Assembly: GCA_000934665.2 (NCBI GenBank)
Contig: JYFJ02002920.1
Coordinates: forward strand, 1 to 49,534
Reading direction: 5' to 3'
Length of the DNA stretch: 49,534 bases
DNA from: Catajapyx aquilonaris
Taxonomy: Eukaryota
Shown: piece after piece, positions 1 to 49,534 of the stretch
How positions within the stretch are numbered: position 1 is the first letter of the stretch
Layout of the letters: each line of letters begins with the position of its first letter
Program-made: the position numbers and the translations under genes
Notes under the pieces: model-generated
The model's database searches: none
The model's input: the letters and a program-made list of their open reading frames with translations, nothing else
What the model was told of the DNA's origin: nothing

Positions 1-603
1 AGGGAGCAGGTCCAGACCACGTGAGCGGCGTCCTGCCTCCCCTGTCCACACGGGCAGAGAGCCGCGTCCCCAGCATCGTCCTTCAACCGCCGGAAACGAC
101 GGAGACTGAAAGACTGGAAGAGTACATATCATGTCACTTTGATTACCTCAACCAGCGCCAACCTTGTCACACATAAGCACCTTGTTTGGTTTGTCTTTAT
201 AATAACGTCCCTCTATAATCATAATACATGTGTATCTAGGGGGCATATGGTATGATAATGTGCTAATAAAAATACACTGGATCGGTCTTCTGGAGTGATC
301 AGATCTCAGTTGCAGCCATGTAATAATTATGACACCTTTGTTTACATATTACGTGACGAGATGTAGCTCACAAAGATGAACTCGGATGAACCATAATGTC
401 ATTAAAACTCTGAGGACAGCATCATCTTCATAATGATATTGACATTACTGATGAGTGTGACCTCATCGCCAGGACCATCCAGCATCGATGATTACAACGA
501 GGATACAATTGTGAATAGCAGCGCTAAAGCATAACATATAAAAAGAACACTCATCATTTACCCTTCATGCTGGCCAAACTGAAAGGACACTCCTTGTCTG
601 CTT

Positions 604-664
604 GCAGGACAGTAAGTAATAGAGGCGCAATTTGAAAGAGGGGACTCACTAACTTTCATTTCAT
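604..664 (+). repeat. Dispersed repeat module a, copy 1 (copy 2 at ~3754-3818)
   Basis: gcaggacagtaagtaatagaggcgcaatttgaaagaggggactcactaactttcattt aligns with gcaggccaataagtaatagagaccgtttcaaagtgtgcactcactaactttcattt at 3754. Confidence 0.75.
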
Positions 665-2127
665 GTACCTGACACAGTTGTTGTTGAGTAGTTGACAGTT
701 GACTACGCTACCTGTGTGTATCCTGGTGTCTTAGTCTGGTGTGGAATTCAGTTGTTGTCCGAAGTATCAGCAGTAGAAAATTGCAGTCATACGAATAATG
801 TGAATGGACAATGAAGAACCTAAGCCACAATATATTCGTAAATACAATATAATTTGACTCTTTTGTCAGGAAATTCCACAAAGCACAAAATTAATAAGTA
901 TAGTCGAAAAATTGCAGCCTTCAACAAAGGGCCAAGAGAAAGGGATTTGATTATTGCCCTTCTTGGTCAAAGGATGGTACAAACGATAACATGGACCACC
1001 TGAAGTGTTATTTATATGAGCGTTTTAAGGAGAATCAGTACGTACGTTTCCTCAGGATCTGTCGCCAATAAAGCTGTATCAAACTATGGATAAACTAAAA
1101 CCAATCGCATCAGTCGGAAAAGACTTTGGAATGTAGGTAAATATTCAAGCCAGACTAACGACATGTATACTGTTCAAATGAATGCCCATATGAGGGACAT
1201 ATGAGAAATTTAAAAGACTTTATTCTTTGGAGCAGAAAAATATCATAAACTGAGGCATAGTTCATACCATGATACTGAAAGGTTAACCCAACAGTCTAAC
1301 ACTCCGGAATTCCAGAGAACGACAAACATTGTGCGACAGTGAACAAATAAATCTCAACTGGGCGGGGAGCAGGAAGAAAAGATTGACAATAAAACAATGC
1401 TATTGACCCATCCTTACCGTCAAGCCAAGAACTAAAAATTATCAACAGCTTACCCCAATAGATGTCATGTACCTCGCTGGACTGTGGGATACAAAAATAC
1501 ACACACAGACAAAAAACAGTCCAGTGCCTTCTCCCATCCATACATTTTTCATACTATTCTTCCCCCAGTCAACATAGAATTCGGGGAAATGACTAAGAAG
1601 AGCATGATGCGAGATGACAAAGAGAGCTAACGGCCGAAGGAACAATAAATGCACTTGAGAGTTCACATTGCATCTATAAACGATGGTAACAGCCATGAGA
1701 TCCATAAGAGCATAATTCCATTGGTTCAATCGGTTAGGGATTGAGGTCTGTGTACATATAACATTCAGTTGTGGTAACAAAATGTTACTTAATAATAACG
1801 CAATAAATTGCTTCATTAAAACCTGATATTTATGAATATTAATGGAAACCATTGATCAGTGCATGCCACTTAAAATACAAGCACCTGGCCATGTAACGCT
1901 GCTTCCCATTACACAAGCATGGGGGTTTATTATAACAGGTTTTGACTAGAAATGAATGTTACCAATAGTGTAGCCACCAAGAGAGGGTGACACCACAACA
2001 AAAGCTGATAAAAAAACCTCATTTCTCATCTGGTCCTTCTCCCCAAATGACAGACCTTCACCTTGGAGAGGACAATAAATGACTTCAAAGACCTCAACTG
2101 GTCAACGTGTAAAATGCAAGTCCAAAG

Positions 2128-2320
2128 CTTGCCTTACCTATGCATTCAGAAAATCAGGCTCAATTTATCATATCATTGGTGGCCCTTAAAATTACATGGA
2201 CACAATCGGAATCATTGAAAGTGAAAATGCAAGTAGTCACCTACGATAGACACATTAAATCCGTGGCCGATTGCTATAAATAAGCAGAGTAATAATAACT
2301 GTGCAAATGTCCTCAACTTT
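2128..2320 (+). repeat. Dispersed repeat module b, copy 1 (copy 2 at ~4499-4705)
   Basis: cttgccttacctatgcattcagaaaa[t/c]caggctcaattta ... tgctataaataagcagagtaataataa is present at both places in the same order. Confidence 0.85.
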
Positions 2321-2698
2321 ATTAAAAAGCAGCAATGTGTCCATATCCACATGATTGTGTCCATATCAGTGCAGTTGCCTCCAATTACAACCAGCTACTA
2401 TAGCTGTGTTCCAATTTGCTCAATGACACAATGCTTGACAAAGAGTTGTTTCAAACGCAAATATTTTGCACCACATTATTGTATCACAGGCATGTATCAT
2501 TGCAAAACAAATTCCAATGAGTGCAGTGCCAATAATAAACCGAACACCAACTGCAGGAAATGTAGAAGAATGTGACATAATATAGAACCTTACAGTGCCC
2601 GCAGTGGTTATATATTATTTTTTCCAGGCCAAGTAATTCAAACTACTGACATTAGATCAAATCATTTCCTTTTGACTTGTATTCCCCAGCGCAGTCAA

Positions 2699-3672
2699 TT
2701 GGTGGACAGTGTTGTTGTCCGCGCCTATTGGCCCAGTCATTTAATCTAACAGGCAAAGTTAACCAAATAGTTAATTAAAGTAACAATTAAAAAGTTACAT
2801 GAAAAAGTTAATTGAATTAACAATTAAAACGTTAAACTGGAATTTTTTATAACAGTTAAAAATTAAAAGTTAAAAAGTTAAAAAATTACCGTCTCCTCCA
2901 AGACGCTGTAGTACAAATAATGTAGGCCTACTGTACAAGTAAACATATTACAAGTTATAAGAAGTAAAGATACTGTAGACCTACAAGTAAAGACCCATTC
3001 CGAGACCAAGCAAGTTTATTCCGCACACGGCACACCCACGTGGCAAATAAAACACTATCAACTATGACTATCCAGTAATCCACTAATGTTCACCAGCAAT
3101 TCCAACCACATCACCACAATGTCCAGTGCCCACAAAAATGTTCCAAAACACCAAAAGACCAAAAATAACCCCAAATGACAAAAATGTATGAGCTCAAAAA
3201 GTTAGAATCTCATGGTGGACACCCTGTAAAAAGGCAGGTTCAGAAAGACTCTTGGATAGTGCAGCTACAATGAGAAATGCTCGGAATCTGTTCGAAGTGG
3301 TTCATCTGGTGATTCTGGTCACTCCTGCGTCCTGCCATCTCCAACCCCGTGCACTAGACAGCGACTCGAACCACTTTTTAACAGATTCCAAGCTTGGCAA
3401 GCTTTTTTCTTGACATTTTGGTGCGTTCAATGTCTTCCTGAACTGACCCAGTGACCTTAATAGTAATCAATGAAAATAGTAATAATCAAAAATATCGTTA
3501 ATTGTTTAATTATTTAATTGATTTACTCTGCCAAAAGCTGATCTTTTAACTTATTAAAATTTCCGAGAAAGTTAATTACTTAAAACTAATGAGTTAAAAA
3601 AATTAATAAGTTAGCTAAACGGTAATTGAATTAAATTAACTTTTTAACTTTTTAACTTATTATGCCCACCAT
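2699..3672. mobile_element. Putative non-autonomous DNA transposon (MITE-like) with AT-rich inverted subterminal arrays
   Basis: Left tggtggaca versus right tgcccacca (imperfect inverted pair); aaaagtta arrays at 2757-2885 are mirrored by taactttt arrays at ~3540-3660. Confidence 0.45.
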
Positions 3673-3753
3673 TACATACCGCCAAAGCAACACTTTAAAA
3701 ATCAACCACTCTGCAGCAACAATCAACACGCTTTCCCTATACAACACTGTCAT

Positions 3754-3818
3754 GCAGGCCAATAAGTAATAGAGACCGTTTCAAAGTGTGCACTCACTAA
3801 CTTTCATTTGATTGCATG
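3754..3818 (+). repeat. Dispersed repeat module a, copy 2
   Basis: Matches 604-664. Confidence 0.75.
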
Positions 3819-4498
3819 ACACACTGCCCCCGTTTTTGGGCAAGATCATCGGTCAATTAGTAACACCTACTTGCTCAATTACTGTGATTGAGAGGCTAAT
3901 TTTTCATGCATGTGGACGCTTGTGATTGATATCTAGATATTGCGCAAAAGTAGTGTTGGCCATGCTGAGTCAGGTCAACCGCTAAAGTGTGAAACCTATG
4001 ACGTTCAGCGACAGCATGGTAACCATTCACAACATGGAGTATGATACGCAGTCCATATTATTCCAGACTAAATTCCTGGTGTATTAGATTTCCAAATAGT
4101 GCAGTGCAACGAGAATGATGATGTCCCCTGCCCCAGGATACAACCCACAACACATGACGATGAAACAACAGATCAGATGGATCACCCCAAAAGAATTCAT
4201 AGAAGGCACCTTCGCTACACAATTCCAAACAAATTTAAACGACAACTTCTTTAAAGCCTGTCATTGATGGAAATTAACAGTATAAGCTATGGACAGAGCA
4301 TGCTACTCAAACAGAAAGCATAGGACCACGCAAAGTGTTTTAGTAAGAAATTGATGGTACCAACTGTGTGACCACCTAGGTTCAGTTACACCACAGCAAT
4401 CACAAACCTTGTCATCCCCAAATGTCACACATGCATCTTGGACAAGGCAAATAATTTCAAGGACACTTGTATAAGACCAGGGCAAAACTTTCCCGGGC

Positions 4499-4705
4499 CT
4501 TGCCTTACCTATGCATTCAGAAAACCAGGCTCAATTTAGATTTTTGAATATAACTGAATAGCCCTTACAATATTACGTGCACTCCACCAGAATAATTAAA
4601 AGTGAGATTACTAGCTAGCGTTATGGTGAAATCCATGGCCAATCATATCCTAATGACTGCTATAAATAAGCAGAGTAATAATAAGTGCACAAATGTCTTC
4701 AATAT
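4499..4705 (+). repeat. Dispersed repeat module b, copy 2
   Basis: Matches 2128-2320. Confidence 0.85.
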
Positions 4706-4890
4706 GTGTCAAGGTGTTTACCAACATTACTAGCGATATTAGAGGGGCCAGCCTGTAAAGAACTACACACAACAATCATCATATCCAACATTAATTTCGG
4801 AATGCCAATGAGATTGGGTACTTTTGGTACACTTTCGACAGCTGCTTGTGGGGCAAATATACCCAATGTTGAGTCTTCTTCGGATCACAT

Positions 4891-5170
4891 TGCCTCCAGG
4901 AAACTCTTCTGAGAGGCACACAGAAGGCATATATTCCAAACTATACTCTTCTTCGGGAGGACAACCATGACGGTGAAAGGGCGTGCAGTTGTGTGGCTCT
5001 TCTGGTCCGCCGCCAAACGCCCTTCACACGGGTGCCCCTCGCCACGCCTCTTCAGGCCGTGGCAGTTAGGGTCAACATCGGCACCCTGGTCACCGTCTGT
5101 TGCCTCTACCTCCCGCCTGGGAATGACGTCTCCTTGCAGGATCTGGACGGACTCGTTCAACACTGCTGCA
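4891..5170 (+). mobile_element. Non-LTR retrotransposon APE-type (EEP) endonuclease fragment
   Basis: One frame reads CLQETLLRG...NYTLLRED...CVALLVRRQ...TPLQAVAVRVNIGTLVTVCCLYLPP, with the CLQET, GVALLV-like and YLPP motifs of LINE endonucleases; truncated before GDFN. Confidence 0.85.
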
Positions 5171-6600
5171 TGCACACTTTTTATTTTGGTTTCCCTGGTT
5201 CATGGCCAAACCATATATGCTATTGCCAATATTGTGGCCTAGTTTTTGGTTTTTAATGTGGATCTGTAATTACTAATTATTACCATGGAAATTGTGTACT
5301 ATTTTGCAGTGGATTTGCCTCCCAGGTTGCAGCAACAGCTTCTCGGAAACAAGCAGGAAGAAAAACATGTGAGAACAAGAGACATGAACCAACCACATCC
5401 CAACAATATCCACCACGCTTGTATCAGGACAGCTTTTCCTTGCCCAGACCACATATATTTCTCACTTCCCACATACATATATGATATGCTGTCATTGAAA
5501 GACAAATTCCAATGAAAGAGGTGAAGGATAGAATAATCTGCCTAAAGTAAGCTACAGAATGTGGCAAGAATTATATCACAGTGTCATTGAAGAATTTGGG
5601 AAGAACTTACTCCTAAATACGACAAGCAGATAATGCTCATTGCAATTCAAAGGGAATAACGAAAATGGTATCCTGAAACGACATGACGGGCGGTACAGTA
5701 CAAATAAATTGACTAAGAAGCAAGCGAACAAGGGGATGGAGTCATTTGTAACAGGTGAACGCTTGGCTGCAAAGAGGACGAACAACCTGAAGACAACCAA
5801 GAACCGCCGGAAGGCACAAAAGTGGAAGTCTCTTTCCACATAGGAAAATGGCCAAATAGGCACCTTAAGGGCATATGCCCATTATGCAACAAACAAACAC
5901 CTTGGATAGTCAAAGTTGGAAATCCTCGCATACTTGCAGCAGGAGCATAAATTAATATCATGCAATACCGCATGAAACCTAGGATGAAGCCCATCAGAGA
6001 GAGATTAGGAAGGGTCATATTTGGCTTACATAATTATCCTATGGCAAGTACAATTTATTCAAAAATGCGCCTATTTTTCCCGCCATGTTCAGTTAACCAC
6101 ATTCATGTAAAGGCAACTATCAACAGTGGCATGTCACCAGTAGGAAAAAGTGACACAATTGCATAATGTGAGTCAATATAATCAAAGGCTAAAAATAATT
6201 ATATCCTCAAGGAATCTAACTTGCTTTTGACCAACACTGGCCATCACCATTACCCACAAGGCGTTTTTGTCTCCTGAAACTTCAGTCAGCAGGGGAGGGG
6301 AGGATGTGGTTACACGAAAGCCATGTAGCTCCTCCGTGACTTTTTCGGTATGATCACCGCACGTGAGTGTCAGGTGCTTTGAACTCCTACCTATGCCTAA
6401 GAGATCAGATGTGGATTTGCCACCTCACACAACTATAATTATTATTGAAACCTATTGACAAGGGTGTAATTGCAACCTTTTATCTTAAAGCCAAGTGACT
6501 CAAACATCCACACTTGGTGAGGCCGAGAGACGAGAGTGTAGCTTTAAGGTCATAGAGAGACAGTCCAACCAATAACTTCACATGGGAAACTGTTTCCTTA

Positions 6601-6786
6601 TTGTTTATAAATATGGGCATCTACGAGGACCTGCAGCCGGAGACTAATGCTTTTGATTGTGGTGTGTTTGTTATTGCATTTGTTAATGCTATTGCTAATG
6701 GTATCAATCCAACTTCTCTGGCGTTTGACATCCCACACATGACGCAACACCTCCACACAATTTTTGAATTACAAAGACTTCCGTGA
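6601..6786 (+). pseudogene. Ulp1/SENP-like (peptidase C48) catalytic C-terminal fragment
   Basis: QPETNAFDCGVFVIAF resembles the Q-x-N-x-x-D-C-G-V-F catalytic Cys motif; the upstream His/Asp part is absent. Confidence 0.7.
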
Positions 6787-6866
6787 CCATTGGTTGACCA
6801 AAAAAATCCAGGAGGCGATCAAATGCCATGACACCTACTGAAAGAATGCACAGATAGCTACCTAGG

Positions 6867-7094
6867 GAGACAGATGAGGAAAAAAATCTACAGAGACCGA
6901 GGCACATGCGTGAGAGAATGGCAAGGATTAGAAGTTTGGAGACGGGGGAAGAAAGAGAGGTGCGATTGAAAGGTACGCAGCATGAGAGAACTGCAAAGGC
7001 CAGAATGTTCCAGTCGGATCAGACCAGAAATGCAATGCTGGAAGTTGAGAGGAACAGACTTCACATAACACAGAATGTCAATAGAGCAGAATGA
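6867..7094 (+). pseudogene. STPR-like charged ~24-aa repeats, as in Helitron RepHel N-termini
   Basis: ETDEEKNLQRPRHMRERMARIRSL / ETGEEREVRLKGTQHERTAKARMF / QSDQTRNAMLEVERNRLH periodicity. Confidence 0.55.
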
Positions 7095-7750
7095 TTATTA
7101 CATTAGCCTATTTGTATTACATTATTTATTGTGTTTGATATTATTATTCATATCAGTTATTATTTATCATATTCTTTACTTCGGTTATTATTTATTATAC
7201 CAGTTATCAATTATCATACCAGTTCTTATTTATCAGTTCTTATTTATTATATCAGCTCTTATCAGTTCTTATTATATAAGTAACTTATATAATAAGAACT
7301 GATAATATATATAAGAGCAGGTATAATAATTGATAACTGTTATCAATTATTATACCTGCTCTTATATATATTATCAGTTATTATTTATTTTATCAGCTCA
7401 TGTTATTATATATTTTCAGCTCATATGTTATTATTTATTACATCAGTTCATATGTTATTATTTATTACATCAGTTCATATGTTATTATTACATCAGTTCA
7501 TATGTTATTATTTATTATATCAGCTCTTATGTTATTATATATTTTCAGCTCATATGATATTATTTATTATATCAGCTCTTATGTTATTATATATTTTCAG
7601 CTCATATGTTATTATTTATTATATCATTTATTATCAGTTATTATGTATTATATCAGCTCTTGTTATTTGCTGTTATTGGCTATTAGTTATTTATTAGTTA
7701 TTAGGCTAGATTATATTTATCATATTTATTATAACTTAGTATATTGTTAA
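7095..7750. repeat. AT-rich minisatellite (~22-25 bp unit, e.g. tcagttcatatgttattatttattaca)
   Basis: Tandem copies visible 7370-7660, degenerating outward; the overlapping ORFs are repeat translations. Confidence 0.9.
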
Positions 7751-7804
7751 CTGAAATAATTCTTGCCCCACCTGCGGCAAGGCATTCCGCCACTCTTCGG
7801 ATGT

Positions 7805-7860
7805 TAACACTTAACTGGTGACCTGGGGTCTTTCAACACCCCAGGTCACCATGAGTGTTA
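7805..7860. repeat. Inverted repeat/hairpin, possibly a collapsed TIR element
   Basis: Perfect 13-bp arms ggtgacctggggt (7817-7829) and accccaggtcacc (7838-7850); outer pair taacact/agtgtta. Confidence 0.8.
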
Positions 7861-7869
7861 GGATTTTCC

Positions 7870-8030
7870 AGGTCACTAGTTAACGACCACATGATGGAGA
7901 CCCACACTGGGGAGAAGCGATTTCAATGTACAGTACCGGTACGCAAGAAATTGTTCAGGAGTAGCAGTCACCTGGCTCAACACATGAAGACCTACACTAA
8001 TGAAAAATCGTACACGTGCGACATTTGCCA
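7870..8030 (+). pseudogene. Degenerate C2H2 (Kruppel-type) zinc-finger fragment ending at an A-run
   Basis: HMMETHTGEKRFQCTVPVRKKLFRSSSHLAQHMKTYTNEKSYTCDIC: TGEK linker, with some Cys/His ligands lost. Confidence 0.8.
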
Positions 8031-9114
8031 AAAAAAAAAAAAAAAGGCTTGGCAGAAACTCGACCCTGAAAAGGCACCAGAAAGTCCATGCCCGCTAACC
8101 CCTTGTCTTATGCCAATGTATGGCGTTCGTGAGATGACCGCAATTCGAACACCTATTGCTGCGCATCGGCTGCGCATACAATACCTGAGCCGCACTTTAG
8201 GGTGTCCCATGGCATGTGGAAGTATATACCAGTGGACACCCCAGAGGCAGGCCATCAGAGGCCGCTCTTAGCCGATGAGATGCGGGGCCACAGGGAGGTG
8301 CCACTGGCCCAGGGGCGGCCCGCCCCAGCCCCAACTTCCTTCCCTTCAAGCCAAAAAAAAAGAAGAAAAAAAATCTCCGCACAAAAAAAAGACAAGATGG
8401 CGCTGGCTTAGTGGGCATGCGCAGGGAAGTTCATGCTTCTCACCTATCGGAGAGCAGCATGAGTGTCGGCGCATGCGTGTTACGTTCCCAAGTCCCAGAC
8501 CTGGAATGTGTAAACTTTAATTCGTACGTGTCCGTCCGGGTACAGGCAAAACGAAAAATATCAGATCTGTACACTCGGTAACAAAATATATGCGACACCT
8601 GAACCTAAACTAACTATAATAAGCCCTAAAATTGGGGGTCATTCTAAGGTCAATACCTGGTCAACTACAACAGTGGGTAGCACATGCCATTTTTTTGAAT
8701 AAAACTACCGCTTCCATAATAATAATTTACAACTACTTTTGACGCCATCATATCTTAACACCAAAATAAATTAAGCTCCTATTGACCCCCACTTTTGGCG
8801 TCCATGAGAACGACATTCAAAAAATATAGAGTGGGTTGCAAAATACTTTTTGCACCACCTTGTTTGTTTGTTTGCCCTATCCATTCCATACCTATTTAAT
8901 TTAATACACATCAAATGGTTCGTTTCATCGTTTTGTACTGTGATTACATACCCATTTGTTGCATATATACCGTACTTGCAAATTACCCAGAATTTCCTCA
9001 GCATTAAAAAAATATTAAGTACGAACCTAAATTTAATGTTCTCTGTAAACGTTCGTTAACAACTTTTAAAAAAGTAAAAAAATCAGTAGAAAACACTGCT
9101 GCTGTAGTGTAAAA

Positions 9115-10696
9115 TCAGTAGTATGAGCGAGGAAACGGCAAGAAGACGTATCCCAGCAAGTAAACGAAGTAGAAAGGAGCCCTCAGGTAGGAAGTCATTG
9201 AGCGCATGGTACGTCGACTCCAGCTCTGGTTGATCCTAGCATCCTCAAGCTGGATCTGCAGGAGCTTGTTCTTCAGATCCTGCACTTCACACCTGCCAAT
9301 ATACACACAATGATAAGTTGAAGGATTCCAACAGAAGAATGATGGGTACCACATAATACTTGAGATGCTCCAATTTGGTCTTGAGCTCTTCAATCAGATC
9401 GTTCCTGTTGGAGACAATCTCCTTCAACTGCTCGACCTTCCTCTCCCTTTCGTCCGTTTCCTTGATCAAGTGATGTCGCTCATCCCTGCTTTTGTCCAGG
9501 ACCCTTCAAAAGACAACAAATTGACCATCAAGTAAAGGTGGAATCACTGTCCCCTTGAAACTATGGACAATATCACCCCAGACAGAGTACCTGGCTATCT
9601 CAGCGTTTTCAATCTGCAGGTGCTCGTACTTCCTCCTCATCTCCCTAAGGTCCCTCTCTCGATCCTCAACAGCGTTGCGGATCTCCTTCATGTCCATCTC
9701 CATCCTCTGGTTCTGCATGTGGAGTCGCTCCATGCTCCTCATCTTCTCCGACATCTGGTTGTCCAGATTGTCAGCCTGGAAGCAAAGGTATTATGTTCCA
9801 GCCATTGTCGTTACTGTGAAGGAAACTTTTACCTTCTCAAGAAGAAAGTTGCGCTCTTCGCGAAACTTCAGAAGCTTCTCCCTCTCTGCCTCCAACCTCT
9901 TCTCAAAGCTGTCCTTCTCGGAGCGAACGTGCTTCAGCTCGTTTTCAGCGTTCTTGGCCAGAGTTTGAGCCTCCTCGATGTACATCCTGCTGGTGCTGTT
10001 TTCCTTCCTGAGGGACAGTCGCTCCTGACAAAGAATCATGTAGTAAGTGTGTGCTCCGATTGAGATGCAGCAACAATGTTTACCTCTCTGAGGATGGACC
10101 TCTCCCTGCTTATCTCGGCAATGTCCTTCTGAAGGATGGAGATGTCCTTGGAGAGAGACATGGCCCTCTCCTTCTCAGAGGTCAACAAATGCTTGGTGGC
10201 CTTCAGTTGGATGGACAGGTTCTCCACCTGCCATGACACTCCCATAATTATAACCCGGATAATGATCTAATGTCCTATATGTGCGACAGGTGCAATATAT
10301 TGTTAGATTCATGATGCGCACTCGGTTGCGCTCGTAAAAAGTTCTATCTATATAGTGGACGTACAATTGACTGAACACTTATTGTTATTACTCGAGTAAT
10401 TGTTGGACAATTCAAACAGAACCTACCTGTGCGTGCAGTGCTTTGTTGTCCTTCCTGAACTGCTCCTGATCCTTCTTGATGGTCCTGTAGGAGTTGAGCA
10501 GCAAGGAGTGCTTGATCTTCCACGCCGCGTTCTCCCTCTTTCGCTTCATCTTACCATCAGAGGACGACGAGCTGGACAAGTCCATCCTGGACTGCTTCCT
10601 GGACGATCCTCCCTGGTCGTCCAGCGTCAGCGACAACTCATCGTCGCTCACCAGGATGTCCGGCCTCTCCTGTTCGATCTGGCTGTAGTCAGTCAT
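9115..10696 (-). CDS. Six-exon coiled-coil protein (~370 aa) with C-terminal hydrophobic tail
   Basis: Exons 10696-10427, 10227-10084, 10024-9833, 9775-9591, 9503-9360, 9292-9115. All introns are GT-AG (199, 59, 57, 87, 67 bp), phases 0,0,0,2,2, and splice to 1113 nt with no internal stop. E/K/R/L-rich heptads; ends LRAPFYFVYLLGYVFLPFPRSYY. An upstream exon cannot be excluded. Confidence 0.85.
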
Positions 10697-10974
10697 ATCA
10701 CCCAGCACGAGCACTCACTGTTTATTTAAGTCCCTTCTGTGTATATTGCCAGAGTGTAAACAGCACTAAAAAAAAGGCCGTTCGAACAGGTACGACACTG
10801 ATATAATACCTACGACGCCCAAGGCCTTTTCCGTCCTGTTTGTATTTTTGTAACCATGGTCTCGATTGTTTGAAAGTCGCGCCCGAATACTGTACAGGTG
10901 CGATACGATATGACGTCCCGGGGCCGCCCCGGGGCCGCCATGGAGCTAGCAGTCTTTGAAAAAAAAATCAATTA

Positions 10975-11528
10975 AGATTAATTAAACATTTTGGTTAATT
11001 ATTTTAAATCATTTACTTATGTTAATTAATTTGATTTTGATCACATTGATTTATTTATTTATTTTCTATTGAATTGAATTTTTATATCTTTTTAATTGAA
11101 TTTTAATGGTCATCTGAATTTTTAATTTTAATTGAATTTTAATTGAATTTTAATTGAATTTTAATGGTCATTTGAATTTTTAATTTTAATTGAATTTTAA
11201 TTGAATTTAATTCAATTTTAATTTCTTTTTAATTGAATTTTTAATTTTTATTTCTTTTTAATTGAATTTTTAATTTTAATTGAATTTTAATTTTAATTGG
11301 GTTTTAATGGTCATTTAAATTGTTAATTTTAATTGCATTTTAATTGAATTTTAATTTAACCTAGAATATTATTTTATTTTAAATTTAAATTAAATTAAAT
11401 TTTTATTTGATATCATTTTAATTTTGTTTAATTTTCAGGTTATTTTTGTTTAATCTTCATGTTAATTTTTATTTAATGTATTTTAATTTTATTTAATTTT
11501 TGTTGTTTCATTTTTATTTAACTTGTTT

Positions 11529-11530
<2 letters not shown>
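10975..11530. repeat. AT-rich low-complexity tandem array (ttttaattgaa-like unit)
   Basis: Repeated ttttaattgaa / ttttaatggtca units. Confidence 0.9.

Positions 11531-11531
<1 letters not shown>

Positions 11532-11603
<72 letters not shown>
11532..11603. repeat. (AAT)n microsatellite, possibly the tail of a minus-strand retroelement at 11604-11790
   Basis: About 24 perfect AAT units abutting a GC-rich segment. Confidence 0.9.
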
Positions 11604-11604
<1 letters not shown>

Positions 11605-14600
11605 GTGGTATATCCTGACATCTAGTTGCGGTCGGCTCAAATAGTAGTTCAGACCCCGGCCGTCACTTGGCGTCAGGAGCTGTTACCCTCTCTACACTTC
11701 ATTCCGGCATGGCGAGGAAAATGGAATGGGCGTTCAGACGACCAGGGGCCGACCCAGGGGTCAACCTAGGGGCGAGCAGAGGGCACAGAGTGACTACATA
11801 CACAGTCAAAAAGTCAGTACACACTTTGTTCACATTTGCAAGCATTTAATACATTGTAATATGTTCTAATTCTTCTTCTTTTTCCCCTCATTTTGCATTT
11901 CTGTTGATGAAAATGGAACTGACGTCGTGGAAGGGCCACTCAAACCATATGTCTTGTAATTCAGGTACAAAAGCACCGGAATGTTCCACCAGCTAATATG
12001 GTAATGCGAAAAGTGGCGAAATAATGTTGCACACACAAAATTTGTTCTGAAAGGCATAGTAATAGGTTGAAACATATTTTAAGTGTGCATTTTAACAATA
12101 ATTATTCCACAATTAGCCCGAGATCATCACTCACATCAGTCGCATTGTAACATGATGGTACCATGAAGCACTGGTTATCTGCACTGGCTTCCTCTGGCAT
12201 TCATTGTTCAAGATTGTCGTGCTAGTTCATGTTTTTCTTCATGTGGGTTTTTACACAGTCAAAAAGGCAATACAGAGTCCAAGATTTTTAAGACACCGTT
12301 TGTACAAGCTTGCAAGCGTCGTCCTTATGAGTTCTCGATCAACGCTGTTTTCTCGTTCAAGCCTTACTGAATGAGTATGGTCGGCTTGTGTTATTGTTTT
12401 GGAGCGCGTGGATTCCAGTGGTAGTCACATATTGCGTTTGATTTTTACTGTAATTTACTACTGTATTGATGTTTTTAAGAATAACCAGACATGTGCACTG
12501 CATGTATAAGATTTCTTGCACCATTGTTTTAGTAACATGGTGTAGATGTAGCAGTTTATTTTCTGCCCTAGAATAATTTTGGACAGTACCCCTACTCCTT
12601 TCCTATGTCATGATTTGACAATTGTAGTAAACTTTGATCAGTATTGGTACACATTGATACTCATTTAACTTATGATACCAAATTGGCTTTTTATTACATT
12701 TTGTGTGGAAGTGTCCTAATTACCATGTAAAAAATTAATACTGAAAAGGCTCTGACTGTATGTGTGAGTGTGAAATTTATGGTAATGGAATGGTTAGGAA
12801 TTTCACAAGCTGTAATGTTGCTCGTTGGTAGCAGTGTCTCTTAATTTACTACTGCAATATTTATTGGAGTTTGGTTCCTGCTATGCGGCCTTCCACATTA
12901 AGAGTTACCCAACCACAGTGTTCCATTCTTCCAACATTTGCTGGTTGTTATGTTATTACTCTCACTTCTCTATAATGGACACTGCTTGGTAAAAGCATAT
13001 CCAGTATAACCTTCTGTTTTTAAACAAGTGTTGCTTAATCTTGCTGATTTGCCCTACTATGCAATGAATTTCGCTTATGACCTATTCAGGGAATATTTCA
13101 TTCACAAAATCTACTCTGAAAGGCAAAGTCATCGATTTAAACAGATCATAAATATGCATTTCAATGTGCTGGTACTGCCCACTATCCTGACTATCCTGAC
13201 GTAGTTCTCCAGTCATCAAGGTGTAGTTGATTCATCCATTGAAAAATTATGTAGCAAGATTTTCACATCATAAGCTTCTCTGGATGTAACAAAAGCTTCA
13301 CATTGAGGCCTCTTCATCATGAAGTGAACCCTTAAATCTTTTAATGACAATTTTTCACAATCAGAGACTTGCACAAGTAGTTGTGCTCATTATTTTCAAG
13401 GAAAGTGAGCAAGATGCCTATGTCGAGGTTTGTCCTACAGTAGCAATATGTACCTTTTCCACTTTATAATACACATTTGACAATGTGGAATATATGTTGT
13501 GTACTTTCCTTACGTATTCTGGTACATCTTGACTTCGATTCCACATTATTTTCTTGGTGGATCCAGGTGTGTCTTGTAAGGCTTACTTCGTCTTGCTATC
13601 TGCATCTGGAAGCGCTTATGGTCCTCCTCTTCATATTCCCACTACGTATTGTTTGGACATTAGGCAGGAAACATTAAAATAGATGTGTAGGCCATACACA
13701 CAGCTATTGTTTTTCTTTACATGTTGTAATGGGATGTCCATGTGTGTTTTGGGCTATATGCATGTTGCACATTATGTCTGGAATTTTGTCTGATTTAAAA
13801 TTAATCAAATGTACAGACACAGATCAACCGAAGTCATTACCAGTTGTACAATGCAATGCTTTTGCATTGTATTTCGTCCAGTCATTGCTTGAGTTAATGT
13901 TGTTTTACATAATCTGTACACACTGTGGTTTAAATGAGTAATGTAGTTACTCTACCATGGACTACAAGTAAAATCACAGTTGCCTTAACTGCACCAATTT
14001 CCATCCAACAATGAACACTGTTCATAAATGTGACTTGCTGTGTAATGGAAGTGCTATCTGAGGTTTTTCAAGTTCTACGAGGTCAATCATTTCAAAATTG
14101 TCCACTGACAACTGCTGACAACTGACATACTGATCAAGTTTATAATGAAACTCTGCATGTTGTATCATCTATTTATTCATATATTGCATATTGCTCAAGT
14201 TGAATGAAGTTTGCAACAGGCTGAAGGTTTTGGTCTATTTGGCAATATTACTGCTTGGTCATGCCTTTGGTTACCGGTGTGTTTTCATGATGGGTTGAAA
14301 GGCTAATGTAGATACAGACCTAATAAGACAATGCAGGTGGCATGGGAATAATGGGGTCTGGCGGACTGCCTCGAATGTACGGCAGTGTGGGCATAAATAG
14401 GCAACAAACAACGTGGTCGAAGTGTGTCACCATCTGTTCAACATTTGTATCTCCTAACAGCCAGATGACCACAGTTGCTTTGGCTTCATTTAAATTAAAA
14501 CTGACAACTTGGGGAGTGGTCAAGAACTTGTTAGACGAGTAGTTGGTTCTGTTTTGTTGGACTGGGCTGTTGCTGTATATATGCAAAAATGGCGCTGGAG

Positions 14601-17600
14601 GTCATATTATGTCTTCTCACTGAAGCTGAATCTGTCGCATTTTGCAGGTTGAACCATTCCTCTCTTGCCCTGACAAGTATGCCATTCTCACATGGGAAGA
14701 ATTCTCAAATAAGTTCAGACTTTAAATATATCTGAACTTATTATATGTCATGATTAAACAATATCTTGTGCTTAGACTATGAAATAAGCACTCTTGACGG
14801 CCTTTTATACATTTCAGAACCAGCTCGCAACATCGAAAACAACTGTCGTCAGCTGTGGTATTCATCTGCTCTTCTAGCATAGTCCTGCCAAAACATGAAT
14901 TCGGTTTATGACAATTGATAGGATTGGTCAGGCCTGATAAGGTTGATTGGCTCTGCTAAACTAGCAAGTACTGCTTTCCTTAGAATCAAAGAAGGTAACG
15001 ATTCGCAAGTACTGCTTGTTCCTCAGTGCTGGAATAAGAAATGGTCGCACTCCGTTATTCGTAGGGATCATCATTGCGTCATTGCGCTTACATGTTTCAT
15101 AAGGAAGCCATGACGTCACTTCTAGTTTACTTGTCTGAGAAGGACAGGCTTCAAAATATTCCCATAATTTCCAAACATGTCAGACCATAGTGTTTTAACT
15201 AAGCTTTAAATTTGTGGTGTAATTGATTTTACCATAAGATAGCTACTTATAAGGTGTTACTGTCGGAAATTGTCATTAAGGGGCTTTCCTCTCTTTGTCA
15301 TTGAAATTCGGTTGGTTTAACCTGGCTTGCATGGTAGTTTTGAATCCAACATTAAAATGTATTTTTCAAGTATTTCAAACATTATAAGGATACGATGCCT
15401 CAGATTGGGCATCTTTGTCTCTAGACGCTAAGTATGTTGAAAGTCATCTTCTCTCTTCGATGTCACCATCCAAGTTGTCAGGCGTAACAATTTTACATGG
15501 TAATATTCTTACTTGGACTCCTAGTGCTTCTTCAGTCGCCTGGCTGTCTCAGCTGATCCACTGCACCCCTAGGATAATCCTGGCATATTATAATGATATG
15601 GTAACGTCTCTACTTCTCTTTTCTGTCTTCTTCCGTATCGATAAGAGGGATACCTGGCTGGATATCAAGGAATGTTGTTGAAATCTACGAAAGGAATTCT
15701 GGCGAATAAGGAATATACTGTAAATTATGCCGTCTTACCATAGTGTCACAGTGTGTCCAAACAACCAGGTGAAATCCCTCCATATACGGCCTTCTTTGCA
15801 CATTTAAAGGTGTTCCTGCAACATATGCAACCGATGCTACTAACTGTCAATAATTATAATTGTCAGATATTGTCAAGGTAGACTCAAGGACAGTCTTTGT
15901 TAATTGCACTTTTTGTCAGGGATATGTTTCCCTAGAAGAATTCTCCGCCTTTAGAGACCAATAGACATAGTTCATGATGGAAGATAGGAATAACATAATA
16001 TTATAAACTTCATGTTACGTGATTATTGCAATTGCATGTTTTGCTAGTTTCTGGTACCCACAGCTGGGTACCTAGATCCACCCAATGTCCGAATATATGC
16101 AACGGGAGGCGGGTTTTCTAAGCACGAACATTATTATAAACATTTTGAATTTTCTTAGTGCAGCATTTCCTTCCATGAATAAAAAATATTTCTTAACCAT
16201 GCTATTTGGTGTCTGTGTGAATACCACCCGCCAAAACATTCTTGTTAAATGATAATCTAGAAAAGACACAAATCAGTCCTGCTTTGAGTGGTGGGCCAAG
16301 GCTGGCACGTACTCACTCTGGCTGGCATATGAGTGATCTTTTGGGAGACGCTCTTTGCCATGTGTACTTCCTCAAGGCATCACAGACCGAAGTCAAGTGA
16401 CTTTGACCTGAAGCAAAACTACCGTTCATAATCTGAACATCGTCTGATCTGCGATCACCTTAGTCGCTCTTGTCGGGGATGCTCGTTATGCTGCTCATTT
16501 GATATTAGCTAGGCACATTTTAAACGCTGTTGATAGTAACATTGATAAATTGATAGTTTTTGACCAGTTCTGTATTTTAATCTGGAGCACCTCTCAGTTT
16601 GTACCGGCACAGCATATCTTACAATAACATCATCATCAGAGTGATAATGTTCGGATATTACATCATTATTTGTGGCGCAACCATTCGTAGCTATTACTGA
16701 TGAGTTTCCAGCAGTAAAATATTTTTCATTTTCATGTCAGGATTATTATCTTGGCGCGATTGAATTATAAAAGGATGTTATATCGGATATTGTCAGTGCT
16801 TTTCCATTTTAGGTAATTCACTATTCAGTAGATGCAAAACACTAATGGACGATTGTGTCTTTGCATGTATCAAAATGAACATTGACAGTTCGGTAATGAT
16901 CACACAATTTATCGACTGTTTCAGCCTGCTTCCATTCTAGGCGTGGTTATGGGTGCAACATAATTTTTCAGGCAGTTAATGTACATTAGTACAATTTCTG
17001 GTATATTTAAACTGAGCAGTGTCAAAGGATGAGTACTTCAGCTGAATTGTTATTCCCCTCACTGCTTGTTGATGATGTAAATGAATTTTATGCATATTCT
17101 GATACATTGCTCATTATTAGAGATGGGTATGATTTTCACAATTTCCTCTTCCCCACAATTTGTGAGGGTCAGGGCCACGTCCTTCTACATCTTGTTGTTG
17201 TGAACCAAATCAGGAGGTAGTATGGGTCCTTTTGTTTTTAGGGTGGCAAGAGAACCGCAAGAGAAACGTTGATCCAACACTCGCCGGTACATACGGTGTC
17301 TTTGTCTGCATCTGTAGCATAAGAACTGATATTCGTAGCCTGTCACATTATTTTGGTGCATTTGAATTATAAAATGACATACTATTGTCGATATTGTCTG
17401 CTCGTCCGGTGCAGTTAATGCACTATTTCGTCCGTGAAAAACACTCCTGGATGATTGGATTGAAATGGTTTACCATAATCCTAGATCGAGCTCAAACTGC
17501 CCTATAGGTATGATTATTAAGGGTATTCCAATCTCCATAATTGGCAGCCACGGTCAGTATCAGTATGTATTGCATCTCATCATAAGTGTTTCTTGAGGAT

Positions 17601-20600
17601 ATATTTATTAAAATATGATGACATTGTTGGGGGTTACGTCATGCCTGGTATGCCTACATATTTTGTAAAGTGGGAAATGATAATGTGTCATATGAGAGTA
17701 AATGCACTTTATTTATTGCTGAGAACTCCGTCAATCTTGCCATTTCTCAATAATATAATTATTGTTGTCAGTTTCTTACTGTTGAGAATAGTTTTTAATG
17801 AAGAACAGTCAATTATTATTACTTACTCTTGTCAAGATTAGTCATAATTTATTGTTGGCGGGCTTATGTCTATTCCGTTGATTTAGTGGACTTTGTATTC
17901 CTCTCATGTGTTCAGTGAGTTAGCAGAATTTCTTCAGGTGACTTTTAGAATTGCTTTTCCATATACGCCATATCATGGCCAGCTGGCGGTCTCTGAATCA
18001 TAGTCATTTGAAAATGTATTTGTAGTTGGTAAACTGAACTTATCATTTTCCTCCCTGGTATATTTGGAGGAAGGAGAAAGGTGAAATCGGTCGTGTGTTG
18101 TGGTTGTTGCTTGTTGGAATAATTGTTTCGTTTAGTCACAAGGTTTGTCGTCACAGTGGCGACAAGTGAAAGGGGAAAAAGAGATACCAGTTTCTCTCTT
18201 CTGTCATTTTTCCACTGTGTCCAAGAACCAAGGTGAAATCCCTCCTTATATGTCCTTCTATGTCCTTCTGATTTTGATCCTTGTGCGCCGAAAGGTGCTT
18301 ACTATTTGTCGTATCCAATAGACTAATAGAGGATAGCTTATTTCCAACTATCTCCAGCACCTTCTATGGCAATACCAACTGACTGCGATTCATCACCTGT
18401 GTCCTTGTTTTAGAATCCAAACATCCAATGTTTGCAGGATGTTTGTGAATCCATTGCGTGACATGACGATTTGAAACTTTTTATCATGATTATTTGCAAT
18501 CCATTTCATATCAAAGAAGTAGACATCATGAGTAGTAATATGTTGCTGTTCTACCATAATTGGGATATCTTGAGTATGTATGATTGTATTAGTCTGTGTA
18601 TTTGAAATGAATGGACATAGTAGCATGATAGTCTGACTATTTTGTTATTCAAACGTATCTTATGTGTATGATGAGGTTACTTTTGACATTTCTGTCAGCA
18701 TACGCACTCAATGTCACAATCTGTTGGTCTGCAGCATTAAAGTTCATGTCTCAGTCGCAGTAAATATAAGACAGTGTCCTGCCACGAGACCATTATTTTG
18801 TTGGAATGTAACTCGTACACAGTCATCCTGTATATGACAGTATGAATAACCAGGAATAACCTCTTACTAATATCCCGAAAATACTGATACAATTCGGTGC
18901 CATTGTCATAATAGGCCTGCATAATAGGCCTGCAGACTGTGATCGGATGCTACATTGCAATGGTCGATTAACTTAACAATGGTGGAGTAGTGTTTATGCC
19001 TTTATGGTGATCTGCTGAGATGCATAATAATATAATAAATTATTACTATGCTACAAGAGAAATCCGCAAGCCTAATTACTATAGTTTTATGGAACATGAT
19101 GTGACCTTGGCGTTTGGTCCAGCTGCCTATAGATAGGCCTATATGCGGTACTTGCCAAGTAATGCTGTCAAGTTATTGGTTTCGTGCCTACGAGTATTAC
19201 GTGATCTTTGATGGAGTCTGTGATCTTTCCACTTATTCAGTGAATTCGCAGAATTTCTTCAGGTGACTTTCAGAATAATTGCTTACATTTTCGACAGGCC
19301 CATATCATGGCCAGGTCAATACTTCTGTGTCCCAACCAACCCACCAAGAGTACTGGAAGGAGGTTCAATGTTGCATTGACATTGACGTGAAATGCTGCTT
19401 ATACATTTTTTTTGTGAGTCATTATGAATCGTACTGTTAGAGGATTCACTCTGCTGTTTCTGGTTGGGTTGCTATTCGCCCAAGGGTAGCACAAAAGCAT
19501 ATCAAAAGTACAGCTTCATGAGTAGTATGATGTACTCATCAGTAATGTTCTTTCTGATCATCTGATCATCAGTTCCTTCCACTTGAGCAGTGATATGTGT
19601 GAAAAGTGAAGTTAATTTATCCCTTATATGGACATGTATTCCAATGTATTTCCTTTTGATGGGTTTGACTCAAGTTCATCGTCTTTCCATGTGATTCTGG
19701 TTCACCGATTACTCTGAATGAATATGAAATGGTCGCAAAATGTCCTAGGAGGATGTGGCTCCAGCACATCGAAGTATTCCGTCACTTTCGACATTGATTA
19801 CACTATAGCCATTGATCGTCAGTGTTAGGCAGCAGATATTACTCGTAGATTTTCATAATCATGATGGGTCTTGCTGGCAGCCTTTTAGATATGTTTTTGG
19901 CCATTTCCTGTAAATGCCGTCTTTATTCTATACTGTATGGTTTAGTTTGGAGATCTGGCAACATCTGTCACATTATTTTGGTGCCTTTGAATGATAAAAG
20001 AATATGCAGATATTGTCAGTGCTGTACCAGTGCAACGTTTCGTAGTGGAAAACATTCCCTGGGTGATGGTGTATACATTCCTTCGTGTAACAAAAGTAAC
20101 AATAACTGTTTACTATTAAATAAAGTTGCAATAATTATTAGCAATAATGTTATAAAAATGGCAGGATTATTATTCGCTTAATGACTTATCAATTTCTTCA
20201 TGTCTCTTTTGTAATATGAGTGCTACAGCAGCAGTTTCTGGAAAAAAAGAGTAAACAAATACAATGGACTCTCTTGTACAAGTAGTTAAACGATACTTTC
20301 CTATGTGAAATAAGACCAGGATATATCTACGCCAGATCAAACTAGTGGATTATGATATAAGCACATTGCCTAAATAGCCTAGTTAGGTGGTGTTTCGCTG
20401 GAGTGTGTCCTAGATTGTGCTCTCTCCGACTTTTAGTCATCTGTAGTCTTATATCCTCTGATTCTGCAAATTCGGCTTAGGGCAGAGTCATTGAGGGTGT
20501 ACAAGTATAAGTGAAACTCTCCCTTCTCGCCGAATATAAATGTAGTTTTAAGCTTCTCAGAGTCAGTCGTGACTTGTACTCGATACTGGCAATGAAGACT

Positions 20601-23600
20601 GTGCCCGACCGCACCAATATAGGCTCACATAATTCCTAATCACATAAATAATGTCGCATGAAATAATTCTGTTCAGTGCTCCATTAGCCTTTTGTTGAAA
20701 TATTGTAAGGCCTGGAAAAGTTTTATTACATGACAGAGTTCACAGGTTATCGAAAAGAGGAATATAGCCTACTAATTGTGCCATACCATTTTTGTTCCCT
20801 GGCAATTTTATAGGCCACATAAGCCATATCATGGCCAGCTGGCAGTCTCTGAAGCCGATTCATTTGAAAATGTATTGGTAGTTGGGAAACTTAAGTGATA
20901 ATTTTCCTCCCTAATGTAAGTTATGGAAGACGGACTCAGGCAAAATGTGTCTTATAGAAGTGGTTAGGGTATGTTTTGGTAGGTGTCTCATACAAGGCTT
21001 GTCGTCATTGGTGATAAGTTAGTGACAACTCTTTGTCATTGTCACCGGATTGTGCTGAAGATGACTGTGTTGCAGAAGAAAACTGCGTACCGGTACCTCT
21101 TTCTCCATTTCACAATAGGCCTGTTATCAATTCAGCTAGAGGGTCGTATTATAACCTTACTGCGCAGTTTCAGTGTGAGCCTCTACAATAATAATTATAT
21201 TAGGTGGATAACTGGCATAGTTCTTCAGTATCTCGACCAGATTCATGGGTAACGACTTGACTAGAAACGTGAAGTGAATACCTTCGAGGAGCACTATGAC
21301 TTTCCAATCATGAATTCGGACTATCTTCCTGCGCGCGGGGACGTCCAAAGGAGACATCGAAAATAACGTCCTAAGACCGTCTCTACTCGCCTTGAAATAG
21401 CTGTACTTTGAGACGGTAGTTGGCAAGGACAGCAGACTCATATTACGAGTAATTACTGGATTGAGGAGCAGTAGCATCCGGCAGACGCTGTGATAGGTTT
21501 GTGGCATATATGGCATTGCGCATGATCATTCAAAAACCAGACAATTTAACAGTTGAAACAATGTGATCCGTCGCCAGCGAGCTTCCTTAAAAAATTTCTT
21601 GCTTATGGTTGACTTAACTTGGAGAGATCTTTCAGTAAAGCATCAATATGTTTGACAAAATCATTTTAAAAAAAGGTGTCCATGTAAATAATTTTCGAAT
21701 GTGAAGACCAAGAAGGCCGACCAGAATGTTCAGCACATTTTGTCGTTTCAGGCCATCTCATGTCAGCAACAGAATCCCTAACCTTGTCGAAGGACAGGGG
21801 CTTCAGAATTAAGAGAACTTATCGACTTATCTGAGACCATAGGATGGCCAATCTCTGATGACTGTTTCACCAAAATGACATATAATCTCTGCAAAGTGAC
21901 AGATTATTTTGGATTAGCAGTATCCCCAAAAGGTGCCTTTTATTCCTTATAATTAAACCTGTGTTTATTATGCTTCGCTCATTAATTTGCACACGGTGCA
22001 TAATTATGATTAGCGTGGCTCGAATATGGACATGTATTCCAACGTATTACCTTTTGATGGGTTTGACTCAAGTTCATCGTCTTTCCATGTGACTTTGTTG
22101 CATGCCATATCGCTCAAGACAATTATTTCTTGTGATGTGTCAGTGTCAGTGATGACTTTCATGGTCCATAGTCGGATGAAATGGTCGCAAAATGTCCTAA
22201 TTGGCGGCATCCACTCCAGCACATCGCAGTATTCCGTCATTCCGGGTAAGCCCCCTTATACATACATATACTATGTCTTGCTGATCAGTGAGTCGGAAGA
22301 AGACTGGTGTTCAGGTTAGATCCTGGTGGAGCCGGTCTGCTTGGCTATTTCAGCACAAGATGAGGTTGACCTCACCAACAATATTTTCATAATGGCTGAA
22401 TCTCTTCCTTGACTCAGCCCTGAAGGAGACCCAGGTCATGTTGTATTCCTTATATGCATTGATTGAAGTAAAATTGATGAAGTAAAATGTCACTTATTCT
22501 CATTCTTGTGAAGTAATGGTTTCAAATATATCATTGTTAAAAGTCACATTTTAGTCACAAATGGTAGTACAGCATGCTGATGCATAATTTCTGATCATGT
22601 TCACATGCCTCTTCCTAGAAGAAATTGTGTTCTTCCAAGGTGTCCTGTGAGTTCGTTGAATTTTTTTCTGGCACACTAAATCTGTCTATATAGGTTTTGT
22701 CGGTCTGCGGATGATAATGGTGAATACGTTGACGCAAAAAGAAATTCATGTGGAATTGTGCTCGTCTGATGTTAAGCATTAGCTCATATAAGGATCGGTT
22801 CTTTTAAATCTCTCAGGGGTTTGATATTTTCCATTTCTTGTATTTACAGTCTCACAATCTGAGATAGAAGAGTACCGCTTTGCAGCTCATGCCCAACTTC
22901 AATAAAAGAGAGGCTCATTCAAAAATGTCATTTATAGGGGCTGGAGAGAGTCAAAGACAGTCTTTCCTCTAGATCACAATGAGCCTTGGTCGATTATTTG
23001 GAGGAAAGGGTGGCTTTTGGTCCAGCTGCTTAGATTTATGCACAGTGAAAGTGCCACGTGATCTATAATCTGGTTATATTTATACTAGATCGAGCTAGTG
23101 GATTCTGGGATGTGGCCTTCGCCTAAAATGCATTTGTTTTTGCATTTCAGTCATCATACCGGATGTTTTTGGAAGCTTAATCTTCAACTGTACTTATTGC
23201 TACTGTCATTGTTGGACTTATTTATACCTGTGTTTGCGAGTAGGCCTAAGTCGTTGGGGATATTTGAATAACCTTGTTTCACGATTACGTGTATCATTAG
23301 CTGCACTTGTTGGTGCCCAGTGTCCTTTCTTGCGCGAAGCTGTATTTATAGACTTGTTTGTTGTTTGTAGCATATTGCCGGAGTAGCAGATGAAACTGTA
23401 TGATTATTCAAAAAGGAGAGATCAATATATTGATACAATGTGAGCTATTGCCAGCAAGAGTAGTTTTGGTCTTCCTTGACAAATAGCCCCTTGTTTCTTG
23501 CCTATAGTTGACTTGACTGGGAGAGAGCTTGTCCTATGCCATCTGATTTTCTGCTTGGTGATGACCAGGGCCACCAGTTTATGTCCTTGTTGCAGTGAAT

Positions 23601-24549
23601 GATGGACATTGTACTTCCCTTCGCAAAAATAATTGCGCGGGTTGTAGTGGGCGAGCTTTCTCTTCATCAGTCAGTGACAAGCCATCAGTGATCCGGTTGC
23701 TTGTAATGGGCACAGCGTAATTTGGGAGTCTTGGAGGGCAATATCTCACCACTATTCTACAAGTAGTTCCCTTCAGAAAGCTTCAATTGACCATGGGTTC
23801 ATATGTTCTGCCTCATCATGAGGGTTGAAATTCTTAGCCAGACAAGGAAGGAGGCAAACACAAAACATGAAGATGCTTTATTTGTGATTCACCATAACCG
23901 TATTTAATATCGGATGGCTTTGGTGACGTCTTTAGCTGAACTGTCTGTACTTGTTGGATCACTGTCTTGGAACATATTGACTTCAGACAGTCGAAATTAG
24001 ATGTACATATACAGAGTGGCATTTACTTTGGCACTTCGATGGTCATAATTATATCTTGTTATATCCAATGTGATGTACATATGCATTTTTAGCCTTGCCC
24101 GAAGTAAATGATGGACAGTGTTCTTCACTCATGTGAGAGTAGGTACATAGTTGGGGACATTTCAACAACCTTGACTGGATTGACGAGCAGTATTATCCGG
24201 CCGACGCAGTATTTCGAAAGGCTGTAGCAGACAATTGCGCATGATTATTTAAACACCAGACAATCACACAATTGATACAATGTGATCCGTGGTCGCGATC
24301 TGTTCCACAACCATCCTGAATATTTTTCCTGCACCTACTAAGCAATGTCTCATTTAGTCTTAGTGGCTGTTTCCTTCCTCACGTCTGATCCCTTTTCGTG
24401 GACGTCTTTGCAATGACCTATGTGTTCATATTAATATTATGCAGCAATCTGCTGACAGCACATCCAGTGAGTGAACCTTCAGGGTGAGTCTCTATAGTGG
24501 AATAGCTCGAATAGTTCTCCAGTAGCTTGCCCAGATTCATGGGTAACGT

Positions 24550-24638
24550 CGTCACTAGAGATATTTATTTATTTATTTATATTTGGTACCCCCTTGAGTC
24601 CTAATGGTCAATGTAGGGGGGGACGTCACTAGAGATAT
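24550..24638 (-). mobile_element. Severely 5'-truncated non-LTR retroelement insertion (59 bp) with 15-bp target-site duplication
   Basis: cgtcactagagatat at 24550-24564 and 24624-24638 flanks a segment with a (TAAA)n tail on the minus strand; the paralogous module at 21237 has no insert. Confidence 0.85.
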
Positions 24639-27600
24639 GAAGTCTTCGAAATGCCGTCGAGGGCCACTATAACTTCCCCATAATGACCTCTGCTCACAGA
24701 TCACCCTTCCTCGTTTCGACACAGGCTGTAGAATGCCGGAGAGCATTTGCTGTTATGATTGTGCAGACCCAGTGACGGTGTCTGCCGTCGTCTCTTCTCA
24801 CCTTTAAATAGAGGTACTTCGAGACGGTAGTTGCGATCTGTCGATTTGTGCTCCCCTTCCCCTCATTGGTGAGGACCAGCAGGGCCATGTCCTTCTACGT
24901 CCTTCTTCATCTTCGACACTCTCAAAGATACCGGACATTGAACAGGCTGTTTACTTCAATGTGGGCCTAAATGTCTCTCATCATTTCCTTTGCTTCGTAT
25001 TTGTTATAGACATGATCGAAAGAAAATGATTTTTTTTATTTATTTATCCAGGATCTTCACTTGTGATATTTGCACAACTACCTCTTGAGATGGAGTTGAT
25101 TCGAAATGAATGTGATTGTTGAGATAAAATGTGGCAACTGGAATGCAAGGAAAGGGAAACTGAGTTCATGTTATAAATGAAAAAGTACATTCCAATGGTC
25201 GAGTTGCTCATTGGTTACCAGTCCTCTTGTTCCTTGGATATTGGATTCTGGGTCTTTATCGACATCGCTATCCTCTTCTCATCTGTGTTTATAGTGAGCT
25301 GGACTTGGCCCAGTGTGTGGTTTGGTAGCTTGGATCCAATGAGATGATAAGGTTCATTTTGTTTATAATGATTAAATCCCAGAATTTAGAGTTACATGAG
25401 TGCTATTCTAGGGCGGGATTCGCCTTTTCTGTGCAGGGAACTTACGTCCTCATTTGCATGTAAAACCTGTCTCTATATGGATTGTAAGAAAGCTTCGCAC
25501 TTCACCACTTATGATGTTTGACAAAAGTGCGTCATTATCTACTCGAACTGACTACTTTGTGCAGGTTGACTAAACGTAGCTTTCTTGTTGTGGTACGATC
25601 ACAATAGCAGGCCCTATTTCTTGAAGATGTTTAATTTTTTTAATATCATTTTTTTTACCCCATTGGGAGAATCGGCGCTAGGCGATCTGGATTACAGTTC
25701 CTGCAAGCCCTCCAAACTTATTTCTTTACCCGAGAACAGGGTTCGCGATGGATGAGTGTAGCAAGACCGGTAGATATGACGTATGTTACCCCCTGCATAA
25801 CTGACTTGGTAGTGTGAAGGTATCTGCAGGAAAAATGACCGATCCTTCCTGTGGTCATCGAGTGCCTTCTCCCTCCGGGTTGTCACTCTCTTACGTATGA
25901 CTGGTCATTCTTTCATTACATCGGTTTATTTCCATGTAACTACGTATCTAATTTAGCCTTCAATCAACTGGTTCTCAGAAGTTACTAAAGGCAGCAGGTT
26001 CAGACACTGGGTGATTTTGTGACGTCCATTCGCATTTATTTTAAATTATTATAAATATGCAGATTATTAAAATCACACTCACGTGGAACGGTAATATTTA
26101 GCCTGCACTATCCAATTTCGTTGCTAACTGATTTTTCGATATGAAAGGTATACCGGTTTTGATAATGACCTACTAATTTAGTACTGCAGGAAGTACTGCA
26201 AGACCGACACCATTTTCTTCTGCTATTGTCGTGGCAGACGTTTAGACCCTTTCGAAGCACGGGTTTGCTGCTGGCGGGGCTGACAGGGTGGCCAGTGTTG
26301 GATTCTCAGCACCAATGCGTATGGGCTGGTTCTACTGGAATATGAGCAGTTAAGGACAACTTCATCCGTTTACATTTACGTAGAAGGCAACATATGTAAG
26401 CACATGCTTACTATAACGTCAATTAACGTTGTCATATATTGTCAAGATAGACAGCAACCGTATCCGTTATTATTATTGTTAATTGTTTACGTAGAAGGTG
26501 TTTCCTTCGGGGTGAGTGCGGCAAAGAAGTTTTATCCACGTCGCTATCCTCTTCCCATTTATGGTGATCTGGACACTTATCCACTTCTGTTGGTACGAGC
26601 TACATCGATCTTACCATTCCTCAATATCTAATTATTGTAGTCGGCTTTACACAGTGGTATGACTTAGTTTTTGATGAAGTAAATAATTATTGCCACTTAT
26701 TCTCATTCTTGTCAAGTAACGGTTTCAAATTATTGTCGCAAGTGACACTTTAGCAACAAATGGCAGTATACGTGATGCACAGGCCTCTTCCGTGATGCAC
26801 AGTGGTTCCGAGGTTGCCACTGAAATGTTCTTGGTTAATGAAAACTTACTGTATGTCATTTTCTCTGTACAAAATAGACACTAGTCAACCTCAGGCTTCG
26901 GCAATGTGGGCTCGGTTCATGTTCAATGCCTGTGATGCATATACTAGACTCATATAAATCTGCACATAAATAATGTCATTAATGAAGTGCAATGCTCTAT
27001 TTAATTAGCATTTGTGGAAATATTATAAGGCCTGGAAAAGTTTGATTACATTGACATAGTAATGAAATGGACAATGCCAATCACAAATTTAAAAAATGGG
27101 AGTATACCATTTGGGCCATAACGGCAATGTGTAAATTCCCTGGCCATGTAATAAGATATTCATGTGGAATTTTTCTCGTCTGATGTTAAGCATCATTAGC
27201 CCATCTCAAGGATCGGTTCTTTCAAATCTCTCAGGAGCTTGATATCTTCCATTTCTTGTGTATTTACAGTCTCACACGCTTTGGGCCCTCTGTAAAATAG
27301 GATTGATTTAATTGCAGGTCGGGAGGTCATTAATTTAAAGACCATATTTCTACGTGGCAGAAATGTACACCATACGGGATTTATGTCCCGCCTGCGTGAA
27401 TTTGGCTCTATTTAAGTATCTATGTATTTTTGTCAGTGAACATAAAATAAAATGGGAACAAGGAATAGCTGATCTTGTTCAATGTCGAATGTTGCCTTTT
27501 CTTCCATTCTTGATAGTTCTCTCTGAAGGACCCCAAATTTCTTCTCGCTAGCAGCATCCTCATTGCTCATATCTCTCTTGGTGGTTATTAATTAGAAGAC

Positions 27601-28640
27601 CGAAGATGCAGAGATCCTGTGCCAATGTCCCATTGTTTGGATGGTACATTGGAATGGTCGAGTTACTTCTTAGATGATGATGATTAAGGCTTTGGTAAAT
27701 GAAGGACGTCACTATCCTCTTAAAAGATCATCCATGTTTTATGGTGATCTGGATTTGGCGCAGTGTGGTTATTTGTTGGCAATCATGTACAGAGTACAGT
27801 ATCAATGCTACCAGCGAATCTTGCAAGCCCCAGCTATGCAGCCTGTGGTATGAAATCATTATCTGCACTTGTTAGCAGGAACCGACTAATACTAATTTAT
27901 TGTTGGATCGAGGAGCAGTAAAACTTTGTAATACTATGTCTCGTGAAGAAGCACGTGGAATTTGTTCTGATAACATGTCAGTGATGATTCTCGTAGTCAC
28001 ACTCATGAAGACGAAATTGTCGCAATATGCCCATACTGATATCTCGGTTGTAATCATTCAGGTGAGAATGATCACGTTCAGGCAAAGAAATAATCGTAAA
28101 GTGTGTTGCTTGTTTGGTTGGCGGCAAGCTGTGAAGTTCCGGGTTGGCCTTGTTCTGGTTGGTCTGTTTTACAGTCATATAGGTGAAGCTGTTTCAAAGT
28201 ACTTGGTGTCCTACTACATCTTAGGACTTTAGGACTTTTAGGGGGTTTTTCCTCATTCCTTGCAGATCTGACATGTAAGTCGGAGGAACACTAGTGTTCA
28301 GGTTGGATATTTATAGAGCCGATCTGCTTGGATATAGCCCAGGATGGGGTTGACCTCACCAGCAACATTTTCACGTGGGCTGAATCTATCCCTTGAAAAA
28401 TCTGCTGGAGACTCAGGTCAATATTTATAGCACGTTGTATACATAATATTTACTGATGAAAATCATGTGGAATTATTATTCTAGTTATAATGTTCACAAT
28501 GAGGGAAAATAAAATATTCACTCCCAAAGCTTTTATTCTCATATCCCCTTCGTGGTTTGATATTCATTCCTGTGTTTCTTTTGCTATCATCCGATGCATC
28601 CTCCAAATATTTTAGCAGCTCCTGCCAATGTCATACATGC

Positions 28641-28767
28641 TCCTAGTCTGTCTCCTATCCCAAAGACCTGTCCGGCTTGGGTGGCCCTACCAGTAAACGA
28701 AACTACTGCCGGCATAGCTCTTGGGGTCACGGGAGAAACGCAAACCCCACCACCACGATAAGGTGGA
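28641..28767 (-). mobile_element. RTE-clade LINE 5' head (Bov-A/Rex3-like conserved structured 5' region)
   Basis: Reverse strand reads ccaccttatcgtggtggtggggtttgcg...gagctatgccggc...ggtagggccacccaagccggacaggtc, the pattern I recall for RTE 5' UTRs. Confidence 0.7.
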
Positions 28768-31700
28768 GATGTGATTAGTTGTTGGGGTCCATAATATTAT
28801 GTGCTACATGAGAATTCTGGAAGCCCCAGCTCTCCAACCTCCATGTACGTAATCAATACCTGCATGTATCGGCAGGAACAGACTTTTGTTAATTTACTGG
28901 ACTGAGGAGCAGTATTTATCTAGGTCTAGGCCAACATTTAGACTTTTGCCACTAGCAGACTGAACCCACAACAATATCGACCGTTCGACCCTCACGATAA
29001 GACAGGTCTAATTGCTTGGTAAGTCACCGTGTTATTCTTCACAAGAAAATATTCCAGCATCATTATTTTGTTGAAGTGATTTTGAAGGTAGATAATAATT
29101 TCTTTAAAATGACAACTGAAACTTTCGCTGCCTTTATACACGTCTGATGACATGTATATGTCTCTCATTCGTATTTCTTGCTTTGGTATTGTTCTGTCAG
29201 GGGAATGGCTCATTTTGTCAAGCAGATACTGCCAATAATTAAAATTCGGGACCTTGTTCGGAACTTCTGTGATGAAGCTTGAAGCTCTTGGGGGTATGAT
29301 CAGCAGAATATGTCTCCTGCATCATGTCTCGGTAGGGCTGCAAAACGGCGGACTCTGTTGTCGGTGCACTTCAGAACTGATATTGTCATCGCTTTTCCCT
29401 TTGTGTTAAACTATGAGCTGGTCATATGCTAAGAAATGCATGAATCTCAATATCTCATTATTGTGGTCAGCTTTATAACAGTGGTGTGAGTCACATTCGA
29501 TGATTTATTTTCATACTTGCTAAGTAATTGCTTGCAATTGTCGTAAATCACACTTCAGCAACAAATGGCAGTATCGGCCACTGATTTGTCACTTTTGATC
29601 TTCGCCGCAGACCTAGCTGTTCCGGGATATTTAGTGGAACTTGTCTTCATCCCAGGTCTTCAGTAACTTCGTAGAATCTCTTCTGCCACACTCCCACGGA
29701 AAGCTTTTCCCACTATTGGCGTATTACTGATAAGTGAAGCAAAATAATGTGAATCGTGCTGGAATCTACAGCAAGGATAATGTGAACGTTCAGCCATTGT
29801 ACAGCAGATGGGAAACGCCACTGTACTTAAATGGGTTGAAACACTGTATAAAGTGTCATATAAGTACAAAGTATGCCTAACACGACTGCAATCTATTAAA
29901 ACATGTTAACATGATACGTACTTATTTTTGCTGAATATTAGCAGTATGAAAACATCAGTGATTCATCAGCGCTCTTGTCCAATACGATTGAGCGTAGAAT
30001 TGACGCGGAATGACATGGCTGCTCAAAGCATGAGGGCAATCACTTTTGGATATACTGGATGTCTCTTAATAACGTGTTGTATCACACATCACCTTATTGA
30101 CATCCATGGGAGAAAAATCGAGTCGCTGGAATGAAATGCAGTACAGTGAATCCCGAACCTGTGTGCAGGCTCTCAGAAGCAAACCTGCAACAGTTTACCA
30201 AGGCTCAAGATTATTACAGGTAGGCCTACATTGTACATATACCTCATTTATGTCCTTCTCAAAACAATAAAAGTACATTCATTCCCACATTATTGTAAGT
30301 GTAACGCTACGGGTCACTGTATTGATAAAACTAATAGTATTGGCCATGAAATTATTAAAAATGTCTTAGTCAGGAGCATTCATATAACAGCATCTTCCTG
30401 TGTGGTGGTAGGTTTCCCAATGGTCAGTCGCAATTGCCCCCGGCAGTTATGTTATTCTGCAGTATCCTTTCCAGCTCCATAGGCATCGCGTGTTGTGATG
30501 GCAGCGATACACAACCTGGAATGGAAGGAAAGTTTGATTAAACGAGCAAAATGAAGGCGTGCACGACACCCGGAGCATGTTGTGCATATTACTGATCACT
30601 TCCATGTCACCAAGATGTCTCTCACTGTAAGGTTACCCTATAATATTATAGCATGCATACAGACTGGTTTTGCCAAGTGTATGAGTTGGAATAAACGTTG
30701 AGGAACGGTCAATAATAATAAGGGAGGAGAACTTAAGTATTACTACCCATGAGATGTTAGGTATTAAAATTCAACATTTGGGTTTTGTTACAAAGCAGGT
30801 AATGCATATTATAAGTTACGAATGTGTCTGGAAGAGTTAGTCGTCATCTACCTTACCCACGGTTCTCAGAGTCATGTCCGAACATTTGGAACTGTAAAAA
30901 AAAATTGCAATTTAGCACAATTTTGACTCATACTACTATCCATTTACTACTGCTGAATGGTCCATAGCAGTGTAACAATTCCTGTCATGTATTTGTCGTA
31001 CAAGTGGAAAGTGAAGTTCTTAGAATGGACAAACTTTTGCTTATTTGCATTATTGAAACCGTTATTACAAGGCACAATGTGTTGTTCATGTTAGTACAAG
31101 ATGCAAGAGTTAGGCAAGAAAATTACAGTGCAATAAATAACAGTAACAGTGTGGCAGTAATTTTCCACAAGTAATATCAGTAATATTAGCTCTTTACAAA
31201 CTGAATAGGATAACCAGGGCAGTGAGTAATGCCCCTGTACGTCTCAAAATTCAGATTCATGTGATCTCTAGGCTTTATTTCTGGTCAACCTGGTCTAGGA
31301 ACACGATATACATTTTGCATATATTCATTACAAGTAGTAGTGATGCTAATATATTAAAGGGGATTGTTTTTGCAGCTCTTCCCAAACTACACTGACACAT
31401 GAACATTATCAGCCCTGAAGAATACAAAGAAAAGCGAGGGACGCTCTGAAATTTCCAGATTTTACCTCCTCTGGAGCTTTATTTTCATATTCAGGGAGTT
31501 AAGATGTTTTGAATAACGAACCGCTGTACACAAATTTGAATATGCTACGAGACGGGCATGCTCTTCAGTGCTCCAACAATAAGTGGGCGAAACATGCAAT
31601 ATATAGACAACGATCGAGGTGTTACTGATGATTCTGTCAAAGTTTGATTGTAAATATTGCATGGTAGGCAATAATGTAAGTATGCTGCCCCCAGGTCTTC

Positions 31701-31859
31701 TATTGTAAGAAGCACCGCTGACCGCAAAGAATGCGGATGCTGCGGAGGTGCTGCGGTGTTGTCATTGCAGTGCAGGGCACTTGTAATGTCCCTGACTATA
31801 CTGTATACCATACTATACTATATCATACTGTACGCCGTATATGCACCTGTTACATCATC

Positions 31860-33213
31860 AGATAGTATCTGGTCGCTCTCGAAGTAAGAGTTTCGTAAGG
31901 TTGTTGAGTCTGCTAGTTGGTGAATTTAACAAGTCTTTGACTGAGAGTGTTGATGTCGTTCTTGGAAATTATTCCTAGGCGAACCCGGTGCAGCAATTCG
32001 ACAAATTCACTGCTTAATTTGCCTAATATTAATCGTAAGTTCGTCGTAACTGAAAAGATCTCGCCATAAATTGATGGTGCCTAACCGACCAACCTTGCGA
32101 CCAACGAATTGCTGGACATCTTTAGAGGAAATGGGTTTGAAAAGCTGGTGCCTCATGTACCGGCTGAAGCTGGAGCACGTCTCCGAACTACAGGATATGT
32201 CTTCGTCCGAACCAGCCGTTCTCTTCGTCTGAGGTTCCATATATTTCTGACAGGCGTAAATGAATGTATAGTAGGGTTAGGGGTTGGAGAGCATGGAAAC
32301 TACGTCGATTATGAAGAGTATAATGTTCTTCAGTTCAGCTCGCATGAGCTGTAGCACTTCATCTGACAGTGGGCGGTACTTTGGAGAGGTACCGTGTTCA
32401 ACGGGCAAGAGTCGATGAATGGTTAGGTCGGCAACATTGAATGCGGCGATCCCAGTCGGAGCGCAGATGGAGACCGACTGGTTCAACTCCTGTCTGATCC
32501 AGGCTTTAATAGTGTGAATAAGATAACTTTTGCCTATTCCTCCAGTTCCGCTGCAAAACATTCGCATGACTGGTCCATCATTAGTCGTTAGCATTTGTTG
32601 AACATGCAGGAACACTCGATTCCGATCTTCGTTTAAGTTCTTAATCATCTGTAGCACATCTTGCCCAACATTATTACCAATGTCATCAACTTGACGTAGA
32701 TCTTCCATGGCATTAGCAGCTTCAAGGGGCTGGAACTGCAAGGGGTTTTCAGGACACTCACCATCCTCCTGTTGGGTATCTTCGACTGCCTTAATTAGGG
32801 CAATCTTTGATTGGATGAGTTCGAAAGCAGTAGTAATCTTTGCTTGAAACTGACACTGACGGACGCCATAAGCTATGCCTTGCTCTAGTTCAAGTTTGGA
32901 GGCATATAGAGCTTCTGTGTAGGTGCGGCAGTTGGAAATAAGTTCACTTATTTCTCTCTCCAGGGTTTGAAAAGGAGAAGAGTATGGAAAAGGCAAATTT
33001 TTCTGGAGACTGCTGGGCGTCATGTCTCTGTAATGATTGATTAAATACGGACGTGATCTTTTGATAAGGATTCGTGATCCACCTATTTCGTGAAAGTCAC
33101 GTTCAGTGGACGTGGGTTTTTGCCTGATTAGATCAAGTGAACTAATGAATTCATACAAGTGCATGCGTTACAGTTATGTATGTCTGTTAGGATAGTGGTT
33201 ATCTACCCACGAC
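31860..33213 (-). mobile_element. Decayed Helentron/Helitron2 RepHel fragment (post-Rep linker plus PIF1 helicase N-half)
   Basis: SWVDNHYPNR..LYEF..RPYLINH aligns with the plus-strand copy (SWVDDYYPNR..LFDF..KPHLINH); Walker A GTGGIGKS, APTGIAAFNV, TIHRLL, IIDVVSM, NLWRDLFSYDELTINIRQ; contains stops and frameshifts. Confidence 0.9.
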
Positions 33214-33704
33214 AGGACTGCTGGAGAACTGAATTGAACAGGAGGTTGAGAACTGAGCATTGGAATCAAATTAGGTACAATAATAAATCCATGGAATTAA
33301 AGAGGATGGGAAAAGCATGATCGCCTGATATAATTGGAATAAATGTATTGAAACAATGCATGGTAAACAGATGCAGTTAAAAATTACTTTAAAGGGGTGT
33401 AAAGGGCTGACCAGCCAGTGCGGCTCTACAGCCTCTCGTACCATATTTATTAACCAAGGTACAAGCAAGGTACAAAATCAAACAAAACACAATATTACAA
33501 GTAAGATACAATATTACAAAATCTTTTCCAGTTAGCATGGAAAGGTACCAATACCAGACATCTTGGACAGGAATGATTTCAGTCAATTGCCTCTTTGTAC
33601 TGCATTTTGAAATTCAATCAATTTTTAAATAATTGTTTGCAAGCATTGTACAGGTTCAATACTTATTCATTTATAATCTAGCAACTACAGCCATGCCATC
33701 AACA

Positions 33705-34139
33705 TTAATAATACTGACCATCACCTGCAACCGCACGAATCCAGCTGGCCATGATGTTGACTCCAGCCTGGCTCAGGTGCAGTCCGTCCCTCGAGAGAAG
33801 GTCCCTTCTATCCTCAAACTGGGACCACAAATCTACAAAGTGGACGTCCTCGAAGTGCAGGGCTAGTTCAGTCAGCCCAGCATTGAGGACCATAGTGCGG
33901 GCATTCAGCTGGTCGATCTTGTCCTCGGCGTTCTTCTCCTTTCTGTAAAAGTTGATTGCCCTTGGCAGAACAGATGATATGTAAATGGAGCATTGGGGAT
34001 TGAGACCCCTCAGCTGCCTAACCAACTTCTCGTAATGCCTCACCGTGATCCATACATTCTCCCCCATTAGCACGTTGTTGGTGCCCAGGTTGATCCAAAT
34101 AGCCTCAGCGCAAGGCACCAACTCGACCAACATCAACAA
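33705..34139 (-). pseudogene. SGNH/GDSL hydrolase (esterase) domain, N-terminally truncated or frameshifted
   Basis: INLGTNN (block III), IYISSVLPR, FVDLW, SRDGLHLSQAG (block V DxxH); block I GDS is not seen. Confidence 0.85.
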
Positions 34140-34263
34140 TGACGCATGACTTTACAATTACTTCCTTCTTCTAAAAGAAAGTGTTGACCCTACACGGGTG
34201 AACAGCTTCTTCTTCTTCTTCTTCTTCTTCTTCTTTTTTTTGAACTTCTTCTTCACCTCTCTG

Positions 34264-35202
34264 CTAACGGTCCAGCTTCTCTGGTTTCCCTTCTGCTGTC
34301 CGCTTAGATGTTTCATCATCTTCTACCACTGCATTGTCGTCATTACACGGCCAAGGTAGATGTCCTCGCACATGGTCGGTGTACCGGTTGCTTGAGACAT
34401 CCACAGGCCCATGGTTACGACCAACATGGTCGATAAGCCAGGGTGTTTTATTGTGGTAGGTCACCCTTTCAAGCAACATCTTCTTCTGCATGGTTATCAC
34501 AGGCTCTATGTTGTGAGGTATGGGCTTGTAATACCCAATTTGTGCTACCTGACTATCGTAGCCAAGGTCTCCGTAGAATCTACGTTTCTGGGCTCCTGTC
34601 ATGGGCGGTGGTGTCAAGGGTTCGTAGTAGGATGAGTCCTGAGAAGGGTGCACACTCACATTATCGTCCTCTGATTGAGCAGTGACGTCATCCTCTTCTT
34701 GTTGACCAATTTTGGTGTCTTCTTCTTCTTCTTGCTGTTCTTCATCTTCCGTTTGTTCTTCTTCATCTTCTTTTGCTTCACCTCCATTTTGTTCTTCTTC
34801 GTCTTCTTCTTCTTCACCCCCATTTTGTTCTTCTTCACTCTCCGACCATTCACCAAATAGTTCGAATAGAACATCCTTCCTTCTTTCTTCTTTCTGGAGT
34901 GGCAGAGAGGCGGCCGGCGTCTCTTCATCTTCTTCTTCACTGGAAGATGGACCAAAGACTGACCGAAATCTCTAACTCCTCGGTGGGGAGTAAGGACCCT
35001 GGTGTGCTTCTTCCTCGTCACTCCAGTCGTCGAATAGGAGGACTCCCACCTTCTTCTTCCACAACTTATTAATGGCCAATGGCCGACCTGGTGATAGGTT
35101 GGAAGGTGATGGTGGAGATGAAGGCACCGGAGAAGCATCGGGCAGTTGAGCTAGCCTTTTACGCTGCCCCCCTCTCTGCCTCGACTTACTTTTCTTCCCC
35201 AT
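34264..35202 (-). pseudogene. Basic/Pro-rich then Glu-rich low-complexity ORF, probable N-terminus of the SGNH protein
   Basis: ORFs 35202-34972 and 34659-34264 share a frame and are joined by an EEEQNGGEE-rich stretch with one stop; lies just upstream of the SGNH domain on the same strand. Confidence 0.5.
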
Positions 35203-35599
35203 TTTCGAGACTGTAATTCTTTCTAGAATTCTAATTTGGGACTGACTGGTTTGTTTATGTTACCAGCACAACAAAACACTTAGTAGTCATAGTGACTACT
35301 ATGGTACCCCTAGCACTATAGAACACTAGTAGAGTTTATATGTTGTCATGGACATATGACAAATAAACAACTTAGATTGGTAACAATATAATTTACTTAT
35401 TATATGTGTAACCCTAAAATAACCTTCAAAATTTTTCTAATTCAGAAAAACTGGCTATAAAAACCATTAGGATATGGGTTTGGACGAAGGTAGTGTGAAT
35501 GGGTAGGAAAATTGTGGACTTGTTGCAGTAGTTGAGTAGACGGTGAAGGTGAAACCAGAGAAGTGTCTGTTGTAGGAAATGGTGTTGAAGGAAAATATT

Positions 35600-35888
35600 T
35601 CCTGAGACGGTCTCTGTGTACAACATATGGGCTACCTTGACCAGGCTTCATGACCTCAAAAATTACAGGACTTCTGATTATCCTGTAAGGCCCATTCTTG
35701 GGCCCATTCCATGACTTGTGAAGTTTCCTACTTAAGACCTTTAGGACAATAAGGATTATGAACTAACACAAGATCACCCTCACTGAGTTGTCTGTGGCGG
35801 AATCCGCGATCATGATATTTTTTCTGATTAGAAAAAGCTTTGCGGAGTCTACCTTTTACCAATTGAAAAGTGTTTTTGCAAATTGGAT
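35600..35888 (-). mobile_element. Gypsy/Ty3 LTR retrotransposon integrase C-terminal (GPY/F) fragment
   Basis: QKKYHDRGFRHRQLSEGDLVLVHN...KLHKSWNGP...GPYRII...VVHRDRLRKY, with frameshifts. Confidence 0.8.
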
Positions 35889-35890
35889 AC

Positions 35891-35947
35891 CAAGTTTTTG
35901 ATCAATTCACACAGTGTAATTGACTGTGTGAATTTATCAAAAACTTG
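35891..35947. repeat. 25-bp-arm inverted repeat (1 mismatch, 7-nt loop)
   Basis: caagtttttgatcaattcacacagt / actgtgtgaatttatcaaaaacttg. Confidence 0.9.
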
Positions 35948-36306
35948 ACGCTTGAAAGTATTATTAACGGAGGTGGTATGGGATTGCCTAAGCGGAATAA
36001 ATAGTCGGATTGGATGACCCAGGCGGCGCGAGCCTGCTGGCCCAGGTATCCGTTCCTCCTGCCGGGAGTATACTTGGGTGGCGCCTACCCAACTATGACC
36101 CCTGGTCAGTTTACTATTTATGCCGTACTCTGTATGAAATAAAACACAAGAATGTTATTTTTCACTACGGAGTGGCAAGTGGATCAGTGAGCCCACTAGT
36201 CGCAGAGGAGAGCTCCCTTTTCAGAGAACCTTCCTCCTGGACTGCTAGTCACTGACTGCCCTTACCGAGGCGCCGATAGCTTTATTTACACCTCGATTCG
36301 TTTACA

Positions 36307-36395
36307 GTAACGTGGGGCAACACAGGGGTCTGAGCAACGATAACCAAGGAAAGTTATAAACAAACAACGAAAGACCCCTGGTTACACCACGTTAC
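36307..36395. repeat. Short imperfect inverted-repeat element (MITE-like)
   Basis: gtaacgtggggcaacacaggggtct ... agacccctggttacaccacgttac. Confidence 0.6.
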
Positions 36396-36519
36396 CATAC
36401 TCAACCAGAATAATCAATACACTTTAACATCAACAATGACGCAGGACTTTACAATAACAATATCAATATGTGCATTACAGCTCTTCCGCCAGATTTCGAC
36501 GACGAGCATCGGAAAACGC

Positions 36520-36672
36520 ATCTCAAATGGGCAAGCGACATCGAATATGATGGCGATCTCACGTTGTTTTGCCACCACCAAGTCGGGCCGGAGAGGGCAT
36601 CCTGGGACCACTTGCTGATTCTCCGCCAATATAGTAAACTTGGCCTTGGCTGCATCCCTCACGCGGCTCACC
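36520..36672 (-). mobile_element. Restriction-like endonuclease fragment of an RLE non-LTR retrotransposon (R2/R4/NeSL group)
   Basis: RVRDAAKAKFTILAENQQV..LRPDLVV..AIIFDVACPFE matches the E...RPD...D..PFE motif. Confidence 0.75.
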
Positions 36673-36849
36673 TCTGCATTTTTGCATTATTGTAATTGTT
36701 GTAATTGTTGCTGGATGAAATCTGAATTTTTTTTCCTTGTTATAATGGCCACCATCCTGAACCAGGATGACCTACTTGCAATATTGGACTTTTCCCGGAG
36801 GCCTATTTTTCTGCCAAATTGGGTACTTCCAGCATCCCTGGAAGCATCC

Positions 36850-36879
36850 CTTTCAGCGCCGACGCGTCGGCGCTGAAAG
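36850..36879. repeat. Perfect 30-bp palindrome
   Basis: ctttcagcgccgacgcgtcggcgctgaaag is its own reverse complement. Confidence 0.95.
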
Positions 36880-37329
36880 AAAGTAGGTGATATATTTATG
36901 TGAAAAATGGTACAAAAGTACGTGAAAATGTATACCGGTATGCCAAAATATGAAAAGTTAAAAGCGCGCTACTTTGGATAAATATGATTACATCGCCGAT
37001 GGAACACCCTGTGCCGAGATAGATTGTGATTGTGATAGCTTGGCTGTTGCTCTAAGCGCTTGCGTCTCATCTTCTGCGCATGCAAGTCACATTCTTGGTG
37101 GAGACGCTGCATGGTATAATGTCACGGACTCCACTCGCCTGCATTAGCCGCCGGCTCTGGTGAGGCTAATTTTCCCTGCAATTGTTGTCTTCTTCAAGAG
37201 TCAACAATGTCGAACTTTTGCAGCAGATACACATGCTACTTGATTTGTGCAACAGTGCACCCATAAATATTTTGGTGGTATTGAATGGCGATTCGAATAA
37301 TTTATTTTTTTAGCTCTGTCAGCGACCGG

Positions 37330-37713
37330 TGGCCTTCTGTAGTGAAACTTGGCTGGTTGGCGCCCAAATCTGTCATGTGATAGCTTCCATCAACGAGATC
37401 TATCCGTTTCGCTGTGTGTTCATCTCTAAGGTTGGGGTGGTATTGCCCTACAACGTCACAGGTCCTTGGCGGAGTATAGCCAGTGCTACTGTTGCGCCAA
37501 TAAACCATTACTCAATCAATCATCAATTTTGAGTCTTCCGAGTTCCCCGTTTGTCATGAATGACCTTCATCACTTCAAAACCAAGCTCACGTTGAGATTT
37601 CAAGGGGCACGTATTCCACAATTAGATGAGATACGGGTCCTAGGTATCTACCTTGACCCCGACCTTACCTGGTTACCAAATACTGTTGCTCATTTTAAGA
37701 AGTATTATCCTTA
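37330..37713 (+). mobile_element. Internally deleted LINE: endonuclease remnant plus RT thumb remnant
   Basis: FCSETWL followed within ~300 bp by GARIPQLDEIRVLGIYLDPDLTWLPN. Confidence 0.65.
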
Positions 37714-37734
37714 GCACATTTTTTCAACATTTCA

Positions 37735-37950
37735 TTCATAGCTCTTCAGAAGCTGGTATACGGTACCTCATCAGTCACTGGAATTTGTGCGCCTTCCTTG
37801 AAATCTGAGATGATGGTAAGTGCTGCAAATTGATTAGGGGTGTCACAATGGTGTTGTAGTGAGTTCAACACTTCCCACACTCGATACGTTGCTTCAACTT
37901 GAAAACCACATATCCACACATTCTGTACAAAACTTGTTCATTATCAATGG
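37735..37950 (-). mobile_element. P-element/THAP9-like transposase C-terminal remnant
   Basis: Reverse strand NEQVLYRMCGYVVFKLKQRIECGKC...AALTIISDFKEGAQIPVTDEV..LLKSYE resembles the LY..GYV..CxxC..PS motif. Confidence 0.45.
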
Positions 37951-38621
37951 ACAAGTGATGGCAATCTGAGAGTTGCGGCAATGGACCCATCTATGGAGAA
38001 TTTCTATCGTCAGTACTTTGTTTTTAATTCTTGAGCAGCAGATTGGGAAGTTTTGGCGAGTCATCAAAGTATAATAATTAATAACCCTATAAGTTATGAT
38101 TTCTATTATATCCTTATAAATTGCACCGATTATCTCTGGCCACCACAGTACGTGGAAGGAATCCCCTTTTCCAGTACGTGGAAGGGGAAAAAATGAGGCC
38201 TTCAGCGCTAATGACACAGTTCACAAGTGAGAGAGCCACATTACTTTATTTTCTGAAAGAGGAGAGTGCAGTATTACATAGTGTTTGGGTTCAGTAACTG
38301 TAGCAAAAATATATTTACTGCCACTCCACCCTGGGGAGCCATGTGTATGTTCTGTAGGTGACGTCTTTGCAGGAGATATGCACCTCGAGCTTGAAGAAGT
38401 GTCAGATGAAAGTGCTCGTTCATGGATTTTTTTTCCGTAGCCCGGTTCGGTTTCCCATCACAAGGCACCTGAAGAACACAGTTGAATATTCCCATAACGC
38501 GTTTGTGGAGTGATGGGTTGGGGTGGTTGCATGGATGAGGAGGTGGATGTTGCAATATGGATGGGTACATATGGATGGGTAGCGCAGGTCGGGTGCCTAG
38601 CCCCTCGTTATAATTATACAG

Positions 38622-39819
38622 TAGGGGAAGGTGGGGCAAAGTGAAACGGAGGGCAAAGCGAAACACAGGCGTAAATTTCCGTGCGGTGTGTGCCATCTCC
38701 TTTATCTTTCTACATCTAATGATCCACTTAATGATGCACATAAATCACCTGATGGCAGCACTTGTTTGAAACTACAGCGACTCTGGCAGCCATTTTTTTA
38801 TTTTGGGAGGTCGACGATGTAAATTCGGCGCTTCAGTGAATAAGCCCCTGGAGTTCAAGTAAGTCATTGTTAAAGCTATCAATTACTTTTGAGGTATCTA
38901 AGATCACTTTTCACAGCATTGTAGTTCTTAAAGTTTGATTTGATCAGCACTGTTAAAATGCCAGTAATGTTAATCGAGCCACGTGATACGGGGCAAAATG
39001 GAACGGGCAAAGTGGAACGCGTTCCGCTATGCCCCGCCAATTTTTTTCAAGTCCTCAAGAACAGGCATCCTATTATAGTACGTATACCAATGATGTGCAT
39101 AAACTAATGGAACATTCTTCATAGGGCAATTTGGAAGGCGTAAGCCATGGTCCGAAAATATCAAAGAAAAACAAACCAGGGGAAGTGGACCTTAGTCAGT
39201 TAGTCAGATATTAACGGGGTTATTCCAGACCATGTAGGTCCTTAAACCCCGGGCCCCACATAGGGCCTATATCATCACTCTAAGTCCCTTTCATCGTGGT
39301 CCGCACAGGGGCGGACCACCCGTTCGCTTCCGAATCGAACCCAAGCCGTCATAGGGTCGAGACTCGACCATTGGGACGACCAGGCGCTTGGACCAGCCAG
39401 TCCATGGCACTTGCAGTCAAAGCGGTTACGGAAAAAGCGTTAAGCTATAGGGGAGCGGCTGATTTATACGATGTCCCGATAGGCACTCTCTTCCGGCACG
39501 TTCGTCGTGCGGGAAAAGGTGAGTTACAACTAAAAGACAAGTATGTTGACCATTTCTTGACAATTATTTTTTCTACAAAACTATTCTGATCAGCCAACCC
39601 CAATCAGCCACCCGTGATGAGACTGGGACGATTCAGACAGCTCTTCACACCGGAGCGGGAGCAGGATTTGGTGGATCATATACTCCTTATATGGAGTCTA
39701 GGCTCTTTGGTCTTTCGACAAAAGAAGTACGAAGCCTGGCCTTTCAGTATGCTGAGGCCAATCACATTGAACATCCTTTCTCCAAAAGTTCGGGTTTGGC
39801 GGGAAAGGACTGGCTGGGA
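38622..39819 (+). mobile_element. 5' part of a pogo/Tigger-like (HTH_psq plus CENP-B/Tc5 HTH) DNA transposon
   Basis: Terminus taggggaaggtggggcaaagtgaaac with internal gggcaaa..gaac repeats at 38990-39020. ATG at 39147 gives MVRKYQRKTNQGKWT[SINE]SQSMALAVKAV..SYRGAADLYDVPIGTLFRHV; intron 39519-39593; then LGRFRQLFTPEREQDLVDHIL/MESRLFGLSTKEVRSLAFQYAEAN..AGKDWL. DDE domain missing. Confidence 0.85.
39192..39388 (-). mobile_element. tRNA-derived SINE inserted in the pogo-like transposase
   Basis: Reverse strand has A-box-like tggtcgtcccaatggt, B box gggttcgattc and a (ctgactaa)2 tail; TSD tggacc at 39186-39191 and 39389-39394; excision restores the frame. Confidence 0.8.
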
Positions 39820-42800
39820 CTCCACGAACGGGATGTCCCTCTTCCCTGCAGTGAGTTTGTGAAATCACGCCTGCTGAGCGTTGACGGCCGTTTCCGGAGG
39901 GACCAACAATATCTGTTCCATCTCTTATGGGACGGAGAACTGAGGGCTCTCTCGGCTGGCATCTTTCACACTCTCAGGAGTAGGAGGAACTCCCAACATG
40001 TCTGCCTCAGGACTTCTGCAGAGCCTGCAGGAGAACGACCCCAGCCTTCAGGTCGGCCTGCACACCGTGTTTAGGAACATGAGAGGAACCCGGCAGTACT
40101 GGTACCAGCGCACCAACGAACTGATGTGCATGAGCAGGGAGTTAGGCCCGCCTACGTGGTTCCTGACACTCAGCTGCGCGGAATACTTCTGGCCCGACAT
40201 GGAGGACTTCCTCAGGAAGGCGAATCCTGATCTCAGTCCTGTCTGGGAACCGTCGTGCATCATTTCTGGAGGTTGGAATTCCAGAGCAGGGGGAGTCCGC
40301 ACGTCCACATGGTCCTGTGGATTAAGGACTCTCCTGTGCTGGGCCGTGACTCGAAAGAGGATATCTGTCGCTTCATCCAGGAGCACATCACCTGCGAGCT
40401 TCCGGATGTGGCTGTTAATCCCAAGCTCCATCAGCTAGTCACCAAGTTCCAGACCCATCTGTGCAGCACATACTGTAGGCGACGCACGCAAGTCAGTGGA
40501 AAATTTGTCACCCGATGCAAATTTGGCTTCCCACGGCGGCACTGCACGATGTCATGTCCTCCATCCGCCACAGGCAGTCGGCCAAGTCAGGCAAGCGCCT
40601 CTACGAGTTGGTCAGGGGTCGTGGAGAGGAGCGCATCAACGACTATAATCCGACTGTTCTGCTGCTGTGGGAGGCAAACATGGATTTGCAGTATATCGCC
40701 GACAGCCAGAACTCCCTTTGTCACTACGTGACAAAGTATATAACCAAGGGAGAGAAGACCGTCCTGTCAGATGTTTGGGACGACATTGCCAACTCCGAGA
40801 CCCTTTGCAAGCGCCTCTGGAAATTTGCAATGCGCGTCTTGACAAACCGCGAGTACGGAGCCTATGAAGCAGCGGGGTGGCTCATCGGCGTCCACCTATA
40901 CGGCAAGACGGCCTCCGTCAAATACGTCAACGTGCACATGTCCCACGTGCGAACGAGGCGCTTAAAGACATTGGCTGCCATCGAGACCATCCGGGAGAAG
41001 TCTCCGGAGTCACGAGACATCTATGAAAACAGCTGGGTAGACGATTACTATCCTAATCGCCCGCTGTCTATGGAAAACCTCTGCCTCTTTGATTTCATGC
41101 GACTTCACGACTATGTCAAGTCGGCAAAGAACACGGAGGGACTCGTGGTACTCATGCAGGGGAAAGGGTTTCTGCGGCTGCGCAGCAAGCCTCACCTGAT
41201 CAACCACCGCTTGTTCAACCCTTCAAAGGACAGCGAGAGGGAGCAGTATTACTTCTCCATACTCTTCCTGTTCTGCCCGTGGAGCTTGGAGAGTGAGTTT
41301 CTCCAGGATCACTTCACCTACCAGTCAGCCTTTGTGGCACTCCTACCAAAGATGCAGGCTCTACATGCCTATCATGAGAAGCTGACCGCCATCAGGGAGG
41401 CGGAGGAGGCGCTGATGGAGAACTTGGAGGCGACCACGCAGAACCACGAGGCAGGACCAGATGCTCAGTCTGGAGAAGGGTTTGCTCAGGGGGCCTAGGT
41501 GGAGACGGCAGCTGTCCTAGCCATGGAGGACTTGGTAGCAGCCATGAGACCTGACCTCGTGACGAGCAATCTCGAGGATATGGTGTCGCGCCTCAACGCC
41601 GACCAGTCTCGAGTGTTTGTCCGCATCAAGGAGAAGCTGGCGTCAGCAGATCCCCTACGGATGTTTGTCAGCGGCTGTGGAGGAACGGGGAAGAGCTTCC
41701 TCACCCACACTGTCAAGGCCATGATAATGGACATGTTCCCGTCGGAGAACATCGTTGTGGCCGTGACAGCCCCTACCGGACTGGCCGCATTTAACGTGGG
41801 CGGGGTGACCATCCACAAACTCCTACAGCTTCCCGTAGAGCACGGATCCACATCAGCCTACAGGCCACTTTCGGAAGACGCGGTGCAGGTGATGCGGTCC
41901 TACTTCAGGGATCTGAAGCTGGTCATCATAGACGAGGTGTCAATGGTGTCCAACCTTTTCCTCACATACATCCACCTGCGACTGGGGGAGATATTTCCCA
42001 AAGAAGAGGTCTGGTTTGGTGGCATCAGCATCCTCCTCCTTGGAGACTTGCTGCAGCTGATGCCAGTGAAAGGACAGCCTGCCTTCAAGCCCGTCACCAG
42101 CAAGCTACTCGCAGAGAAAGTAGGTGGATCTGGCTCTCTGAACTTATGGTCGGACCTCTTCCAGTACGAGGAGCTCCTTTCCAACGTTCGACAGAAGGGC
42201 GACACGGCATATCAGGAGTTGCTGGGCGAAGTGCGCGTCGGACATGTGTCCACTGCAACCACCAACCTTCTGCGGAGCAGGGTATGGACCGACGCAGGGT
42301 CAGACCCTTGCGCCGCTTACAACTACTGGTGCAAGGCAGGCGGGATGAACCCTGTGTGCCTTCTCCCACGAAATGACATGTGCCAGATGTTTAACAAGCA
42401 AATGCTGAGCTTGTCCTGCTCGGAGACGGTGAGGCTGGAGGCGGGGGACAAAGTGACTGGCAATGCAGCTGAGAGGCAGAGAGGAACAAAGATGCTCCAG
42501 AAATTATCAGAAGATGCGTCCAGAACGGCCGGGCTGGAGGCGGTCCTAGTGCTGGGTGCTGGATGCCGTATCATGTTGAGACGAAACATGGACGTCTTGG
42601 GAGGCCTCGTCAACGGAGCCATGGGCACAGTCGCACATTTCAAACGGAACAGCCATGGGCGTATCGTGTCCGTCATCATTAATTTTGATAGCTGCCCTTC
42701 GGAGGAGAAGTCTATAGAGAGGTGCAGCGTGAAATTCGAAATTGGTGCAAACATTTATGTGGAAAGGAAGCAGTTTCCACTTGTACTTGCATAAGTACGC

Positions 42801-43935
42801 CATTACTATTCACAAGTCATAAGGCCTGACCCTCGAATCAGCAGTGGTCGACTTGAGTGAATCTGCGTTTGCGAGTGGGATGGCGTACGTGGCACTATCA
42901 CGTGTAAAGACACTAGACACCTTCTTTCTTTTACACTTGGAATCAAAGTGCATCAAGGCCGACAGGAGCTGCATCCTTGAGTACAACCGTCTCCGAGAAA
43001 CTCGCTCCATACCTCCCCTTCCCGTACCGGCCTTGAAGCGACGCATTGTTGCAGCTTCTGTAAGAAGTGATACCATCAAGATTCGTGGGTTCGCCAATCC
43101 TGGCCCGATTAAGGTGTCTTGCTACGCAAACGCCGCATTAGTCTGCCTATTCGCGCAAGCGGATTTTCGACTCCTCTTAAACTCGAAGAGGGGGGGGAGT
43201 GACATCGTTGTGGAGATGCAGAAGGCGCTCACACAACACCGTCCGCAAAAGTCTGCAGCAGCAAAGCGGCAAAAAACAACAAAGGCAGGCAATGTGGTAT
43301 TGCCATCGACGCAGGATGTGCGACGAGCTGTGGGAGAACCCTTCACTGGAGATGTACAGCAGGACGCTCTCGAGTTCTTGGACTTTCTCATTGAAAGGTT
43401 ACCAGAACCTCTCCAGCGGTGGGGCACTCACCGGATCGAGAGTGAAGAACCCTGCACCAAATGTCACTCCATCCATCTCGAAACCTCAGGAATGCAGCGC
43501 TACCTACATGTTGCAGTTCCAAGACAAGACACTGATGTTACATTCGATAGCCTATTGCAGAAGGTGGACATCCAACTGCAGTGCGCCGTATGTGCTTTCA
43601 GTTGCCCAGTGACAACCTACAGCATCCAGGAGGTCACCGGGTGTGTATTACTCCATCTGGTCCGGTATGATGAAAGAGCACGAAAGGTGACTACTGGCAT
43701 CTCAGAATTCAATCCTGACGATGTCAGAATTGCATCGGACAGATTTGTGTGCACAGCAATCATTTGTCACCAGGGGAACAGTTTGTTAAGCGGGCACTAC
43801 ACCGCCGTGGTGCGAGAGGGCAAGGAATGATTGCATGTGAATGACCAGAGCGTCAGTATTGAGACTAGTACGAAAACGCACATGAAGGATGCAGTAGCCC
43901 TATTCTTAATAGGCCTACCAGATATTCGGACCTAA
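39820..43935 (+). mobile_element. Helentron/Helitron2-type RepHel pseudogene: HUH-Y2 Rep, PIF1 helicase and C-terminal USP domain
   Basis: Rep motifs FLTLS (40160), EFQSRGSPHVH (40276), YVTKYITK (40725). Helicase GCGGTGKS (41673), APTGLAAFNV, IIDEVSM, GDLLQL, NVRQ, LVNG, QFPLVLA/YAITIHKS*GLTL, YVALSRV. Several frameshifts, a deletion near 40240 and stops at 41496, ~42820 and 43828. Confidence 0.95.
43087..43935 (+). pseudogene. Ubiquitin-specific protease (peptidase C19) domain fused to the helicase
   Basis: Cys box GFANPG..SCYANAALVCL (Cys codon 43120), QQDALEFL (43357), CTKC/CAVC zinc pair, LHLVRY, His box AIICHQG..SGHYTA (His codon 43795), *LHVND (Trp to stop at 43828). Confidence 0.88.
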
Positions 43936-43949
43936 ATCTCGAAATAAAA

Positions 43950-44270
43950 TCCTGAGGTTAGTATCCCACCCTCCCTCTATTCCATTACATATCCCATAAT
44001 GCCATAATTGACATGACAAATCTTAAATATTCCAGTCCTTGTGACCCAAAACACTTCCTGACGATCCAGACTGCCTGCTCCTTCTCCAATCTCCTCAAAC
44101 CATCTACAAAACCAAGAAAATATTTTCAAAATTCGTGAGATAAGTATCCCCCATTTCCCCTCTCTCTCTGTACCATTGCAATCCCCACAACTCCTTTACT
44201 TGCTTAAGAGTATTGACATGATAAATCTTAAATTCCAGTCCTCGTGACCCAAAACACTTCCTGAGTCTCC
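43950..44270 (+). repeat. Duplicated ~200-bp non-coding unit downstream of the Helentron ORF; related sequence at ~46775-46930
   Basis: ttgacatga[c/t]aaatcttaaat..ccagtcct.gtgacccaaaacacttcctga occurs twice; aacacttcctgac..ctgcctgc..accaagaaaa..gtaagtat recurs after the second copy. Confidence 0.75.
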
Positions 44271-44404
44271 TGAACTCAAAATATTATAATGTATTAATAT
44301 GTATGATATTAAAATGAGGCATCATTGTACCTATTCCGTACTGTCAAAAAAGAACTGAAATTATATCAAAAATGTCAAAAGTACGACTCTCATTGCACAC
44401 AGGA

Positions 44405-46768
44405 CTCGACCAGGACGAGATCACAGGCTGGAGAGATGGAGATTTTGGAATGGTACGCTAGGCAGGTGGGGGAGTATGAGAAGAAAATCCACGACTATCC
44501 ACTGATGCCATGCGTTTCCTGCCAGCGCATGCTCTACACAAGCCAAGTGGGGCGTGTGAAATGGGAGGAGCTCCGGTCCAGCGAGTCGTGGAATTCCTTC
44601 GTTGTCGAGGCCAACGTCGTTCCTTCAGAAGATAGTAGCATCTGTCACTACTGCTGGAGTAGTTTCCGCTCCAAGGAGACGCCAAACAGATGTACTACGA
44701 ACGGACTGGCCTCCGACCCTCTTCCCGACGATCTCAAGGGCCTAAACACGCTGGAAAAGATTTTGGTGCAACGTGGGAAATGCTTCCAGACAGTGGTGCG
44801 CCTTGGTACCGTTACGAGAAAACGTCCCCAGTTCGAGTTGGTCAACGCCATCCGGGGGTGCGTCGTCCACCTTCCTCTGCCAACAGAGTCCACCATCCGC
44901 TCTGTCCTGAAAAAGGAGACTTCTCCGGGTCTCACCATCCTCGTCAACGGCGTTCCCACAAAAAACAAGAATATCTGGCAGGACCTCGTCAGTCTACCCA
45001 AGGTCGTTGCAGCCCTGGCAGCTCTTCGAGGATTGAACCCATTGTACGCAGACGTCGGCATCACCACCGACGGGTCGCTGGAGAGGGAGCTCGACCTTAC
45101 AGCAAGCGACTTACGAGGGTCGTCCAATAAGTTCTGAGCCTAAGGTAGATGGCGTGATCTGATAATGTTGTCCTTCCACCTGAAGGTAGTGACACTCATT
45201 AGAGCAACAACCCCCAAACCTCACCCCGATTGCATCATTCTATCAGGAGATACTGGCACTTGCAGGCGTGAAAGTGCGGATTAGTCTCCGACATTGACAA
45301 AATCGAGCTGCGAACGGTGATCAAATACTTCCAGAAAAAGGGGATGACCCCTAAGAAGATTCACGAGGACATGAGGGAAATACTGTTTGACGAAGCTCCT
45401 TCATATGCCACTGTCAAAAGGTGGGCACGGGATTTCAAGATGGGTCGGGAGAGTGTGGAAGATGACCCCCGCTCGGGCCGCCCAGCAACGGCAACCACTG
45501 CGGAGAACGTCAACCGCATCCATGACATGGTCATGGCAGGTAGCCGACTCACCTCAGGGAGATAGCCACGGCGATGGCCATCTCGCGAGGTACTGTGAAT
45601 TCAATCCTAACGGACATATTGGGGATGCACAAGCTGTCGGCCAGATGGGTAATCTGCGACTTGACGCCTGATCGGAAGCGGATCAGTGTGACACATTCAC
45701 AGGCAACATTGGAGGAGTATCGGAGGGACCAGGACACTTTTTGGCTCGTTACGTAACACAAGATGAGACCTGGCTCCATCATTATTCTCCTGAAACCTCC
45801 GTGGGACGCACTTCTCCAGTGACAATGAGGTGATAAGTGCAATGTATGGGTGGTTGGGTGGGGTCGAGGAAGATTTTTTTTTACACGGAATACAGAGGTT
45901 GGAGCACCGGTGGGACAAATGCATCCTGGTTCAAGGTGACTACGTCGAAAAGTCTTAATAAAATTTTGACCATCAAACATGTCTTTCAACATCAGGCTCA
46001 GAACTTATTGGACGACCCACGTACCTCCTCCTATGCTAACGTCCTTGTTCCACCAGTATACCATCCATCCTCTACACCAGGTGAACAGGACAGATACTTC
46101 TAACCTTTACCAGATGCTCAGGGTTACGGCGGACCGTCTGGACAATAGGGACGTCGACACCGACATTATGTGCTTCCCCTTCCTTTATCCCATCGGGCAT
46201 TACGGCAAGCCTCACCCACGCAATATACACCTCTCAGACAGCGAGTTCGTCAAGTCCAGGCTTCTATCCTCTGACGCCCGCTACCGGAAAAATCAACAAT
46301 ATCTCTTTCACCTCCTCTGGGACGGCGAGCTCAGGGCCCTTTCCTCGGGCATCTTCCACACGCTCCAGAGCAGGCGGCCCTCCAACACGACGGCGGCAGC
46401 TTTTCTGGACAGCTTGCAGCAGAACGAATCCAGTATCCAGGTCGGCCTGCACACGATATTTCGCAACATGCGCGGTACCAGGCAATATTGGTACCAGCGC
46501 ACCAGCGAGCTGATGTGCATGTGCCGAGAGCTTGGTCCACCCAGCTGGTTCCTCACGCTCAGCTGCGCCGAGTACTTCTGACAGGTCATGGAAGAATTCT
46601 TGAGAAAGGCCAATCCCGACATCCCTCAGGGCATCTCGACAACGTCTTTGTGCGTCGAGGACCCTGTCAACGTGATGCGACATTTTGACCACCGCTTTCG
46701 CGCCATGCTTAGGTTCTTGTACTCCTCCAAATTGCCTGGGTACCATCATCCATCATTTCTGGAGGGCT
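44405..46768 (+). mobile_element. Second Helentron RepHel copy (Cys-rich/DUF6570-like N-terminus to Rep motif 1), split by mariner and truncated
   Basis: CVSCQR..CHYC..NGL..LKGLNTLEKILVQR..RGCVVHLP..KVVAALAALRGLNPLY; CFPFLYPIG; SEFVKSRLL..YLFHLLWDGELRALS..NMRGTRQYW..LGPPSWFLTLSCAEYF*, closely paralogous to 39850-40230; ends at HHFWR. Confidence 0.92.
45114..46021 (+). mobile_element. Internally deleted mariner transposon (908 bp)
   Basis: 28-bp TIRs cgagggtcgtccaataagttctgagcct / aggctcagaacttattggacgacccacg (1 mismatch); TA at 45112-45113 and 46022-46023; transposase IKYFQKKGMTPKKIHEDM..PSYATVKRW..DDPRSGRP..LSARWV..QDETWLHHY, frameshifted and missing the C-terminal half. Confidence 0.97.
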
Positions 46769-47586
46769 GAGACTCTCAACACTTCCTGACAATCCTGCCT
46801 GCCACCTCAACATCTCTATAAACGCTATCTCCACTCTCCTCTCAACTGTGTACGAACCTTAATAAAACCGACCAAGAAAATCTTCTCCCCGCCCAAGATG
46901 TAAGTATGCGCTCCTCTCTCTATACCATCCTATGTATATAAATGCATGTTCGGGTTGCTTTGTCAAAAAATAGCTGCAATATTATCACAAAAAAATAGGC
47001 ACCTGCCAAATATGTTCCTTATACGTTGTTCCAGGCGTTGCTGCTGCTACCATATTTGTTGACACAAGGATTGATTGTAGTATAAAAAAAAGGCACATCT
47101 GCAAAGCCAACTCGAGTCAGAATATCAGCAGAAGCCACTGCATCTCATTTCATCGCCCATGCACCGGTATGTATTGTGAGATGTTCAAAATAATCATGGT
47201 GAAGTGGCGGGTGACTTAAATGGAAGCCTAATTAAAATCTATGTTGCAGGATGCTACCAACCTGGACAGCTACATAAAGCTTGACCGACCTACCAGTGAT
47301 GGCTTGAGGACACAGCCTTTTGTGTTGCGCACTGGAAGTTGCCGCCTGAGACCAACACAGGTTTTTGTACATTGTATCATGCTGTGAAAATTGTTGTAGG
47401 AGCACTTTTTCTCAGATTTATAACTTTCAAAGGCACTTACGTAGATGCAAATCACGGTTTATCACGTGAACCAGCCTCTGCCCTTAATTTAGAAACAAAT
47501 GTCACAATATGTATCCACCATTCTGTTATCTCATCTGTTAACAAATGTGTTGTACAGCGTGTGGTTCAATCTTATTACTACACACC

Positions 47587-48060
47587 TTATGACGAAGGGT
47601 GACATGTATTTTTGTCTTTAATATCATAGGAAGACCTAACTGTGAATGTGTGGAAATCATACAGCTGCTCTAGCGGTAGTACCTTGACATGAGTCGAAGG
47701 CTCAAGAACATAACATGGCATGAAAGTGAGGTCGAAAACCCTGGCATTTAAATATCTTTCAGGCAACATAAACTTTACAACTGCAAATACTTCAGCAATA
47801 TTCCCAAATATAGGCAAGTGTAGTCACTCACTTCCAGTACCAACACACTGACTCTTAATGTATTCTTCAATCACATCCTGGAGTCATGAGAACTTTGCCA
47901 AGTACTTGAATTATGGGAACATACTGGAAAGTATCCTTCACCCTAACTTGCACTACCCTGCCATGTTCATCCAATCTTTGATCATATCGTTCCCCTAACT
48001 CAACTTCAGTCGGAGGAATGTAATCACCACTATATCTTCCAAGTACCGTTCCTCCCAACT
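47587..48060 (-). mobile_element. Probable CACTA/EnSpm-like animal transposase remnants joined by a large deletion
   Basis: YIPPTEVELG..DTFQYVPIIQVLGKVL (N-proximal type) next to LPIFGNIAEVF..CYVLEP..EQLYDFHTF (C-terminal type); recognition is tentative. Confidence 0.4.
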
Positions 48061-48734
48061 CGGAGGCCATAGTCATGGCCAGTAATGCACCAGATTTTGT
48101 CATTGCTGGGGAACTGTGTAACATGGAACAAAAATTTTCTGCTCGTGGATCATACATTTTAGTAATACTAAAAGTGCCCAAACCATTGTTATGTGGAGGT
48201 GGTGGAACAAGTGAGGCATCAAAATTTGGATAAAGGAGGTGATGTACCACAGTGTGAATTTCTACAGTTATGCATTTAGTATGATATGTCATGTATAGTG
48301 TGATGGCTATAATAAGTTTTCATAAAATAAATGTCTGATATGCTATATCCACAAAATTCATGCATTTTTGTCCAATATTTCTTTCAGTGATGAGTGTATC
48401 ATCAACCATTAACCTTATTTTTAAGCAAGTAGTATTTATTTATTTATTCACAATTATGCAATTTGGGTGCAATTTGACCCACTGTCACGTATAGTATTAT
48501 ATCATTTTTTATTGGTTTCAAAAGAACCACATCATTTGGTCAAAAAGTAACCGCCTCATATGGTCATATAGACGACCAAGTCAATGTGGTCATTTTGACC
48601 ATATATATGGTTGGAGCCATTATAACCAACACAGGTGGTCAAAAATGACCACATTTTAGTACTATTTGACCAAGCCAGTTTAAGAGCCATTGTCGTAGGT
48701 GCATTCGCCTTTATAGAAATGGAAGATATGCAAG

Positions 48735-49270
48735 AACCGTTCACGGGATGTGACTCGGTTTCATCTTTCAGTGGCAAGGGGAAGAAGAGTGCATTTGAGG
48801 CATGGATTGCTTATCCGCAAGCAACAAATGGTTTCCTTAACTCCTTTCCGAAGGAAAAGTGGATGAGGCGAAAGGGGCCATTGAAAGGTTTACAGTAACC
48901 CTCTACGACAGGTCGTCTAGCTTAACCAGTGTGAATCAGTGCCGAAAATTCCTCTTCACTATGAAAGGCAGACCTCTCGAGAACATTCCGCCAACCTCCG
49001 ATTCACTTGAGCAGCATGCCCGCCGAGCAGCTTTTCAAGGTGGGTTCATTTGGGGTCAGGCGCTACGTCCACTTCTGACGTCACCGAGTCCAGAACAGTG
49101 GGGCTGGAAAAGAAATTCAAATGATGCATGGGATCCGCGATGGACAATGTTGCCGCCTGCATCACAATCCTGCAAGGAGCTGATTCGTTGTGCGCTGCAA
49201 ATGCGTCAGAGCGGAACTGCCCTGCACTGAACTCTGTGCATGTGATGGGCAGTGCCGTGACGACGATGAA
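48735..49270 (+). mobile_element. Academ-like transposon protein C-terminus (XPG/FEN1-type H3TH plus Cys-rich CXC finger)
   Basis: FTGCDSVSSFSGKGKKSAFEAW..IERFTVTLY..NIPPTSDSLEQHARRAAFQ..IW..SPEQWGW..CKELIRC..CKCVRAELPCTELCACDGQC, with frameshifts. Confidence 0.7.
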
Positions 49271-49534
49271 GTATTATTATTATTACCACTCTTGTTATTA
49301 CCTACTTTTGTAAAAAAAAGCATAAACACTAATAAATAATGCATTCCCCATTTTGACCCTCAGATTCGACCAAGATGTTTTGGGCCCTAAACACCAAGCT
49401 GTCCGTCGACCTTGTGTTGCTGATGCCCTGGATAGCTGACAGTGAGTGTAAGTATGCAACGACCTAAGCTGCCTTCCAGCCGCTCCAGCGCCCTAACGAT
49501 GTTTTCTCGCTCTGCCTGGAATATACTAGCGTGA

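What the first reader, a model, noticed from the sequence alone, without database searches (positions are those of the whole stretch)
39820..43935. Rolling-circle transposase fused to a USP (C19) deubiquitinase
Seen: PIF1 motif VI (YVALSRV) and a complete-looking USP fold (Cys box, QQDAxEFL, two CxxC, His box GHY, ND) lie in one uninterrupted frame (42844-43830). Removing a 4-bp insertion near 42792 and reading through point stops joins this to the helicase and Rep. Established: the FLTLS and RGSPHxH Rep motifs mark the Helentron/Helitron2 group, whose usual extras are an AP endonuclease and sometimes an OTU protease. Inference: this lineage carries a USP in the endonuclease position and may use it to counter ubiquitin-dependent silencing or degradation, or to process its own protein. 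I cannot confirm from the sequence alone that this architecture is undescribed.
Basis: partly seen in the sequence, partly recalled or inferred. Interest (0 to 1): 0.8.

Follow-up and report, generated by a model that had tools for sequence, protein, structure and literature searches.

The report
Helitron transposase ending in a deubiquitinase
This is a broken copy of a rolling-circle jumping gene whose transposase ends in a ubiquitin-removing enzyme; such domains were listed in these elements in 2024, but here the enzyme is part of the same protein, is conserved, and fills a slot that relatives fill with other ubiquitin- or SUMO-removing enzymes, which suggests the transposase shields itself from being tagged for destruction.

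Summary
The fusion is real. Window 39819-44372 is a truncated, decayed copy of a multi-copy HLE2 (Helentron/Helitron2-type) family. Its RepHel frame runs from the PIF1 helicase into a compact USP/C19 domain (Pfam UCH, E 3e-12). A sibling copy has helicase plus USP in one 675-aa frame. Cys, His and Asn/Asp are kept, and dN/dS is about 0.2 between sub-lineages. Single-ORF DUF6570-Rep-PIF1-UCH proteins occur in other genomes. It is not undescribed: HELIANO (PMC11417382) lists UCH in HLE2 subgroups c/d, though it places it among domains in separate ORFs. This scan also noted it before on other DNA, this genome included. Added here: the USP is in frame and C-terminal. Of 82 relatives with a long tail, 55 carry USP, 13 OTU and 8 Ulp1/C48 there; the helicase tree suggests USP was replaced several times (AU p 7e-5 and 2e-4). 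Best reading: an active isopeptidase that strips ubiquitin from the transposase, perhaps from its covalent DNA intermediate. Activity, substrate and expression are untested, and no usable structure model was obtained.

The parts
39819..44372 (+). Truncated, decayed copy of an HLE2 (Helentron/Helitron2-type) element; both ends missing
   Evidence: 96-98% nt identity to sibling C4754 and 93-98% to C6505 over these limits; the family termini are found only in other copies
39820..40739 (+). HUH Rep domain (FLTLS 40160, FWR..RGSPHVH 40264-40308, YVTKY 40725), broken by a 1-bp insertion and deletions of about 105 and 16 bp
   Evidence: Pfam Helitron_like_N E 5.8e-12 and 1.4e-7 on two fragments; lesions
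41592..42906 (+). PIF1-family SF1B helicase, from the N-terminal core to motif VI (YVALSRV); 4-bp insertion near 42794, stop at 42820
   Evidence: Pfam PIF1 E 4.3e-27 and Pif1_2B; alignment A1
43090..43905 (+). Compact, intronless USP (C19) domain of about 272 aa, in frame with the helicase end: Asn 43096, Cys 43120, QQDALEF 43357, two CxxC, His 43795, Asn-Asp 43840; premature TGA at 43828 in this copy
   Evidence: Pfam UCH E 3.2e-12, or 7.7e-18 read through; the sibling's domain hits PDB USP2 at E 7e-7; Trp codon instead of the stop in sibling frames
43936..44372 (+). 3' non-coding part: a repeat of about 200 bp, then the start of the inner inverted copy of the family's right end, where this copy is cut off
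   Evidence: direct repeats at spacing 203-205; the match to siblings ends at 44372
44373..46765 (+). N-terminal part (DUF6570, start of Rep) of a second, diverged HLE2 element joined at the break; interrupted at about 45140-46020 by a stretch that reads like a mariner remnant (recalled resemblance, not tested)
   Evidence: Pfam DUF6570 E 3.6e-13 and Helitron_like_N E 2.6e-10; 73% nt identity to C4754
39401..39818 (+). Psq-type HTH and following coding remnant of an unrelated DNA transposon, abutting the truncated 5' end
   Evidence: Pfam HTH_psq E 7.8e-9; no match to sibling HLE2 copies upstream of 39819

Best explanation
A dead copy of an HLE2 rolling-circle transposon whose single ORF (about 2,100 aa in the family) encodes DUF6570 - HUH Rep - PIF1 helicase - USP. 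SHOWN: the domain order and in-frame fusion; HLE2-type Rep motifs and ends; retention of the catalytic residues; purifying selection on the USP; the same slot filled by OTU or Ulp1/C48 in related elements. INFERRED: the USP was an active deubiquitinase in the transposing lineage and, being tethered to the transposase, acts mainly in cis: it removes ubiquitin from the transposase or from proteins at the transposition site, so that the host does not degrade or extract the complex before strand transfer. SPECULATIVE: the critical substrate is the covalent 5'-phosphotyrosine transposase-DNA intermediate, which the host would treat as a DNA-protein crosslink and tag with SUMO and ubiquitin. That would explain why ubiquitin and SUMO proteases can replace one another in this slot.
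For: In-frame helicase+UCH in sibling C4754 (675 aa, UCH E 2.9e-16), with the rest of its ORF open for 1289 aa up to one 775-bp insertion. 123 matches in the own genome (120 of 257 candidates scored), with close copies at 93-98% and subfamilies at 35-55% identity. In 10 close copies Cys, His and Asn-Asp are each present in 8 of the 8 copies that cover them; the Cys box was readable in 20 contigs among the 30 best loci, 19 with Cys and 1 with a stop. USP dN/dS is 0.20 for C4754 vs C6505 (helicase 0.12), 0.21 for shared changes (p 2.5e-6) and 0.20 without CpG sites (p 1.6e-6). Of 60 representatives scanned, 37 carry PF00443 at E<=0.001, 2 more UCH_1, 5 OTU/C65, 5 C48, 11 none. 29 of 37 aligned foreign USP tails keep both Cys and His. 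Tail census 55 USP, 13 OTU, 8 C48, 6 other of 82. A helicase tree rooted on 3 endonuclease-tailed rows has USP basal, OTU in 3 places and C48 in 1; AU tests reject a USP-only clade (p 7e-5) and an OTU-only clade (p 2e-4). Literature: Helitron VTD domains are active K48/K63 DUBs (PMC9741609, passages); Helraiser stays covalently bound through a 5'-phosphotyrosine (PMC5876387, passages); an HUH-DNA adduct recruits PARP1 and SPRTN, and crosslinks are SUMO- and ubiquitin-tagged (bioRxiv 10.64898/2026.01.09.698661, passages).
Against: No activity, substrate or expression data. This copy is dead. 8 of 37 foreign tails lack Cys or His in the alignment (1 is cut short), so activity is dispensable in some lineages, or those rows are decayed. 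Private changes also show dN/dS below 1 (0.51), so shared and private classes do not split cleanly into selected and neutral. The census is biased toward USP because the query carried a USP tail and only the best 150 of 23,065 hits were listed. The tree is a quick search with 17 of 62 inner branches open and a three-row outgroup, and I had seen a first tree before running the AU tests. Canonical Helitrons such as Helraiser transpose with no such domain, so it is not required for the chemistry. The domain is divergent (best PDB E 7e-7), and its fold was not confirmed by a model.
Confidence: 0.55

Rival explanations
1. The USP acts in trans on chromatin or host signalling: it removes H2A/H2B ubiquitin or edits replication and repair marks (such as PCNA ubiquitin) to lift silencing or steer repair at donor and target sites.
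For: The best PDB matches of the family profile include USP12/46, USP2, USP21, USP36 and Ubp8, several of which act on histones (recalled). Fusion to a DNA-binding transposase would deliver it to chromatin.
Against: Those matches are near-equal and distant (E 1e-24 to 1e-15), so they name no donor or substrate. Replacement by OTU and Ulp1, which have unrelated substrate surfaces, fits a generic self-protective role better than one chromatin mark (inference).
Confidence: 0.22
2. The domain works mainly as a ubiquitin-binding or scaffolding module, or cleaves another ubiquitin-like modifier (NEDD8, SUMO); ubiquitin hydrolysis is secondary.
For: Cys is replaced in 7 of 37 foreign tails that keep the rest of the domain; one relative carries two USP domains in tandem (P0008); Helitron VTDs also cleave NEDD8.
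Against: Cys and His are kept together in 29 of 37 tails and in every close copy that covers them.
Confidence: 0.13
3. The USP is a polyprotein-processing protease that cuts the RepHel precursor.
For: Viral DUBs often also process polyproteins (PMC9741609, passage).
Against: No ubiquitin-like domain was reported by Pfam in the sibling ORFs; USPs need a ubiquitin fold in the S1 site (established knowledge); I saw no conserved Gly-Gly site in the helicase-USP consensus. The N-terminal half was not searched for such a site.
Confidence: 0.05
4. A neutral passenger: a host USP captured once by this element, with no role.
For: Helitrons capture host gene fragments, and this copy is decayed.
Against: Intronless, whereas host USPs match exon by exon; its closest matches are other transposon tails, not host loci; dN/dS about 0.2; the same position is held across deeply diverged elements.
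Confidence: 0.03

Closest known systems
UCH-bearing HLE2 elements, subgroups c and d of HELIANO (Li et al., NAR 2024, PMC11417382; Introduction and two Results sections read, supplement searched)
   Same: HLE2 transposase with DUF6570, Rep and PIF1; PF00443 stably carried; no endonuclease.
   Different: The paper groups UCH with domains 'encoded in different ORFs' and gives no catalytic, selection or functional analysis in the sections read; its c/d elements come mostly from lungfish and axolotl. Here the USP is in frame and C-terminal. Figures 7 and 8 could not be seen, so the side and distance they show for UCH are unknown to me.
Helentrons with a C-terminal AP endonuclease (Thomas et al. 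2014, PMC4067079; passages read)
   Same: Diagnostic F/YxR and RGSPHxH Rep residues, short subterminal inverted repeats, non-autonomous partners, an extra domain fused to the helicase C-terminus.
   Different: The fused domain is a USP, not an endonuclease; endonuclease-tailed relatives form a separate branch.
Helitron-encoded VTD and OTU deubiquitinases (Erven et al., Nat Commun 2022, PMC9741609; passages read)
   Same: A DUB inside the transposase ORF; the proposed role is to prevent proteasomal degradation of transposition proteins.
   Different: Another protease class (VTD or OTU) in endonuclease-bearing Helentrons; VTD activity was shown, USP activity was not.
Cellular USPs (MEROPS C19, PF00443), such as USP2, USP12/46, USP21
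   Same: Cys box, QQDAxEF, paired CxxC, LxRY/F, HxG..GHY and WxxxND motifs in order.
   Different: Minimal domain of about 272 aa without insertions or accessory domains, intronless, very divergent, and fused to a transposase.

Membership tests
HLE2 (Helentron/Helitron2) | RepHel transposase: HUH Rep followed by a PIF1 helicase in one ORF | tested here: met
   Pfam on window fragments and on the sibling's 1289-aa frame
HLE2 (Helentron/Helitron2) | Diagnostic Rep residues F/YxR and S in RGSPHxH; DUF6570 marker | tested here: met
   FWRLEFQSRGSPHVH in the window against the criteria in PMC4067079; DUF6570 in siblings, named as an HLE2 marker in PMC11417382
HLE2 (Helentron/Helitron2) | Short subterminal inverted repeats rather than 5'-TC and 3'-CTRR ends | tested here: met
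   Family ends, absent from the window copy: a shared left end with a hairpin and AAGTAAGACC in 13 copies, 2 of them upstream of the RepHel ORF (C7635, C6505); a shared right end with GGTCTTACT about 50 bp inside in most of 13 copies. The match is 10 bp, shorter than the 12-15 bp reported for mite elements.
HLE2 (Helentron/Helitron2) | Insertion between T and T | tested here: inconclusive
   Ends begin with TAT(T) in 10 of 13 and finish in AT or ATT, with varied flanks; no empty sites were compared
Helentron in the strict sense | C-terminal AP endonuclease | tested here: not met
   No Exo_endo_phos hit; the ORF ends after the USP
HELIANO HLE2 subgroups c/d | Placement of the RepHel within those clades | not tested
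   Their reference sequences were not in hand; only the shared UCH domain points there
USP / C19 peptidases | PF00443 match above the curated cut-off over the whole domain | tested here: met
   47-65 bits against 23.9; profile positions 3-253 of 254
USP / C19 peptidases | Cys-His-Asn/Asp triad and oxyanion Asn | tested here: met
   Present in the window (ND after the premature stop) and in siblings
USP / C19 peptidases | Thumb-palm-fingers fold | tested here: inconclusive
   Single-sequence model pLDDT 32; the alignment-based job had not finished; only sequence and profile matches to solved USPs
USP / C19 peptidases | Cleaves after the C-terminal Gly of ubiquitin | not testable with these tools
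   Needs an enzyme assay

The most novel reading that the evidence does not exclude
A large HLE2 clade has a dedicated C-terminal isopeptidase slot, ancestrally USP and repeatedly refilled with OTU or Ulp1, whose job is to strip SUMO or ubiquitin from the transposase's own covalent DNA intermediate and so evade host DNA-protein-crosslink repair. That would be a transposon counter-defence against the SUMO/ubiquitin, proteasome and SPRTN pathway, and would cast crosslink repair as a restriction system for rolling-circle elements.
Probability: 0.25. Interest if true: 0.78.

Novelty: new variant of a known kind. Interest (0 to 1): 0.42.

Why it matters
If the domain is active, a fourth ubiquitin-family protease class (after VTD, OTU and Ulp1) serves rolling-circle transposons, and their repeated exchange in one slot would be strong evidence that hosts restrict these elements through ubiquitin or SUMO tagging. 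It gives a direct test of an open question, why Helitrons carry deubiquitinases, and supplies minimal stand-alone USP domains. The presence of UCH in HLE2 elements is already in print, and this copy is dead, which caps the interest.

Tried and rejected
RNA run search: no RNA holder listed, which is no evidence either way; no reads were laid. A search for named host USP relatives with P0007 residues 425-695 returned only itself and one unnamed protein, so no USP tree against host USPs was built and the donor is unknown. Phage collection: no match to the USP domain. Viral contigs: the best 80 of 467 loci match only the helicase (to residue 375 at most), and none of the 80 loci showed a USP with my profile. 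The ESM Atlas's nearest clusters are stand-alone compact USPs, several from giant viruses: a lead only, which compactness alone could produce. No complex prediction was run, since a USP-ubiquitin pair would pass by likeness to solved structures. One-off capture and chance juxtaposition were rejected. Print searches: helitron + ubiquitin carboxyl-terminal hydrolase (9 papers), helentron + otu + ubiquitin (5), helitron + deubiquitinase (10), helitron + ulp1 + protease + transposase (13), helitron + ubiquitin-specific protease + helicase (6), helitron2 + uch (2), transposase/deubiquitinase/transposon-encoded/sumo protease (20). In the listings and in the papers opened, none described an in-frame C-terminal USP or exchange of the slot. 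Most listed papers were seen only as listings; Repbase, Dfam and most subscription journals were not searchable.
Full report
Observation. The frame 42823-43830 (+) starts in the last part of a PIF1 helicase (YVALSRV at 42886-42906) and continues without a stop into a domain that Pfam calls UCH (PF00443, the USP/C19 family) at E 3.2e-12, 47 bits against a cut-off of 23.9. Read through the TGA at 43828, it covers profile positions 3-253 of 254 at E 7.7e-18. Upstream are PIF1 (E 4.3e-27) and two Helitron_like_N fragments. It is cut at 39819 and at 44372, where it joins the N-terminal part of a second HLE2 element. This copy is dead.

The family in this genome. A protein search of the own genome gave 123 matches (120 of 257 candidates scored). 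Three other copies match the whole query without stops at 93-98% identity, and further subfamilies match at 35-55%. In C4754 a 1289-aa frame (DUF6570, Rep, first half of PIF1) is interrupted by one 775-bp insertion and followed by a 675-aa frame with the rest of the helicase and UCH (E 2.9e-16). From the ATG at 1779 to the stop near 8099 in C6505 the ORF would be about 2,100 aa. Ends were found in other copies: a shared left end with a hairpin and a 10-bp repeat, which lies upstream of the ORF in C7635 and C6505, and a shared right end with the inverse repeat about 50 bp inside. Non-autonomous copies of about 2 kb share both ends. With the FWR and RGSPHVH residues (criteria from PMC4067079, passages) and DUF6570 (PMC11417382), this is an HLE2 element. 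It is not a Helentron in the strict sense, because it has no endonuclease. The T|T target rule could not be settled without empty sites.

Selection on the USP. In 10 close copies, Cys, His and Asn-Asp are each present in 8 of the 8 that cover them. Among the 30 best loci the Cys box was readable in 20 contigs, 19 with Cys and 1 with a stop. dN/dS in the USP is 0.20 between C4754 and C6505 (helicase 0.12) and ranges from 0.17 to 0.66 across the 21 pairs of 7 copies, higher for the more decayed copies. Changes shared by two or more copies give 0.21 (22 synonymous, 15 non-synonymous; p 2.5e-6), private changes 0.51, and non-CpG sites 0.20 (p 1.6e-6). Host USP genes match Pfam exon by exon, while the element's USP is intronless. 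Its best matches are other transposon tails; no host locus was among the printed top rows of the single-sequence search, and host exons matched the family profile at E 3e-19 or weaker. It is therefore not a recent capture of one host gene.

Other genomes. A JGI protein of 1826 aa on a 5,859-bp contig has DUF6570, Rep, PIF1 and UCH in one ORF. A search of 1.84 billion representatives with the 675-aa frame gave 23,065 hits, of which the best 150 were listed. I chose 80 of them that had a recognisable motif VI and a tail of 150 aa or more and scanned 60 with Pfam in two calls: 37 had PF00443, 2 only UCH_1, 5 OTU or C65, 5 Ulp1/C48 and 11 none at E<=0.001. Twelve proteins, counting the JGI one, carry DUF6570, Rep, PIF1 and UCH in one sequence, several on contigs barely longer than the coding length. 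Named hosts among the 30 looked up include Bemisia tabaci, Rhodnius prolixus and Bursaphelenchus xylophilus (USP-type tails) and the ctenophores Mnemiopsis leidyi and Pleurobrachia bachei (C48 tails); most carry no name. Of 37 aligned foreign USP tails, 30 keep Cys, 33 His and 29 both. A profile of 26 helicase-USP proteins hits solved PIF1 helicases, Helraiser (E 1.7e-39) and USP12, USP15, USP2, USP8 and others at E 1e-24 to 1e-15.

An exchangeable slot. With profiles built from the Pfam-positive tails, 82 of the 150 representatives had a helicase end and a tail of 200 aa or more: 55 USP, 13 OTU, 8 C48 and 6 other. Two of the six are AP endonucleases, three look like diverged USPs by eye and one is unassigned. 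Pfam confirmed OTU or C48 in 5 of 5 profile-assigned rows rechecked. A helicase-only tree of 65 rows with an assigned tail, rooted on 3 endonuclease-tailed rows, places USP-tailed rows at the base and throughout, OTU in three places and C48 in one. AU tests reject one clade for USP (p 7e-5) and for OTU (p 2e-4) (a first tree of 105 rows agreed). Rows without an assigned tail or with a short helicase match were left out. The tree is a quick search with 17 of 62 inner branches open, the outgroup is small, the groups were tested after a first tree had been seen, and the census favours USP because the query had one. Within those limits, the simplest reading is an ancestral USP that was replaced two or three times by OTU, with C48 arising once beside or within one of those OTU branches. 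Each replacement is again a ubiquitin- or SUMO-family isopeptidase.

Mechanism. Rep nicks and stays bound to DNA through a 5'-phosphotyrosine, as shown for Helraiser (PMC5876387, passages), and the helicase unwinds the strand. The tethered USP most likely removes ubiquitin from the transposase or its complex (inference; confidence 0.55). Erven et al. showed that Helitron VTD domains cleave K48 and K63 chains and proposed protection from the proteasome (PMC9741609, passages). A sharper, speculative version: the covalent intermediate is a DNA-protein crosslink. A preprint used a viral HUH-DNA adduct as a crosslink that recruits PARP1 and SPRTN, and notes that crosslinks are tagged with SUMO and ubiquitin for degradation (10.64898/2026.01.09.698661, passages). 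Either a DUB or a SUMO protease would interrupt that path, which would account for the exchange and for the fusion in cis (probability about 0.25). The rivals are action on chromatin marks, a binding or other-modifier role, self-processing and neutral carriage; the last is rejected.

What is known. HELIANO (PMC11417382; Introduction and two Results sections read, supplement searched, figures not seen) lists UCH among 20 captured domains, almost only in HLE2 and enriched in subgroups c and d, and also lists OTU and Peptidase_C48; it groups UCH with domains in different ORFs. The bioRxiv version was seen as passages; its supplements are closed. So the association is in print. The in-frame C-terminal position, the catalytic conservation, the selection and the slot exchange were not found in seven searches, but Repbase, Dfam and most subscription journals were out of reach. 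This scan's own notes hold five earlier reports of the same fusion, two of them in this genome; I had found the HELIANO paper before reading them. Two further note searches on the slot exchange found none that held all the words.

Limits and verdict. No usable structure model, no expression data and no donor for the USP. It is a new variant of a known kind, interest 0.42.

Noticed in passing
Family right end, e.g. L032:324-485 and 1011-1172; L120:7798-8621; L039:337-501 and 827-991; the window copy is cut inside the inner arm at 44372: The last 140-165 bp of the element are repeated in inverted orientation about 800 bp inside it. The two arms co-vary within an element (2.2 mismatches per 100 within, 4.2-4.5 between elements, 8.6 in the spacer; 13 elements), and a subfamily only about 72% identical has the same layout with 99% matched arms. 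This suggests the arms are homogenised or recopied; an assembly artefact is not excluded. I did not see it among the Helentron end features in the passages read.
   Followed up: partly
L036 (C5445) 1350-2344 and L032 (C4754) beyond 1150: The segment between the arms is flipped in one copy, and another copy runs on into the inverted inner flank of a non-autonomous subfamily; both look like recombination or template switching between the arms.
   Followed up: partly
window 44373-46765 (+): N-terminal part of a second HLE2 family (DUF6570, Rep start; 73% nt identity to the first), fused at a deletion junction and interrupted by a mariner-like remnant at about 45140-46020 (resemblance recalled, not tested).
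   Followed up: partly
window 32019-33212 (-): Fragment of a third HLE2-like helicase (PIF1 E 2.5e-9), cut off before any tail.
   Followed up: partly
window 33708-34151 (-): GDSL/SGNH hydrolase-like ORF (Lipase_GDSL_2 E 1.7e-14); such domains are recalled from retrotransposon ORF1 proteins.
   Followed up: no
proteins P0008, P0095, P0131, P0002: Some relatives carry two USP domains: tandem at the C-terminus (P0008, P0131, partly P0002) or one at each end of the transposase (P0095).
   Followed up: no
L031:6266-7041: A 775-bp insertion splits the otherwise open RepHel ORF of sibling C4754; part of it recurs in L040.
   Followed up: no
L033:1779-2100: The family ORF starts with a basic, repetitive segment (units of about 13 aa) ahead of DUF6570; no Pfam hit.
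   Followed up: no
L031:8170-9036 (USP domain): The nearest ESM Atlas clusters are compact stand-alone USPs, some from Nucleocytoviricota; a possible lead on the donor.
   Followed up: no
protein P0118, last 290 aa: A C-terminal tail with no Pfam hit and a Cys..His pattern; possibly a further protease type in the same slot.
   Followed up: no
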